From Deltaproteobacteria bacterium (GTDB lineage Bacteria; Desulfobacterota; Desulfobulbia; Desulfobulbales; JAJRZW01), in NCBI GenBank assembly GCA_024275015.1, contig JAJRZW010000016.1, positions 76,275 through 140,274 on the forward strand: a stretch of 64,000 nucleotides of DNA, written 5' to 3'. Shown piece after piece: positions 1-64,000 of this stretch. The position numbers were made by a program, and so were the translations under genes. The first letter of the stretch is position 1. Every line of letters begins with the position of its first letter. The notes below the pieces were generated by a model. It did not search any database and had not been told where the DNA came from. It worked only from the letters and a program-made list of their open reading frames with translations.

Positions 1-708
1 CCCGTTGCCGGAGCCATAGACTTTTTCCTAAACGACCTATGCCCCCTTGTCGATACCGACAGACATCTATGCTTATCTTATATGCCAATGCCAATGAGAA
101 TGCGGGTGATGGATGTATCAATACTGATCGCCGCAGTCCTGGCCCGCTATGGCCGGATGGCAAAAACCAACGAATTCGCCCGGACTGCCCGGAGGCTGGC
201 CTCATATGTCATTGATCTTCAAACCGAATACGGCGCCTGGTTTTACACCGACCCACCGGGCGACTCCCCAATCGGCCACGACAACTACCACACCGGCTTC
301 ATCCTGGACGCGCTATGGCGTTACATGACAGCGTGTGAAGATTGGAGCGGAAAAATTAAATATGAAACCGGGCTGAATTTTTATGCTGAAAAACTGTTCA
401 ACCATAACGGTTCTCCCCGATGGATGAGCGACCGCGATTACCCCCACGATATCCACGGCGCGGCCCAGGGACTGCTTACCTTTTCCATGGCCCATAATCA
501 CGGATATGAAACCGCCGACCTCGCGACGCGTATATATGAATGGTCTGTTGACAGAATGTATGATAATCAGGGGCGTTTTTATTATCAGGAAAAAAATTTT
601 TTCAGAAAAAAGTTCACCCTGCTTCGCTGGTGCAATGCCTGGATGTTTAAAGGCATTTCCGCGTTTGCCGCGATCAGAAAACACACTAATGAAGGGGTGA
701 TGAGATGA
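1..708 (+). CDS. 5'-truncated (alpha/alpha)6-barrel-like protein of polysaccharide loci (AGE/GH76-like)
   Basis: Frame is open from base 1; motifs DNYHTGF, YPxDIH, GxFYYQ and RWCNAW are typical of this glycan-locus family. Confidence 0.6.
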   Translation, partial: PVAGAIDFFLNDLCPLVDTDRHLCLSYMPMPMRMRVMDVSILIAAVLARYGRMAKTNEFARTARRLASYVIDLQTEYGAWFYTDPPGDSPIGHDNYHTGFILDALWRYMTACEDWSGKIKYETGLNFYAEKLFNHNGSPRWMSDRDYPHDIHGAAQGLLTFSMAHNHGYETADLATRIYEWSVDRMYDNQGRFYYQEKNFFRKKFTLLRWCNAWMFKGISAFAAIRKHTNEGVMR

Positions 709-1523
709 ACGGTTCAGAACTGGCACACGACCCGGGACTCAGTCTCCTGGAAAGGCTGTATATCAAATTATTCGGGGTCCCCATAAACGGTCTGCGCATC
801 AGAATCAGACGCATCATGCCCGAATTAACCGGTGCCCCGAAAAAAATTCTCGATGCCGGCTGTGGCCGGGGAGTTTTCACATTCCTGCTGGCGCAAAAAT
901 TCCCCAATGCCACCATCATCGCGATAGATACCGACAATGAACAGTTAGAAATAAACAGGACAATCGCTGCCAGAGCAAGGCTGGAAAACATCAGTTTTGA
1001 ACGTCAGGACGTTGCCTCTCTATCCTTTCACAACGAATTCGACATGATTCTCTCGGTCGACAACATCGAACATATTGAAAACGACACCCTGGCACTGCAA
1101 TGTCTTGCCGCGGCCTTAAAAAAAGGCGGGAAACTGGTTCTTCATGTCCCCGCCTACCAACGGCGCTGGTTCTTTTTTAAATTCAGAACCAATTTTGACG
1201 TCCCGGGCCATTTCCGTCCCGGCTATAAACTTGACGATTTAAAACAAAAGGTAGCGCAAACGGGTTTAATTATAAAAAAATCCTGTTACACATATGGCAT
1301 GCTGGAAAACTTAAGCAACAACATCTCCTATCTTATAACCGGTGCCGAGGCCAAAAATAAAACAATATACGCGGTATTATTTCCCATACTTAACCTTATC
1401 GCCTGGATTGGCCAAAATAGTCATCCTAAAGAAGGCGCCGGGGATCTAATAATAGCTAAAAAAGAACAAGATTATATACCAAGTAACAATCAAAACATTA
1501 ATCACCCGTTGGAACTCTCATGA
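705..1523 (+). CDS. class I SAM-dependent methyltransferase
   Basis: ILDAGCGRG motif I; IEHIEND; ATGA overlap with upstream gene. Confidence 0.9.
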   Translation: MNGSELAHDPGLSLLERLYIKLFGVPINGLRIRIRRIMPELTGAPKKILDAGCGRGVFTFLLAQKFPNATIIAIDTDNEQLEINRTIAARARLENISFERQDVASLSFHNEFDMILSVDNIEHIENDTLALQCLAAALKKGGKLVLHVPAYQRRWFFFKFRTNFDVPGHFRPGYKLDDLKQKVAQTGLIIKKSCYTYGMLENLSNNISYLITGAEAKNKTIYAVLFPILNLIAWIGQNSHPKEGAGDLIIAKKEQDYIPSNNQNINHPLELS

Positions 1524-2266
1524 AAGACGACATAAGCGTAGTAAAGGAATTCTGGACAAACGATTTGAATGGGTTAAAATTTATACCAGCATTTCCGCAA
1601 AGTGCATCGGAATTCTGGCAGGCCTCAGAGATAAGGTACAAATATCATTATCACCTCCCACCTCTCTTTAACAGGGTGGCCCTGTCCTGTCCTGGAGCAA
1701 AACTGCTTGAGATAGGATGTGGCATGGGGGATGATTCTGCCCAATGGGCAAAAAGAGGAATGCAGGTCACGGCCCTTGATCTTACCCAGCCGGCGATTGA
1801 TTGTACCAGTTTACGGTTCGCAAAATGCGGCCTTGAAGGTGAGTTCGTTCTCGGCAATGGCGAGGACCTTGATTTCGCCGACAACACCTTTGATGTTGTT
1901 TATTCATTCGGGGTATTGCACCATAGCCCAGATACTGCCAAAGCCATTCAGGAGGCACATCGAGTCTTAAAACCTGACGGCCGGGCTATCATTATGCTGT
2001 ATCACCGCAGATCATTGAACTTTCTTGTCCACAGGATTCTTGACTACCCGTTTGACGGCAGCAAGGGAGAGCCATGTCCTGTCGAACACGCCTACACAAA
2101 AAAACAAGTATTGGAAATGTTTAGAGGATACCGACAAAAATCCGTTCAGGTTGAATACCTTTTCGGTATAGGTTATGGATGGCTCAACACCTTGACACCG
2201 ATTTGGCTAAACAGATTTCTCGGAAAACGCATCGGCTGGCATCTGATGATTGAAACAATCAAATAG
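1520..2266 (+). CDS. class I SAM-dependent methyltransferase
   Basis: LLEIGCGMG, FDVVYSFGVLHH, RVLKPDG. Confidence 0.9.
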   Translation: MKDDISVVKEFWTNDLNGLKFIPAFPQSASEFWQASEIRYKYHYHLPPLFNRVALSCPGAKLLEIGCGMGDDSAQWAKRGMQVTALDLTQPAIDCTSLRFAKCGLEGEFVLGNGEDLDFADNTFDVVYSFGVLHHSPDTAKAIQEAHRVLKPDGRAIIMLYHRRSLNFLVHRILDYPFDGSKGEPCPVEHAYTKKQVLEMFRGYRQKSVQVEYLFGIGYGWLNTLTPIWLNRFLGKRIGWHLMIETIK

Positions 2267-2311
2267 CGCAAAATCCTTCTGATAATAAAAAACGCCGATT
2301 ATCAATTCAGA

Positions 2312-3805
2312 ATGCCCCTTAAATCCATGACAAAAAACAAAATCGTTCTCGCCAGTCCAGCGCCACAGAAATTACAGTTTGGTCCAATTGCCCATTTACC
2401 ACTGGCACTACTGTCCCTGGCCGCCTGGTTATCCGAGCATGGCGTTCCCGAAGATTACATCCGGATTGTTGACGGACAGATTTCCCCCCCAGCCAAAGAT
2501 GATTTTGCCGACGCCACTATTGTCGGGATAACCGCAATGACTGGTTTCCAGATAAAGTATGGCCTTGAAATCGCCGCCCTTGCCAGATCGGCCAACCCGG
2601 AGGCCTTGATTGTCTGGGGGGGAGTGCACCCATCACTGCTGCCGGAACAGACCATAATGAATCCGCTGGTTGACATTGTCGTTATCGGCGAGGGGGAACA
2701 TACATTTCTCGAGATAGTTGAAAACTTCTCCAAAGGAAAAAGCCTGGAGGGAATACCCGGAACCTGTTACAAAAATCAGGCTGGTGAAATCATAATGGGC
2801 GGCAATCGCAGATTTCTCGACCTGAACGATTTGCCTCTACCTCTATATAATCTGGTTGATATCAATAAATACAAAGGTATCCGCCACCAATTTGATTATC
2901 AGTCATCCAGGGGGTGTCCTTTTCGTTGCGGATTCTGCTACAACACCGTCTTCTGTGGCAGCCGATACCGAAAAAAATCGGCTGAAAAGGTATTAACTGA
3001 ACTGATATATCTTTATGACAATTATGAAGTCGTCGATTTTGGCTTTGTTGATGACGAATTTTTCATCGAGAAAAAAAGGGTAGAGGCTATCATGGACGGC
3101 ATTATTGAAAGCGGCAGGAAATTTAAAATCACCGCATCCTGTCGTCTCGACGTTGTCTGCGGATTCCCGGAACCACTGCTGAAAAAGATGAAAAAAGCCG
3201 GAGTATCACAAATTTTCTTCGGAGCCGAATCAGGCTCACCGGCAATGCTCAAGGCCATCCACAAAGACATCACCAAGACCCAGATAATCCAGGGGGCAAA
3301 AAAAGTCGCTGAAGCCGGGATAAGACCTATGCTCAGCTTCATGAGCGGCTTCCCGGGGGAAACCATGGACGATCTAAGGATGACCCTGGACACCATTCGG
3401 GAACTATGGGATACCAACCCTCTGATCACGGTCAATGGCATATTTCCATTTAACGCATATCCCGGAACCAAACTCTATCAGGAATCAATTTCTCTTGGCT
3501 TGAAGCCGCCATCTTCATTGAAAGAATGGAGCAATTGGTCCTTCCAATATGAACCGGACAACCCCTGGCTGAATAAAACCCAAAAAAGGTGGATGCAAAT
3601 AGCCTTTTATATGGTTCGTTTCAAATATTATATCGCCCGCTACGAAGACCGTTATAAAGATCATATAGGTCAGAAACTGCTAAAAACAGCAGCCTGGCCA
3701 TTAATATACTCCCTGAACCTGCGATTTAAAAAGAGATGGTTCAGGTTTGCCTTAGAGTGGCACATGTTCGCCTTTATAGCCAGAAAGACCTTCGGCTACC
3801 TCTAA
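2312..3805 (+). CDS. B12-binding radical SAM protein
   Basis: N-terminal B12-binding domain (VWGGVHPS); SSRGCPFRCGFC CxxxCxxC; GAESGS. Confidence 0.92.
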   Translation: MPLKSMTKNKIVLASPAPQKLQFGPIAHLPLALLSLAAWLSEHGVPEDYIRIVDGQISPPAKDDFADATIVGITAMTGFQIKYGLEIAALARSANPEALIVWGGVHPSLLPEQTIMNPLVDIVVIGEGEHTFLEIVENFSKGKSLEGIPGTCYKNQAGEIIMGGNRRFLDLNDLPLPLYNLVDINKYKGIRHQFDYQSSRGCPFRCGFCYNTVFCGSRYRKKSAEKVLTELIYLYDNYEVVDFGFVDDEFFIEKKRVEAIMDGIIESGRKFKITASCRLDVVCGFPEPLLKKMKKAGVSQIFFGAESGSPAMLKAIHKDITKTQIIQGAKKVAEAGIRPMLSFMSGFPGETMDDLRMTLDTIRELWDTNPLITVNGIFPFNAYPGTKLYQESISLGLKPPSSLKEWSNWSFQYEPDNPWLNKTQKRWMQIAFYMVRFKYYIARYEDRYKDHIGQKLLKTAAWPLIYSLNLRFKKRWFRFALEWHMFAFIARKTFGYL

Positions 3806-3854
3806 TGACGGTTCTTGGCTTGAGACAACCTCCCCCTCATCTAAACCAAACACC

Positions 3855-4796
3855 ATGAGCAATGAAACCCCACCCCAAAAGACAAGAAAACGGTGGGTAA
3901 AATACCTGCGTCTCTGCGTCGCGTCCTTACTGCTGATCTTTCTGCTGACCCCAATCGGCCTGAATGAATTACTTCTTGTCATAAGAAATATCCGGCTATT
4001 ACCGTTCATGGGAATAATGGTATGCGTTTTCGCCCTGATAACAATAGGAGCTTTCAATATATGGCTCCTGTTAAACACCCTGACACCAGTAGCCTACAGA
4101 AACCTGTTAAAGGTTTATTTTTACAGCTGGGCAATAAGCTTGATTACCCCTGGGCAGTCAGGAGATGCGACGATAATACTGCTGATGAAGGAACAAAAAA
4201 TCCCTTTTTCCCTGACCGGGGCGGCATATTTTATCGACAAGACCATAACCCTCTTTATATTCACAATCATCAGTGTTTATGGTTGTTCTTATCTGCTCCC
4301 GGACTATAAAATAAATTACCTGCACATTTTTCCGGTCATAGCTCTTGTTTCCCTTGTCTCTGCTGCTGTCTTATTTCTCTTGTTCACTAAATTAAAGATC
4401 ATCGACAGACTGCATAAATTCATTGGGAATTTGCAGAGAAACATGGTCATCATTAAAAACAATTACCATATAGTCCTGGCAAATACCCTTATGACACTTA
4501 TCAAATGGATTGTGGTCAGCTGGTCTTTTCGCCTGGCATTTCTCAGCTTTGGTGTAAACATTAAATGGCCGGACATCGGAGTTATACCTATAATGTCAAC
4601 ACTGATTGGCTATATACCAATATCAATCGCTGGGCTTGGAACCGTTGAACTAACTGCATCTTATTTATTCAAAATAAAAGGTATAGATACAAGTACAGTT
4701 ATTGTCGCTTACATTTTATTACGGCTAATAAACTATTTTTGTGCGTTCGGCGTTGTGACCTTTATGGATCCATTCAAGAATAGATGTCATGAGTAA
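3855..4796 (+). CDS. flippase-like protein (lysylphosphatidylglycerol synthase TM / UPF0104)
   Basis: Multi-TM; TPGQSGD and [11 protein letters not shown] motifs. Confidence 0.85.
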
Positions 4797-5322
4797 ATCA
4801 AAAACACCTAACAAATTCTTCAAAAACCTTGGCGACTATACAGCCATACTTTTAATATCTTTCTTACCGCATTTATCTATCTTTAACAAAATAAAAGCGT
4901 CAGTCATGCGATCCCGTGGGGCACTGATCGGCAAGCGAACCAAATTATTAAGTGGAATATGGATAGATGACTTCAGTTTTCTCGAAATTAATGATGATGT
5001 ATCCATTGCCAAAGACGTAATATTGGTGGCAACAGGCGGTATAAAGATCGGTCACCGTAGCATGGTTGGATACGGGAGCAAAATACTATCCACTAATCAT
5101 ATAATTCCGCCTGGAAAAGAATCTCTTCGCTTTCCCGGTTTGGAGTATAAGAAAGTTACAATCGGAAACGATGTCTGGATAGGGGCCGGGGTCATTATTT
5201 TACCTGGTATTACCGTAGGGGACGGAGCAATTATTGGGGCTGGATCAGTAGTTACAAAATCGGTTAACCCGTACGCCATTGTAGCCGGCGTACCGGCAAA
5301 AACAATTAGAATGAGAAACTGA
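4789..5322 (+). CDS. hexapeptide-repeat sugar O-acyltransferase
   Basis: [40 protein letters not shown]. Confidence 0.92.
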
Positions 5323-5417
5323 CAGACCATTGAAAAAGCCGCCCATGTTTTTTTTCAACTCCGGCAAAATCAGCGGCGCGTCCATACGCCGCTTACAGTC
5401 CGTTGAAAAACGGACTG
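5323..5417. mobile_element. MITE family A, short copy
   Basis: CAGACCATTGAAAAAGCC...CAGTCCGTTGAAAAACGGACTG; homologous to about 15 other intergenic copies. Confidence 0.85.
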
Positions 5418-5442
5418 TAAAATGTACCCCCGGTCATAAAAT

Positions 5443-6591
5443 TCACACTGCGTTAATCAAGATACCTTCAATTACCCTGGCACAATAAGGCTCTTCGATA
5501 CCCCATACTTTTGCCAGCCCGGCGGCGTTGGCGGCTATTTCGGGGATGGAGGATGCAGGTATGCCGACTTCTTTCAGTCTCACCGGAGCGCCGATCTTTT
5601 TGAGCCAGTCTTCAAGGGCGGTGATGCCCTCTTCCGCGGTTCTGCGGCCGAAAATCTTGCGGGCGAAGCGTTCGTGCTGTTCCCGGTTCCGCGGGGCATG
5701 CCATTTCATCCAGGCGGGGATCACCACTGCCAGGCCGGCTCCGTGAGGGATGTTATAGATGGCGCTCAAGGCATGTTCGATCATGTGGTTGGGAAATGCG
5801 TAAGGACCGACACCGGCAGGGGTCAGGCCATTCAGGGCCAGGGTGGCGGCCCACATGAAGGTCGCCCGGGCATCGTAGTCCTCCGGAGTTTCAAGTACGG
5901 TTTCAACGCTCTCCATTACCGTCAGAATAATCGACTCCACCAGACGGTCCTGGAGCCTTGTACCCGGCTCCTTGGTGAAATATGCCTCGATCACATGGGC
6001 AATGGCGTCAACCGCGCCGTATACGCTGTGGTCCGGCGGCACGGTGAAGGTCAACTCGGGATTGAGAATCGACAGCCGCGGGTACAGGTGATCTGATGAA
6101 ATACTGTACTTCTGCCTGGTATCAGTGTTGGTGATCACGGCGTTGCGGTTCATCTCGCTGCCGGTTGCAGCCAGGGTGAGGATGGTATAGACAGGCAAAG
6201 CCTTTTTGATTTCATCCCTGCCGATAAAAAAATCCCAGACCTCACCGTCATGGAATATACCTGCGGCGATGGTCTTGGCCTCGTCGATCACCGAGCCGCC
6301 CCCCACCGCCAGCACCGCCTCGACCTTATCCTTCCGGGCCCGGGCAATGCCGGTGACGACATGGGAAAGGACGGGGTTGGCGGCCACTCCGGAGTAATCG
6401 GTGAAATCGACCCCGCTTGCGACCAGGCTTGCCGTCACCCGATCGTAGAGACCGCTTCTTCCGACCGAACCCATGCCGGTGACCAGCAACACCCGGCCGA
6501 TGCCGTCAGCGGCCAGCAGACGGCCGATCTCCTTTTCTCGTCCACGGCCGAAAACTATCCTGACCGGATTATGAAATTCAAAATCAAACAT
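5443..6591 (-). CDS. iron-containing alcohol dehydrogenase (BdhA/YqhD-like)
   Basis: GGGSVID, ATGSE, HMIEHALSA, HGAGLA; start moved to MFDFEFHNP. Confidence 0.92.
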   Translation of the reverse strand: MFDFEFHNPVRIVFGRGREKEIGRLLAADGIGRVLLVTGMGSVGRSGLYDRVTASLVASGVDFTDYSGVAANPVLSHVVTGIARARKDKVEAVLAVGGGSVIDEAKTIAAGIFHDGEVWDFFIGRDEIKKALPVYTILTLAATGSEMNRNAVITNTDTRQKYSISSDHLYPRLSILNPELTFTVPPDHSVYGAVDAIAHVIEAYFTKEPGTRLQDRLVESIILTVMESVETVLETPEDYDARATFMWAATLALNGLTPAGVGPYAFPNHMIEHALSAIYNIPHGAGLAVVIPAWMKWHAPRNREQHERFARKIFGRRTAEEGITALEDWLKKIGAPVRLKEVGIPASSIPEIAANAAGLAKVWGIEEPYCARVIEGILINAV

Positions 6592-6698
6592 TTCCGTCCC
6601 GCCCAGCCGTCCCGCTCCCGACCCGTCAAAAATTATTACAAACAAAAACCGTAACCACTCACAGGGTGGGCAACTTACCTGAATATCAAGAAAAAACT

Positions 6699-6809
6699 GT
6701 AAGTGGTTACAGGGTGTGCCTGATGTGGACGAGCGGTAAGGCGCCATGTTACTGGTGCTACATAAGCCTTGCCGCTCGTACGCAGCAGGTGCGCCCTGTG
6801 ACCGCTTAC
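6699..6809. repeat. 111-bp imperfect palindromic element
   Basis: GTAAGTGGTTACAGGGTGTGCCTG...CAGGTGCGCCCTGTGACCGCTTAC, inner stem ACGAGCGGTAAGGC/GCCTTGCCGCTCGT; shorter relative at about 6649-6679. Confidence 0.75.
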
Positions 6810-6926
6810 CAAAAACCGACATAAAAAACTTGTCATACGACCATATTAGCAGTTAGACTCCTAAATTCAATATTACTCCTGCGCTATTGCTATCATACGA
6901 AAAAGATAAAAACCATGATTTTCATG

Positions 6927-6955
6927 TTGACAAGGTCTTCCTGAAAATTTAGATT
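6927..6955 (+). promoter_or_regulatory. sigma70 promoter of the beta-propeller operon
   Basis: TTGACA-17 bp-TAGATT. Confidence 0.75.
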
Positions 6956-6960
6956 AGACG

Positions 6961-7108
6961 TACCACGTTGTGGTAGTCTCCGGAAACGGGGATGCCTCCG
7001 GTTTCTTGGTTGCAAGAATAAAAGAGGCAGGAAGAGAGGCTTGGGGAAATACAGATTGTATCAAAACAAAACTGTTTTCCCTGTTTCCCGCCCTGAAACG
7101 GCGGGAGA
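6961..7108 (+). ncRNA. candidate structured 5' leader (cis-regulatory RNA)
   Basis: Five consecutive hairpins between promoter and RBS, including a GAAA tetraloop stem followed by GCCTCC. Confidence 0.45.
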
Positions 7109-7137
7109 AAAATCCAAACTGAAGAAGGGGTAAAAGT

Positions 7138-8178
7138 ATGAAGAAAAAACTGCTTGCGGTAGGAGCCGCTCTGGCGCTTGGTATTGCCGGGGCAACAGGG
7201 GCCAGCGCCCTTGACCTGAAAGGTATCGCCTATGTCCAGGGCCACGGTGGTCATATCGCCGTTATCGACCTGGCCACCGGCGCGGTTGGCCGTTTCTCGC
7301 ACGGTAAACCCTCCGACGCGGTCACCGTGTCAAAAGACGGCAACACCCTGTTCACCTTCTCCCTTGACGGCTATGCCAAACAAATCAATGTCAACACCGG
7401 CAAACAGACGGCCTGGACCCGTCTGGGCCAGAAACACTGCGGTTCAAACTACGCCCCTGACGGAACCATCTGGGTCTCCGACATGAAAGACGGCAAAATC
7501 TACGTGTACGACCCCAAAAAAAACAAGCTGGTTGACAGCTTCCCGGTCGCCAAATCCATCTGCGGCATCAACTTCTCCAAGGACGGCAAGTACTGCTATG
7601 TCTCCGACATGCCCGGCGGATTCATTTCCGTGGTCAACGTCAGGACCAAAAAAGTTGTGAGCAAGATCAACGGCGTTGGTAACTTCATTCACCGGGCCGC
7701 TATCACCCCGGACGGTAAATACCTGTGGCAGTCCGAGGGTAACGAGCTTGCCAACGGCAAACCGGTTGGTGTCGGATATACCTCCACCGGCGGCTCTCCC
7801 GGCGGCGTAAGCATCGTCGACGTCAAAACCGGCAAGGTCGTTGACTTCGTCCTCACCGGCGGCAACCCCCATGACGTTGACTTCACCCCGGATGGCAGAT
7901 ATGCCGTAGTTGCGGTTCGGCAGATGCCCGAACGCACCGACTCCGCCCTGATGATCGTCAACACCAAGACCAAAAGGATCGTCAAGATGTACTCTGCCTG
8001 TAAATCCTGTCACGGGGTTCAGGACGTTGAGATCGACGATGAAATTGACGGTGGTCGGCCCTTCCTCTGCGCCGTTCAGGTCGACTGGAATCGCACTTCA
8101 ATGCCCAAGGGTGTCGAGCTTGAGACCAAAGCCCAGTCCATCCCCACGGTCAGCCCGAAATGTGCTGACCTCAAGTAG
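7138..8178 (+). CDS. secreted YVTN/YncE beta-propeller with a C-terminal CxxCH
   Basis: Signal peptide (ASA cleavage); repeats FSKDGKY, ITPDGKY, FTPDGRY; CKSCH. Confidence 0.85.
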   Translation: MKKKLLAVGAALALGIAGATGASALDLKGIAYVQGHGGHIAVIDLATGAVGRFSHGKPSDAVTVSKDGNTLFTFSLDGYAKQINVNTGKQTAWTRLGQKHCGSNYAPDGTIWVSDMKDGKIYVYDPKKNKLVDSFPVAKSICGINFSKDGKYCYVSDMPGGFISVVNVRTKKVVSKINGVGNFIHRAAITPDGKYLWQSEGNELANGKPVGVGYTSTGGSPGGVSIVDVKTGKVVDFVLTGGNPHDVDFTPDGRYAVVAVRQMPERTDSALMIVNTKTKRIVKMYSACKSCHGVQDVEIDDEIDGGRPFLCAVQVDWNRTSMPKGVELETKAQSIPTVSPKCADLK

Positions 8179-8207
8179 ACCGGCATAAAACCTAAGCATT
8201 ATCCATC

Positions 8208-8247
8208 ACAGGGGAGAGGGCCACCGTTGCCCTCTCCCCTGTTTTTT
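8208..8247 (+). terminator. rho-independent terminator
   Basis: ACAGGGGAGAGGG/CCCTCTCCCCTGT stem followed by a T-run. Confidence 0.85.
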
Positions 8248-8382
8248 CGTCTGCCCGCCGTCTGCCGCGACAATTTGCCGCATCATGCCGGAGTGAAAAT
8301 TGCTGACAAGAACCACGACAATATGTCACATTAAAAACAATCTATTCTCTGAAAGACCTTCTCTTTTAATCGAAAAAGCCAA

Positions 8383-9588
8383 ATGAAATTAAAAATCCTC
8401 TCCCTGGCCTATTCCAATATGCGGCGCAAACTATTTCGCAGTATCGCCATTGCCCTGGCGGTAATGGTGGTCGCCGCCACCCTGTTTTCCGTCACCACGA
8501 TCATGGATTCGGTCGAACAGAGCCTCGAACGCGGGACATCCCGCCTCGGCGCCGACATCATGGTGGTACCGGCCAAGGCCGAAGAAACGGCCCGAACCGC
8601 ACTTCTGGCCGGCAAGCCCTCAACTTTTTACATGGACGCGAAAATCGTCGATCAGGTCAGAAAAATAAAGGGGGTTCGCTCCGTTGCGGCCCAGACCTTT
8701 TTAAAAACCTCGACATATTCCTGCTGCGACATCAGCAATATGCTTTTAATCGGCTTTGACCAGGCCAACGACTTCACCATCAAGCCCTGGCTCACCCAAA
8801 CACTTGGACGACCGCTGAAAAACGACGAAGTCATAATGGGGCGCAACATCACCGCCTATGCCACCGGCTTTCGCCTGAACTTCTTCAACACCCCCTTCAC
8901 CGTTGCCGGGATGCTGGAAGAAACCGGGATGGACTTCATCGACAACTCGATCTTCATCCCCTTCAGCGGTCTGGAAAGAATCCGGGCCAATACGGAAAAA
9001 GACGCGAAGACCAAGGGTGCCCTGCCCGCCGGCAAGGTCTCGACCATTCTGGTGCAGGTTGAGCCACAGTTTACCGCCGACCGGGTCGGCCTGTTCATTG
9101 AGGCCGATATCAACGGGGTAAAGGCCATTGTTACCGACAAAATCATCGCCTCGGTCCGCCGGCAGATGTTCATTCTCCTTCGGAGTGTTCTGTCGGTAAG
9201 CGTTATCCTCTGGATCATGGCCCTGATCCTCATCGGGGTGGTATTTTCAATGATCGTCAATGAACGCAAAAAGGAAATCGGCATCTTCCGGGCCATGGGG
9301 GCTAAAAAAAGTCACATATTCCACCTGGTGATGGCTGAGGCAACCATCCTCTCTCTTGTCGGCGGCGTCGTCGGCATCGCCACCGGCAGCAGTATCCTCA
9401 ACATCTTCCGCGACAGCATCAATGCCAGTCTCCACGTCCCCCACCTGTGGCCGAGCCCCGGCAGAATGCTGTTTCTCATCGCCTTCTGCCTCATCCTTGC
9501 GATTCTCACCGGGGTGATCGCCGCCCTTATCCCGGCAGTCAGGGCCTCACTTATTGAACCATATGAAGCCATCCGCGGCGGAGAATAA
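8383..9588 (+). CDS. MacB/LolE-type ABC permease with SCC motif
   Basis: RLGADIMVVP, YSCCD, NERKKEIGIFRAMGA (FtsX domain). Confidence 0.9.
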   Translation: MKLKILSLAYSNMRRKLFRSIAIALAVMVVAATLFSVTTIMDSVEQSLERGTSRLGADIMVVPAKAEETARTALLAGKPSTFYMDAKIVDQVRKIKGVRSVAAQTFLKTSTYSCCDISNMLLIGFDQANDFTIKPWLTQTLGRPLKNDEVIMGRNITAYATGFRLNFFNTPFTVAGMLEETGMDFIDNSIFIPFSGLERIRANTEKDAKTKGALPAGKVSTILVQVEPQFTADRVGLFIEADINGVKAIVTDKIIASVRRQMFILLRSVLSVSVILWIMALILIGVVFSMIVNERKKEIGIFRAMGAKKSHIFHLVMAEATILSLVGGVVGIATGSSILNIFRDSINASLHVPHLWPSPGRMLFLIAFCLILAILTGVIAALIPAVRASLIEPYEAIRGGE

Positions 9589-9801
9589 TTCCAGGAACAG
9601 CCCTGTTGCACGCATTAACATCCCGTTAAAAAACGGATTGTTATCGGCACCCGGCTTCCGGGCCAAACCCGGAACAACTTTGTAAGCTTTGCTAAATCAA
9701 GTCGTATATTCAACAAATTAAGGCAATCAGGAAAGTTGAACAAAAACTCACAAATATTACAGTCAAAAACGGGCTAACCTGTGGCACCTGGTGAACCATA
9801 G

Positions 9802-9894
9802 CAGGCCGTTGAAAAAGCCGTCCATGGTTTTTCAATTCCGGCAAAATCGGCGGGGTGTCCATGCGCCGCGCACAGCCCGTTTTTCAACGAGCTG
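9802..9894. mobile_element. MITE family A, short copy inside the ABC operon
   Basis: CAGGCCGTTGAAAAAGCC...TTTTTCAACGAGCTG; solo terminal hairpin also at about 9616-9643. Confidence 0.85.
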
Positions 9895-9933
9895 GTAGAT
9901 GGCCCTGTAAAAAGTACTTGACCAATATCGTCA

Positions 9934-10653
9934 ATGACTATGGTTAAAAGCAAAAGGAGCAACACCATGATTGAGGTCGTTAATCTGGAAAAAGACTATC
10001 GCCTTGAAGGGGAAACCATCAAGGCGGTCGACAATATCAACTTCAAGGTAGATCAGGGGGAGTTCATGGCCATCCTCGGTCACTCGGGCAGCGGCAAGAC
10101 CACCCTGCTTAACCTCCTTGGCGGTCTCACCCGCCCCACCCACGGAACGGTAAAGATAGAAGGCCAGGACATCTGGGATCTTTCCGATAACCAGTTATCA
10201 GAGATGCGTAATGAAAAGATGAACTTCATCTTTCAGTTCGCGAGCCTGATCCCGACCCTGAACGTCATCGACAATATCCTTCTCCCCACCGCTTTTGGCA
10301 AAAAAAGAGAACGAAAACATTACGACCACGCCATGGAACTTCTGGGCATAGTCGGCCTCACGGAAAAAGGCCAGGCATACCCGGCTCAGCTCTCCGGCGG
10401 CCAGCAGCGGCGGGTGGCCATCGCCCGCGCCTTTATCAACGCCCCCAAAATAATATTGGCCGACGAGCCCACCGGCGATCTTGACGAAAAGACCGAGCAG
10501 GAGATGGTCAACCTCTTCCGGAAAATGAACCAGGAAGAGAATACCACCTTTATCATTGTCACCCACAGTTCAAGCCTCGCGGCCCAGACCGATCGACAGA
10601 TGCGGATGACCAGCGGCAGGCTTGAAGCAGAGCCCAACGGCTGCCCCCAATGA
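9934..10653 (+). CDS. ABC transporter ATP-binding protein (LolD/MacB-like)
   Basis: GHSGSGKT, LSGGQQRR, ILADEPTG; start may be ATG 9967. Confidence 0.95.
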   Translation: MTMVKSKRSNTMIEVVNLEKDYRLEGETIKAVDNINFKVDQGEFMAILGHSGSGKTTLLNLLGGLTRPTHGTVKIEGQDIWDLSDNQLSEMRNEKMNFIFQFASLIPTLNVIDNILLPTAFGKKRERKHYDHAMELLGIVGLTEKGQAYPAQLSGGQQRRVAIARAFINAPKIILADEPTGDLDEKTEQEMVNLFRKMNQEENTTFIIVTHSSSLAAQTDRQMRMTSGRLEAEPNGCPQ

Positions 10654-12344
10654 CCGCGATTGTTTTTTTCATCACCGGCATTCTCTTTTTCATGGTGCCG
10701 CATTTCCTTCTCCCCATGGATCTCCTCTCCGGAGGACGGGGGGCATGGCTGTTAAGTGACTGCTCATTCCAGTTTCATCCGGAGACTGTAAGCGGTATCA
10801 TCCTCATTCTGGCCGCGATTTTGAGAATGAAGGGGAAAAATGGATCCGTGGCGGCGTTGCTCGCCGCCGCCATTGCTCTAACCCAGGCCGCGATCATGCG
10901 GCCGTTGAGTTTTTATCTCCACAGCGAAGAAAACCTGGTCATCCTCGGCCAGACCTACTCCATGCGCGGCCACAGTCATATCCGCGAGACCCTGGTTTTT
11001 CTTGGCATGATCATCGTGGTAACCGTAATTGTCGATATATTGCTACGCCGGCGGACACGATGGACAATCAGTCTCTTTAACCTCTCGCTCAGCAATATCA
11101 TGCGAAAACTGTTTCGCTCAACCGCCCTTGTCCTCGCCCTGAGCGTGGTCATCGGCGCCTTTTTTGCCGATGTTCTCCTGACCGACAGTATTAGCAACAC
11201 CCTTGAGCTTGGCGCCGGCCGCCTCGGCGCCGATCTGGTGGTGGTCCCGAAAACCGCGGAAAAAGAGGCCCGCGAGGTCCTGATCAACGGCACCCCGCAC
11301 ATATTCAATCTTGACCGCGGGATCCTTGAAACTCTTAAAAAATGGCCGGAAATCGAAAAAATATCACCGCAACTATTCTTCCGCCCCTTCTCATACCTGG
11401 TATGCTGCACCACCGAGCAGGTTCTGGTGGTAGGATATGACCCGAAAACCGATTTCACCATCGCCCCCTGGGTCAATTATTTCCTCCATAAACGCCAGAA
11501 AAACAACGAAATCGTGGTCGGGGCCAGGGTAAAATTTTACCCTGGACAGCAAATATCTCTCTTCGGCAACCGCCTCGCGGTGGTCGCCTCTCTTGATCCC
11601 GCCGGCATTGGTTATTTTGATCGCAGCGCCTTTATCCCCATGACAGGGGCACAGGAACTGATAGAGTCCCTGAAGGATACGGAAAAAGAAGGCCGGTTGC
11701 ATAAAAGAAAAAACATGAACGATCTCTCTCTGACCCATCTCTTTGATTCCCCGACTGTCCAGAAAAAACAGCTGGCCGAGGTTAATCCCCATGGAATTTC
11801 AGTGCTCATGGTAAAATGTCGTGACGGTGTCGCGGTGAAGAAAATCGCGGCCCGAATCGAAAAGGAACTGCCCTCCACCGCGGTGGTCAACGTTCGGGCC
11901 GCGACCATCTCGGTGAAACGACAGTTGACATCCATGCTCGACGCATTTTTCCTGCCGATCATCATCCTCATGGGCATGGGCACGGTTATCCTTGCGGTGG
12001 TCTTTTCCATGAGCGCCAACGAAAGAAAACGCGAGGTCGGTCTCCTGCGGGCCATGGGGGCAAAGGAAAGAGATATATTCACCCTCTTCCTCCGCGAGGC
12101 GATAATGATCTCCATCCTTGGCGGGACATTCGGGGTATTGGGAGGAGGGTCTATTATCATCCTGTTTAAAAACAGACTCATGGCCACCCTGAACCTGCTA
12201 TACATCTGGCCCCAAGCCGCAACAGTGGCCGAGGTGATCATCATTACCCTGGCCGCGAGTGTATTAATCGGTATAATTGCCGGTCTTTTTCCGGCGATCA
12301 GGGCCGCCCGTCAGGAACCATATGAATCCTTCCGCGCCAATTAA
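10650..12344 (+). CDS. MacB/LolE-type ABC permease with CC motif and extra N-terminal membrane domain (DUF4418-like, tentative)
   Basis: About 140-aa hydrophobic N-extension; RLGADLVVVP, LVCCT, NERKREVGLLRAMGA. Confidence 0.85.
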   Translation: MTAIVFFITGILFFMVPHFLLPMDLLSGGRGAWLLSDCSFQFHPETVSGIILILAAILRMKGKNGSVAALLAAAIALTQAAIMRPLSFYLHSEENLVILGQTYSMRGHSHIRETLVFLGMIIVVTVIVDILLRRRTRWTISLFNLSLSNIMRKLFRSTALVLALSVVIGAFFADVLLTDSISNTLELGAGRLGADLVVVPKTAEKEAREVLINGTPHIFNLDRGILETLKKWPEIEKISPQLFFRPFSYLVCCTTEQVLVVGYDPKTDFTIAPWVNYFLHKRQKNNEIVVGARVKFYPGQQISLFGNRLAVVASLDPAGIGYFDRSAFIPMTGAQELIESLKDTEKEGRLHKRKNMNDLSLTHLFDSPTVQKKQLAEVNPHGISVLMVKCRDGVAVKKIAARIEKELPSTAVVNVRAATISVKRQLTSMLDAFFLPIIILMGMGTVILAVVFSMSANERKREVGLLRAMGAKERDIFTLFLREAIMISILGGTFGVLGGGSIIILFKNRLMATLNLLYIWPQAATVAEVIIITLAASVLIGIIAGLFPAIRAARQEPYESFRAN

Positions 12345-12386
12345 TTATATGACGGAGTTACGAGACCATCTATATAAGGAGAAAAA

Positions 12387-13355
12387 ATGCGCTACCCCGC
12401 CGTTATACTGACCATAACCCTTCTTCTCCTCAGCGCCTGCAGTCAGGAGGATGAAGCCTCGTACACCCCGCCAAGGTATACCGCCACAGTATACGCCCTA
12501 GCCGCATCCGACCACATAGCCGTCCTTCACCTTAAAGACAATAAACTCGAACAAATCAAACTGGATCGGGAGGGGGCGGATCTCGCCACCGTTGACGGTC
12601 GGCTATTTATCCTCTCCACCGACGGAGCCGTCGCCGAGATAAGGAACCTGATCGTTGGTAAATGGACCCGGGTCAGCGATCACGGCGTTTCCCTGGCGAT
12701 GAAAGACAAAAACACCCTTCTGGTTCTCGGCCGGACAGAGATATGCCTGTATAAACCCGGCAGCGGAGTAAAACAGCGGGTAGCCCTGAAAAAAAGGGCA
12801 AGCGCGATCAGCTTTGACCGGCAAAAGAACCTGATCTGGGCCATCGACCGCAAAGGCAGCCGGGCATTCAGCCTCAACGGTGATAGTTTCAAGCTGGTTA
12901 AAAAGATTGACGGCATCGGCAATTCCCCCCACCACGCCCTGTCCTTTCCGGGTACCAACGAGATCTGGGTCGCCGAGGGTAACGAGTTTATGAACGGCAA
13001 ACCATACGGGGTCGGCTATGCCGGAAACGGAGTGGCGGCAAGCGGAGGGATCAACGTGGTTGACACCATAAACGGCCGCCAGACCGATTTCATCATCGTC
13101 GGCGGCAATGTTGTGGATCTCACTCTCTCGGCGGACAAGAAAAAAATATATGTCGCCACCAGCCAGTACCCCGAATATCTCGATGCGACCATGACGGTTG
13201 TTGACCCTGAACAACGGCGGGGAAAGGCCGAGTTCCGCCTCTGCCTCTACTGCCATGAAGAGCACAACGTCGAGCCCAAGGATGGCAGGGCCATAGTCCG
13301 AGCCATGGCGGTTGTCGAGCCTTTGGTGAAGCCCGTCTCCGGGAAGAAACCATGA
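12387..13355 (+). CDS. lipoprotein beta-propeller with CxxCH, paralogue of 7138-8178
   Basis: Lipobox LSAC; shared EGNE.xNGKP.GVGY...GG motif; CLYCH. Confidence 0.8.
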   Translation: MRYPAVILTITLLLLSACSQEDEASYTPPRYTATVYALAASDHIAVLHLKDNKLEQIKLDREGADLATVDGRLFILSTDGAVAEIRNLIVGKWTRVSDHGVSLAMKDKNTLLVLGRTEICLYKPGSGVKQRVALKKRASAISFDRQKNLIWAIDRKGSRAFSLNGDSFKLVKKIDGIGNSPHHALSFPGTNEIWVAEGNEFMNGKPYGVGYAGNGVAASGGINVVDTINGRQTDFIIVGGNVVDLTLSADKKKIYVATSQYPEYLDATMTVVDPEQRRGKAEFRLCLYCHEEHNVEPKDGRAIVRAMAVVEPLVKPVSGKKP

Positions 13356-13879
13356 AAGTCGGCGCCGTCATCATTCTTGTCGCCATCGTTGTCGCCTTTG
13401 CCTCACCGCAACAGGCAACAGCGGTAATTCCACCATGGGAGATCGAAGGGCTCAAGAACAAACCGGCCCCGGAATTTTCGGCCAAAGACGTCGCAGGCAA
13501 CAATCATATTCTGAAAGAATACCGCGGCAGGGTGGTGCTTATAAACTTCTGGGCCACCTGGTGTTCCCCCTGTCGCCGTGAAATGCCTTCCCTGATAAAA
13601 CTTTACCATAAATACAATAACCAGGGGCTTGTCCTGCTCGCGGTGAGCGTCGATGAACAGCGGCGGGCGGTAGAAAACTTCACCCGCAAGCTACCCCTGC
13701 CCTTTCCGGTGATTTCCGACCCGGAGGAAAAGATATCATCCCACTACAAGGTCTTTGCCTACCCGACCTCATTCCTCATCGACAGGAACGGCATAATCAG
13801 GAAAATAATCACCGGTGAACGCGACTGGCTGGCTCCGGAGTTCACCGCCAGGCTTGAAAAAATGATGGGAGTGGACTGA
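13352..13879 (+). CDS. TlpA/ResA-like thiol-disulfide oxidoreductase
   Basis: INFWATWCSPCRREMP; YPTSFLID. Confidence 0.93.
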   Translation: MKVGAVIILVAIVVAFASPQQATAVIPPWEIEGLKNKPAPEFSAKDVAGNNHILKEYRGRVVLINFWATWCSPCRREMPSLIKLYHKYNNQGLVLLAVSVDEQRRAVENFTRKLPLPFPVISDPEEKISSHYKVFAYPTSFLIDRNGIIRKIITGERDWLAPEFTARLEKMMGVD

Positions 13880-13880
13880 T

Positions 13881-13960
13881 GATGAACTCGTAACAACTCC
13901 CCGCCCGGCGGCCCGGAAATCGCCGTTTTCAGCCGGAGCGGGGAGTTATTACGAATCCAT
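13881..13960. mobile_element. MITE family B, short copy
   Basis: GATGAACTCGTAACAA...TTATTACGAATCCAT with internal GGAAATCGCCGTTTTC. Confidence 0.75.
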
Positions 13961-13991
13961 AATTACTTTTTACAGGACCATAAGGAAGCCC

Positions 13992-14537
13992 ATGAAGAAA
14001 AAAAACCTGCTCATAATTATCATCGCCCTGGCGATCGTCGTTGCCGTCAGCGGACGATGGGAAACTGTCGGCAATAGTGAAATCGCGGCCCGAACCTCCA
14101 TCTTCGGCCCGATATCGACCTATGGCCCCGGCGATAAGGTTTTTGTCCTCCCCGGGGTCTATAAACTACTCCGATTCAAGGCCGAGGCGGTGAATATTGA
14201 TCTCAGCGGTGACGCAGCCATAATGATTGGCACCGGAGCTACCAGGAAGACAGTGGAATGCCAGATTGCCTACACCCTCAGCGACCCGGCGGCACTGATA
14301 AAAAAATTCGGCATCACCCCGCCGGGGGGAGAAATCAAGACGGAGATAAAAAAAATCATCAGCAGCGAACTTTACGCCGCAGCAAAGACCGACAAGGATT
14401 TCATGGGCACCATACCATCCAGGGTCCTTCTGACCGCCAGACTGCTGGATACCCTGAGCCAAAGACTTAATCCGGTGGGGATAAAACCACAAAGCCTCAA
14501 CCTGCGCCTGCGGAAAGACGCAAAAAAGCCGGCCTGA
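13992..14537 (+). CDS. membrane-anchored hypothetical protein (SPFH/band-7-like, tentative)
   Basis: N-terminal TM, RBS TAAGGA. Confidence 0.65.
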   Translation: MKKKNLLIIIIALAIVVAVSGRWETVGNSEIAARTSIFGPISTYGPGDKVFVLPGVYKLLRFKAEAVNIDLSGDAAIMIGTGATRKTVECQIAYTLSDPAALIKKFGITPPGGEIKTEIKKIISSELYAAAKTDKDFMGTIPSRVLLTARLLDTLSQRLNPVGIKPQSLNLRLRKDAKKPA

Positions 14538-14555
14538 GGCAACCGGCCGGCTTTT
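14524..14555. terminator. bidirectional terminator-like hairpin
   Basis: AAAAGCCGGCC/GGCCGGCTTTT between convergent genes. Confidence 0.6.
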
Positions 14556-14570
14556 GAAACAAACAAGGCC

Positions 14571-14667
14571 GTTGGCCTCGCAATAGCGGGCCAACGGCAA
14601 TTGCGTCTATAACTTGTTGAAATTACATGAATCCTGTTCCGTTTACGATACTTGTTACGACTTCATC
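14571..14667. mobile_element. MITE family B, subtype 2
   Basis: GTTGGCCTCGCAATA...TTGTTACGACTTCATC; close relative at 16850-16950. Confidence 0.8.
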
Positions 14668-14682
14668 AAGTTTGCGGCAAGC

Positions 14683-15069
14683 TTACCAGCTTTTGCTAAG
14701 CTTCGCCTTGACCGTGGGAGCGGTAGCACCGGACGGAGTCTCTGCGGTTGAAACCCAGATGGAATAACTGCCGGTAATGCTGTTAAGGCTCGATCCCGAA
14801 ATCGTCCACCCCTCCGGCAACTCTTCCATGGCCGCCACCAGAGTGTTGGCGTCACTTATGGCGGTGGTTTTACTCGGGCTGAAAAGCCTTGAAGCAAAAT
14901 TAACCGCAGCGGCGGCAGAGGCGCCGCCGTAAACTCCATCAGCCGCCGCCCTGGCCGCCTCGGTACGCAGGTCCTGATATTTCGGTACCGCAACCGCGGC
15001 CAGAAGCCCGAGGATAACAATTACCATCACCAGTTCAATCAAGGTAAAACCACGATTATTCCTCAACAT
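14683..15069 (-). CDS. type IV prepilin (MshA-like)
   Basis: G|FTLIELVMVIVILGLLAAVAVPKY prepilin motif; RBS GGAGG. Confidence 0.9.
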   Translation of the reverse strand: MLRNNRGFTLIELVMVIVILGLLAAVAVPKYQDLRTEAARAAADGVYGGASAAAAVNFASRLFSPSKTTAISDANTLVAAMEELPEGWTISGSSLNSITGSYSIWVSTAETPSGATAPTVKAKLSKSW

Positions 15070-15269
15070 GAATACCGCCTCCCTCTTTAGGGCACCTTTT
15101 AGACGTACCTTTTCATCCGACAACTGCGTCAACACCGAAACAGCTCACATAATCTATGAAAATGATATGCTTTCATATTTCGGAGCCCCTTTGTTCCCGG
15201 ACAAAAAATAAAAAAGGTATCCGTTAGTAAGATTTAACAACAGCCGTCCTTTCTACCTTATTATTTACC

Positions 15270-15483
15270 TGGATCCGTGACGGCTTAGTGGCAACCGAGT
15301 ATGTATTCATCTGAATTCATGCGTTTTTTGCCGGATTTTCACTCCGGCGGGAATTTCACCCCGCCGCCCTTCGGGCGTCCGGGAACGACTCATCCGCGGT
15401 GTCGGCAACCCGTTGATATACCGAAGTATAATCAACGTGCTTGCCTCCTTGCGCCTGCGCCGTTCCCGAACGTCACGGATCCA
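15270..15483. mobile_element. MITE family C, full-length
   Basis: 13-bp perfect TIR TGGATCCGTGACG; relatives at 44087-44190, 45276-45329, about 27279 and 36960. Confidence 0.75.
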
Positions 15484-15634
15484 AGTATTTAATAATATCA
15501 CATGGTTCATTGATAAAAGCAAAAAAAACCGCCTTATTGCTTTTTCCCGACGACCAAACTATCCTATTCGCCCATCAAACACATTCCATATTGCGCCTGT
15601 TCCAGCCATAAATCATCGTCTTGAGGAAAAAGAG

Positions 15635-16525
15635 ATGGACCTGCATCACCTGAGAATATTCACCACTGTTTACGGTTGCGGCAGCTTTACCGGCGCGTCA
15701 AAAAAATTAGCCATCAGCCAGCCGACCATAAGCGAACACATAAAGAACCTTGAGACAGAACTGTGTCTCACCCTCTTTGACCGGCTGGGTCGTTCGATAA
15801 AACCCACGGACGCGGCCCGAAGCCTTTTCCCCAGAGCCTTGAAAATAATTGACGACCTCGATTCCCTGAAAAATGATCTACAGCAGCAGGGCGACCCACT
15901 GGCCGGAGAACTGACCATTGGCGCCAGCACCATTCCCGGGGAATATATTCTCCCGGGGATAGCGGCAAAATTTAAAAGAAAAAACGAACTGGTAAGATTC
16001 AACGTCGAAGTCCACGATTCCGCTGATATCTGCCGGATGGTCGCCGGACACGAAGTGATTATCGGCATCGTCGGCGCCAGGAGTCAGGACAAACACCTGA
16101 ACTTCAGGGCGGTATTCAACGACGAGCTTCTGCTTGTGGCCCCGGCAACAACAGGGTATCCCGACCAAATCACTATTGCAGACTTACGCGATCTGCCATT
16201 CATCTGTCGCGAGGAGGGATCAGGGACCCAAAAAAGCGTTGCCAGGATATTGGCAGCCCATGGGGTCGAGGTGGAAAGACTGACAAAAACGGCTACCCTG
16301 GGTTCAAGCACCGCGGCCAAGGAGGCGGTAAAAGCCGGGCTCGGGGTGGCGATAATATCCTCCCTCGCCATCAGGGACGAGCTTGACTCCCGACGGATGA
16401 AAAAAATCACGGTCAAAGGCCTTGAGATGAAAAGACGATTCTTCCTGGTTACCCACCGCAAACGCACTCTCCCCCACCTCTATCAGGCCTTCATCACCTC
16501 CATTAAACACGACCTGAAACCGTGA
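15635..16525 (+). CDS. LysR-family regulator (selenium metabolism-associated/CysL-like)
   Basis: HTH SFTGASKKLAISQPTIS; IGASTIPGEYILP; REEGSGT. Confidence 0.88.
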   Translation: MDLHHLRIFTTVYGCGSFTGASKKLAISQPTISEHIKNLETELCLTLFDRLGRSIKPTDAARSLFPRALKIIDDLDSLKNDLQQQGDPLAGELTIGASTIPGEYILPGIAAKFKRKNELVRFNVEVHDSADICRMVAGHEVIIGIVGARSQDKHLNFRAVFNDELLLVAPATTGYPDQITIADLRDLPFICREEGSGTQKSVARILAAHGVEVERLTKTATLGSSTAAKEAVKAGLGVAIISSLAIRDELDSRRMKKITVKGLEMKRRFFLVTHRKRTLPHLYQAFITSIKHDLKP

Positions 16526-16532
16526 GGGGCAG

Positions 16533-16681
16533 CAGTCCGTTGAAAAACGGACTGTACGCGGCTGATGTCCGCGCCGCCGATTTTGCCGGGTTGAAAACCC
16601 CGGTGAAATCGAGAGGTTGGCCGGAACTTGTTTTGGCCAACCGGGAGTTTAAAAAGCCAGGACGGCTTTTTCAACAGTCTG
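16533..16681. mobile_element. MITE family A, long copy
   Basis: TIR CAGTCCGTTGAAAAA...TTTTTCAACAGTCTG. Confidence 0.9.
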
Positions 16682-16849
16682 ATAAAGGTATAAATCAAAC
16701 AACCGCGTTTAATCTCAGCCACAGCCGTCACTGATTCAAACCTTGTTCCAGGGTATCAGGCTATCCAGACCCGCTGCCGTCTTTTCCGGATCAAAAACGA
16801 AAACTCGATTTAATTGGAAATTATTTTTTTATGCTTATATATAAATATT

Positions 16850-17091
16850 GTTGGCCTCGCAATAAATTGCGGGCCAACGGCAATTGCGCTTATAGCTTAT
16901 TGAAATTACGTGGACCCGCTTCCGTTTGAGATATTTGTTACGAGTCCATCATCAATATTGATGGTCTCGTAATTCCCCGCGGAGGCGTCTTCGGCGATTT
17001 TCGGGAAAAGCGCCGAAGACGGGATGGGTTACCAGTCCGTTGAAAAACGGACTGGTAAATGATGAATCCGTAACAAGTTCGATATACAAGG
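16850..17091. mobile_element. tandem MITE mosaic: B subtype 2, B left half with A terminal hairpin, and an E end
   Basis: Segments 16850-16950, 16960-17056 and 17061-17091 each match other copies. Confidence 0.75.
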
Positions 17092-17120
17092 AGTAGCACA
17101 TTTATGAAGAGGAGAACAAG

Positions 17121-17276
17121 ATGAATGGCAACATAATCGTGGCCCTTATCGTAGTATTCGCTGCCCTTTTCACTATCAGGGGAATCATGAAGTGTGTCAG
17201 TGGAGAAAGCGACTGCTGCGGATGCCCTGACAACAAAAAATGCAAAAATGAAAAAAATCCCTGTGGGCCTGTATGA
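17121..17276 (+). CDS. small Cys-rich membrane protein (FeoB-associated type), 51 aa
   Basis: RBS GAGGAG; MNGNIIVALIVVFAALFTIRG...DCCGCPDNKKC..NPC; not in the ORF track. Confidence 0.75.
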   Translation: MNGNIIVALIVVFAALFTIRGIMKCVSGESDCCGCPDNKKCKNEKNPCGPV

Positions 17277-17293
17277 CCCGGGATTACCGCATA

Positions 17294-17441
17294 AAGGCCG
17301 TTGAAAAAACAGACTTGTGCGGCGCATGTACGCGTCGATGATTTCACCGGATTGAAAAACCCGGTGAAATCGAGAGGCTGGCCGAAACTTTCTTGGCCAA
17401 CCAGAGTTGAAAAAGCCATGAACGGCTTTTTCAACCGTCTG
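17294..17441. mobile_element. MITE family A, long diverged copy
   Basis: Homology to other A copies. Confidence 0.85.
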
Positions 17442-17674
17442 TTTGACTGCCCCGCCCCGCCTGCTATATAATTTCCCGTACGGATTTAAACAATATTGTC
17501 ATTAAAATCTATCCTGGGAAACTCAGAATTTTCGTTCCAGAACAAGAAACGCCAAACTCAAAAAGCGCATTACCCCACAGCGGGATGAGCATTTTTATTT
17601 TGGGGTTGACATCGTAATGAAGCAAAAAAACATTTTATCAAAACAGCCTTAAATCTCATCAGGAAGGATCTACC

Positions 17675-17863
17675 ATGGAAGGTGGTTTCAAGGAAGGTTG
17701 GTACTCTCATCAAAGCATGGGATTGATCAAGGTATTCCAGAACCGGAACGATGCCTGGGTATATCAGTGCTACACCACTAACGGCACCAAAGCCCTGTCC
17801 CGGGAACGCCCAATGGACAGCTGGATCTGGGCTCTGAGCCAAGAGGCCCCGGAACAACACTAA
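17675..17863 (+). CDS. small hypothetical protein
   Basis: RBS AGGAAGG; protein-like, Trp-rich composition; upstream TTGACT-18-TATAAT at 17443-17472. Confidence 0.7.
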   Translation: MEGGFKEGWYSHQSMGLIKVFQNRNDAWVYQCYTTNGTKALSRERPMDSWIWALSQEAPEQH

Positions 17864-17881
17864 CCCCTCCTGACCTCGATT

Positions 17882-19093
17882 TCACCCGGGATTAAACGCC
17901 GCCAACGCCTTCTTCAGCCGGACCATCCCCTGCTGCAGAACATCCATTGAAGTGGCAAAGGAGAAGCGAACGTGAGCGTCGGAGCCGAACGCGGCCCCGG
18001 GGACAGTGGCCAGCAGGGCCTCGTCAAGCAGGTATTCACTCATGGCCACCGATCCGTCAATGCGTCGCTCCCCGGCCTTGCGGCCATAATAAGCACTGAA
18101 ATTGGGGAACACATAAAAGGCGCCGATGGGCTCAACACAAGTAACTCCGTCCATGGCGGCAAATTCCCCCAACAGATAGTCAAGTCGTTCACGAAAGGCA
18201 ACGGTCATCATTGCCGCGAAATCATGACCGCCGGCAACCGCGGCCAGGGCAGCCTTCTGGGCCACCGATGAAGGGTTGGAGGTAGACTGGCTCTGAATCT
18301 TGTTCATCGCCGCGATGATATGGGCCGGTCCCAGGGCATAGCCAATGCGCCAGCCGGTCATGGCGTAAGATTTCGACACCCCGTTTAAAATCATAACCTG
18401 ATCGGTAAGTCCTGGATCAGCATCGAGAATATGGGACGGCATCCCGTCAGCATAATAAATAGTGTCGTAGATATCATCGCTTATCACTACCCAGTTATTC
18501 TCCCGGGCCATGGCGGCAATGGCGCCCAGAGAGTCAAGGGAAAGCACCGAGCCGGTGGGATTGGAGGGGCTGTTAATGATAATTCCCCGGGTCCGGTCAG
18601 TGACGTATTGCTTTAATATCTCCGGATCAAGGTCAAAATTCTTATCTTCCGACAGGGGAACGATAACCGGCCTGGCCCCGGCAAGCATGATAATCGCCGG
18701 ATATGACACCCAGTAGGGAGCAAGAACAAGAACCTCGTCGCCGGGACCGAACAGGGCCTGGGCCATATTATAAAGCCCGTGTTTACCGCCGCAGGATACC
18801 TGAACCTGGTCCGGGGTGTAATTCCAGCCATGTTCGGCGGCATAATTCTTAACAATCTCTTCACGCAGCTCGACAATCCCCGGAACCGGAGTATAACGGG
18901 TGAAACCGTCGTCAATGGCCCTTTTCCCGGCAGCGCAGACCCATTCCGGAGTACCGAAATCAGGCTCACCCACGCTGAAATTAAGGACATCCGCCCCCTT
19001 GGCCCGCAGGGCCTTGGCCTTGGCATTAACCGCCAGGGTCGGGGAGGGTTCTATCTGTGAAAGCCGCTCTGCAAGATTGATCTTTTCGTTCAT
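17882..19093 (-). CDS. PLP-dependent aminotransferase class I (aspartate aminotransferase)
   Basis: GEPDF, NSPSNPTG, SKSYAMTGWRIGY. Confidence 0.93.
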   Translation of the reverse strand: MNEKINLAERLSQIEPSPTLAVNAKAKALRAKGADVLNFSVGEPDFGTPEWVCAAGKRAIDDGFTRYTPVPGIVELREEIVKNYAAEHGWNYTPDQVQVSCGGKHGLYNMAQALFGPGDEVLVLAPYWVSYPAIIMLAGARPVIVPLSEDKNFDLDPEILKQYVTDRTRGIIINSPSNPTGSVLSLDSLGAIAAMARENNWVVISDDIYDTIYYADGMPSHILDADPGLTDQVMILNGVSKSYAMTGWRIGYALGPAHIIAAMNKIQSQSTSNPSSVAQKAALAAVAGGHDFAAMMTVAFRERLDYLLGEFAAMDGVTCVEPIGAFYVFPNFSAYYGRKAGERRIDGSVAMSEYLLDEALLATVPGAAFGSDAHVRFSFATSMDVLQQGMVRLKKALAAFNPG

Positions 19094-19125
19094 TACACAC
19101 TTGCTCCTGTCAGGATATAAAAACT

Positions 19126-19461
19126 GATGCTCTCATAACAAATCGCCATGAAGGCGTCTTCGGCAACTTTCGGAAAAGCACCTAAGACGGGATGCGTTAA
19201 CAGTCCGTTAAAAAACGGACTGTTAACGGTGCATGGACGCGCCGCCGATTTTATTGGGTTTGAAAAAAACAATAAAATCGAGAGATTGGCCAGAACTTGT
19301 TTTAGCCAACCGGGGGTTGAAAAAAAGCAGGACGGCTTTTTCAACAGCCTGTTAAGAAATCCCGCATGTTTCAGGGCATAATCCAAGTTCGGGATTTCAG
19401 CAGCCCGGCGCCCGGAAATCGCCGTTTTCTCCCCGGAGCTGGAACTTGTTACGACGCCATC
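19126..19461. mobile_element. MITE B carrying nested MITE A (19201-19351)
   Basis: B flanked by AAAACT direct repeats; A flanked by TTAA direct repeats. Confidence 0.9.
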
Positions 19462-20221
19462 AAAACTTATAAAAAACCTTTTCCAGAAAAAGCCCCCGGG
19501 CCGGAGCGGTAGGACCGGCCGCAGCCCGATCTTTCGCGGCCATTACCGCGGCGAATTCCTCCGCGCTCATTCGGCCCCGGCCTGCCTCAATCAGGGTTCC
19601 GACGATATTTCGCACCATATGGCGAAGAAAACCGTCACCAGACACCCTGATTATAACGCCATCATCACCGGAAGGCGCAAGCCCGGCGGTAAAAATAGTC
19701 CTCACCGCACCCCGGCCTTCCGCCCGGGGATCACGGGAACCGCTGGCCTCAAAACTGCTGAAATCGTGGCGACCCACCAGCCGCGCCATACAAGTCTGCA
19801 TCGCCTCAATATCCGGTTTTACCGACATTTGCCAGCAGTAGAGGCGCTCGGTCGGCAAAGCCGGAAAGGCAAAACTCAAACGATAAGCATAGACCTTGCC
19901 AACCGCGCTCTTGCGCGGATGAAAATCCGCCCCGGCATCGATCGCCCTGATCACCACAATATCATCCGGGAGGATACTGTTAAGCCCCCGGAGAATACCA
20001 TCCGCCGGGATATTGCCTTCGGTAAAGAAAGCGGCGGTCATCGCCAGAGCGTGGACCCCTGCGTCGGTTCGTCCCGCCCCGTGAACCGAAGAATTCTCTC
20101 CGGTCAGACGGATAACCGCGGCCTCAAGCTCGCCCTGGATCGTCCGCTGTTCCTTCTGTCTCTGCCAACCGCAATAAGCGGTACCGTCAAATGCGACCTC
20201 AAGGGCGATATTGCGTTTCAT
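19460..20221 (-). CDS. truA: tRNA pseudouridine(38-40) synthase
   Basis: YCGWQRQ, GRTDAGVHA, FLRHMVRNIVG. Confidence 0.97.
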   Translation of the reverse strand: MKRNIALEVAFDGTAYCGWQRQKEQRTIQGELEAAVIRLTGENSSVHGAGRTDAGVHALAMTAAFFTEGNIPADGILRGLNSILPDDIVVIRAIDAGADFHPRKSAVGKVYAYRLSFAFPALPTERLYCWQMSVKPDIEAMQTCMARLVGRHDFSSFEASGSRDPRAEGRGAVRTIFTAGLAPSGDDGVIIRVSGDGFLRHMVRNIVGTLIEAGRGRMSAEEFAAVMAAKDRAAAGPTAPARGLFLEKVFYKF

Positions 20222-20242
20222 ATCCTCACAGACGGTAAGACT

Positions 20243-21280
20243 TCAAGGAAACAAAGGCCGGGTAAGAAGACCGGTATCCTCGCCAAAGCCGGCCATCAGG
20301 TTCATATTCTGCACCGCCTGACCGGCAGCGCCCTTTACCAGATTATCGATGGCGGCAACCACGATAATCCGCCCGGTACGCGGATCGACCCGGAATCCGA
20401 TGTCACAGAAATTACTGCCCCGGACGTACTGGGTTGCCGGCAACGCATCTCCCCCGCAAAGGCGGACAAAGGCCTCATTCCCATAGCGTTCCCCATAGAT
20501 GGCGGCGATCTCCACCGTTGAGCAGCCGCGAACGAGGGAGGCGTAAACAGTACTCAGGATTCCCCGCGACATGGGGACCAGATGGGGGGTGAAATTGATG
20601 ATCATCTCCACCCCGGCCACCAGAGACAATTCCTGCTCGATCTCGGGAGTATGGCGGTGATCCCCAACCTTATAGGCCCGAAATCCATCCGTAACCTCAC
20701 AGAACTGGGTGGCACTTCCGGCGCCGCGGCCGGCGCCGGAAGTGCCGGATTTAGAGTCGGCAATCACCGTCGCCGGATCAATCACCCCGGCGGCAAGCAG
20801 CGGCGCCATGGCAAGGATGATACTGGTTGGATAACAACCGGGGTTGGCAACCAGACGGGCGGAGATAATCCTGTCCCGGTGCAGCTCCGGCAAGCCGTAA
20901 ACCGCCTCGGCCAAAAGTTCCGGAGCCGTGTGGGGGACATACCATTGTTCATAAATCGCACGAGAATGAATCCTGAAATCAGCGCTCAGGTCCACCACCC
21001 GGCAACCGTTGGCAAGCAGTTCCGGAATCACCGCCATCGCCGTTGCATGGGGAACGGCGGTAAAGACGAAGTCAGCCCCGGCAGCAATCCCGACCGGATC
21101 GACATCTTCAAAAACCAGCGAGACCAGGTCCGTAAGATGCGGAAACAGATCTGCCACCGGCCGGCCCTTACGAGCCCGTGAGGTCATGGTCACCAGATTC
21201 ACTTCCGGATGCAGGCTCAATATCCGCGCAAGCTCAGCGCCGGCATACCCAGAGCCCCCGACTATCGCGACATTTATCAT
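20243..21280 (-). CDS. argC: N-acetyl-gamma-glutamyl-phosphate reductase
   Basis: GGSGYAG, ANPGCYPT, DNLVKGAAGQAVQN. Confidence 0.97.
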   Translation of the reverse strand: MINVAIVGGSGYAGAELARILSLHPEVNLVTMTSRARKGRPVADLFPHLTDLVSLVFEDVDPVGIAAGADFVFTAVPHATAMAVIPELLANGCRVVDLSADFRIHSRAIYEQWYVPHTAPELLAEAVYGLPELHRDRIISARLVANPGCYPTSIILAMAPLLAAGVIDPATVIADSKSGTSGAGRGAGSATQFCEVTDGFRAYKVGDHRHTPEIEQELSLVAGVEMIINFTPHLVPMSRGILSTVYASLVRGCSTVEIAAIYGERYGNEAFVRLCGGDALPATQYVRGSNFCDIGFRVDPRTGRIIVVAAIDNLVKGAAGQAVQNMNLMAGFGEDTGLLTRPLFP

Positions 21281-21300
21281 TTTTCTCAAACCTCTATGAC

Positions 21301-21372
21301 GGCGGCGTCCCCGAACTCCTTAACAGAGTGCGATTTTTTTTGCATCAGCAGTCCGTTTTTCAACGGACTGCC
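21301..21372. repeat. repeat junction plus A terminal hairpin
   Basis: GGCGGCGTCCC...CTTAACAGAGTGCGATT.TTTTTGCAT also at 43958-44003. Confidence 0.65.
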
Positions 21373-21385
21373 AAGGCCGTGCCAT

Positions 21386-21421
21386 AAAAAAATCGGGAAG
21401 ACAGAAACCTGTCTTCCCGAT
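21386..21421 (-). terminator. rho-independent terminator after rplM-rpsI
   Basis: ATCGGGAAGACAG/CTGTCTTCCCGAT stem with T-run on the minus strand. Confidence 0.8.
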
Positions 21422-21525
21422 CAATAAATTCAGCCACAGGATCACCGGGGGGCAAAGTAAAAAAACCAAAAACACCGACGCCGCCTCGTATGGAGACATC
21501 TCCTCGACCCTGAGAAAAATAAAGA

Positions 21526-21924
21526 TTAACGTTTGGAGAACTGAAAACGGGCGCGGGCCCCCTTCTGACCGTACTTTTTCCGTTCCTTGGCCCGGGGATC
21601 ACGGGTCAGCAATCCCGCTTTCTTCAGGCTCAAACGAAACTCAGGGTCAACCCCCAAAAGAGCCTTGGAAATACCGTGGCGCAGGGCCTCGGCCTGGGCT
21701 GATTTTCCCCCGCCCTTGACGGTGGCGAGGACGTCGTATTTACCAACGGTCTCGGTAATCGTCATCGGACGCTCGACCTTCTGACGATAATCATCGCCAC
21801 CGCCGAAATAATCCTCAACGGAAAAAGTCCGGTTGACTTTGATGTCACCCTTCCCCGGGGTCAGCCATACCCTGGCAACCGCGGTTTTTCTCTTGCCGGT
21901 GGCGTAAAATCTTTCCACAGCCAT
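21526..21924 (-). CDS. rpsI: 30S ribosomal protein S9
   Basis: [29 protein letters not shown]. Confidence 0.98.
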
Positions 21925-21957
21925 GTTCCTGAACTCCTGCTTCTGTTTAGCGGTTAA

Positions 21958-22386
21958 TTAAAGATCGAGAGCTTCCGGCTGCTGGGCTTCGTGGGGATGC
22001 TCACTGCCGGCATATACCTTGAGTTTCCTGAGTTGGGCCCGGCCGAGGGTGTTCTTGGGGAGCATGCCCCGCACCGCCTTACGCAGAATTTCTTCGGGTT
22101 TCCTCTCCAGCATCTCCTTAGCGGTCATCTGCTTGAGCCCGCCCATATAACCGGAATGATGATAGTAAATCTTGTCGTCCCATTTCTTGCCGGTCAGTTT
22201 GACCTGATCGGCATTTACCACCACCACGAAATCACCGGTATCCATAAAGGTGGAATAATTGGGTTTATGTTTCCCCCGAAGACGCAAGGCGACCTCAGTG
22301 GCGATACGCCCGAGTATTTTGTCAGAGGCGTCAACCACATACCATTTTCGCTCAATCTCCTTTACCGGAGTAAGATACGTTTTCAT
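21958..22386 (-). CDS. rplM: 50S ribosomal protein L13
   Basis: [24 protein letters not shown]; start MKTY. Confidence 0.98.
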
Positions 22387-22479
22387 TGCCTTGATCCTGA
22401 AATTGCAATTATCGCCCCACAACCGGAGCGGAAAAACAAAAAAAGGCACGAAACAAGTCGAACCTTTTCGATAATTTTC

Positions 22480-22554
<75 letters not shown>

Positions 22555-22626
22555 ACAAGCACTTCAAAAAAACGAGAGTCATTTATACACCATCGCCTCA
22601 CCATGTCAACAGAAAAAGCGAACTTA

Positions 22627-22661
22627 ACAGAGTGTTGAAAAAGCCGCCCTGGCTTTTTCAA
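22627..22661. repeat. MITE A terminal fragment
   Basis: TTAA-CAGAGTGTTGAAAAAGCCGCCCTGGCTTTTTCAA. Confidence 0.7.
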
Positions 22662-22767
22662 CCACCGCACATGATAAACACATAAAGCAGGTTGCCTATC
22701 TCCCCCTGATCCTGTTATAGAAAATTAGATTACTAAAATATCCTTATAATAAACAGGAGCGCCACGG

Positions 22768-23367
22768 ATGAAAAGCCAGAGCCGGTATGGCTAAATAAAC
22801 CGCAGTACCAGGGAAACCGAAATCAGCCTTGCCGTAAACCTTGACGGCAATGGTGAAAACGCCATCGACACCGGGGTTCCCTTCCTCGACCACATGCTGA
22901 CCCTGTTCGCGGTCCACGGCTTCTTTAACCTCAAGATCAAGGCCCGGGGCGACACCGAGGTAGACGACCATCATACGGTTGAGGACATTGGTATCTGTCT
23001 GGGCCAGGCGGTAAAAAAGGCCCTGGGTGATTACCGGGGGATCAGCCGCTACGGTTTCTGCTCCCTGCCCATGGACGAAAGCCTGGTCCGCTCAAGCCTC
23101 GATCTTTCCGGCCGCCCGTATCTGAACTTTGCCGTCCACCTCCCCGACGCCAAGGTCGGCACCTTTGACACCTCGCTGGGACAGGAATTCCTCCGCGCCT
23201 TCTCGCTGCATGCCGGAATGACCCTGCACGTGGAGATGGTCTGCGGCGAAAACTCCCACCACATTCTGGAGGCGGTGTTCAAGTCATTGGGACGGGCCCT
23301 GGACCAGGCGGTCACCGTGGATCCCAAAGTCAAGGGGGTGCCGTCATCCAAGGGAACAATTGTATAG
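22768..23367 (+). pseudogene. hisB: imidazoleglycerol-phosphate dehydratase with in-frame TAA at codon 9 (pseudogene or sequence error)
   Basis: RBS AGGAG, ATG 22768, MKSQSRYG*INRSTRETEI...FLDHML...DDHHTVED...NSHHILE..FK..PSSKG. Confidence 0.85.
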
Positions 23368-23472
23368 CCGTGGCCCTTGCAAAACCGACTTTTCGACCCA
23401 TGGCGACGTCAGGATCGAAGCAAGAAAAAACGATAGACTCCAGCCATGAACCATATAAGCCCATAACCTCCG

Positions 23473-24207
23473 TTGGACATCAAAAAATCAATCAACCGTA
23501 AAATCGGCCGGGCCATGGCCGATTATTCGATGCTCGACAACGGCGACCGGGTTCTGGTGGCGGTAAGCGGCGGGGTTGACTCCCTGTTTACCGCCTGTCT
23601 GCTCAAATTCTGGCGGGCCAGGACCCCGATCGATTATCAATTAATCAACGTCCATATCGACCTCGGCTATAAAGAGGGAGCAAACGCGGCGGTAAACCGG
23701 GAATGCTCCCGGCTCGGACTTGAACTCAGGGTGGAGAAAAGCCAGTACGGCCCCGAAGCCCTCACGGCCGAGGGAGGGAAAAACATCTGCTTTCACTGCG
23801 CCCGCAAGCGGAGGAACCGCCTCTTCTCCATTGCCGGCGATCTCGGCTGCAATAAAATTGCCTTCGGCCACCATAAAGACGACCTGATCGAGACCTTTTT
23901 CCTGAATCTCCTTTACAGCGGTAACCTCAGCACCATGGTTCCGAACCAGGCCCTGTTCTCCGGTAGCCTGCACCTGATCCGCCCCCTGGCCTATCTCGAC
24001 AAAGCTGAAATCATCAACAGCGCGGCGGCAAACGACATCCGCCCGGTGAAAGACCCCTGTCCCCACGGCGACGACTCGCGACGGACCGCGACCCGGAAAA
24101 TCTTAAAAGATCTCGACCTGAGCGTACCCGGCTGCCGGGCCAGCATCTTCGCCGCCCTTGCCAATCCCAGACAGGGCTATCTCCTGAGGCCGGGAACAAA
24201 ACCATGA
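23473..24207 (+). CDS. ttcA: tRNA 2-thiocytidine biosynthesis protein TtcA family
   Basis: PP-loop SGGVDS, CFHCAR, GHHKDD, IRPL, CP. Confidence 0.85.
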   Translation: MDIKKSINRKIGRAMADYSMLDNGDRVLVAVSGGVDSLFTACLLKFWRARTPIDYQLINVHIDLGYKEGANAAVNRECSRLGLELRVEKSQYGPEALTAEGGKNICFHCARKRRNRLFSIAGDLGCNKIAFGHHKDDLIETFFLNLLYSGNLSTMVPNQALFSGSLHLIRPLAYLDKAEIINSAAANDIRPVKDPCPHGDDSRRTATRKILKDLDLSVPGCRASIFAALANPRQGYLLRPGTKP

Positions 24208-24290
24208 TGCCCGCCCGGCCCGAATGTCTCCCGTGTTTTTTAAACCAGGCCCTGATCCGCGGCGCGGACATCAGCCGCCGACCGACATAC
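24204..24290 (+). pseudogene. possible N-terminal remnant of a DUF89/ARMT1-like phosphatase
   Basis: MMPARPECLPCFLNQAL resembles the DUF89 ECxPCxLxQA start; ATGA-coupled to ttcA. Confidence 0.45.
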
Positions 24291-24311
24291 GAAATAAATC
24301 CGCCGGAACAA

Positions 24312-25283
24312 TCAGCCCAGCAGCCGGGCCATGTCCTTGGCAAAATAGGTGAGAATAATGTCAGCGCCGGCACGGCGGATGGAAAGCAGGGTCTCGGCCA
24401 TCACCCGGTCACCGTCGATCCAGCCGCGCTCAGCCGCGGCCTTGACCATCGCGTACTCACCACTAACGTGGTAGGCGGCGACGGGAAGATCAAACTCGTC
24501 CCGAAGCCGGCTGATGATATCAAGATAGGCCACCGCCGGCTTGACCATGAGGATATCGGCGCCCTCCTCCACGTCGAGGGTGGCCTCGCGCATGGCCTCG
24601 CGGCTATTGGCCGGGTCCATCTGGTAACCACGGCGGTCACCCTCCTGGGGGGCGCACTCGGCCGCGTCGCGGAAGGGACCATAAAAGGCGGAGGCGTACT
24701 TAACCGCGTATGACATTATCGGAATATCAGTGAAATTATTCTCATCAAGGGCAGCGCGAATCTCGCCAACCCGACCGTCCATCATGTCACTTGGCGCGAC
24801 CATATCGGCCCCGGCCTTCGCGTGGGACAGGGCGGTCTCGGCCAAAACCTCGAGGGTGGAATCATTATCGACCATACCATCGAGAATGATTCCGCAATGA
24901 CCGTGGTCGGTGTACTCGCACAGGCAGACGTCGGTTGAGACCATCATCTCCGGGACCCTGTTCTTGATCTCCTTTATCGCCCGCTGAATAATCCCGTTTT
25001 TTGCGTGGGCCCCGGAACCCATGGGGTCCTTTTTCTCCGGCAGCCCGAAAAGGATCACATGGTTCACCCCGAGGCCAAGACAGTCCTTTACTTCGGCACC
25101 CAACTGGTCAACCGACATCCGGAATACCCCGGGCATGGAAGGCACCTCCTCGCGCACACCCTTGCCGGGCATGACAAAGAGGGGATAAATAAGGTTGGCG
25201 GCGGAGATGGAGGTCTCACGGATCAGGGACCGCATGGCCTCGTTTCGCCGCAGACGGCGGGGACGATAATCGGGAAATAACAT
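24312..25283 (-). CDS. hemB: porphobilinogen synthase
   Basis: [30 protein letters not shown]. Confidence 0.98.
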
Positions 25284-25451
25284 TTTACGCTCCTGTTCCA
25301 GGGTTCACGGTTCAACTATTGTAAAGGAATAGCGGCTGTGGATTTAAGGTTCGGAGGGCAGCGGGTCAACGCTACAAAATAAACCGGCGCGGGCCGCAGG
25401 AAACCGTAGGCCCGCCCCATGCAATTACCTCCTTTTGCACCTCTGCCTTTT

Positions 25452-27239
25452 TTACTTTCGCCTTCCCGGCGCGTCCGGAATCGCGCTGTGACTAAAACTC
25501 TTCCGCACCAGATCATTAATGAAAGCGGCAGGGTCTTCCACCGCCCGATGATCAAGAACAAGGCGATGCATCTGTTTCTTGCGGGTCAGAAGACTTATTC
25601 CATGGCCCATGTCAGCGGCCATGGAATAGCATATTTCAACGGCACGGTCATTCCTGAACCCGGCCTTGACCATAATCGCGTCAATGGCCGCGTCGCTGAG
25701 TTCGACCTTGATATCATCAGGGAAAGACACAGACACGCACTCTTTGACCTCTTTTACCAGAGCGACGATCTTATCACAAACATAACGGGGGTCGTAATTT
25801 TTTTCCTGGCATCGACGGGCCACCAGCCGCAGTCTCTCCCTGCCGGCAGCGATACCCAAACCGGCAAAATAATCGCCAAAACGACTGGAGATAAATTCAA
25901 ACAGGCTCTCAATCTCAATCCCGGCCAGTTCCCAATAGCGCTCCGCCTGGGCCGCGGCAAAATCGGGGTCGGTAAAGAAACGCTCCAGCACCTTTGCCGG
26001 GGCGCGAACCAGATCTTCAGAAACGACAAGGGCGGTAAAACCAGAGGAGGGTAGCCGGCGTTCAAAGGGGAGAAGAATACGTTCGAGGATACTCACCAGC
26101 CCTCTGGCCCCGGTGCGTTCTTCCCTGGCCACGGCCGCGATCCGGATCAGGGCCTCATCTTCAAAGGCAATCCTGATGCCGTAAGCGAGAAAATCCTGTT
26201 TCTTCGCCACCACCACCGCACTGGTAGGACTGCGGAGGATCTGATACAGATCATCCGCGCCAAGATCATCAAGAACCGCCACCACCGGCAGCCGGCCGAC
26301 AAACTCGGTTTCAAAACCAAATTCTATCAGATCCTCAGCCCTGACTCCGGCGAGGACGCCGCTGTCGGGACGACGGGGCCGGACCGGACTCTCAAAGCCC
26401 ATGGCCGAAGGATTGACCCGACGGGAAATAATTTCCTCAAGACCACTGAAGGCACCGCTGACGATAAAGAGGATATTACGGGTATTCACCGTCTGGCGTT
26501 TGCGCTTGCCGTGGGTACGATAATATTCCATCGCCTCAAGCTGGGAAATGGGATCATGAGGGACCTTGAGGTCGACATCGGTCTCCTCCATGGGCTTCAA
26601 CAGGGCCCGCTGTACCCCGGCGCGGCTGACATCATGGCCACGAAGGTCATTGCCGGCGGCAATCTTGTCAATCTCGTCGACATAAACGATACCGTACGAG
26701 GCAAGATCGAGATCACCGTCAGCTTCCCGGGCGAGATCTCGGATCAGATCCTCGACATCACCGCCGACATAACCGGTCTCGCTGAACTTGGTCGCGTCGC
26801 CCTTGACAAAGGGAACCCCGATCCGGGCGGCAATCAACTTGACCAGATAGGTCTTGCCAACCCCGGTGGGACCGATGAGAAGGACATTGCTCTTTATCTG
26901 ACCCGGCCCCCGGGGTTCCTCTTCCTCCTCCCGGGCCTGGCGAACGCGGTTGAAATGGGTGCAGATCTTGGTCGCCAGCACCTCTTTCGCGTGGGCCTGG
27001 CCGACCACGTATTCGTCAAGATAGGCGATCAACTCATCAGGGCGGAGACGGAAATCAATTTTCCTCTTCTCCTCTGCCCCTTCCACCCGGTCATCGTCGT
27101 CAGTGACGGCGGGCCGGGCCTCGGGAAAGACTCCGGCCGAAATAATCTTGACCTGACCGCCGTATTTATCGCTCAGGTATTTACTGATCTCCTTTTCCAG
27201 CTCTTTCTGGTCCGGGACGGTGGTATTATCGTCACTCAT
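25452..27239 (-). CDS. ClpX-like AAA+ ATPase without Zn-binding domain, with long C-terminal extension
   Basis: GPTGVGKT, GYVGGDVE, VDEIDK, GVQRALLK, TGARGL; start MSDD with GGAG RBS. Confidence 0.88.
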   Translation of the reverse strand: MSDDNTTVPDQKELEKEISKYLSDKYGGQVKIISAGVFPEARPAVTDDDDRVEGAEEKRKIDFRLRPDELIAYLDEYVVGQAHAKEVLATKICTHFNRVRQAREEEEEPRGPGQIKSNVLLIGPTGVGKTYLVKLIAARIGVPFVKGDATKFSETGYVGGDVEDLIRDLAREADGDLDLASYGIVYVDEIDKIAAGNDLRGHDVSRAGVQRALLKPMEETDVDLKVPHDPISQLEAMEYYRTHGKRKRQTVNTRNILFIVSGAFSGLEEIISRRVNPSAMGFESPVRPRRPDSGVLAGVRAEDLIEFGFETEFVGRLPVVAVLDDLGADDLYQILRSPTSAVVVAKKQDFLAYGIRIAFEDEALIRIAAVAREERTGARGLVSILERILLPFERRLPSSGFTALVVSEDLVRAPAKVLERFFTDPDFAAAQAERYWELAGIEIESLFEFISSRFGDYFAGLGIAAGRERLRLVARRCQEKNYDPRYVCDKIVALVKEVKECVSVSFPDDIKVELSDAAIDAIMVKAGFRNDRAVEICYSMAADMGHGISLLTRKKQMHRLVLDHRAVEDPAAFINDLVRKSFSHSAIPDAPGRRK

Positions 27240-27356
27240 CTGATACTCCATGTTGCTTTCACACCTCTTTTTTCTGAATCCGTGACGGCTTCGCGCCGCC
27301 TTTTTTACTTCTGCGCCTGATTCAGCGCCGCCCTGCGGCGGCATCCGGTAACAAAT

Positions 27357-28745
27357 TCAGGTTTTGTTTACCGACGGGGCCGGGACCATATCAAAACCTT
27401 TTAATTTACGGTGGAGATGACTACGCTCGACCCCGATCTCCTCGGCGGTCTTGGAAACATTGCCGTCATTGGCCGCAAGCCGGACGCGGAGGTACTCGCG
27501 CTCAAATTCCCGGCGCGCGTCCTTGAAATCCATGATTCCCATGGCCGGAATCGGCGGCATATCCCCCCCGACGTTGTTCATTACCGGCCGCAGAAGCATG
27601 GACACCGTGGCCCGGTCAATCGTATCATCCCGGGTCATGATCACCGCCCGCTCAACAAAATTCTTCAATTCCCGGACATTCCCGGGCCAGGAATGCTGCA
27701 TCATCAATTCAAGGGCGGCATCCTCAAAACAACGGTCGCCGAATCCCTTGCGACCGAGATGAACAAGGAAGGCGTCAACCAACTGCGGCAGATCAACCAG
27801 CCGCTGCCGCAGGGGCGGAACCTCAATCGGGACCACGTTCAAACGGTAAAAAAGATCGGCGCGGAAATTACCCTTCTCGATCTCCTCCTCCAGATTCTTA
27901 TTGGTCGCCGCCAGAACCCGGACGTCGACGCTGATGGTCCGGCTGCCGCCGACCCGTTCAAAATTCTGTTCCTGGAGAATCCGGAGGATCTTGGCCTGGG
28001 TCTTGAGGCTCATATCGCCGATCTCATCCAGGAACAACATCCCGCCGTTGGCAAGATCAAATTTCCCCCGTTTCCTGGCCGCGGCCCCGGTAAAGGCACC
28101 CTTTTCATGGCCGAACAACTCGCTTTCGATCAGCTCCTCGGGTATAGCGGCGCAATTCACCTCGATCATCGGTTTTTCGGCGCAGACTGAGATACGATGG
28201 ATGGACTGGGCCACCACCTCCTTTCCGGTCCCGTGTTCACCACGAATCAGCACCCAGGCCTGGGTCGGGGCTACCATCTCGATCTGTTTCTTCAACTCCC
28301 TGATCACCGGCGCGTCGCCCACCAGCTCCGGTTTTTTCTTTTCCTTGGTCCGAAGGATGACATTTTCCTCCTCAAGACGGGACAGGCGCAAACCATTGTT
28401 GACCGCGACCACGATCTTGTCATAGGACGGAGGCTTTTCGATAAAATCATAGGCCCCCATCCGGGTGGCCTTGACCGCGGTCTCAATGTTACCGTGGCCG
28501 GAAACCATAATCACCGGCAGGCGGGGATAATCGGCCCGAATCCGTTCAAGGGCGGCCATGCCGTCCATCCCCGGCATCCAGATATCAAGGAGGACCAGAT
28601 CAATCTCCTCCTGTTCCAGCACCGCCAGCCCGGCCTCGGCCCCGTCAGCGCACACCGGGGCAAAGCCCTCGTCCGACAGGATCCCGGCCAGGGCCTCGCG
28701 GATACTCATCTCGTCGTCAATCACCAGAATACGTTTCGCCATCAT
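27357..28745 (-). CDS. ntrX: sigma54-dependent response regulator (NtrX)
   Basis: Receiver domain, GAFTGA, WPGNVRELKN, Fis HTH; adjacent to NtrY. Confidence 0.88.
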   Translation of the reverse strand: MMAKRILVIDDEMSIREALAGILSDEGFAPVCADGAEAGLAVLEQEEIDLVLLDIWMPGMDGMAALERIRADYPRLPVIMVSGHGNIETAVKATRMGAYDFIEKPPSYDKIVVAVNNGLRLSRLEEENVILRTKEKKKPELVGDAPVIRELKKQIEMVAPTQAWVLIRGEHGTGKEVVAQSIHRISVCAEKPMIEVNCAAIPEELIESELFGHEKGAFTGAAARKRGKFDLANGGMLFLDEIGDMSLKTQAKILRILQEQNFERVGGSRTISVDVRVLAATNKNLEEEIEKGNFRADLFYRLNVVPIEVPPLRQRLVDLPQLVDAFLVHLGRKGFGDRCFEDAALELMMQHSWPGNVRELKNFVERAVIMTRDDTIDRATVSMLLRPVMNNVGGDMPPIPAMGIMDFKDARREFEREYLRVRLAANDGNVSKTAEEIGVERSHLHRKLKGFDMVPAPSVNKT

Positions 28746-30956
28746 TTACCCCTGTCGCATATCCACCGGCAACTCAATAATAAACAGTGCCCCCTCGGGA
28801 TGATTGTCTTTCACCCGGATAGTGCCGTCATGATCATTAATGATTGTACTGGCAATAGCAAGCCCCAGACCCGATCCCCCCTTTTTGGTGGAAAAATATG
28901 GTTCAAAGAGACGGGCCTTGTCCTCATCGCTGATCCCCGGGCCGTTGTCAGCGACCTCAATAACCATTGAGCCACTGTCAAGATGAACCGCAACCCCGAT
29001 CTCGCCGGCGCCGACCACGGCCACCGCGTTGTCGAGAAGGTTTATCAGTACCCGTCGCATCTGGGTAAAATCAAATGAGAATTGCGGCAGATCACGATCA
29101 AGGTCCAGACTGAAGCTGATCTCCTTATGGGCCTCACGGTAAAGTACCATGACCTCCCGCGCCAGGTCGGCAAAATCATTGTTCTCCTTGTTAATCCCGG
29201 GCATCCTGGCAAAAGTGGAGAATTCGGCCACCAGCCGTTTGAGTTCCTCGACCTGATTGATAATGGTCATGGTGCAGGAGTCAAAAACCTCGCCCTCGCC
29301 GGCGAGACGGTCGAGATAACGCTTGCGCAGCCGCTGGGCTGAAAGCTGTACCGGAGTCAAGGGGTTCTTTACCTCATGGGCGATCCGCCGCGCCACCTCA
29401 CGCCAGGCCGCCATCCGCTGCATCTTCTCGATCTCGGTAAGGTTGTCAAACACCAGTACCACCCCAAGTTCGGCCCCGGACTTGTCCTTCAACCGGGTAA
29501 AAGTGACCCGGAGATAAAACGAATCATTACGCAGGCTCAGGCGTATTGAACGCTGGATCGAGTCCAGTCCGGAGCGGGATAGTTCGGTGAAAAAGCCGTC
29601 CATTATCTCACGATGCTCCGGCTCCAGGACCTCGCGATAATCCTTGCCCACGATCATCTCGCTCCTGATTTTAAGCAGGGTCTCGGCAAAGGAATTGATG
29701 GTGGTTATCCGTCCGTCCGGATCCATGGATATCACCCCGGCGGCAATATTCTGCAATATGGTCTCCATGTACTGCCGCCGTTCCTCAAGCTGCTGCTTGC
29801 TGGTCAGGAGATCACGGGTCATCCGGTTAAAGGAATCGACCAGGGTTCCCATTTCATCGCCGCTGTCACGGCTCAAGACAAAATCAAGATCCCCCCCGGC
29901 CACCCGCTGGGTCGCCCGCGCCAGTTTGGAAATCGGACCGGTAAGACCGCGGGCGACATAAAAGCCGAACCATACCGCGGCAAAGACGATAAGCAGGGTA
30001 ATAATCAGGAGCATGACCAGAAGGCTGGTCTTGATCGGGTTCTTGAGCAGCATCAATTGCCGGTAACCCTCAAGGCCGCCGGAGATAACCTCCATGCTTG
30101 CCAGCTGCTTTTTCGGGATCAGAAACGAGGTAACCAGAACCCGGTTCGCGCCCGCGCCCGGGGTATCGGGCTTAAGCGCCACTGCGCCACGGACAAGCTC
30201 ACCAGCGGCAACCGACTGAATGGTCACCAGGTCACGTTCCCCGTCCAAGGCCTTACGGAATATGTCCGGCGGCAGGGATGGAATCTCCTTGATTTTCATC
30301 CCGCCGGTAAAAACCCGCGCCAGCGGTGTCCTCTGGTCGGAATAGAGTTCAAGTCCGGCAAGGCCGTGACTCCTGGCGATATCGTTTAAAAAAACATCAA
30401 GGTTATTGGCAATCAGATCCTGATACATCGACGATGCCAGACGGTCGGCGGTTGCTTCCCCCTGGGTTCGGACCTGATTCCGGGCCCGGTCGTATACCGT
30501 GCGTGCCATATCAAGTGATTCCTGCAGGGACTGCTCGACCTTACTGTTGAACCAGTAATCCATACTGGTGGAAACAAATTGCAGGGAGATAAAAAACAGC
30601 AACACTGTGGGGATAAGCGAAAGCGAGATAAAGGAAAGCACCAGTTTGGTCTTGAGTCTGGTCCCGAGGATGCGGCGTTTACGTTCAAAGACCAGCTGCA
30701 CCAGGTTACGCAGGACCAGAAAAACCATCAACAGAAGAAGAAGGACGTTCAGGTTGATGAGGACAAAAACGAGAACGTTACCACTGACCGGAAACGGTAT
30801 CGCTCCTAATTGAAAGACCTTGGTCTCAGCAAAGGTAAGGAGGTGAATGAGAAGGAAACAGAAAAAAATGATCCACCAGATCCGCCGCCGCTTACGCCGA
30901 TCGTGCTGAATGAAAAATTTCTGGGTCATTTCAGGATCAATAACGGAATTTGACAT
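28746..30956 (-). CDS. ntrY: NtrY-type sensor histidine kinase
   Basis: HAMP, PAS, AWREVARRIAHEVKNPLTP, GSGLGL. Confidence 0.9.
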   Translation of the reverse strand: MSNSVIDPEMTQKFFIQHDRRKRRRIWWIIFFCFLLIHLLTFAETKVFQLGAIPFPVSGNVLVFVLINLNVLLLLLMVFLVLRNLVQLVFERKRRILGTRLKTKLVLSFISLSLIPTVLLFFISLQFVSTSMDYWFNSKVEQSLQESLDMARTVYDRARNQVRTQGEATADRLASSMYQDLIANNLDVFLNDIARSHGLAGLELYSDQRTPLARVFTGGMKIKEIPSLPPDIFRKALDGERDLVTIQSVAAGELVRGAVALKPDTPGAGANRVLVTSFLIPKKQLASMEVISGGLEGYRQLMLLKNPIKTSLLVMLLIITLLIVFAAVWFGFYVARGLTGPISKLARATQRVAGGDLDFVLSRDSGDEMGTLVDSFNRMTRDLLTSKQQLEERRQYMETILQNIAAGVISMDPDGRITTINSFAETLLKIRSEMIVGKDYREVLEPEHREIMDGFFTELSRSGLDSIQRSIRLSLRNDSFYLRVTFTRLKDKSGAELGVVLVFDNLTEIEKMQRMAAWREVARRIAHEVKNPLTPVQLSAQRLRKRYLDRLAGEGEVFDSCTMTIINQVEELKRLVAEFSTFARMPGINKENNDFADLAREVMVLYREAHKEISFSLDLDRDLPQFSFDFTQMRRVLINLLDNAVAVVGAGEIGVAVHLDSGSMVIEVADNGPGISDEDKARLFEPYFSTKKGGSGLGLAIASTIINDHDGTIRVKDNHPEGALFIIELPVDMRQG

Positions 30957-31536
30957 GACCCCAGTCCGTTTTAAGATCCCATACTCCCCAGAAGGGAATA
31001 AGGTAGTGAAAATAGAGGGGCAGAGTCGCCCGCTCCAACCTGGCCTTAACCCAGACCGCGTAAGTCTCGCCGCGTTTAAGCCCGGAAAGGCCCAGCACCT
31101 TTACCCCGTCAATACCGACCATTACCTCCCGGGCCCGGGCAAAGGTCTTTACCACCACCGTCCGCCCCCCCTCCTCGCCGAGGGTAACCCGGTATTCATC
31201 CTTGAGATTGTCATAGGTCAGTTGATGGTCAAAAGAGATATTTATCAGTTCCCGGTCCGGCCAGTCACGCACCTCACGCAGCAATTTGACCTCAAAGGTA
31301 AAAGACGCGGGAATGCCGTTCTTTATCGCCTTCTCCATCTCAGGGGAAATAGCGTTTTCCACCCGACCGTAGAGGATCAGGTTCGTACTGGAATTGGCGG
31401 CGACCAGATCAACCAGGCTCGGTTTCACCTTTACCGCTCCGGCAACGCCGACGGAAATAAAAAAAACCAGCAGGGATACGGCCAGTAAAAACGGCAGTGA
31501 AAATCCGTCTCCCTTCCTGCCTGTACTCTGTCGCAT
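30937..31536 (-). CDS. DUF4390-like protein
   Basis: Signal-like N-terminus, typical position upstream of ntrY; start uncertain. Confidence 0.7.
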   Translation of the reverse strand: MRQSTGRKGDGFSLPFLLAVSLLVFFISVGVAGAVKVKPSLVDLVAANSSTNLILYGRVENAISPEMEKAIKNGIPASFTFEVKLLREVRDWPDRELINISFDHQLTYDNLKDEYRVTLGEEGGRTVVVKTFARAREVMVGIDGVKVLGLSGLKRGETYAVWVKARLERATLPLYFHYLIPFWGVWDLKTDWGHVKFRY

Positions 31537-31541
31537 GTTCA

Positions 31542-33170
31542 TCATCCAGAAATTGAAATCCCGCCTGTTATTCCGGCAACGAGGGGCGAAAAGGTCCGGG
31601 AATCCCGGGCGCATACCGGAATCGCGTCAAGATCCCGAACCATTACAGCCTTATCTTTTTCCGCGATCAGGTCAATCTTATTCAATACCCGCAACAGCGG
31701 AATCCGGTCGAGATCCAGGTCGCGGAGAATATTCTCCACCGCCCTGACCTGTTCGACCATCGCCGGATTTGAGCCGTCGATGATATGAACCAGAAGATCG
31801 GAATCGCCCAACTCCTCAAGGGTGGCCTTGAAGGCCTGTACCAGGTCCCCGGGCAGACGACTGATAAAACCGACGGTATCGCTGATGACCACTTCGATAT
31901 CCCGGGGGAAACGCAGACGGCGGGTGGTGGGATCAAGGGTGGCAAATAATTTGTCCTCGGCCGTGACCGTGCTGCCGGTGAGGGTATTGAGCAGGGTCGA
32001 CTTACCGGCGTTGGTGTAACCAACCAGCGAGATGACCGGAAGATTGTTCTGCCGTCGCCGTCCGCGACGCTGATAACGTTGCCGCGACACCTTCGAAAGC
32101 CTCTCGGAAAGCATGGCCAGGCGGCCCTTGATCCGACGGCGGTCGATCTCGAGTTTTGTTTCCCCCGGCCCACGGGCACCGATACCGCCGGTGAGCCGCG
32201 ACAGGGCGTCATCCCGGCTTGAAAGCCGCGGCATGAGATATTTCAGCTGCGCCATTTCCACCTGCAATTTCCCTTCCCGGCTCATGGCCCGGGCGGCGAA
32301 GATATCAAGGATAAGCTGAGTCCGATCTATGACCCGCATATCGGTATGGTCGGTGATCGAGCGCACCTGGGAGGGATTTAATTCCTGATCAAAGATCAGA
32401 AGATTGGCGTCATGCTGCAGAGCGATGAGCATGATCTCGCCGAGTTTGCCCCGGCCCATGATCAGACGAGGGTTGACCCGCCGACGACGCTGGAACAGCC
32501 GGTCAACCACCTCGACCCCGGCGCTGCGGGCAAGCTCGCCCAATTCCACCAGAGATCTCTCAGCCTGGCCACGACTTTCAGTGCCGACCCTGAGAAGAAT
32601 GGCGCGGTCACCGGTCCGCGCCTCATGCCCGGCCCCGCCCCGGCGGGCAAACTCCTGTTCAAGGGCGGCGGTATTCAAGAGAAAGTCAGGTTCAAGACCG
32701 GCCGGATGCAACGGCGGCAGAACAGCCCAGGGATCCGTGCCAACAGCGGCGGGAAGGATATGGGCCCGGTGGATGAGAACCGGGTAACCACCGGAATCAA
32801 CGGTGATCGCGGCCATGAGGTCAAGCCGGAGACAGGCGAGGTCCATGAGGTCATCCCGGCTCAGCGGTTCCGCCGCCAGATGGGTATGGACACAACGCAA
32901 ACCCTTGAGACGGGCCCCGGCGGCCCGTACCTGCGGCAGGGCTGGAATCATTATGCCGTGCCGGTCACCGACCACCACCATCGCCACCCGACCGGCACGA
33001 TCAATAAGCAGACCGACCTGACGCCCGATTTCCCTGGAAACGACGCCAAGTTCCCGGGCCGATTCCGCGGTGATGACATATTCGGGCGCGACCTTTTTGG
33101 TCCCCAGACGCTCAAGACGTTTGAGCTGGGCCGTTTTCAACCCGGCGATATTCCCCCGCGGCCGGGCCAT
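31542..33170 (-). CDS. hflX: GTPase HflX, long form
   Basis: GPGETKLE, GYTNAGKSTL, FATLDPT, DTVGFI. Confidence 0.95.
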   Translation of the reverse strand: MARPRGNIAGLKTAQLKRLERLGTKKVAPEYVITAESARELGVVSREIGRQVGLLIDRAGRVAMVVVGDRHGIMIPALPQVRAAGARLKGLRCVHTHLAAEPLSRDDLMDLACLRLDLMAAITVDSGGYPVLIHRAHILPAAVGTDPWAVLPPLHPAGLEPDFLLNTAALEQEFARRGGAGHEARTGDRAILLRVGTESRGQAERSLVELGELARSAGVEVVDRLFQRRRRVNPRLIMGRGKLGEIMLIALQHDANLLIFDQELNPSQVRSITDHTDMRVIDRTQLILDIFAARAMSREGKLQVEMAQLKYLMPRLSSRDDALSRLTGGIGARGPGETKLEIDRRRIKGRLAMLSERLSKVSRQRYQRRGRRRQNNLPVISLVGYTNAGKSTLLNTLTGSTVTAEDKLFATLDPTTRRLRFPRDIEVVISDTVGFISRLPGDLVQAFKATLEELGDSDLLVHIIDGSNPAMVEQVRAVENILRDLDLDRIPLLRVLNKIDLIAEKDKAVMVRDLDAIPVCARDSRTFSPLVAGITGGISISG

Positions 33171-33186
33171 TATCCATCCCCGCCGA

Positions 33187-35103
33187 TCACGATCCCCCGC
33201 CCCGGAGAACCCGCTTGTCCCCCACCCGCAGGGTAATCTTTTCCCGATCGAAATACTCCAGCAGGGGGATGGAAAATTTACGCGACAGCCCGGTCAGGCC
33301 CTTGAACCCCTGGGCATCAATATCACCGTGTTTATTGATATGAGCGACAAGATCCTCCCTGAGAGAGGCGATGGCCGCGGCACTGAAATACAGGTCAACA
33401 CTAACTTTTACCAGGACCCGGTCATCAATCAGGATCCCGACAAGACCCATGATCTCATCACGACCGGCGTCGATCCGGGCGACGACCTCGTTGATGGTGG
33501 GGACCTTTAGTCCGGCCTCGCCGTAGGCGGCGATAATCTCGTCCCTGATCGCGGTATCATCACGGTTAAGGGCGACCTTGAACCGCGGCAGCCGCACCAG
33601 GGCCCCGTCGCTTACGATCTTCCCGCCCTTCTCAAGTTCATTGCAGAGACGGTTGAAAAGCCGCTGTTCTCCCTCTCCCAAGAGGCGGGAGCGCAATTCC
33701 TCCCTGCCGGCCCCCTGTTTTACCGGATTTTTCGCGTGAAAATCGGCTATCAAATCCAGGAGCCGGACCTGGAGATCTTCATAGACCTCAACCGCGATCA
33801 TCCTCCGGCTATCTGGTTCAACCACGATGATCTTACGGGCCGCGACCGCCGGGTCAATGAGTTTTTCAAGCCGGCGGCCAAAGACGGCGCAGCGGACCTC
33901 AAGCTCATGAAAACCAACCCCCCGGCGGCCGCTTTCGCGCAGATGCTGGATGGCGAACTCAAGCCGGTTCTCGCTGCGATAGACCGCAAAGGTCCCCTGG
34001 TTTATCTCTTTATATCGCCGCCTCTTCGGCGGCAGACTGTTCAGGACCACCCCGCCGCCGATGGTGGTAACCGGCGAATAACGGCGGATGACGAAGTGGT
34101 CGCCGGGCCAGACCGCGGCCCGGGTCTCAAGGTTAAGCTGAACATCGGCCGTGTCCCCGGGGAAGAGCTCGTCCCGGTCAAGGAGAATGACCCGGGCCAT
34201 GATCTCGGCGGTACCCAGGTGAAGACGGACCCGGGTCCGATTCTTGATTGGCTTGGTATTAGCGGAAAGATAATTCATTTCCACGTCGAGAAGCCAGGAT
34301 GGCAGAAGACAGCCGGCCGTGGCCAGTACCTCTCCACGGTGAATTTCCTCCTTGTCCATCCCCTGAATATTTATGGCGGTCCGATGACCGGCCTCAGCCG
34401 CCTCAACGCTGCGGGAATGAAATTGAATCCCGCGGATACGGCCTTTTTTTCCCTCGGGATAGATGACGATCTCATCGGTGACCGCGATCCGCCCGGAAAT
34501 GGCAGTGCCGGTAACCACCGCCCCGAACCCCTTGATACTGAAAATCCGGTCCACCGGAAGACGGAAGGGACCGGTGGCGGCGAAAAAATCGCTGTCAGCC
34601 ACCAACCGGTCGATGGCGGCGACCACCTGGTCGCGGCCGGAGTTATCAACCGCGGAAAACTCCACCATTGGCGCGGATTCTAAAAAAGTGTCGCGGAAAA
34701 AATCGCCGATATCCTCACGGACCATTTCCAGCCATTCCGGCTCGACGAGATCGGTCTTGGTGAGGACAACAAGCCCCTTTCTGATCCCGAGCAGACGACA
34801 GATCTCAAAGTGTTCCCGGGTCTGGGGCATTACCCCCTCGTCGGCGGCAATGACAAAAGCGACCAGATCCACCCCGGCGGCTCCGGCCACCATATTGCGG
34901 ACAAAACGCTCGTGTCCCGGGACATCGACAATGCCGAGACGGTGGCCGCAGGGGAGGTCAAGATGGGCGAAACCGAGCTCAATCGTGATTCCCCTGGCCT
35001 TTTCCTCCTTCAGACGATCGGTGTCGACTCCGGTCAGGGCCCGGACCAGTGAGGTCTTACCGTGATCCACGTGGCCGGCGGTGCCTAATACCAGTTCACG
35101 CAT
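33187..35103 (-). CDS. selB: selenocysteine-specific elongation factor
   Basis: [22 protein letters not shown]-terminal winged helices [14 protein letters not shown]. Confidence 0.96.
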
Positions 35104-35106
35104 GGG

Positions 35107-35748
35107 TCAGAATAACCCGCCGGTAATAAAGGGGTTTTCCCGTTTCTCAGCCCCGATGGTCGAGGAAAGGCCGCCATAGCCATGGCCGGGCCAGACCCGG
35201 GTATCATCAGGCAGAGTCATAAGCCTACTGGTGATCGCCTCCTGCATCTGCCGGGCGTCGCCGCCGGGAAAATCGGTGCGCCCGACCCCGCCGACAAAGA
35301 GGGTATCGCCACTGAAAAGGTCGGGCCTACGATAAAGACAGATCCCGCCGGGGGTATGGCCCGGGGTGTGAATAACCTCAAACTCAAGGCCGCCGAGTCT
35401 CAGCACCTCGCCTTCGGCGACCAGGATATCGGCGGGCGGCGAGGATTCAAGACCCAGCATGGAGAAATAACTGCCCACTTCAGGGCGATCAAAAAAGGCG
35501 GCGTCATCCCTGTGAAGAACAATGGCGGCACCGGTAGCATCCTTAAGCCGACGATTACCACAGACATGATCCGGATGACCGTGAGTGTTGACGATATACT
35601 TGAGCTTTACCCCTTTATCGGCAATAAGAGTGAGGATTCGCGCCTCGTCGCCGCCGGGGTCGATCACCATGGCCTCCCTGCTATCTTCATCGGCAACGAG
35701 ATAGCAGCAGACGGACATCTGACCGACGGTCAACTGTTCAAGAATCAT
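35107..35748 (-). CDS. MBL-fold metallo-hydrolase (glyoxalase II-like)
   Basis: THGHPDH, TPGHTPG, GDTLF, PGHG. Confidence 0.92.
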   Translation of the reverse strand: MILEQLTVGQMSVCCYLVADEDSREAMVIDPGGDEARILTLIADKGVKLKYIVNTHGHPDHVCGNRRLKDATGAAIVLHRDDAAFFDRPEVGSYFSMLGLESSPPADILVAEGEVLRLGGLEFEVIHTPGHTPGGICLYRRPDLFSGDTLFVGGVGRTDFPGGDARQMQEAITSRLMTLPDDTRVWPGHGYGGLSSTIGAEKRENPFITGGLF

Positions 35749-35759
35749 AAAATCCTCCG

Positions 35760-36725
35760 TCAGGACGATGACGGACAAGAGCCGCCGGAGCATGAAGCGC
35801 TGCTGGCGCAGGCGGAGCAGGCCTCCTCGCCCATGGGCGGAGACGCCGGGGCCGAGGCCGCCTGCTTTTCAACATTATCAACCACGGCGGCAAAGGCGGC
35901 GACCGCGGGACTGTCGCCTCCCGCGGCAAGGTAGGGAGCGCCGTCATCACCGCCGGAGACCACCATGGGGTCAACCGGAATCGCGCCGAGAAACGCCACG
36001 GCGAAATCAGCCGCCATTCTCTCGCCGCCGCCGCTCTTGAACAGGTCAACCGTTTCGTGGCAATGGGGGCAGACAAAACCGCTCATATTCTCAAATACCC
36101 CGAGAACCTGAAGATTGACATGCTTGCAGAAGTTAAGCGATTTGCGGACATCGGCAAGCGATATTTCCTGGGGAGTGGTGACCACCAGGGCCATGGCGTC
36201 CTTGATGGTCGAGGCCACGGTCATCGGCTCATCGCCGGTGCCGGGGGGAGAATCGATGATCAGGTAATCAAGATCACCCCAGTTAATGTCGGCGATAAAC
36301 TGCCGGATGGCCTGATTCTTCATGGGCCCCCGCCAGATCACGGTATCGTCACGGTTTTCCATCATATACTCAAGGGATATGACCTTGAGATTATCATTAT
36401 AACGCATGGGCGGCACCAGGCCGTCCTCCTTTTCCGTTACCTCGGAAATACACTGGGTCAGCCCCAGCATCCGGCTGATATCAGGGCCGTGAAGGTCAAC
36501 ATCCATGAGTCCGACCCGGTAACCGCGGTTGGCCAGGGAAAGGGCCAGGTTGGTGGACACGGTACTCTTGCCGACTCCGCCCTTGCCGCTCATAACCAGG
36601 ATCTTGTGACGAATCCGGCCAAGGGATGATTCTATCGCCAGATCCTGACGGGCAATAACAGCGTCGGCGCCGCCGCAGGCCGAAGCCTTGCCGTCGCCGC
36701 AGGAACTGCTTGAACACTTGCTCAT
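35760..36725 (-). CDS. Mrp/ApbC Fe-S cluster carrier ATPase with Cys-rich termini
   Basis: SGKGGVGKS, DSPPGTGD, ENMSGFVCPHC. Confidence 0.93.
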   Translation of the reverse strand: MSKCSSSSCGDGKASACGGADAVIARQDLAIESSLGRIRHKILVMSGKGGVGKSTVSTNLALSLANRGYRVGLMDVDLHGPDISRMLGLTQCISEVTEKEDGLVPPMRYNDNLKVISLEYMMENRDDTVIWRGPMKNQAIRQFIADINWGDLDYLIIDSPPGTGDEPMTVASTIKDAMALVVTTPQEISLADVRKSLNFCKHVNLQVLGVFENMSGFVCPHCHETVDLFKSGGGERMAADFAVAFLGAIPVDPMVVSGGDDGAPYLAAGGDSPAVAAFAAVVDNVEKQAASAPASPPMGEEACSACASSASCSGGSCPSSS

Positions 36726-36817
36726 TTCTTTTCTACCTCCAAAAATTTTCTGCGCTTTTTAATTTTGCTCATTCCTTGGCCTCGGACAAAAATCATCATC
36801 TTTCAAGACACCCTTAA

Positions 36818-36909
36818 CAGACTGTTGAAAAAGCCGTCCTGGCTTTTTCAACCCGGCAAAATCGGCGGCGCGGCCATGCACCGCGACCAGCCCATTTTTC
36901 ACCGAGCTG
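36818..36909. mobile_element. MITE family A, short copy
   Basis: TIRs with TTAA direct repeats on both sides. Confidence 0.9.
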
Positions 36910-37030
36910 TTAACTATAAAATCATTTTCATTGCTGACGGTATTAAAAATAATCCTGAATCCGTGAGGATCCGGAAACAAACCTGATACCGAGACGGCTA
37001 TAACCTTCGCAGATTACCCAGGTACCAGAT

Positions 37031-38215
37031 TCATGTGTTAATACATACCTGATTACGACCCCGTTTTTTAGCCCGGTAGAGAGCCTGGTCCGCCTTTTTC
37101 ATCGCTGCGGCCGTAGTTTCACCGCCAACAGCCCCGGCAAGACCGATGCTTATCGTCAGCCCGACCTGGCGGCCACCGCCACGCCGCGCCCACCAGCCGC
37201 CGCCGTTTTTTCTTATCCCCCGGACAGTAAAGCCCTCATCTTCCACCCGCTGCCGCAAACGCTCAAGCCGGGGTTCAACCCGGTCGTATCTCCTCCCGGG
37301 AAAGACAATGGCAAACTCCTCGCCACCGTAACGGAAGGGACGACCGCCACCGCCGACGGCGGCGATCAGGGACGCGACCTTGGCCAGGACCTGGTCGCCG
37401 ACGTCATGACCAAAACGATCATTGAACTTTTTGAAGAAATCAATGTCAACCATGGCCACCGCATAAGGCGGCCGCAGACGGCGAAGAAAATCATCCATGG
37501 CCCGCCGGGCCGCAAGGCCGGTGAGACGGTCACGAAAGGCAAGGTCATAGGCGGCCTCAAGACAGACGGTAAACAAAAGCAACGGCCCCATTAAGTAAAG
37601 GACATACTCCGGCATCACAAGCACTTTTTCATCCACCAGGGCCAGGATCATCGCCGCCATAATCCAGAACAACCCGGCGCTCTCGACATCGTCACGCCGA
37701 AACGCACGCCACAGGAGGAACAGGGCCGCGAGCGCCATAGCCCCGACCGCTATCGTATCCGCGGAAAAATCCGTTGTTGCCAAACCCCGCCTTACCGCGA
37801 CCACGATCCCGGCATCACCTGTAACCAGAAAGGCACACAGGGGGAACTGGGCGAACATGAGCCCGAGACGCACAACGGTATCAATGGCCATGGTTTTTCG
37901 CGCCGGCATCAACGAAAAAATCAGCAGATCAATGCCGATAACAAGAAACATCCCGGAAAACTGCACCGATCCGGGATGCAGAGCAACCCAGGACAAGGCC
38001 ATCAACAACAGTATTTCAGCGTAAAAGAGACGCACCAGCCCAAAACGCAGGGAAAGAATAACAACAAGGAAGGCAAGCAGCAACGGGGCAACAAGACGGA
38101 TAACCGGCAGCCAGTAAATGGATACCGGGAGAGAAAAAAACCACAGGAGGAGGAACAAGGTTATCCCCCCGGGGCCGAACAGCCCCGCCAACCTCCTTAA
38201 CGTTACGGCGAACAT
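37031..38215 (-). CDS. membrane diguanylate cyclase
   Basis: Multi-TM N-terminus; DIDFFKKFNDRFGH, RYGGEEF, ADQALYRAK. Confidence 0.92.
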   Translation of the reverse strand: MFAVTLRRLAGLFGPGGITLFLLLWFFSLPVSIYWLPVIRLVAPLLLAFLVVILSLRFGLVRLFYAEILLLMALSWVALHPGSVQFSGMFLVIGIDLLIFSLMPARKTMAIDTVVRLGLMFAQFPLCAFLVTGDAGIVVAVRRGLATTDFSADTIAVGAMALAALFLLWRAFRRDDVESAGLFWIMAAMILALVDEKVLVMPEYVLYLMGPLLLFTVCLEAAYDLAFRDRLTGLAARRAMDDFLRRLRPPYAVAMVDIDFFKKFNDRFGHDVGDQVLAKVASLIAAVGGGGRPFRYGGEEFAIVFPGRRYDRVEPRLERLRQRVEDEGFTVRGIRKNGGGWWARRGGGRQVGLTISIGLAGAVGGETTAAAMKKADQALYRAKKRGRNQVCINT

Positions 38216-38224
38216 GAGGTGTCC

Positions 38225-41158
38225 CTAACGGTCAACCCCGCTCAGAAAATCACGGGCGTAGGGATCGCCCTTCCGGGCGGCCTGAATGTAATAATTCCTG
38301 GCCCGGCCGGGGTTTGCGCTTCCCCCAAGGCCGACTTCTTCAAAATAACCGAGGAAAAAAAGGGCGTGGGCGCTGCCTTGTTTCGCCGCCTGGCCAAGCC
38401 AGCGACGCGCGGAATTCCGGTTCATGGCAATTCCCCTGCCGGTTACATAGGCGACCCCGAGCCTTAAAGCACTGTTATTATCGCCGGCGGCCGCGGCCCT
38501 GGTGTACCATGTCACTGCCGTAGCCGGATCTTTCCTGACCCCGAGGCCCTCTTCACTGGCAAGGCCAAGGTAATACTGGGCCGCGACATGCCCCTTGGCC
38601 GCCGCTTTTTCATAAAGCGCCAGGGCCTTTTTATTTGAGGCCGCGACCCCGTTGCCGGTAGCATAGGCCCGGGCCAGGCGATACTGGGCCTCAACCTCAC
38701 CCTGGGCCGCTGCCAGCCTGAACCACTTGACCGCCTCGGCATGATTCTCCTTGACGTTGCGACCAAGATCATACATCAGCCCCAGACGATACTGGGCGCC
38801 CGGATGGCCCTTGCTTGCCGCCTGATGAAACCATTTCATCGCCCGGGCCGCGCTTTTGGGAACGCCCCGGCCCTCATAAAAGGCCTCGCCGAGAGAATAG
38901 GCGGCAACAACCACGCCCTTGGCAAATGCCTTGTTAAACAAGGCCACCGCGGCGGCCGGGGCCTTCGCCACCCCGTTTCCATCCATGAGCATCAGGGCGT
39001 ATTTATACTGGGCCATGGCACTGCCGCCATCAGCGGCCCGCTTGAACCATTTGGCGGCCCGGCGGGGTTTTTTGGGCAGACCGTTGCCGGTAAGATACAT
39101 ATTGGCGACATTATACTGCGCCTTTACGTTGCCCCGCTGGGCCGCGTTCAGAAACCATCCGGCCGCCTTTCTCCGATTTACGCCCACCCCCCGGCCCTCG
39201 CTGTAGATAACCGCGAGTTCATACATAACCTGGGAGACCCCTCTGACCCCGGCGGCCTCAAGCCATTTAACCGCGGTGGCCATATTCTTTTTCACCCCAA
39301 TCCCGTCGCGATAGCTTATCCCGAGACGATACATGGCCATGGGATGCCCCTGGGCGGCGGCGCGGCCATACCATTCCGCCGCGTCAACCGGCGACGCCTT
39401 CACCCCCATGCCCTTCTCATATCCCTCGGCAAGGCGATACTGTGATTCCGGATCTCCCTGTTCCGCCGCCTTACGATACCAGCGCATGGCGTCATGCATA
39501 CTCTTTCTTATGCCTTTCCCCTGGGAGTAAAGGCGGGCAAGTTGGAACTGGGCCCCGACCTTACCCTGAGCCGCCGCCTTTTTCAGCCACCTCACCGCCC
39601 GGGTAAAGTTCTTTTCCACCCCCTTGCCGCCTTTCAGGTAAAGGATGGCAAGACTGTACTGGGCCTTGAGGTTTCCCTCCTCGGCGGCCTTCTTTGCCCA
39701 GCGCAGGGAATCGGCGTCAAGTTCCCCCTGGCTTGCGGCGACGAATTTTTTCTCAAGCTTCGCCTTGGCCCGGGCATAGCCCTGGGCCGCGGCCTTGCCC
39801 CACCACTCGGCGGCGGCGGCGTCATCCTGTTTTACCCCGTCGCCAAAGGCATAACTGAGGCCCAGGAGATACTGGGCCTCAGGGTCCCCTTTCCTGGCCG
39901 CGGTCGTAAACCACTTTATCGCCTGTTTACTGTCTTTCCCGACTCCGCGACCTTCGCTGTACATACTCCCGAGACGGACCATGGCCCCGATATTACCTCC
40001 CGCGGCCGCCAGGGTGTACAGGCGTATGGCCTCGGAAGGATTTTCCTTAACCCGGTCATTGCCGTTCTCAAGCCTCGCCGCCATGGCGGCAAGATACTCC
40101 GGCCCCGCCACCGCCGGGGTCTGCCAGACGGTTAGGGAGCCGTCCATGCCACCGGCGGCAATCATCTTGTTATCAGGGCTCAGGGCAATCCGATTCAACT
40201 CGACCTTGGGAAGGTCATGGTAATCAATAAGCTTGAAGGTATCGGCCCGCCATAACAGGGCGACTCCCTTCTGACCGGCAACGGCAACATACTTTCCGTC
40301 GGCGCTGTAGGCCATATCCATGACATCACCCCACCACCATTTCCGCGAGGACATCTCCTGTTTACCGCTGGCGGCGTCCCACAGGATCAAACTGCCGTCA
40401 CGACCACCGGAAAGAATTTTTTTGCCGTCCGGGGACCAGGCCACCGCGTTAACCCAATCGGAATGTCCCTTAAGGGAGAGTTCCGCCTTTTCCCGGTCAA
40501 GATCAAACACCTGAGCCAGGTTACTCCAGCTCTCTCCGGCAACGACCCTGTCCCCATCAGGAGAAAAGGCCAGGTCAAGAATATCGTTCTTCCTGACATC
40601 AACCTCTGCGATCTGCCGACCGCCGCGGACACGCCAGAGACGGACGCTATCATCTTCACTGCCGGAAACTATAGTCTTACCGTCAGGGGAAAAGGCCAGG
40701 GCCGTAATCCGGCGTTTATGGCCGCGCATGGTCTCTTCGACCTTGCCCTTGTCGACGTTCCACAGGTCAATAACAAATTCCCGTCCCCTGGCGCGGACGC
40801 CACAGGCGAGAAAGCCCCCCCGCGATGACCAGGCAAGGGAATTAACGCTTTCATATTCTCCAAGGCTCTTGACCTTGGCGCCGTCGCTACTCTTCCAGAT
40901 ATTAATATGACCGTCTTCACCGGCGGTGGCGATAAGTGATGAATCAGGAGAAAAGACGAGCCCGACCACCACCCCTTTCTGCGCCCCGATCCGGAACAGG
41001 CGGGAAACATCCGTGGAATCAGCGGCTGCCGCCGGAATGCTGAAAGTAAAGAAAAAAACCGTAGCCACCAGGGCCATAGTTACCGCAGGATACGCTCGGA
41101 ATACCGAAAAAAAACGCCGCATTCGCATCTTTGCATTTCTCCCGATTTCATTTATCAT
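38225..41158 (-). CDS. secreted WD40 plus Sel1-repeat protein
   Basis: Signal peptide; about 7 WD40 (GH...FSPDG...WD) then about 16-17 Sel1 repeats (AQY.LG.Y..G.GV); start may be later. Confidence 0.9.
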   Translation of the reverse strand: MINEIGRNAKMRMRRFFSVFRAYPAVTMALVATVFFFTFSIPAAAADSTDVSRLFRIGAQKGVVVGLVFSPDSSLIATAGEDGHINIWKSSDGAKVKSLGEYESVNSLAWSSRGGFLACGVRARGREFVIDLWNVDKGKVEETMRGHKRRITALAFSPDGKTIVSGSEDDSVRLWRVRGGRQIAEVDVRKNDILDLAFSPDGDRVVAGESWSNLAQVFDLDREKAELSLKGHSDWVNAVAWSPDGKKILSGGRDGSLILWDAASGKQEMSSRKWWWGDVMDMAYSADGKYVAVAGQKGVALLWRADTFKLIDYHDLPKVELNRIALSPDNKMIAAGGMDGSLTVWQTPAVAGPEYLAAMAARLENGNDRVKENPSEAIRLYTLAAAGGNIGAMVRLGSMYSEGRGVGKDSKQAIKWFTTAARKGDPEAQYLLGLSYAFGDGVKQDDAAAAEWWGKAAAQGYARAKAKLEKKFVAASQGELDADSLRWAKKAAEEGNLKAQYSLAILYLKGGKGVEKNFTRAVRWLKKAAAQGKVGAQFQLARLYSQGKGIRKSMHDAMRWYRKAAEQGDPESQYRLAEGYEKGMGVKASPVDAAEWYGRAAAQGHPMAMYRLGISYRDGIGVKKNMATAVKWLEAAGVRGVSQVMYELAVIYSEGRGVGVNRRKAAGWFLNAAQRGNVKAQYNVANMYLTGNGLPKKPRRAAKWFKRAADGGSAMAQYKYALMLMDGNGVAKAPAAAVALFNKAFAKGVVVAAYSLGEAFYEGRGVPKSAARAMKWFHQAASKGHPGAQYRLGLMYDLGRNVKENHAEAVKWFRLAAAQGEVEAQYRLARAYATGNGVAASNKKALALYEKAAAKGHVAAQYYLGLASEEGLGVRKDPATAVTWYTRAAAAGDNNSALRLGVAYVTGRGIAMNRNSARRWLGQAAKQGSAHALFFLGYFEEVGLGGSANPGRARNYYIQAARKGDPYARDFLSGVDR

Positions 41159-41254
41159 AAACTGTAAAAAAAACCATCCTGGCTTTTAAAACTGCCGCAT
41201 GGATAAAACAAGTCTCATCCATGCGCCGCGACCAGTCCGTTTTTCAACGGACTG
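41158..41254. mobile_element. MITE family A, degenerate copy
   Basis: CCTGGCTTTT...GGATAAAACAAG...CAGTCCGTTTTTCAACGGACTG. Confidence 0.75.
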
Positions 41255-41473
41255 GTAGACTTTCCGACAGATTCAACCAACCCGTAACCCTACAACCACA
41301 ATTACCGTTTATTACGAAATAAATAAATACTTTATAAAACAAAATCAATCATATACAAAATCAACCGTAATAACAATCCCGGCACTCGACCATGATCCAT
41401 GGTCAAGTAAAACGACCTTGCCTGGTGATACAAGGGGTTCGCTCACAGATATACAATTATCTGAACCCCTTAG

Positions 41474-41622
41474 CAGCCCGTTGAAAAACGGGCTGGTAGC
41501 GGCTGATGTCCGCGCCGCCGATTTCACCGGTTTGAAAAAACCGGTGAAATCGAGAGGTTGGATGAAACTTGTTTTATCCAACCGGCGGTTGTAAAAGGCA
41601 GGACGGCTTTTTCAACACTCTG
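41474..41622. mobile_element. MITE family A, long copy
   Basis: TIRs with TTAG direct repeats. Confidence 0.92.
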
Positions 41623-41823
41623 TTAGAGGTTTTTATCTCATTCGCCATTCATGCGGTGGATTTTAGTTGGCAGAGCGCATGACAAATCCCCTCTGTCCAC
41701 TTTTAAATCACCAGGTTTCCTGCTATAAAGGATATCGTACCGTTAACAACGGTAATCGGTAGACGCATACCGCCCTGTCGGAATGCGTTCCGTACCGCGG
41801 GCGCACAAAAAACAAGGAGGAAA

Positions 41824-42753
41824 ATGATGAGAAGGAACCTTATTATTCTAATGACCATGGCAATCTGCGCGGCCTTTTTCATGCCGACGCCGGCAAACGC
41901 CGCCAAAAAAAGGCTGCGATACTCGATAACCGTAAGCAAATTTGAAAATCGCTCAAACTGGCACGGCCAGTGGGACCTGGGCGATGCCTGGGGCGCGGTC
42001 CTGACCGACAGCCTGCAGCAGACCGGCAAATTCATCGTTCTCGGGGAAAGCGATATGCGCAATGCGGCGATGAAAGAGCAGGATTTCGCCATGAGCGGCC
42101 GCGCCGCCGGGGGGGGGAGAAAAGTCGCCACCGGACAGATGACCCCGGGACAGCTCCTGGTAAAGGGCGAAATCGTCCACTTTTCCCAGGCCACCTCGGG
42201 CGGTGGCGGCGGATTGAGCTTCAAAGGGTTCCGCCTTGGCGCCAAGGGCAGCACCGCCGAGATAGACGTGGTCATGTATATCATCGACTCCACCACCGGC
42301 CAGGTGGTCGCGTCCAAACGGATCAGCGGCAAGATCAAAAAACGGGGCCTCTCGCTTGGCTACAGCCATAACGGCTTTGGCGGCGATATCGGCGGGTTCA
42401 AAAAGACCAGCGCCGGAAAGGCGATGGAAAAGGCGGTGGACAAGGGGGTAAAATTTCTGGTAGCCAAACTCGAAGAAATCCCCTGGACCGGTTCGGTTAT
42501 CCTCAGCAAGGGGAGCAAGGTCTATATCAACCGGGGCGAACGCGAAGGCGTGAGCGTCGGCGACAAATTCGAGGTCGGGGAGTCCACGGTCCTGCGTGAT
42601 CCCGATACCGGCGAAGTTCTGGATGAGAGCATTGAGAAAATGGGGGTGGTCGAGGTTGTCAAGGCCAAGAAAAAACTCTCAATATGCAAGGTGGTTTCCG
42701 GCGGCGGCATCACCAAGGGAATGACGGTAAAACCGGTGGGGGGAAACAGTTGA
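41824..42753 (+). CDS. CsgG/HfaB-family protein with FlgT-like C-terminus
   Basis: Signal peptide; TVSKFEN, LVKGEIVHF, IIDSTTGQVV; YINRG..GV.VGD.F. Confidence 0.8.
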   Translation: MMRRNLIILMTMAICAAFFMPTPANAAKKRLRYSITVSKFENRSNWHGQWDLGDAWGAVLTDSLQQTGKFIVLGESDMRNAAMKEQDFAMSGRAAGGGRKVATGQMTPGQLLVKGEIVHFSQATSGGGGGLSFKGFRLGAKGSTAEIDVVMYIIDSTTGQVVASKRISGKIKKRGLSLGYSHNGFGGDIGGFKKTSAGKAMEKAVDKGVKFLVAKLEEIPWTGSVILSKGSKVYINRGEREGVSVGDKFEVGESTVLRDPDTGEVLDESIEKMGVVEVVKAKKKLSICKVVSGGGITKGMTVKPVGGNS

Positions 42754-43892
42754 AACCATGGGAGAAAATCGCGGGACTGACCGCATTGATACTGTGCCTC
42801 ACCGCTTTTGTCGCCCTCCTTTCTCCACCGCCGGTCACGGCGGCGGAGAGCAAGGAGATAATCGCCACCGGCATGGGCAGCGGCAACAAGGCCAGGGCCC
42901 GGGACGAAGCGATCAACGACGCTCTCAGACAGGCGGTGAAACAGGGGGTCGGCACCTATATCACCAGCACCACCACGGTGGCGCAGATGATGCTGGTGGA
43001 AGACCGGATCTATTCCGAAAGCCGCGGCTTTGTCGAAAATTATAAGATATTAAGTGAAGGAGAGAAGGACGACGCCTACGCGGTCAAGATAAAGGCCACG
43101 GTCAGCATAGGCAAACTCAAGAACGAGCTTGCGGCCATTGGCATAATCCTCAAAAAGAAACAGAACCCCCGGGTCATGGTGGTGGTCAGAAGTCATGAGG
43201 ACAAGGGCAATTTCTTCGGTATTGAACAGGAAGGTAACCACAGTGCCGAAAACCTGCTCGAATCAATGCTGATGGCCAAGGGTTTCCGCCTGGTCGACGC
43301 CGGCCAGACCGGCCGCAAGCACAGACTCGCGACCATCCTCATAGGCAGCGATCCGGGACTGGCGGCAAAAATGGCCAAGGATTTCGGGGCCGAGATATTG
43401 ATCGATGTCGAGGTCAAGCGCCAATTTACCGGCAACCGTGATATCCTCGGCCGCTCCATGCCCTTTTTCACCAACGACATCCGGATCAAGGCCATTGAAA
43501 CCGATTCCGCCCGGATTCTTTACTCCGGGTTCAAAAACAGCCCGCCATCCGGGGCGAACGCCATCGACCGGATCGAAAGCAACACCAGAAAACTGGGACG
43601 GGAGATGATGGACGCGGTCCTGAACCAGTGGAAAAAAGATGTCTATCAGGCCGCGACCTTTCAGATTGAGGTCAAGAACGCCGGATTCACCCAGCTCAAC
43701 AAACTGCTGGAGGCGATCAAAGACATCCGGGGCATGGGTCCGGTACAGACCCGGAGCTTTGCCGCCAGGCACGCCGACCTTGAGGTCAGCTTTCAGGGCA
43801 ACGTCAACGAACTTGCCACCCGCCTGAGCGCCATAAAAGAAATAGAAATCACCGGACTTACCGGCTCAACGGTGACGGTCAAGATGAAATAA
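42750..43892 (+). CDS. exported protein with FlgT N-terminal-like domain
   Basis: TTG start overlapping upstream stop; ARDEAINDALRQAV. Confidence 0.7.
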   Translation: MKPWEKIAGLTALILCLTAFVALLSPPPVTAAESKEIIATGMGSGNKARARDEAINDALRQAVKQGVGTYITSTTTVAQMMLVEDRIYSESRGFVENYKILSEGEKDDAYAVKIKATVSIGKLKNELAAIGIILKKKQNPRVMVVVRSHEDKGNFFGIEQEGNHSAENLLESMLMAKGFRLVDAGQTGRKHRLATILIGSDPGLAAKMAKDFGAEILIDVEVKRQFTGNRDILGRSMPFFTNDIRIKAIETDSARILYSGFKNSPPSGANAIDRIESNTRKLGREMMDAVLNQWKKDVYQAATFQIEVKNAGFTQLNKLLEAIKDIRGMGPVQTRSFAARHADLEVSFQGNVNELATRLSAIKEIEITGLTGSTVTVKMK

Positions 43893-43893
43893 A

Positions 43894-43979
43894 CGTAAGC
43901 GCCCCATGAACACCACCCTGCACGCGCTTTAACCATCAGTGGTTAAAGCGCGCACATGGCGGCGTCCCTGAGACACTTA
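43894..43979. repeat. palindromic repeat family D
   Basis: CGTAAGCG..CCATG end and inner stem CGCGCTTTAACCA/TGGTTAAAGCGCG; homologue inverted at 60950-61052. Confidence 0.65.
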
Positions 43980-44086
43980 ACAGAGTGCGATTATTTTTGC
44001 ATTTAGGTGTGGTTACCGGCAAACACAGAACAGAAAAAAAAGGCGCGGGCAACTCCTCCGCGTCCTTTTTTTATTTTTTCCCTCAA

Positions 44087-44190
44087 TCCGTGAGCGTTCG
44101 AGAACAGGACCGGATGCAAATAGGCATAGAACGAGTTGCGACGGCCTGTTATCGGACGCCCCGGGATGATGCCGGATGAATTCTGCCGCC
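44087..44190. repeat. MITE C fragment
   Basis: TCCGTGAGCGTTCG... matches the right end of 15270-15483. Confidence 0.6.
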
Positions 44191-44278
44191 CAAACGCCAA
44201 CACGGCCAAAGATACCCTGGTTCAGCCAGAGGAGCCATCAAGAAGCTCAAAACCACCACGGACCCGGAACACCCCGCC

Positions 44279-44854
44279 TCAGCCTTGGGCTCGGCGGATG
44301 ATCTCGTCGACAATGATCCGGGTACAGTCAGGGAATCTGGCCCGCACCACCGCCTCAACCACGGTGGATGAACCATTGGCGGTATTGACGATCTCGAGAC
44401 GATAACCGACCCGTTGCAGGAGCCCCCGGGTGGGAGCGACAAAGGTGGAACGCTCGGTGATCTCGCCAAAAAGAATAAAATCAGGCACGGCATTGAGCCC
44501 CAGCTTATCTTTAAGCGCCGCCCCCCGCAGGGAACGCAGGGAATTTTTCACCTCCTCCGCATCCTGATTCCTGTCACCGACATACAACTCCGGCTCCCAA
44601 AAACCGTTACGCTTGAAGTCCCGATAAAAGAAGACGGCGTCATCGCCCCGGGCGATATAGTAGGCCCCCTCCCCGGTGGCAAATGGTCCTACCACCATAA
44701 GTTTTTTCCCTCTTTCAAGGGATGAAAGCGACCCGGAGACCACCTGAAAATTCTTGATCCCGTCGCCGAGACGGGTCATCTGGCCGATTATAGGGCCGCA
44801 GGAAACCATGACCAGAAGCAAGGGGACGAGAAAAAGAAGATGTATTTTTTTCAT
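44279..44854 (-). CDS. hypothetical lipoprotein
   Basis: Lipobox MVSC, RBS GGAGG. Confidence 0.75.
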   Translation of the reverse strand: MKKIHLLFLVPLLLVMVSCGPIIGQMTRLGDGIKNFQVVSGSLSSLERGKKLMVVGPFATGEGAYYIARGDDAVFFYRDFKRNGFWEPELYVGDRNQDAEEVKNSLRSLRGAALKDKLGLNAVPDFILFGEITERSTFVAPTRGLLQRVGYRLEIVNTANGSSTVVEAVVRARFPDCTRIIVDEIIRRAQG

Positions 44855-44905
44855 CTTTATGAAACCTCCATGAAAACAAATAATTTTTAGTCGTAACGGC
44901 TATTC

Positions 44906-45121
44906 TCAACGGCCAAGCTCAAGACGATGACATTTCAGGCAGTTACCCCGGTCAGGCCTGTGAGGCATATCGTCACGATGACAATCGAGACAATCGGCAA
45001 TGGTTTTGGCATTACGATGCTCGTCGGTAGCGCGCCGATGGGGTGCGGTCATGGGTCGCCGCACGGCACAACCGGCCGCTAAGACCAAGGCAAAAAACAA
45101 TAAGAACAAAATTCTTTTCAT
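44906..45121 (-). CDS. small diheme cytochrome c lipoprotein
   Basis: Lipobox AAGC; CLDCH and CLKCH; extra His residues. Confidence 0.8.
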   Translation of the reverse strand: MKRILFLLFFALVLAAGCAVRRPMTAPHRRATDEHRNAKTIADCLDCHRDDMPHRPDRGNCLKCHRLELGR

Positions 45122-45275
45122 CCATTTCACCTCATAGCTCATTTGACTATTCATGCATGCCCGATTCCATCCAAACAGATAACAATTCCTAAATGCTGAG
45201 ATTAAACCCGGAGCAGTGAATAGTCAAGCAGCATGGGGATCCTGAGACCCTTGTATACTGTGACGTTATTCTGAC

Positions 45276-45329
45276 TCCGTGAGCGTTCGGAAACGGGCCG
45301 TATGCGATAAGGCACGCAACCGTCACGGA
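45276..45329. repeat. MITE C mini copy
   Basis: TCCGTGA...TCACGGA TIRs. Confidence 0.65.
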
Positions 45330-45368
45330 ATGATAGCACGGACCGGGGGGATTGAGCGCTATCAATGA

Positions 45369-45647
45369 TCAGGGGTTTTCCTTGAAGGGCAAACTCGGTA
45401 GAGCGCCAAGACGTTTCACAAAGCGTTGATGGTCATAGCCACCTTCCCGACCGATGGCCTGAAAAAACTCCACCCCGACCACGTAACCGATAAGACGCAG
45501 GGCCTCATCCCGTGGAAGCCCCCGGGCGAGGAGACGATCAAGGGTTTTCCTGGTCTCCGGCGGATCAAGACCTTCCACCTGGGCCAGAACCACCTGCTCT
45601 ATCGCCCGCCGCATCCGGGCCAGTTGCTTCTCCGCCATCTCCACCAT
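45369..45647 (-). CDS. small hypothetical protein
   Basis: RBS GGGG; DPPET..TL.RL...G, L.ALP. Confidence 0.65.
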   Translation of the reverse strand: MVEMAEKQLARMRRAIEQVVLAQVEGLDPPETRKTLDRLLARGLPRDEALRLIGYVVGVEFFQAIGREGGYDHQRFVKRLGALPSLPFKENP

Positions 45648-45761
45648 CGGTTTCCCCCTGGTTTTTTGAAAAAGCTCAAGTTGTTTTTATAAATTCGTTC
45701 AGGTATCATCATCCTTGAAACATAACCGGGAACGTAAGCATCCGAATAGAAGATGATTCTT

Positions 45762-45854
45762 GCCCAAAACCAAGGACTGCGCAAAATGAAAAAACGCGGC
45801 ATATCGAGAGTATGTGAGCATTTTTCATCTTGCTCACAACGCCGGACATTGGCC
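45762..45854. repeat. palindromic intergenic element (single copy here)
   Basis: GCAAAATGAAAAA...TTTTTCATCTTGC stem with inner CATA/TATG hairpin. Confidence 0.55.
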
Positions 45855-45912
45855 GTTCCCGCCACGACGCCATAATAATTACAATAAAAAAAACTTCAAC
45901 CGGAGGAAGACG

Positions 45913-46329
45913 ATGAACAGAAAGATAACCACCCTGCTTTTGGCACTGATTACCGCCACCGCCCTTGTCTGGCCCGGCGCGGCCATGGCCGGGGACGATG
46001 ACGCCGCCTCGATGACCATTGCCAGGTTCCAGACCTGCCAGGACGTCATGGATCACGAACCCCTCGGGGTTTCCGAGGTCTTCCCGGCCGACAGCGACCG
46101 GGTATTCGCATTTCTGGAGGCCCGCGACATATCCGCCGATGTCACTGTCAGCTTCGTCTGGATCTATCAGGGAGAAGAGCTTGCCAGGGTACCCCTGAAC
46201 CTGCGGCAGGGATCAAGGTGGCGGACCTATTCAAGCAAGAAAATCGTCGGCCGCGCCGGTAATTGGCGGGTGGAACTACGGGACAACGGTGACAACGTCC
46301 TTACCGGCGTCGACTTTGTTGTTGAATAA
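45913..46329 (+). CDS. DUF2914-like exported protein
   Basis: Signal peptide; SRWRTYSSK, GNWRVE; RBS GGAGG. Confidence 0.8.
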   Translation: MNRKITTLLLALITATALVWPGAAMAGDDDAASMTIARFQTCQDVMDHEPLGVSEVFPADSDRVFAFLEARDISADVTVSFVWIYQGEELARVPLNLRQGSRWRTYSSKKIVGRAGNWRVELRDNGDNVLTGVDFVVE

Positions 46330-46389
46330 ACCCTGCCCCCCCGGAAGCGGATCCCCGGTAAACAAAACTGCCGGAAGGTGACACGAAAA

Positions 46390-48282
46390 TCACTTCCCGG
46401 CCATTTTGTTTACCGGTTCCAACGCCGCCGCGACCGCATCACCCAGGTCATGGATGGCAAGGGGCTTCATCAGCAACTTCCTGATCCCGGCCTTGGCCAC
46501 TATCTCATCGGTCAGGACCTCGCTGAAGCCGGTACAGATAAGCGCCGGCATCTCCGGCCTGATTTCCAGGATCCTGCGGCAGAGCTCAAGCCCGGTCATA
46601 TTGGGCATGGTCTGGTCGGTCAACAGCAGGTCAAAATCCGCCGACCGGGAACGAAAAAGCTCCAGGGCCTCGACACTGCTGGTTCTCACAGTGACCTCAT
46701 AGCCAAGATAGTCGAGCATCCGTTTCCCCATCTGCGCCAGGCTGTCCTCATCATCAACCAGCAGGACGCGGCCACCCCCCCGGGCCGGCATGGTCGCCAC
46801 CTTTTCCACCGCTTCCGCCTCACCCGGCTGATCGATCCGGGGGAAATACACCTTTACCGTGGTCCCGGCCCCGGGGGCCGACTCCACCACCACCCCGCCG
46901 CCATAGGTGTTGATTATCCCATGGACCACCGACAACCCCATGCCGGTGCCTTCGCCCTTGCTCTTGGTGGTATAAAAGGGTTCAAAGGCACGCTCAAGGA
47001 CATACTCATCCATGCCGATACCGTTATCGGCCACCGTTAATACCAGATAACGGCCGATCGCAATGGTATCAATAATACCAACCAGTGGTTCCTCAATAGT
47101 CTCGGCACTGACGGCAACAATCAGCCGGGGATCACGATGATCACGCATGGCGTGATAGGCATTGGTACACAGGTTCATCAACACCTGGTGAATCTGGGTG
47201 GGATCGGCCATGATCCGGCCGTTTTCACAACTTATATCCTGGGTGATCGTTATGGTCGACGGCAGGGTGGCGCGCAACAGCTTGAGGGTCTCCTTAATCA
47301 CCGGCACCAAAATCAGGGGCTTTCTCACCGACTCCCCCTGACGACTGAAAGAGAGGATCTGGGCGACCAGATCCTTGGCCCGGAGACCGGCGGTACGAAT
47401 CTCCTCAAGATTCTCCCGCATGGGACCGTCCCCGACCTCAAGCATGGCGAGATCGGCATAGCCGAGGATGGCCCCGAGGATATTATTAAAATCATGGGCG
47501 ATTCCACCGGCCAGGGTGCCGATGGCCTCCATCTTCTGGGCCTGGCGCAGCTGTGATTCAAGGCTCTTCTGGGCGGTGATGTCACGGGCGACATGAATGA
47601 TCCCGGCAAACTCGCCGGAACCCTTGAAAATCGGAAAAGAAGAAACCAAGTAACGCCGGCGGAGATTGGCGTGTTCGATCTCACCAAAATGAGGGGCGTG
47701 GGTGCGGATAGTCTTGATCTCCGGACACATGGGACAGGGGGTGTCAAGACCGCGGAAGATCTCAAAACAATGGCGGCCAACGATATCTTCATGGCTCAGG
47801 CCCAGCTGCTCGCAGGCGGCACGGTTACAACGCAGGATCCGCATGTCCTCATCCTGGATGGTAATGATATCGCTGATGGCGTTAAAGGTCATCTCCCACT
47901 GGTTCTCACCGTCAACATCAACCGCGTTAACCAGACCGAGATCAACCCCGACCCCGAGGACGCCGTTAAGACTTCCGTGCGCATCGGCCAGTGGCAGGTG
48001 TTGCCACAGTATCCGTCCCCGCCCCCCGCTTTCGGTCACCAACGGCCGACGAACAAGCCCGGCGGCCGATTCCGGCCAGGGGCCACCGTCAACGATCCTC
48101 CATTCCGGACGCCCGCGCCAGTCGGGATCCGCCTGCAACTCCGTGACCGTAACAGAAAAAAAATCAGCAAAGAGATCATTGGCGCCAAGAAAACAATCAT
48201 CGGAATCAACGACATAAAGGTAAGAACTGGAGCCGATGAAGGCGCTCAGGTAGCCGGTGATGTCAGAAAAAACGGTATGCAT
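46390..48282 (-). CDS. hybrid PAS histidine kinase / receiver
   Basis: [27 protein letters not shown]; start uncertain. Confidence 0.92.
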
Positions 48283-48423
48283 AGCAGGATGACGTATTCT
48301 ATTAAAGATAATAAGATCCAGAGTAACCCCAGCCCCCCCCGGTGCCGGACTCATCATTAAAAAAAACATGGCCGCAGGTCAAAAAATAAAGATGTTCCCG
48401 GTATCGCAATAGATTCCGGTCTA

Positions 48424-48506
48424 CCTCTCGATTTCACTGGGTTTTTCAATCCGGTGAAATCGGCGGCGCGTCCGTGCGCGCGACCAGCCCGTTTTTCAAC
48501 GGGCTG
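48424..48506. mobile_element. MITE family A, partial
   Basis: Ends CAGCCCGTTTTTCAACGGGCTG. Confidence 0.8.
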
Positions 48507-48524
48507 CTACGCCCCTTGTGGGGG

Positions 48525-49688
48525 CTAAAAGATAACGGCATCCTGTTTCTGCTCCGACGCAAACGGGGCGACCTGGAAGCTGAAGGTGGTTCCCTCCTCG
48601 GAGGTAGAGACAAACGAAACCTTACCGCCAAGGAACTCCTCGCCGAAAAGCTTCATTGAATAGGTACCGACCCCGCGACCGGCGCCGCCCTTGGTGGAAA
48701 AATGACGCTGAAAAATCCGCAGCTTCACATCAGGCGCAATCGCCCCCCGATTCCAGACCTTGAAGACCAGAGCGTCATCACCCCCGGTAACCGACAGGAC
48801 AACGGCGTCTCCGTCGGCTGAGGCCTCAAAGGCGTTTACCAGCATATTACAGATAACCCGGGTCAGGAGAGAGACATCAGTGGTAAACACCGTGTCATTG
48901 TCCTTGCCCCGGGTCTCAAGTTCCTTACCCCGGGCCGCAGGGTGGCCAAGGATACCCTGTTCAAGCTCAACCAGAAACGCACCGGCCCTGACCTTATGCC
49001 AATCACACTGATAGCTGCTCCAACCATCACGCACCAATCGCCGCTGAACGTTTATCTCGTTTACCAGCCTATCCATTGAACGCTGGGCCATGTCAAGAAT
49101 ATGGGTATCACCATTATCCTGGGACAGGGCCAGTAGTTCAATGGCACCGTGAAGAGACATAATCGTATTGTTGATGTCATGAAAGAAAGAACGCTCCAGG
49201 GCCGCCATCCGTTCAGTTCCGGTAATATCCTGCATGAAGATCAGGATAAAACGCCTGGAGTTGACGTCGATCGGGGTGGTTCTGACCCAAAAGCACAGCT
49301 CTTCGCTGATGCCGTCACGGCACACAACCAGGGAGCATTTACGGCTGGCTGGAACATTCTCCGAAAGGCTTGCGACAATGGCAATGGCGGCACCGCAGGT
49401 AGAGCAATAACGACTGGTGCCGCATCCCCCGGGTTCTTCGTGGGAGTGGACGCAATGCAGAGCCTCACCCGGACGCAGACCCAACACCTCGTCGGCCTCC
49501 TCCACTCCGAGATCATTCAACAGGTTATGATTAACCGCCACTATCTGCCGGTGGGAATCAACAACCATAATCAGAGCGCCGCTTAATCGCAGAATACCTT
49601 CCACCGCCGGATCGTGACTGATAATCTCGACCTCCTGGCCTAACTGCTCCGAGTCAACCCGCTCGGCCGGGGCAAAATAGGTTTTCAA
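48525..49688 (-). CDS. cytoplasmic histidine kinase with Cys-rich PAS-like sensor
   Basis: HC.H...GGCG...CSTC; HDINN; NMLVNAFEA; GRGVGTY; TTG start after GGAGG. Confidence 0.88.
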   Translation of the reverse strand: MKTYFAPAERVDSEQLGQEVEIISHDPAVEGILRLSGALIMVVDSHRQIVAVNHNLLNDLGVEEADEVLGLRPGEALHCVHSHEEPGGCGTSRYCSTCGAAIAIVASLSENVPASRKCSLVVCRDGISEELCFWVRTTPIDVNSRRFILIFMQDITGTERMAALERSFFHDINNTIMSLHGAIELLALSQDNGDTHILDMAQRSMDRLVNEINVQRRLVRDGWSSYQCDWHKVRAGAFLVELEQGILGHPAARGKELETRGKDNDTVFTTDVSLLTRVICNMLVNAFEASADGDAVVLSVTGGDDALVFKVWNRGAIAPDVKLRIFQRHFSTKGGAGRGVGTYSMKLFGEEFLGGKVSFVSTSEEGTTFSFQVAPFASEQKQDAVIF

Positions 49689-49989
49689 CGCCTCCCTCCG
49701 AATAAAGACCAAGCAACAACAGACCAATTACCGCCCTCCCCCGACAACGGCAGATGGTAAACAGCAGTAATTCCAAACCCCGGCGGCAGCCGGATAAAAG
49801 CCGGAGCAAAAAATCATAATCATAAAGTTTACCGTAATCCCTATTTATATATTTTAAGGATAACGCCAAGGGGAGACACAGGGAAAGAAAAAACAGATCT
49901 GTTTCCGGGCATGACCTTCTTTTATCCCCAAAGGAGCGACAAACGGTCAGAGCCACCCCGTCGCTCAACCGTAAATTCCAAAACAATGG

Positions 49990-50233
49990 AGATCGAACTT
50001 TTCACGACGCCATCACCTGCTGGCCTCGCAATAAATTACGTGAACCCGCTTCCATTCAAGACAGTTGTTACGACTTCATCACTTATCAGCCCGTTAAAAA
50101 ACGGACTGGTCGCGGCTGATGTCCGCGCCGCCGATTTTGCCGGGTTGAAAAAACCGGTGAAATCGAGAGTTGGACGAAACTTGTTTTATCCAACCGGCGG
50201 TTGAAAAGCCAGGACGGCTTTTTCAACACACTG
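49990..50233. mobile_element. MITE mosaic: E end, B subtype 2 (50019-50080), A long (50087-50233)
   Basis: A flanked by TTAT direct repeats. Confidence 0.85.
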
Positions 50234-50343
50234 TTATACATGATACAGATTTAGCCAAACGAAGATTCAATATATTGCAGAATATTTCAGACGGGAGAAA
50301 AGGAGTAGAGATACGGGCAGGGCGTGGTTGATCTTTAAAACGT

Positions 50344-50524
50344 GATGGCCTCGCAACAAGTCCCCGCGGAGGCGTCTTCGGCGATTTCCGGAAAAAACGC
50401 CGGACGACGGGGTGGTCAGGAAATCCCGCATGCTTGAAGGCATAGCCCGAGTTCGGGATTCCGGCAGCCCGGCACCCGGAAATCGCCGCTGTCTCCCCGG
50501 AGCGGGACTTGTTGCGACTTCATC
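50344..50524. mobile_element. MITE B, full-length empty-site allele
   Basis: GATGGCCTCGCAACAAG...CTTGTTGCGACTTCATC; colinear with 19126-19461 minus the A insert. Confidence 0.9.
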
Positions 50525-50541
50525 GAAAATAAATAAAGAAA

Positions 50542-50616
50542 TGGTGACCCCTACGGGACTCGAACCCGTGTTACCGGCGTGAGAGGCCGACGTCCTAACC
50601 ACTAGACGAAGGGGCC
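50542..50616 (-). tRNA. tRNA-Glu(CTC)
   Basis: GGCCCCTTCGTCTAGTGGTTAGGAC...CTCTCAC...GGTTCGAGTCC...ACCA. Confidence 0.97.
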
Positions 50617-50649
50617 ATTGATTTACTCTTCAATTTTGTCAAGGTGGAT

Positions 50650-50678
50650 TTAATAAATTATCTCCCCGTCTTTGTCAA
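50650..50678 (-). promoter_or_regulatory. sigma70 promoter of tRNA-Glu
   Basis: TTGACA-17-TATTAA on the minus strand. Confidence 0.55.
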
Positions 50679-50694
50679 ATGTTTTCGGATTTCC

Positions 50695-51261
50695 TCACCT
50701 GAGACATTCACGGCCAAAGGCACGGGCTTTTTCAAGCTCGCCGGCCGCTTCCGCCATTTCTCCACGGCGGTCGATGCCCCGGACCAGGAGTTCACCGCCA
50801 TAGCTTAACCCCATGGCATCAAAGGCGTATTTCATCGTGAGGACCGCGCCCTCGAACACCCGCCTTCCCCGGGTGGCAGCGACCGAGACCAGATATCCCC
50901 TGCGTTCCCGATTATGCCAGACGGCACCTTTCGCCTCCGGCAACCGCTGACGGTTCCACAGGGCCTGGGTGCGATCTATAAAGAGCTTACCCTTGGCGGT
51001 GATATTGTAAAAGTAGATGGGCGAGGCGAAAATAACCCGGTCGGCGGCAAGAATCATGTCGTATAGCGGTTCCATGTCATCATCAAAAACACAAATCCCA
51101 TCCTTTTCGCAGCCGCCGCAATTGATACAGGGACCAATATTCAGGGCAGTAAGGTTGACGAGATCAATATCCCCCCCGGCCAGGCCGGAAAGAACGGCAT
51201 TCAGCAGGACCTCGCTGTTACCTCCTGGCCGCGGACTTGCCTGCAGGGCAAGAACCTTCAT
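50695..51261 (-). CDS. iron-sulfur flavoprotein / flavodoxin family
   Basis: SPRPGGNS, CINCGGC..C, ASPIYF. Confidence 0.9.
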   Translation of the reverse strand: MKVLALQASPRPGGNSEVLLNAVLSGLAGGDIDLVNLTALNIGPCINCGGCEKDGICVFDDDMEPLYDMILAADRVIFASPIYFYNITAKGKLFIDRTQALWNRQRLPEAKGAVWHNRERRGYLVSVAATRGRRVFEGAVLTMKYAFDAMGLSYGGELLVRGIDRRGEMAEAAGELEKARAFGRECLR

Positions 51262-51298
51262 CTTCTATCTCCTTCATAACGATAAATACCGAAGTCTC

Positions 51299-52899
51299 TC
51301 AGCCGCGATTGTAAAATTCAACCATTTCCCGGATCCATCCGGATAATTCAGGGGTGAGATTACCTTCGGCAAGACGCCAGCACCAATTGCCGTTTGCGGT
51401 GCCGGGGACGTTCATCCGACAGTCGGCACCGTATCCCAGAAAATCCTGCATCGGAACCATGGCCAGGGCCGCAACCGAAGCCATGGCCAGACGAACCATA
51501 TCTTCATGTACCCTTGCCGCGTCACTATGACAATAACGACGCAACCGCGTCCGGCTTTCCTCACCGCAACGACCACTCATGAACCAGCCGAGGGTAGTGT
51601 CATTATCGTGGGTACCGGTATAGACAACGCAATTTGTGTCAGGATAATTATGAGGAAGATAGGCGTTGGCACTGCCGGAGTCAAAGGCAAACTGCAGGAC
51701 CTTCATCCCCGGCAGCCCGAGATCGTCCAGCAACTCATGGACATCGGCGCCGATCATCCCCAGGTCCTCGGCGATCAAGGCCAGCGGCCCCAGTCGTTCC
51801 GCCATTGCCGTAAAAAAAGCCCTACCCGGCCCCGGAACCCACTCTCCCGCAATCGCGGAATCGGCCCCGGCCGGGATCTGCCAGCAGGAGGCAAAAGCGC
51901 GAAAATGATCAATCCGGCAGAAATCCACCATCCTGAACATTGCCGCAAAACGCCTCTCCCACCAATCGAGAAGGCCTGGGTTAAGACTGTTGCCGTCAAA
52001 CCAACGGTACAGGGGGTTACCCCACAACTGTCCGGTATCACTGAAATAATCTGGAGGAACCCCGGCGACCACCGTCGGAGCACCGCCAGCATCGAGACGG
52101 AAGCATTCCTGGTTGGCCCAGACATCGGCGCTGTCAAGAGCGACATAGATCGGCATATCACCGACCATAGCAACCCCCTTTGCCGCGGCATGACGGCGAA
52201 GAACCCGCCATTGCCGGAAAAAAACAAACTGACAGAAGGCATGAAAACCAACCTCGGACGCAAGTTCATCCCCGGCAGCAACCAGGGATTCCCTCCTCCT
52301 ATCGACAAGATCACCCGCCCACTTAAACCACGGCCGCCCCTTGAATTTTTCTTTCAAGGCAATAAAGAGGCAATAATCATCAAGCCATCCCGCCTCACGG
52401 TCACGAAAAGCATCAAACGCCGGGTCCCCGCCCCGATCGACAAAGGCGGCATAGGCCCGGCGCAGAACGGTATCGTTCCATGCAACAAGCGGTTTGTAAT
52501 CGACAAGGTAAGGAGAGAACTCCGGCGCCGCGGCAATAACCCCGGGGGGGAGAAGACCATCGGTGACAAGGCCTTCGGGATCAATAAACAGAGGATTGGC
52601 GGCCATGGCCGAGGATGACATATAGGGAGAAAAACCGTGGCACCCGGCCACCGGCGAAAGGGGGAGAAACTGCCATACCCCGAGGGACGACTCGGCTAAA
52701 AAATCAACGAATCGGGCCGCCGCGGCCCCGAGGCGGCCAATACCAAAGCCGGACGGCAGGGAAGAAATATGGAGAAGGACCCCGGCCCTGCGAAACCCCG
52801 GCAGAAAAACCGAATTACCCCCAGACCCCGCTTTTACTGCTGAAACGATATTTTTTTTGATTTTTATTTTTTTACCCTCTCAGCTGACCAAGAAATCAT
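51299..52899 (-). CDS. malQ: 4-alpha-glucanotransferase with disrupted or non-canonical start
   Basis: GVPPDYFS..GQLWGNP, RIDHF, AEDLG, THDNDT; conserved RRAGVLLHISSLP lies upstream of the ORF-track start. Confidence 0.9.
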
Positions 52900-52937
52900 G
52901 ATAAAATATTCCTTAAAAAGACCGGTGGTTCAATAAA

Positions 52938-53225
52938 GATGAAGTCGTAACAAGTCCCAGATCCGGGGAGAAAACGACGATTTCCGGACACCGGGGGGGG
53001 CGAACTGCTGAAATCCCGAACTCGGGCCATGCCCTCAAACATGCGGGATTTCTTAACAGACTGCTGAAAAAGCCGTCCCGGCTTTTTCAACCCAATAAAA
53101 TCGGCGATGCGTCCATGCACCACGACCAGTCCGTTTTTCAACGGACTGGGAACCCATCCCGCCGCCAGGCGTTTTTTTCGAAAATCGCCGAAGACGCCTC
53201 TGCGGGTAATTGTTACGGGACCATC
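52938..53225. mobile_element. MITE B carrying nested short MITE A (53057-53148)
   Basis: B flanked by AATAAA direct repeats; A at the same internal site as in 19126-19461. Confidence 0.9.
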
Positions 53226-53354
53226 AATAAAGACCAACAGACCTGGATACAAACCGTAAAGTGCCTGCGCCGGCGCATACGCCCTTTATTCTATCACACC
53301 AACCGCCAGGGAACAGCAACAGAAGCCATGCAATCCTTGACCTGTTTTTTCATC

Positions 53355-53383
53355 TTGCCTTGCATTGCTTTTAATGGTATCAT
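53355..53383 (+). promoter_or_regulatory. sigma70 promoter of the sigma factor gene
   Basis: TTGCCT-17-TATCAT with extended TG. Confidence 0.6.
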
Positions 53384-53444
53384 TCTATGATTTGCTTTTA
53401 TCCTCACTCTGTTTCTTTCACATCTTTAAAGGAGTTGGAATATC

Positions 53445-54740
53445 GTGTCCGTTGAAACGATAAAAGAAAAGCTGCTTGAGCAGGCCAAAAACAATGGCGG
53501 TGTCACTCTTGCCACCCTCAATGACCTAATCCCTGATGACAAAAATCCTGATTTCATCGACGATATATTTGAATTCCTCAACCGTAACAACATAGAAGTC
53601 GTCAACAACAAAAATAAAAAAAAGGCGACCGACAAGAAAGACGAAGACGACTCTTTCACCGCGCTGACCATGCGCAAGGACGATACCCCGGATATCGAGG
53701 AAACCACCACCACCTATCTCCGCGAAATGGGGCAGTTCGAACTTCTGACCCCGGCAGAGGAAGAAAAATACTCCAAGGCGATCCGCCAGGGATTCAATGC
53801 CATCATTTCCGGAATCAGACTTGAGACCTCCGGGGTCAGTGAATTGGTCGAGATGCGGGAACGCCTTGACCTCTGGGAAAGAAGGGACCCCACCCTCAAA
53901 CCGAAAAAACAGCACCTGAATTACATGACCCGGGTGATCGAAATAAGTTTTCAACACCACCCCGACCTTGACAATATCCGCGAATTACGCTTCAAGGTCA
54001 AAATGTACACCCGGGCCATCGAGACCGCCAAAGACGCGATGATAAAGGCCAACCTGCGATTGGTGGTCAGTATAGCCAAACGCTACATGCATCAGGGCCT
54101 GACCCTTGCCGACCTGATTCAGGAAGGCAACCTCGGCCTGATGCGGGCGGTGTTCCGCTTCGACTATACCAAAGGCAATAAATTCTCCACCTACGCCAGC
54201 TGGTGGATCCGCCAGGCGATCACCCGGGCCATACTCGACAAAACCCGGACCATCAGACTTCCGGTACACTTCCTTGAGCTTCGGAGCCAGTTCTTCAAGG
54301 CCTTTTACTCTCTGCTGAAGGAACTGGGCCGTGAGCCGACCCCGGTTGAGATCTCCGAGCAGACCGGTCTGTCCATGGACAAGATCCTGGCGATCCTTGA
54401 GGCATCAAGGGAACCGATCTCCCTTGAAACCCCGGTGGGCGACGACGAGAGCACCCTGGGTGATTTTCTTGAAAACCAGGAGGCGATCTCCCCTTACGAG
54501 GCGGTTAAAAATCAGGAACTGGCCGACCGGGTAACCGGCATCCTCGCCACCCTGAGCCCGAGGGAAGAAAAAATAATCCGTCTGCGCTTCGGCATCGGAG
54601 AAAACGCCGAGTACACCCTGGAAGAAATCGGTCGTCGTTTCAACGTCTCCCGTGAACGTATCCGCCAGATTGAAAAAAAGGCCCTGAACCGTTTACGCCA
54701 TTCCAGCCGCCGGGAAAAACTCAAGCATTTCCTTGACTGA
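53445..54740 (+). CDS. RpoD/RpoS-family sigma70 factor
   Basis: Regions 1.2 (YLREMG), 2 (ANLRLVVSIAKRY, DLIQEGNLGL, FSTYASWWIRQ), 3 and 4 (SRERIRQIE). Confidence 0.93.
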   Translation: MSVETIKEKLLEQAKNNGGVTLATLNDLIPDDKNPDFIDDIFEFLNRNNIEVVNNKNKKKATDKKDEDDSFTALTMRKDDTPDIEETTTTYLREMGQFELLTPAEEEKYSKAIRQGFNAIISGIRLETSGVSELVEMRERLDLWERRDPTLKPKKQHLNYMTRVIEISFQHHPDLDNIRELRFKVKMYTRAIETAKDAMIKANLRLVVSIAKRYMHQGLTLADLIQEGNLGLMRAVFRFDYTKGNKFSTYASWWIRQAITRAILDKTRTIRLPVHFLELRSQFFKAFYSLLKELGREPTPVEISEQTGLSMDKILAILEASREPISLETPVGDDESTLGDFLENQEAISPYEAVKNQELADRVTGILATLSPREEKIIRLRFGIGENAEYTLEEIGRRFNVSRERIRQIEKKALNRLRHSSRREKLKHFLD

Positions 54741-57165
54741 AAACCCCGTCAGCCCCAGCCGATTCCTCTTATTACAACTGCCTATCGCGGCCGGGGCCGG
54801 GGCCTTTTTTACCATCCGTTTCGGCCTCAATATCCCCCTGTGGTTATTGCCTGCCGTTTTCCTCCCGGCAGCGATCCTCGGCCTGTTTGAGCGCAGCCGG
54901 TCTCTGGCCCTGCTCCTTGTCCCCCTTTGTTCTTTCATCACCGCGGCCCAGCGGGCAACCCATCTGTCGCCCCCATCCGACTCCACCAACATCGCCAATC
55001 GGATAAAAATCACAACCGAGGCCGGGATAACCGGCATCGTGCGGGAAATGGTCGTCCACGACCGCGAAAGGGCGGTGGTGGTTATCGACTGCGAGAGGAT
55101 TATCCTCAAAAAAGGCCGCGACGAGGCCTGCCGGGGGCGACTCCGACTGACCCTCTGGGGAAAAATATCCGAGGACATAACCCCCGGCGACCGAATCATG
55201 GCCCGGGCGAGACTGCGACCGGCAGACACCATCATGACCCCGGGGGTGGTGGATTTCCGGACCCGCCTTGCCGCCCGGGGAATCTGGACCACCGGCACTG
55301 TCCGCAAAGGCCTGCTGATCAAACTATCCGATCCCGGCCATAGCCGCTCCCCGGTCATCATGATCACCCGCGCCCGACAGAAACTTGCCGCAACGATAAA
55401 CGCCGCCGTCTCCGACCAGACCACAGCGGCCATATACCGGGCCCTGCTAATCGGCGACAACAGCGGCATAAGCCCGAAGACAAGAAAAACATTCACCCAT
55501 ACCGGCACCATCCATCTCCTGGCCATATCCGGAATGCATATCGGCATCATCTTCCTCGGCCTGACCCTGTTATTACGGGGTCTCATGCTTTCCCGCCCGG
55601 TCATGCTTCTACGCTTTGACTCCTGGAAGATCGCGGCCCTTGGCGCCATGCCGATCGTCTTTATCTATGCCCTCCTTGCCGGACTCAAGCCCCCGGTCTT
55701 CCGGGCCGCGATAATGATTGCCGTCCTTATATACGCCCTGAGTTCCGACCGACGCCACCATATTCTCGCCGCCATTGGTCTGGCGGCGACCGTTATTATT
55801 CTCACCTTCCCGGCCAGTATCATGTCGGCATCGTTCCAATTGTCGTTCGCGGCGGTCACCGCGATCATCATCAGCTGGCAACGACTATCGCCATGGCTTG
55901 AACGGCTTGCACCCGTAAACCGCGTGAGCCGATTCATCATCAGCGCCGCCCTGGCCGGAATCGCGGCCCAGGCCGGGACCCTGCCCTTCTCCCTCTACCA
56001 CTTCAACATGATTTCCCCTCTGGGGGTACCGGTAACCATTGCCCTTATTCCGCTCCTGTGCTTATGGGCTCTGCCCCTGGGGCTTACAGCCCTCGCCCTT
56101 GGCCCCATTCTCCCGACCACGGCCGCGACTATTTTGAAAACCGGATCCCTGGGGATCAAAATCGCGACCACAATCACCACCGCTCTGGCCGCCAATCCCA
56201 ACGCCGTCCTCTTTGCCCCGACCCCGCCACTGTTTCTGATCGCCGCCTATATCGCCGCCTTTATCCTCATATTTGCCTACCTGAAGAAACCGGCGCCGTT
56301 CCTGATCGCCATGATTCTGCTGCCGTTTATCTTTATCGCGGTCAACAGCCTGACCCCGGTACTGACAAGAGATATAAACCCTGACCCCAGGACCGTCTTC
56401 CTTGATATCGGTCCCGGCAGTGCCACAATTATCTTTACCCCGGGAGGCAAAACCTGGATTGTGGACGGAGGCGGAATGAAATCAAAAAAATTTGATCCCG
56501 GGGCCATGATCATCGCCCCATTTCTCTTCCGCCAGGGGATCAGCCGCCTTGACGGGGTGGTGATCACTCACCCCCATGCCGATCACTATAACGGCCTGGG
56601 CACGGTCATGGCCATCTTCAAACCGCAGAGCCTGTGGATAAACGGCCGCCGGGGAGATCAGAACTACCGGAGACTGATCGCCCGGGCTGAAAAAAACGGG
56701 GTCAGGATAAAGAAAGCCCATGCCGGGGAAATAATATTCCGGGAAAAAGATGCCCGACTTGAATGCCTCAAGGATGGTGACAGCGGCAGGGACACCAACA
56801 GCGCGAGCCTGGTATTACTCTACCGCAGGGACGGCAGAAACATGCTGCTGCCGGGAGATATCCCCCCGCCGATACAGGCGCGGCTGGCGAACAATAATAT
56901 CCTGCCTCGATGCGACATAATCCTTGCACCCCACCACGGCAGTCCGGCCTATTTTAACGCCGCATTTTTCACCGCCACGGCAGCAAAAACAGTAGTGATA
57001 TCAAAGGGATCAAACAATACAATTGCCCCCGGCTGGTATACCGGGGGATGGAAAAAAGGGGGGAACCTCTGGATAACCTCCGACCATGGTACCGTTGAGA
57101 CGAGGATGTCCGCGGCCGGAATCAGGGTCAGGCTGCCGTATGGAAACAGGTTCAGACCTCGGTGA
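54733..57165 (+). CDS. comEC: DNA uptake channel ComEC/Rec2
   Basis: HLLAISGMH, SFQLSF, MBL domain THPHADH, PHHGS. Confidence 0.93.
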   Translation: MTENPVSPSRFLLLQLPIAAGAGAFFTIRFGLNIPLWLLPAVFLPAAILGLFERSRSLALLLVPLCSFITAAQRATHLSPPSDSTNIANRIKITTEAGITGIVREMVVHDRERAVVVIDCERIILKKGRDEACRGRLRLTLWGKISEDITPGDRIMARARLRPADTIMTPGVVDFRTRLAARGIWTTGTVRKGLLIKLSDPGHSRSPVIMITRARQKLAATINAAVSDQTTAAIYRALLIGDNSGISPKTRKTFTHTGTIHLLAISGMHIGIIFLGLTLLLRGLMLSRPVMLLRFDSWKIAALGAMPIVFIYALLAGLKPPVFRAAIMIAVLIYALSSDRRHHILAAIGLAATVIILTFPASIMSASFQLSFAAVTAIIISWQRLSPWLERLAPVNRVSRFIISAALAGIAAQAGTLPFSLYHFNMISPLGVPVTIALIPLLCLWALPLGLTALALGPILPTTAATILKTGSLGIKIATTITTALAANPNAVLFAPTPPLFLIAAYIAAFILIFAYLKKPAPFLIAMILLPFIFIAVNSLTPVLTRDINPDPRTVFLDIGPGSATIIFTPGGKTWIVDGGGMKSKKFDPGAMIIAPFLFRQGISRLDGVVITHPHADHYNGLGTVMAIFKPQSLWINGRRGDQNYRRLIARAEKNGVRIKKAHAGEIIFREKDARLECLKDGDSGRDTNSASLVLLYRRDGRNMLLPGDIPPPIQARLANNNILPRCDIILAPHHGSPAYFNAAFFTATAAKTVVISKGSNNTIAPGWYTGGWKKGGNLWITSDHGTVETRMSAAGIRVRLPYGNRFRPR

Positions 57166-58234
57166 AATCGGCCGGGGGCCTACGCAGGAAAGAGACGAAT
57201 TTACTCTTGTCAATGGCGTTGGTATAGGCGTCCTCAGGGGTAATCCAGCGTTTATGCAACATCTCCATGATCGCGTCGTCCATGGTCTGCATCCCGTACT
57301 TCTTACCGGTCTGCATAACCGAAGAGAGCTGGTAACTCTTGCCTTCACGGACAAGATTCCGTACCGCCGGAGTACAGATAAGGATCTCAAGAGCCGGGGC
57401 CCGCCCCTTGATATCAACCCTTTTCATCAGAGTCTGGGAAATCACCGCCCGCAGTGAATCAGCCAGGGTCGAACGGACCTGAGACTGCTGATTGGCGGGG
57501 AATATCTCAATGATCCGGTCCACGGTTTTGGAGGCATTGAGAGTATGCAGGGTGGCAAAAACCAGATGGCCGGTCATCGCCGCCTCCATGGCCAGGGACA
57601 CGGTTTCGAGATCACGCATCTCGCCGACGAGGATAATATCCGGATCCTCACGAAGGGCGCCACGAAGAGCGGCTGAAAAACTCTTGGTATGGGTGCCGAC
57701 CTCACGGTGATTGATAACGCAATTCTTGCTCTGATGCACGAACTCGATGGGATCTTCAATGGTAATGATATGATCCTTGCGAATCTTATTGGCCTCGTCA
57801 ATAATCGCCGCCAGGGTAGTCGACTTACCGCTGCCGGTGGGGCCGGTGACCAGCACCAGTCCCTTGGGGAGGCTCGCGAGTTTGGAAATAACCTTGGGCA
57901 GGCCGAGATCGTGACAACTCATGATCACGCTGGGAATCTCGCGGAAGACTGAGCCGACCCCGTATTTCTGCTGAAAAAGATTGCCGCGGTAACGGGCCAG
58001 GCCCGGGATCTCATAACCGAAATCAACATCGCCGGTCTCTTCAAAACTCTTGATCTTGTCCTCGGAAATGATCTCATAGAGCATTTTTTTGAGATCACTG
58101 TTTTCCATGACATTAAACTTGACCCGTTCCATATCACCATGGATACGGAGCAGGGGCTGCTGGCCGGCGACCATATGGAGGTCGCTCGCCCCCTGTTCAT
58201 TCATTAGTTTAAAGAAGGCGTCTATCTGGGCCAT
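57152..58234 (-). CDS. pilT: type IV pilus retraction ATPase
   Basis: ASDLH, GPTGSGKSTT, EDPIE, ALREDPD, AIRNLIRE-like AVRNLVRE. Confidence 0.95.
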   Translation of the reverse strand: MAQIDAFFKLMNEQGASDLHMVAGQQPLLRIHGDMERVKFNVMENSDLKKMLYEIISEDKIKSFEETGDVDFGYEIPGLARYRGNLFQQKYGVGSVFREIPSVIMSCHDLGLPKVISKLASLPKGLVLVTGPTGSGKSTTLAAIIDEANKIRKDHIITIEDPIEFVHQSKNCVINHREVGTHTKSFSAALRGALREDPDIILVGEMRDLETVSLAMEAAMTGHLVFATLHTLNASKTVDRIIEIFPANQQSQVRSTLADSLRAVISQTLMKRVDIKGRAPALEILICTPAVRNLVREGKSYQLSSVMQTGKKYGMQTMDDAIMEMLHKRWITPEDAYTNAIDKSKFVSFLRRPPADFTEV

Positions 58235-58281
58235 TATTCCCCTCCCAAGGAATTTTTATTCAAAGCGCAAACACCCCATAA

Positions 58282-58431
58282 CAGTCCGTCGAAAAACAGA
58301 CTGGTCGCGGTGCATGGACGCACCGCCGATTTTATTGGGTTTTAAAAATCCAATAAAATCGAGAAGTTGGCCGGAACTTGTTTTGGCCAACCGGGTGTTG
58401 AAAAAGCCAGGACGGCTTTTTCAACACTCTG
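58282..58431. mobile_element. MITE family A, long copy
   Basis: TIRs; ATAA/ATGA flanks; B subtype 2 end follows at 58451. Confidence 0.9.
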
Positions 58432-58761
58432 ATGAGTGTATATCAAACTTGTTGGCCTCGCAATAAATCAAAACCTGCGGTTAGATCCGCTTCCCTGACT
58501 CGAACGGGAGCGAAATCTCTGGCCCCTGTGATGATTCTTAGCGGGATATTCAAATTCATGTCAAAGAAAAACATCAATAATTTACCTCAGGATTGTGGTA
58601 TGGTATGCCATGGCTCGGATTTCCTTGTTGTTATGCGTTTTTTCACAAAAGCATATAACGCAGGAAGCTCTCCGGGCCTTTATTTATATGATTTTACTTA
58701 CAATTTTTTGAGACAGCAGTGACTGGCAATAGAGCCGACGAACGAGTTTTGTGGCGACATA

Positions 58762-59652
58762 ATGAACGAAAAAAAAACCAAAAGCGGAGTTATCGCCCTG
58801 GCAGGGCCGCCCAATGTCGGTAAATCTACTCTGTTGAACGGGCTTCTGGGCCAGAAGATCTCCATCGTCAGCCCCAAGCCCCAGACCACCAGAAACCGAA
58901 TCGCCGGAATCGTCAGCGGCGAGGATTACCAGATGGTGATCCTCGATACCCCGGGCATCCACGAGGCCCGCTCGCCGCTCAATCTCGAAATGGTCAGAAT
59001 CGCCTGCGACAGCTTGGCCGAGGTTGACCTGATTCTGTTCATTACCGACGTCACCCTGGCGCGGGAGCCGGAAAGACAGGAAAAGAGTGCCGGGGTCTTA
59101 AGAGAACAGAAAAAACCGGCCCTGCTGTTGATCAACAAAATCGACCTTATCGACCGGAAAAAAATCCTGCCGATGATCAATAAACTCAGGGGCATTCACC
59201 CCTTTACCTCGATTATCCCGATCTCGGCAAAAAAAGGCGACGGCCTGGAACTGCTGACCCGGGAAGTGGTCAAACGCCTACCCGAAGGGCCGATGCTATA
59301 CCCCACCGACATCCCCACCGACGCCAGCGAACGGTTCATCGTCGGCGAGATCATCCGGGAAAAGGTCTTCCTCCGCACCAGTCAGGAAATTCCATACTCG
59401 ACCGCGGTAGTAATTGATGACTTCAACGATGGTAAAAACAAGGTGACCATCCACGCGACCATAGTCATCGAAAAGCGGGCGCAGAAGGCAATCGTCATCG
59501 GCAAGGGTGGGAAATGCCTGAAGGATATCGGCATTGGCGCGAGAAAGGATATTGAGGCCCTTCTGGGGAAAAGGGTTAATCTGAAACTATGGGTCAAGGT
59601 AAAAAAAGGCTGGAGCCGTGACCAGAGATTCATGCGGGAATTGGGTTTTTAG
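58762..59652 (+). CDS. era: GTPase Era
   Basis: GPPNVGKS, KPQTTR, DTPG, NKID, KH domain VIGKGG. Confidence 0.97.
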   Translation: MNEKKTKSGVIALAGPPNVGKSTLLNGLLGQKISIVSPKPQTTRNRIAGIVSGEDYQMVILDTPGIHEARSPLNLEMVRIACDSLAEVDLILFITDVTLAREPERQEKSAGVLREQKKPALLLINKIDLIDRKKILPMINKLRGIHPFTSIIPISAKKGDGLELLTREVVKRLPEGPMLYPTDIPTDASERFIVGEIIREKVFLRTSQEIPYSTAVVIDDFNDGKNKVTIHATIVIEKRAQKAIVIGKGGKCLKDIGIGARKDIEALLGKRVNLKLWVKVKKGWSRDQRFMRELGF

Positions 59653-59834
59653 ACTGAAAGCTGAAAAAGACGAGCATGCCGGATCAGGGTAAAAAGGCCA
59701 ATCGGCCGAAAACACGCCCATAGCATTTACATACTTTTATCTTTTCCCGAATCCATGGACGTCCAGGAACAGCGCGGAATGAGGCGGAAACGCTGTTGAC
59801 CATGCTTTACATATCAACGAATGGTCAAGGCCGC

Positions 59835-60038
59835 TCAGATATTCAGTTCAAAATCGTCATCGTCACAGGTGAACAGGCCGTCGCGGATCTCGCTCATCAT
59901 CGCTTCCACGTCTTTTTCGTCAATGATCCGTTTGCAACCAGGACATTTACCCTTACCACCTTTAAACCAACTGACCGGCATACGGATTTCATCACTGCAG
60001 TCGGGACATTTGAAGGTCCAGATTTCATTTACCGGCAT
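59835..60038 (-). CDS. small zinc-ribbon protein
   Basis: CPDC...CPGC, RBS AGGA. Confidence 0.6.
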   Translation of the reverse strand: MPVNEIWTFKCPDCSDEIRMPVSWFKGGKGKCPGCKRIIDEKDVEAMMSEIRDGLFTCDDDDFELNI

Positions 60039-60051
60039 ATTTCCTGTCCTC

Positions 60052-60144
60052 GATGAAGTCGTAACAATTCCCCGCTCCGGGGAGAAAACGGCGATTTCCG
60101 GAAATCGCCGAAGACGCCTGCGCTGGACTTGTTACGAGTCCAGC
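60052..60144. mobile_element. MITE B, internally deleted copy
   Basis: GATGAAGTCGTAACAA...TTGTTACGAGTCCAGC; E-type end at about 60148-60172. Confidence 0.82.
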
Positions 60145-60236
60145 AAATAAAAAGTTCGACATACAAGGAGTGGGATATTTTTGCGAGTGAAAAGACCGTT
60201 CCCCAAGATACCCTTTAATATTCGATACCATAATTT

Positions 60237-60494
60237 TTAGACATAAGCGTCGATACGGTTTGATTGCCGTTGTTCGGCACCCTCCACCGCCCGATTCCGG
60301 GCCATATCCCGCTCCACCCGGGCACTTTCCCTCGCCTCGCTTGAAATATCCGCCACCACCGCCGGAGAGGCCCCGGCCTCGCGACGACGCTGTTCTCCGG
60401 CCTGAGGCTCGACTTGCTGATTGCGGGAATTGCCGGGAACCGCACCGGCTGTCCGCTGATAGGTATCCGCCGCCCTGACCTGTGATATTGCCAC
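60237..60494 (-). CDS. small hypothetical protein
   Basis: GTG start after GGGGG RBS; ADISSEAR and C-terminal IDAYV. Confidence 0.6.
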   Translation of the reverse strand: MAISQVRAADTYQRTAGAVPGNSRNQQVEPQAGEQRRREAGASPAVVADISSEARESARVERDMARNRAVEGAEQRQSNRIDAYV

Positions 60495-60530
60495 GACTTC
60501 CCCCCAATCTCCATTTGGAAAGTTAAAATT

Positions 60531-60690
60531 GATGGCGTCGTAAAAAGTCCGATCTACTGCGTTGTGGCGTTTCGACAGACCTTCGGCATACCATATGTAT
60601 GGCCGAATCCCTGCCGAACCACCACGCCTTGTATATCGAACTTGTTGACTTAGCCATCTTTGTTAGTGATTGACTTTTTACGAGTCCATC
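60531..60690. mobile_element. MITE family E (B-type TIRs)
   Basis: GATGGCGTCGTAAAAAGTC...GACTTTTTACGAGTCCATC, with an internal alternative end at 60630-60659. Confidence 0.82.
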
Positions 60691-60789
60691 AAAGTGACTC
60701 TGTACGTCTGAATCTTATGCTACCATGATCGGGAGAATCGGTAGATTTTTTTTTGATTCCAGCGGTGATCCCAACATTCGGACTGTTAT

Positions 60790-60939
60790 CAGACCGTTGA
60801 AAAAGCCGTCCATGCCTTTTTCAACTCCGGTTGGCCAAAACAAGTTCCGGCAAACCTCTCGATTTCACCGGGGTTTTCAAACCCGGCAAAATCGGCGGCG
60901 CGGACATCAGACGCGTACAGTCCGTTTCTCAACGGACTG
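60790..60939. mobile_element. MITE family A, long copy
   Basis: TIRs with TTAT direct repeats. Confidence 0.92.
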
Positions 60940-60949
60940 TTATGACAAG

Positions 60950-61052
60950 CTGACAAGGGCTTCCCATGCCACACGTGCTCAAAAAACCACAATACATACA
61001 TATATTACGGAGTTCGAGCACGTGTGGCATGGGGCTCATGGAACGCTTACGT
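60950..61052. repeat. palindromic repeat family D
   Basis: CCATGCCACACGTGCTC/GAGCACGTGTGGCATGG stem, end CATGGAACGCTTACG. Confidence 0.7.
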
Positions 61053-61070
61053 ATTTTTCAAATGGAACAA

Positions 61071-61886
61071 TCAGCCCTCACGCCGGCGATACCTATCCAT
61101 AACCATCCGCATACTCTTCTGTAACCTGACAAGGGCCTTGGCGAGCTTACCCACCTCATCACGGCGCCGCATACGAATTTCCTCCCCCATGCGCCCCTGA
61201 CTTATATCATTAGCCATTTTGGTCAGATAAGTAATGGCCCGGGACAGACGACCGGCGAAAAATACCGGCAGAAAGACCCCCCACAAAACGGAAACCCCGA
61301 AGACAATCTGTAGAATAAATCCGGTTTCCTGACGCATGGAGGTAAGCTTCTGCCAGCCGATATTGACCTTACGCATGGCATCACGCCCTAATTTATCCGC
61401 GATATCCTCAATGACATGGGTCCGGTCTTTAAATGTCCCGTATTCAGCCTTGTTCACCGCGGCGTAAGATTTAGTCTTCTTGAACCTGGCCACAACCTTG
61501 TCAAAATCAACCATGTTCTCATTCATGAGTTTTTTAACCTCAGCCAACTTCGCCAGCGAAGCGGTATCGTTACTCTCCTGATAACGGGTTTCAATCTGCG
61601 GAATGAACTCGTCACGAATCCGGGTGTAAGATTTTTTCCACGCCACCACATATTTCAACTGTTTCTTTTCATTCCGGGGGAAAATAAAAAATTCCTTTTC
61701 CAAGCGGCGGGATCTGGCCAACTCCTTGGCAAAATAATTGGCGTTCTCGTTTATCCTGACATCATGTACCAGGGTATCGGTCATCCGGCCGATATTACGA
61801 AAACTGATCAGAGTAAAGACAATGACCCCGATCGTAATCAGGGTGCAGGTCAGAAAAGCCAGGAAAATTTTGAGTTTCAGATTCAT
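61071..61886 (-). CDS. periplasmic four-helix sensor plus HAMP, no output domain
   Basis: Two TMs; RRLEKEFF; RRDEVGKLAKAL, ends right after HAMP. Confidence 0.8.
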   Translation of the reverse strand: MNLKLKIFLAFLTCTLITIGVIVFTLISFRNIGRMTDTLVHDVRINENANYFAKELARSRRLEKEFFIFPRNEKKQLKYVVAWKKSYTRIRDEFIPQIETRYQESNDTASLAKLAEVKKLMNENMVDFDKVVARFKKTKSYAAVNKAEYGTFKDRTHVIEDIADKLGRDAMRKVNIGWQKLTSMRQETGFILQIVFGVSVLWGVFLPVFFAGRLSRAITYLTKMANDISQGRMGEEIRMRRRDEVGKLAKALVRLQKSMRMVMDRYRRREG

Positions 61887-62125
61887 CAGGGCAACCTCCG
61901 CATCAGTTTATCTTCCCGAAATCCTTTTAAAAGCCACAAAAACCAGCAACCACATCGCCTTGCCGGCAGAACCTCGGCAAATAAACGGAACTTCCGCGAC
62001 ATATTCACTCGTTATCACGATACCGTCAACATCCGCCAAAGGCTTCTAACCATCAATTGTGACCATAATAACATATTTCATCAACATCGCCGTTATAATC
62101 ACAAAAAACCGTGACAGGTCAAATG

Positions 62126-62788
62126 TCAGCCATAAATCATGCGCCTGCGGATAGTATCGACGACCGTTGCCGGAACCATGGCACTTACATCCTCACCGCC
62201 CCAAAGATCCTGCCTGACAGCGGTCGACGACAATTCCGGGATATCAAGGTCAAGAAAACGCACCCGGCCGCGATTACCGCCGACCCAGGCCCCGGAACCA
62301 TCTTTCTCATAGGCGGAGAATACGGCGGTAATTGCCGCGGCCGGAGAAAAATCATATCCGCGCCGACGGACCACCACCAGCTCGGCAAGCTCAGGGATAA
62401 CTGCCGCTTCCTTCCACATCGGCAGGTCAAGAAAGGCGTCAAGACCGATGAGCAAAAAAAACCTTACCGTCGGGTCCACCTGCCGGCGCAGGAGGCGCAG
62501 GGTATCAACCGAATAAGAAGGGGTGTGGCGTTGCGCCTCGATATCGGAGACCAGAAATGCCTCATCATCGGCAACCGCGGCCCGAACCATTGCCAACCGC
62601 TGCGCAAATGATGCCGAGGTCACGCTTTTATGAGGGGGCCGCGATGCCGGAATAAAAAGCACCACGTCAAGATCGAGGGCCGCGAGCGCCCCCCGGGCCA
62701 AGGCAAGATGACCGTAATGGGGAGGATCAAAGGCGCCGCCAAAAACACCCACCCGGCGGCCGGTATTTTTTCCCAGAACCGGGGCCAT
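62126..62788 (-). CDS. nadD: nicotinate-nucleotide adenylyltransferase
   Basis: GGAFDPPHYGH, PPHK, SYSVDT, LSSTAVR. Confidence 0.95.
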   Translation of the reverse strand: MAPVLGKNTGRRVGVFGGAFDPPHYGHLALARGALAALDLDVVLFIPASRPPHKSVTSASFAQRLAMVRAAVADDEAFLVSDIEAQRHTPSYSVDTLRLLRRQVDPTVRFFLLIGLDAFLDLPMWKEAAVIPELAELVVVRRRGYDFSPAAAITAVFSAYEKDGSGAWVGGNRGRVRFLDLDIPELSSTAVRQDLWGGEDVSAMVPATVVDTIRRRMIYG

Positions 62789-62790
62789 CC

Positions 62791-64000
62791 CTACTCCCGG
62801 ATCTCACCTTCGCCGTATACGATAAACTTACGGGCGGTCAATTCCCGAAGTCCCATGGGGCCGTAGGCGTGAAGCTTACTGGTGGAAATGCCGATCTCGG
62901 AACCGAGGCCGAACTGCCCCCCGTCGCTGAAACGACTTGAGGCGTTGACCATTACCGCCGCGGCGTCGACTTCACGAAGAAAACGCTGAGAATTGGCGTA
63001 GTCGGGAGTGATTATGACCTCGGTATGCCGGGAACCATAGCGGTCTATATGATCCATGGCGGCGTCGAGATCTCCGACCACCCGCACCGCCAGAATCAGG
63101 GCAAGGAATTCCGCCGGCCAGTCATCCGGGACCGCGGCCCTGGCCTCCGGTACCAGGGCGCAGGTCTTTTCACAGCCGCGGATCTCCACCCCGGCATCTT
63201 TCAAACGGGCGGCGACAAACGGAAGAAAGGTCTCCGCCTCGGCCTCATGCACCAGCATGGTCTCAAGGGCGTTACAGACCCCGGGACGCTGCGCCTTGCC
63301 GTTCAAGATTATCCGCGCCGCCATCTCATGATCGGCGCCGCGGTCGACAAAGGCGTGGCATACCCCTTTATAATGTTTAAGTACCGGAATCCTTGAATTG
63401 GCGGCAACAAAACGAATCAGGCTCTCGCCGCCGCGGGGAATGACCAGGTCGATGCAGTCCTCCTGCTCAAGGAGGACGTTCACCGCTTCACGGTCAGTGG
63501 TCGGCACCACCTGGACGGCGGCGGCATCGGCCCCGGACGCGGTCATGGCCTCCCGCAATATCCGCCCCAGGGCAACGTTGGAATGTACCGCCTCGGAACC
63601 GCCACGAAGAAAAACGGCATTACCGGCCTTGAGACAGAGGGCGGCGGCGTCAATGGTGACATTGGGACGGGATTCATAGATCATCGCCACCACCCCGAGA
63701 GGAATCCGCATCCTCCCGACCAGAATTCCGCTCGGACGACGGACCATATCGTCAACCTCGCCCACCGGATCGGGCAAGGCCGCGATCTCCTCCAGACCCC
63801 GGACCATGGCATCTATCACTCCGTCGCTCAATTCCAGGCGGTCGAGCATGGCCGGACTCAGGCCCTTTTCCCGGCCCGCCTCCAGATCCCTGGCGTTCTC
63901 AGTCTGAATATAATCCCTCTGTTCCACCAGCATCCGGGCGGTAGTGGTAAGGATATCGTTTTTGACTCCGGTGGGAAGCGCGGCCGTATTCCGGGCCGCC
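62791..64000 (-). CDS. proA: gamma-glutamyl phosphate reductase (5'-truncated by the window)
   Basis: [31 protein letters not shown]. Confidence 0.96.

Follow-up and report, generated by a model that had tools for sequence, protein, structure and literature searches.

A secreted CxxCH propeller family linked to Cys-Cys MacB-type ABC genes: a candidate periplasmic haem/metal enzyme with its own assembly machine

What might a secreted beta-propeller with a CxxCH motif do when it is encoded beside an ABC transporter and a thioredoxin? The initial annotation of a 64,000-nucleotide stretch from a Deltaproteobacteria bacterium (contig JAJRZW010000016.1; this whole stretch is called the window) placed such a cluster at positions 7138-14537. 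We confirmed seven intact open reading frames there, all on the plus strand, in the order propeller A, permease 1, ATPase, permease 2, propeller B, TlpA/ResA thioredoxin and SPFH-like protein, with 4-nt overlaps between the ATPase stop and the permease 2 start and between B and the thioredoxin gene. A sigma-70-like promoter candidate 5' of A (6927-6955, plus strand; TTGACA-17-TAGATT) ranked first of 10 sites in the region; it agrees with the consensus at 10/12 positions and is a candidate on that match alone. Starting 30 nt past the stop of A, an intrinsic-terminator-like hairpin (8208-8242, plus strand) has a 14-pair stem with 10 GC pairs and a 7-nt loop, followed by TTTTTT; it was the strongest of the 23 terminator-like sites in its region (11.4 +/- 3.5 in shuffles) and is likely an attenuator separating structural gene A from the accessory genes.

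Propeller A (7138-8178, plus strand; 346 aa) carries a Sec-type signal peptide, so the annotated description of a secreted propeller with its own terminator agrees with both this peptide and the hairpin with its T-run. All of the His/Cys positions listed for it could be read in the translation, as GHGGH (35-39), KHCG (99-102), SICG (140-143), FIHR (183-186), PHDV (244-247) and FLCA (309-312), together with CKSCH (288-292). In 27 of 28 aligned members of the A family the N-terminus is Lys/Arg-rich and Sec-type and lacks a twin arginine, which is consistent with cofactor insertion in the periplasm; the exception, P0061, has RR only within a long N-terminal extension that resembles a mis-called start. 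The AF2 model of A (pLDDT 84.2, pTM 0.82) predicts a six-bladed propeller, and its top structural matches are all six-bladed (rmsd 2.1-2.8 A), led by 1npe (Z 27.5, rmsd 2.4 A over 247 residues) and including the 8djf lactonase (Z 23.5), 3fw0 PAL (Z 22.7) and 4gn7 SMP30 (Z 22.1), although these lactonase-type and YWTD/NHL propellers share only 8-16% sequence identity with A. Near-invariant residues of A comprise H36, H39, C101, D115, M116, C142, D157, M158, H185, H245, D246 and C311. As read from the DSSP layout of the model, C101, C142, H185, H245 and C311 would each begin the first, innermost strand of blades 2-6, and this strand order suggests a ring close to the haem motif. In SMP30/gluconolactonase, PAL and Drp35, metal ligands also lie on the innermost strands, where the central tunnel opens. 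A would share that placement; those enzymes, however, hold Ca or Zn through Glu, Asn, Asp and His and have no haem motif, whereas A combines Cys/His/Met with CxxCH and a dedicated ABC system.

Profile searches found no specific family for A: the best NCBIfam model, L-NosZ, gave 60 bits where 700 are required, and the YncE equivalog reached 35.9 bits against 400. Public sources name the family 'YncE family protein'. A shares periplasmic YVTN-like repeats with NirS/NirN/NirF and YncE-type propellers; in Pfam it matched YNCE (30.9 bits, cutoff 27.1) and Cytochrom_D1 (29.2 bits, cutoff 25.5) marginally, neither with an individually passing stretch. Propellers of the cd1 type have eight blades and a separate cytochrome-c domain, whereas the CxxCH of A belongs to the last blade region of the propeller itself. 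Propeller B (12387-13355, plus strand; 322 aa) had been called a lipoprotein paralogue with an equivalent CxxCH, as its LSAC lipobox and its alignment with A bear out (31% identity, 287 columns, E 4e-35; EGNE..NGKP.GVGY and CKSCH in A/CLYCH in B in register). B retains CLYCH (286-290), H43, H182 and the AEGNE..G.PYGVG loop, and has lost the Cys/Met ring. Its AF2 model (pLDDT 84.9, pTM 0.82) repeats the strand layout of A, with a helix at the CxxCH; Pfam and NCBIfam profile searches with B gave no match, and B proteins form a separate clade (SH-aLRT 100, quick tree).

The ABC genes between the two propellers had been annotated as an exporter with a periplasmic Cys-Cys in both permeases. Permease 1 (8383-9588, plus strand; FtsX 65.8 bits, MacB_PCD 46.6 bits) has four TM segments and a predicted periplasmic domain (residues 45-260) containing the invariant C114-C115. 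Its paralogue, permease 2 (10650-12344, plus strand), likewise has FtsX and MacB_PCD domains and is 32% identical to it over 428 columns (E 4e-76), the Cys-Cys of permease 1 aligning with C252-C253. The Cys-Cys lies in the TM1-TM2 loop, which is periplasmic under the MacB topology; this upholds the annotated Cys-Cys. About 140 extra N-terminal residues of permease 2 contain three TM segments and a weak DUF4418 match (E 9e-4; 20 bits, cutoff 27; profile positions 2-115 of 117), and 16 Nitrospirota loci have a free-standing DUF4418 gene within the operon. The ATPase (9934-10653, plus strand; ABC_tran 127 bits) is LolD/MacB-NBD-like and scored 246 bits with TIGR02211 LolD, under the cutoff of 307.75. 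The ABC assignment stands and the word 'exporter' is loose, because the architecture is that of MacB/LolCDE (type VII).

Such mechanotransmission systems, including FtsEX, share the FtsX and MacB_PCD domains, the 4-TM topology and the LolD-like ATPase, and LolC/LolE are a heterodimeric pair as well. The scores here nevertheless fall far under every equivalog cutoff, the permeases have an invariant periplasmic Cys-Cys and a DUF4418 membrane protein fused or adjacent, and the constant partner is a secreted propeller rather than an adaptor/TolC, a lipoprotein substrate or a hydrolase activator. A LolCDE-like sorter, in which the permease heterodimer and the ATPase extract B from the inner membrane toward the outer membrane (or, in other taxa, NosL, PCuAC or TPR lipoproteins), would fit the top ATPase score to LolD models (246 bits), the weak lolCE matches of the permeases (28-53 bits), the LolC/LolE-like pairing and the several linked lipoproteins. 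We regard it as very improbable: every Lol score lies far under its cutoff (362-540), the universal partner is A, which is not a lipoprotein, rather than B, most loci have a single permease, and the invariant Cys-Cys would have no role.

Downstream of B, the membrane-anchored TlpA/ResA-type thiol-disulfide oxidoreductase (13352-13879, plus strand; WCSPC; AhpC-TSA 116 bits, Redoxin 96 bits) has the ResA subfamily as its best NCBIfam model (137.9 bits, cutoff 170). TlpA homologues were linked to A in 16 sources, with WCxxC in 16/16 and WCxPC in 14/16. The last gene (13992-14537, plus strand) encodes a membrane-anchored protein with one N-terminal TM segment, and the window protein had no Pfam match; it is SPFH/Band-7-like by orthology, since its L013 ortholog, which occupies the corresponding place (tblastn E 6e-17), matches Band_7 (PF01145, 37.1 bits, cutoff 23.6). 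The ATPase, thioredoxin and membrane protein that the annotation had set alongside the permeases are therefore all present. TlpA serves copper-centre biogenesis, and ResA serves cytochrome-c maturation. The TlpA-ScoI-CoxB/PCuAC and ResA systems resemble the cluster in placing a membrane-anchored WCxPC thioredoxin beside genes for Cys-bearing periplasmic metalloproteins, and PCuAC occurs in relatives of A; they differ in that no Sco, CuA or oxidase subunit is found here, in that a propeller would be the client, and in that neither family cutoff is reached by the thioredoxin.

The ResA score of gene 6 would also suit a haem-handling or cytochrome-maturation module, in which A and B are unusual c-type cytochromes with CxxCH inside the propeller, haem is delivered and thiols are reduced with the help of an HrtBA-like ABC, the ResA-like thioredoxin and a Nitrospirota TPR lipoprotein, and the Cys/His ring is structural or A merely carries electrons. 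Haem is handled by the FtsX-type HrtB, in B just the haem motif and two His remain, and the TPR lipoprotein, present in 29 loci, matches TPR_CcmH_CycH at 46.2 bits (cutoff 42). That match, however, is one among 34 generic TPR matches, and the source genome already has three PF01578 cytochrome-c assembly genes. This module would also leave unexplained the copper chaperones NosL and PCuAC inside operons of relatives and the invariance of C101, C142, C311, M116 and M158 in A alone, and we consider it decidedly unlikely.

Relatives of A were found 162 times among 185,579 species genomes, in Desulfobulbia, Thermodesulfovibrionales, magnetotactic Nitrospirota and Ca. Sulfobium. At the order level A is present in 5 of 41 relatives, each time with B about 5 kb away, and three other Desulfobulbia genomes (G012, G026 and G038) have the identical seven-gene order within unrelated flanks. 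A permease with Cys-Cys lies at most 1200 nt downstream of A in 60 of 80 related loci in Desulfobulbia and Nitrospirota, or 60/67 when only loci with at least 2 kb of sequence downstream of A are counted, and the ATPase is present in 58/80, so that the co-occurrence of the genes was borne out. A single permease is usual. The Desulfobulbia variant has a duplicated permease carrying a fused DUF4418-like domain, together with TlpA, SPFH and a degenerate lipoprotein paralogue. Among the 67 loci that reach the 2-kb limit, seven have A without an ABC; for at least two of the seven, the genome has a full operon besides this second copy (L047/L039 and L076/L079).

Conservation was equally marked. The CxxCH is present in 86/86 full-length members and the periplasmic Cys-Cys in 70/70 linked permeases, compared with 0/6 permeases of a neighbouring NosL-linked ABC. 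Ring residues of A are kept in 33-34 of 34 members of the close clade and in at least 45 of 46 of the distant clade, where overall identity is only 33-39%; most of the listed His/Cys are invariant, the exceptions being H55 and H100, which the distant clade lacks. Nitrospirota and Desulfobulbia A proteins are 55-69% identical, and an insertion in subfamily P0178 adds another CxxCH (CAGCH). Searches of Pfam, NCBIfam, PDB and the literature matched the cluster to no characterised pathway, and the literature search found no paper on the A family.

Genes next to A in relatives point to copper. A NosL-like ORF occurs in 23 of 81 sources (Nitrospirota loci; PF05573, 36.8 bits, cutoff 24), as an operon gene that either separates permease from ATPase or directly follows the ATPase, and one operon NosL has a Met-rich tail of MKGM repeats; PCuAC (PF04314; 57.6 bits, cutoff 29.4) occurs in six loci. 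The operon of the window itself has neither. The source genome does have a NosL-u100-MacB-type module on another contig, but the u100 marker is found in 23/41 relatives, against 5/41 for A, and was not found in G001, a genome with A; that module is therefore general and not A-specific. The in-operon chaperones of relatives strengthen the annotated proposal that a periplasmic enzyme containing haem or metal has a machine of its own for maturation or metal delivery. On our best reading A represents an undescribed family of redox metalloenzymes in the periplasm, and we give about an even chance to the operon encoding a periplasmic haem-c/metal enzyme, probably for copper, together with a dedicated type VII ABC assembly machine.

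The same neighbours could serve copper homeostasis or detoxification, with A and B buffering Cu(I) through Cys, His and Met and the MacB-type ABC expelling the metal, in some taxa via a linked outer-membrane protein, and no catalysis taking place. NosL, PCuAC, TlpA and the Met-rich tail are all typical of copper handling, MacB-type pumps work in efflux, and some loci have OmpR-type response regulators and histidine kinases or, nearby, a TolC-like ORF (c42) or an outer-membrane protein with a Cys-rich N-terminus (c80). We hold this to be unlikely, given that no MacA-type adaptor gene was found in the loci examined, that an exact multi-residue ring plus CxxCH at 55-69% identity across phyla resembles an active site more than a buffer, that the invariant His after CxxC indicates haem, and that the promoter-like site and terminator of A are like those of a highly expressed structural gene.

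Other neighbours suggest sulfur. In 16/80 loci a Sulf_transp gene of the YeeE/YedE type (PF04143, 224.8 bits) is found directly 5' of A on the same strand, with gaps of 38-473 nt and one of 887 nt, and seven loci have a cysteine desulfurase nearby. The Cys-Cys might accordingly carry persulfide or polysulfide sulfur, the ABC feeding or clearing sulfur instead of metal while A converts sulfur compounds by oxidation or disproportionation in sulfur-cycling anaerobes, as all the host groups named above would allow. Yet Desulfobulbia operons, that of the window included, have no YeeE gene in or adjoining them, and the copper chaperones would go unexplained; we judge sulfur trafficking unlikely. It overlaps the haem/metal enzyme reading, because A might act on sulfur as its substrate or contain it as sulfide in a Cu-S centre.

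The enzyme and its assembly machine may be pictured as follows from what is established, namely the genes and their paralogy, the fold models, the invariant motifs, the conserved gene order and, in relatives, the linked chaperones. A would be exported unfolded by Sec and fold afterwards into its six-bladed propeller, and the host cytochrome-c maturation system would join haem c to C288/C291, with H292 as axial ligand. The central tunnel would bear at its mouth a thiophilic centre, with copper as the most probable metal and copper-sulfide as a possible form, and with C101, C142, C311, H185, H245, H36/H39 and M116/M158 as candidate ligands; alternatively, Zn, Ni or Fe could take the place of copper, or the cysteines could form structural disulfides. 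The paralogous permeases would form a heterodimer driven by the LolD-like ATPase, and in an ABC of this type cytoplasmic ATP hydrolysis moves periplasmic domains without transmembrane pumping. The Cys-Cys pair of each permease could bind metal (or sulfur) and pass it to apo-A. Known roles of MacB-type ABCs are efflux, lipoprotein extraction and hydrolase activation, and metal loading is not known for any of them. TlpA would maintain the Cys residues of the permeases and both propellers in the thiol form; B, an old degenerate paralogue, may exchange electrons with A as its membrane-tethered partner or act as a scaffold for assembly; and the SPFH-like protein may arrange the complex within the membrane. 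Sulfur or nitrogen oxyanions and N2O are candidate substrates. If this holds, an unstudied secreted propeller family would have a dedicated, ATP-driven machine for its assembly, with copper as the probable metal.

The octahaem sulfite reductase MccA, a haem-c/copper enzyme that acts on a sulfur oxyanion with Cys-bound Cu(I), is a conceptual precedent for such a periplasmic enzyme, although it is multihaem and unrelated in sequence or fold, A having one CxxCH on a propeller. NosZ with NosDFY-NosL, including the haem-bearing cNosZ of Campylobacterota, is closer: a periplasmic propeller enzyme with a metal centre in its hub, a cytoplasm-powered ABC complex acting on the periplasmic side, and a lipoprotein chaperone, NosL, that is also found in operons of A relatives. 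An excerpt of PMC13068155 gives the copper relay as NosL to NosD/NosFY to NosZ, and the Cys-Cys handover to apo-A would be analogous to the passing of NosL-derived Cu to NosZ. On our best reading the system would work like NosZ with NosDFYL, yet be a member of neither. A has six blades where NosZ has seven, 346 aa without a cupredoxin/CuA domain, a Cys3/His/Met ring in place of seven His, and CxxCH within the propeller; its ABC is of MacB/FtsX type VII with Cys-Cys, unlike NosY (ABC-2) with the NosD beta-helix, and no nosD, nosR or nosZ was found in the loci examined. Permease 1 and the ATPase are separated by a gap of 345 bp, and within it lies a dispersed MITE-like repeat of about 100 bp (9796-9897), not a component of the system, with 54 more matches on contigs of the source genome (77-91% identity). 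This gap is missing in orthologous operons (13 nt in L013), and the repeat may perturb expression of the downstream genes in the source genome.

The operon occupies 7138-14537 and holds seven intact open reading frames, all on the forward strand, which encode the secreted propeller protein A (7138-8178, 346 aa), permease 1 (8383-9588, 401 aa), an ABC ATPase (9934-10653, 239 aa), permease 2 (10650-12344, 564 aa), B, the lipoprotein paralogue of A (12387-13355, 322 aa), a thioredoxin-fold protein (gene 6; 13352-13879, 175 aa) and the gene 7 protein (13992-14537, 181 aa). The ATPase and permease 2 frames overlap by 4 nt, as do those of B and the thioredoxin-fold protein. At 30 nt past the stop codon of A lies a GC-rich hairpin of 14 bp followed by a T-run, in line with the terminator proposed for A in the initial annotation. 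The operon is flanked by unrelated housekeeping genes, with an LPG_synthase_TM protein, a hexapeptide transferase and an Fe-alcohol dehydrogenase on the 5' side and a pilin, a LysR regulator and an aminotransferase on the 3' side. The pilin-like gene (type IV, with an N_methyl motif; 14683-15135, reverse strand) is convergent with the end of the operon, with several terminator-like hairpins in the intervening DNA. Within the 345 bp that separate permease 1 from the ATPase (9589-9933) lies a dispersed repeat of about 100 bp (9796-9897), which has 54 more matches at 77-91% identity across many contigs of this genome and is probably a member of a MITE family, and the gap is missing in orthologous operons; a hidden gene at this position was therefore ruled out. 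A second short repeat in the gap (query positions 65-151) has a match on one other contig, and a plasmid search with the gap as query gave no match. An Rfam search of 6700-15300 gave no credible match, and the public sequencing runs listed as matching 6900-14600 included no RNA run and only DNA runs with small shares.

Every sequence feature given in the initial annotation was present in the translations, the His and Cys motifs, the CxxCH and the Cys-Cys pairs included, and both proposed paralogies held, that of A and B with an E value of 4e-35 and the CxxCH in register, and that of the two permeases with an E value of 4e-76 and the Cys-Cys in register. Residue conservation was evaluated in 86 full-length family members from the window and 80 loci. 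The CxxCH, the motif at which c-type cytochromes bind haem covalently, is invariant (86/86) and is predicted to be helical in A as well as in B, and the host genome has PF01578 cytochrome-c assembly genes. Among the A proteins, which form a close and a distant clade, H36, H39, C101, D115, M116, C142, D157, M158, H185, H245, D246 and C311 are kept in 33-34 of the 34 close and at least 45 of the 46 distant members, giving three Cys, four His and two Met as invariant candidate ligands (hereafter the ring), while H55 and H100 are lost in the distant clade. Six B proteins from the same loci keep only H39, H185, E200, E203, D246 and the CxxCH, with W317 in 4 of the 6; in a 24-member alignment of B the lipobox Cys is invariant, as is an AEGNE..G.PYGxG loop. 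A haem-handling module, one of four main rival explanations for the operon, accounts for part of the gene set and leaves this ring, or the chaperones found in relatives, unexplained. One 479-aa lipoprotein of a divergent subfamily of A carries an insert, about 60 residues long, that contains a further CxxCH of class-I-like type, which fits a redox role.

Searches with A against domain models gave generic propeller matches only; B had no family match in Pfam or NCBIfam, and a search of the ESM Atlas with B returned only generic lactonase and YncE-type clusters. Foldseek against the PDB, together with a profile search of PDB sequences, likewise matched nothing more specific than YVTN, WD40 and designed propellers of generic type. 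Confident AlphaFold2 models were obtained for A and B, with pLDDT values of 84.2 and 84.9, respectively, and a pTM of 0.82 for both. When the A model was compared exhaustively with known structures, six-bladed propellers ranked first at rmsd values of 2.1-2.8 Å, with nidogen/LDLR YWTD, NHL, Kelch and SMP30-type lactonase folds at the top, whereas seven-bladed YVTN and WD40 folds fitted at 3.6-4 Å (the seven-bladed 1l0q at 3.6 Å, against 2.4 Å for six-bladed folds). By strand order in the model, the innermost (first) strands of blades 2-6 each begin with one of C101, C142, H185, H245 and C311. The two SDM motifs are placed at the ends of second strands, the GHGGH in a closing-blade loop, and the CxxCH in a short helix immediately before the inner strand of the last blade. 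From this order we infer that the ring, SDM, GHGGH and CxxCH residues would all lie on one face, round the mouth of the central tunnel. Six-bladed lactonase-type enzymes bind metal at the tunnel mouth.

None of the characterised propellers compared here includes A. NosZ (clades I and II) is defined by a seven-bladed propeller, a seven-His CuZ site and a C-terminal cupredoxin CuA domain; in contrast, the 346-aa A is best fitted by six blades, has another ligand set and is without a cupredoxin or COX2 match or a CuA domain, and NosZ was not among the best 50 structural matches of its model. The nos_propeller model PF18764 had no match in the host genome, and none in the control genomes either, so it is uninformative. 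The top NCBIfam match of A was the clade III lactonase-type N2O reductase L-NosZ (NF052460, a 480-position model with a cutoff of 700 bits), at 60.2 bits over two short stretches. Since weak matches to this model also occur in 7 of the 14 control genomes, all unrelated, the match was read as generic repeat similarity and the assignment was rejected. The YncE/YVTN group, defined by seven YVTN blades and the NF052280 equivalog score, was set aside as well, because A falls short of the cutoff (35.9 bits against 400) and the six-bladed fit is better; the Pfam YNCE match is marginal (30.9 bits over 68 of 339 positions).

The transporter is a member of the MacB/FtsX type VII ABC superfamily, whose marks are a C-terminal FtsX domain, a MacB_PCD between TM1 and TM2, four TM segments and an NBD that may be separate or fused. 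The two permeases scored 65.8 and 64.8 bits on FtsX and 46.6 and 36.3 bits on MacB_PCD, all above cutoffs, the ATPase scored 127 bits on ABC_tran, and both permeases have the MacB topology with four TM segments. As had been claimed from the sequence, both carry a Cys-Cys, here placed in the large TM1-TM2 loop, and this pair is found in 70 of 70 A-linked permeases and in none of the 6 that belong to a second ABC, which is NosL-linked and occurs in some A loci. Permease 2 has about 140 additional N-terminal residues with three TM segments, which match DUF4418 (PF14387, a multi-TM domain of about 117 residues) weakly over nearly the whole profile (20 bits, E 9e-4, cutoff 27), and free-standing DUF4418 members of related operons score 63.3 and 44.7 bits against the same cutoff. 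The permeases reached 28.3 and 52.7 bits on the LolCE model TIGR02212 (cutoff 362.45) and the ATPase 246.3 bits on the LolD model TIGR02211 (cutoff 307.75), which places the complex, by equivalog-level score, outside LolCDE, the lipoprotein-release complex. A further rival, in which the operon is a Lol-like sorter, covers some of the genes, but the invariant ring or the copper chaperones of relatives would then go unexplained. The operon is also distinct from NosDFYL (NosD beta-helix, NosY ABC-2 permease, NosF ATPase and NosL lipoprotein), since its permeases are of the FtsX/MacB_PCD type, a different ABC class; no NosD-like frame was recognised among the loci, and NosL is missing in the window operon although found in 23 of 81 sources. 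The operon thus matched none of the pathways compared (NosZ, L-NosZ, NosDFYL, LolCDE, YncE), and the proposal of an undescribed system stands. The gene 6 protein is a membrane-anchored TlpA/ResA/DsbE-type thiol-disulfide oxidoreductase, a group defined by a thioredoxin fold, a WCxPC active site and an N-terminal membrane anchor. It has a TM segment at residues 1-26, a WCSPC at residue 70 and matches to AhpC-TSA (116.2 bits), Redoxin (96.5 bits) and Thioredoxin_8 (72 bits). Of the specific models, ResA (137.9 against a cutoff of 170) and TlpA (75.9 against 230) come nearest, with the score under the cutoff in both. The gene 7 protein has no Pfam match, while its positional ortholog in a relative (E 6e-17, 26% identity) scores 37.1 bits on Band_7, an SPFH-type domain model (cutoff 23.6). 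A complex prediction with alignments for A (residues 25-330) and the periplasmic domain of permease 1 (residues 45-260) scored 0.00 against a mark of 0.32 and is uninformative on binding.

Co-occurrence of these genes elsewhere was borne out. Three Desulfobulbia relatives (G012, G026 and G038) have the full seven-gene order with other flanks (DUF748/PrmA/histidine kinase; HrpA helicase), and a Cys-Cys permease follows A within 1200 nt in 60 of 80 loci. The other 20 comprise 13 that end less than 1.5 kb past A and 7 A copies standing apart, for at least 2 of which the other copy in the genome has the ABC. By this linkage, the operon core is A-permease-ATPase. Variable additions to the core include NosL-like frames (23 of 81 sources, often between permease and ATPase), a free-standing DUF4418 gene (16 loci), a TPR lipoprotein (29 loci), PCuAC (6 loci), TlpA (16 sources), an FtrD-like Cys-rich lipoprotein (14 loci) and the second ABC, a NosL-u100-MacB-type module in which u100 is a small membrane protein. 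The Desulfobulbia variant in the window is without NosL, PCuAC and YeeE, and has instead permease 2 with its fused DUF4418-like part, B, TlpA and the SPFH-like gene. Part of this gene set would be accounted for by a copper homeostasis device, another main rival, and such a device again fails to account for either the invariant ring or the chaperones of relatives. In 16 Nitrospirota loci (L025, L029, L031-L033, L045, L046, L052, L053, L056, L061, L062, L064, L070, L075 and L083) A is immediately preceded by a co-directional Sulf_transp gene of the YeeE/YedE type, and a cysteine desulfurase is found near A in 7 loci. The fourth main rival, a sulfur relay, likewise explains some of the genes and fails to explain the ring or the chaperones. 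In 7 of the YeeE loci the gene belongs to a larger block with a second Sulf_transp gene, the cysteine desulfurase and a phosphonate-type binding protein. Four loci of one subclade (L062, L064, L070 and L083) have, 3' of the ATPase, a putative outer-membrane protein of about 350 aa with an N-terminal CASCGC and no Pfam match (in L070 at 12955-14004), preceded by a conserved secreted protein of about 100 aa with a CGHG motif.

The family was searched for in an index of 5.8 billion proteins, in 1.84 billion representatives at 50% identity and in 185,579 species genomes. The index gave 86 clusters with E below 1e-44; the representatives gave 145 matches at E<=1e-30, most of them giant multi-repeat proteins and only about 20 of them single-stretch full-length members of 270-480 aa; and the species genomes held 162 stretches. 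By these counts the family is small, and its members carry the public names 'YncE family protein' or 'hypothetical'. A search for fused longer forms of A gave nothing but one generic WD40 giant, which is weak evidence, and no paper on the family was listed in the literature searched. Identity to A was 73-88% in Desulfobulbia hosts, 52-69% in Thermodesulfovibrionales and magnetotactic Nitrospirota (Magnetoovum, Magnetomonas, Magnetominusculus and Magnetocorallium) and 33-39% in the distant clade, which is mostly Nitrospirota and includes Ca. Sulfobium. Five of 41 order-level relatives carry the family, every time as an A and B pair. In a quick, unrooted maximum-likelihood tree the close A, distant A and B proteins each formed one clade (SH-aLRT 98, 100 and 100, respectively), and because the B clade contains Nitrospirota-type members, the split between A and B is, on this tree, old. 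The Desulfobulbia A proteins form one tight clade (SH-aLRT 100) at an unresolved fork beside the close Nitrospirota A proteins, and this placement, with a sequence identity of 55-69% between the two groups, suggests that the operon was transferred between phyla.

Taken together, Sec export, the invariant CxxCH, the ring of thiophilic ligands, the thiol reductase, the copper chaperones of relatives and an ABC acting in the periplasm point to a periplasmic haem-c/metal enzyme that has an assembly machine of its own. As a working analogy, NosZ with its assembly system NosDFYL comes closest; the latter to our knowledge is the only well-studied ABC-driven assembly line for a metallo-centre so far. 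A more specific proposal, which we put forward tentatively and regard as rather doubtful, is that A represents a new class of periplasmic enzyme with haem c and a copper cluster, assembled by a type VII ABC and catalysing a sulfur- or nitrogen-cycling step. In such an enzyme the six-bladed propeller would join a covalent haem c to a copper or copper-sulfide cluster ligated by Cys, His and Met in the central tunnel; the MacB-like 'mechanotransmitter' would assemble this cluster, its invariant vicinal cysteines passing metal or sulfur to apo-A, and the whole would be a second, independently evolved answer to the NosZ problem that NosDFYL solves. The step itself may belong to the sulfur or nitrogen cycling of anaerobic sulfur-cycling Desulfobulbia and Nitrospirota, with the nature of the hosts and the linkage to YeeE hinting at a sulfur compound as substrate. 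If so, A would be an unrecognised metallo-enzyme of sulfur-cycling bacteria of sediment and groundwater, including magnetotactic Nitrospirota, and periplasmic cofactor insertion would be a new role for MacB-type ABC transporters; haem c with a Cys/His/Met ring on a six-bladed propeller would be an active-site architecture without a characterised counterpart. The family is a concrete, testable candidate for the first enzymes of sulfur disproportionation or oxidation in these groups, or for alternative N2O or N-oxide sinks, and its invariant residues are clear targets for mutagenesis.

The TlpA-NosL-u100-MacB-type module adjoins the A operon in several Nitrospirota loci. At the genome level a link between the two was rejected, as u100 occurs in 23 of 41 Desulfobulbales relatives and A in 5 of 41; the module is therefore general and not tied to A, and has the appearance of an independent, widespread NosL-ABC copper system that is as yet undescribed. 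The host genome of the window carries it on another contig (C64, 438-3372), where the genes encode a TlpA-like protein, a NosL whose tail is Met-rich (MKMKMKM), u100 and a MacB-type permease that lacks the Cys-Cys. A further contig (C32, 1423-2769) encodes a 448-aa secreted protein with an N-terminal NosL domain and a long Met-rich C-terminal part that looks like an outer-membrane barrel, and this gene adjoins a histidine kinase and a response regulator.
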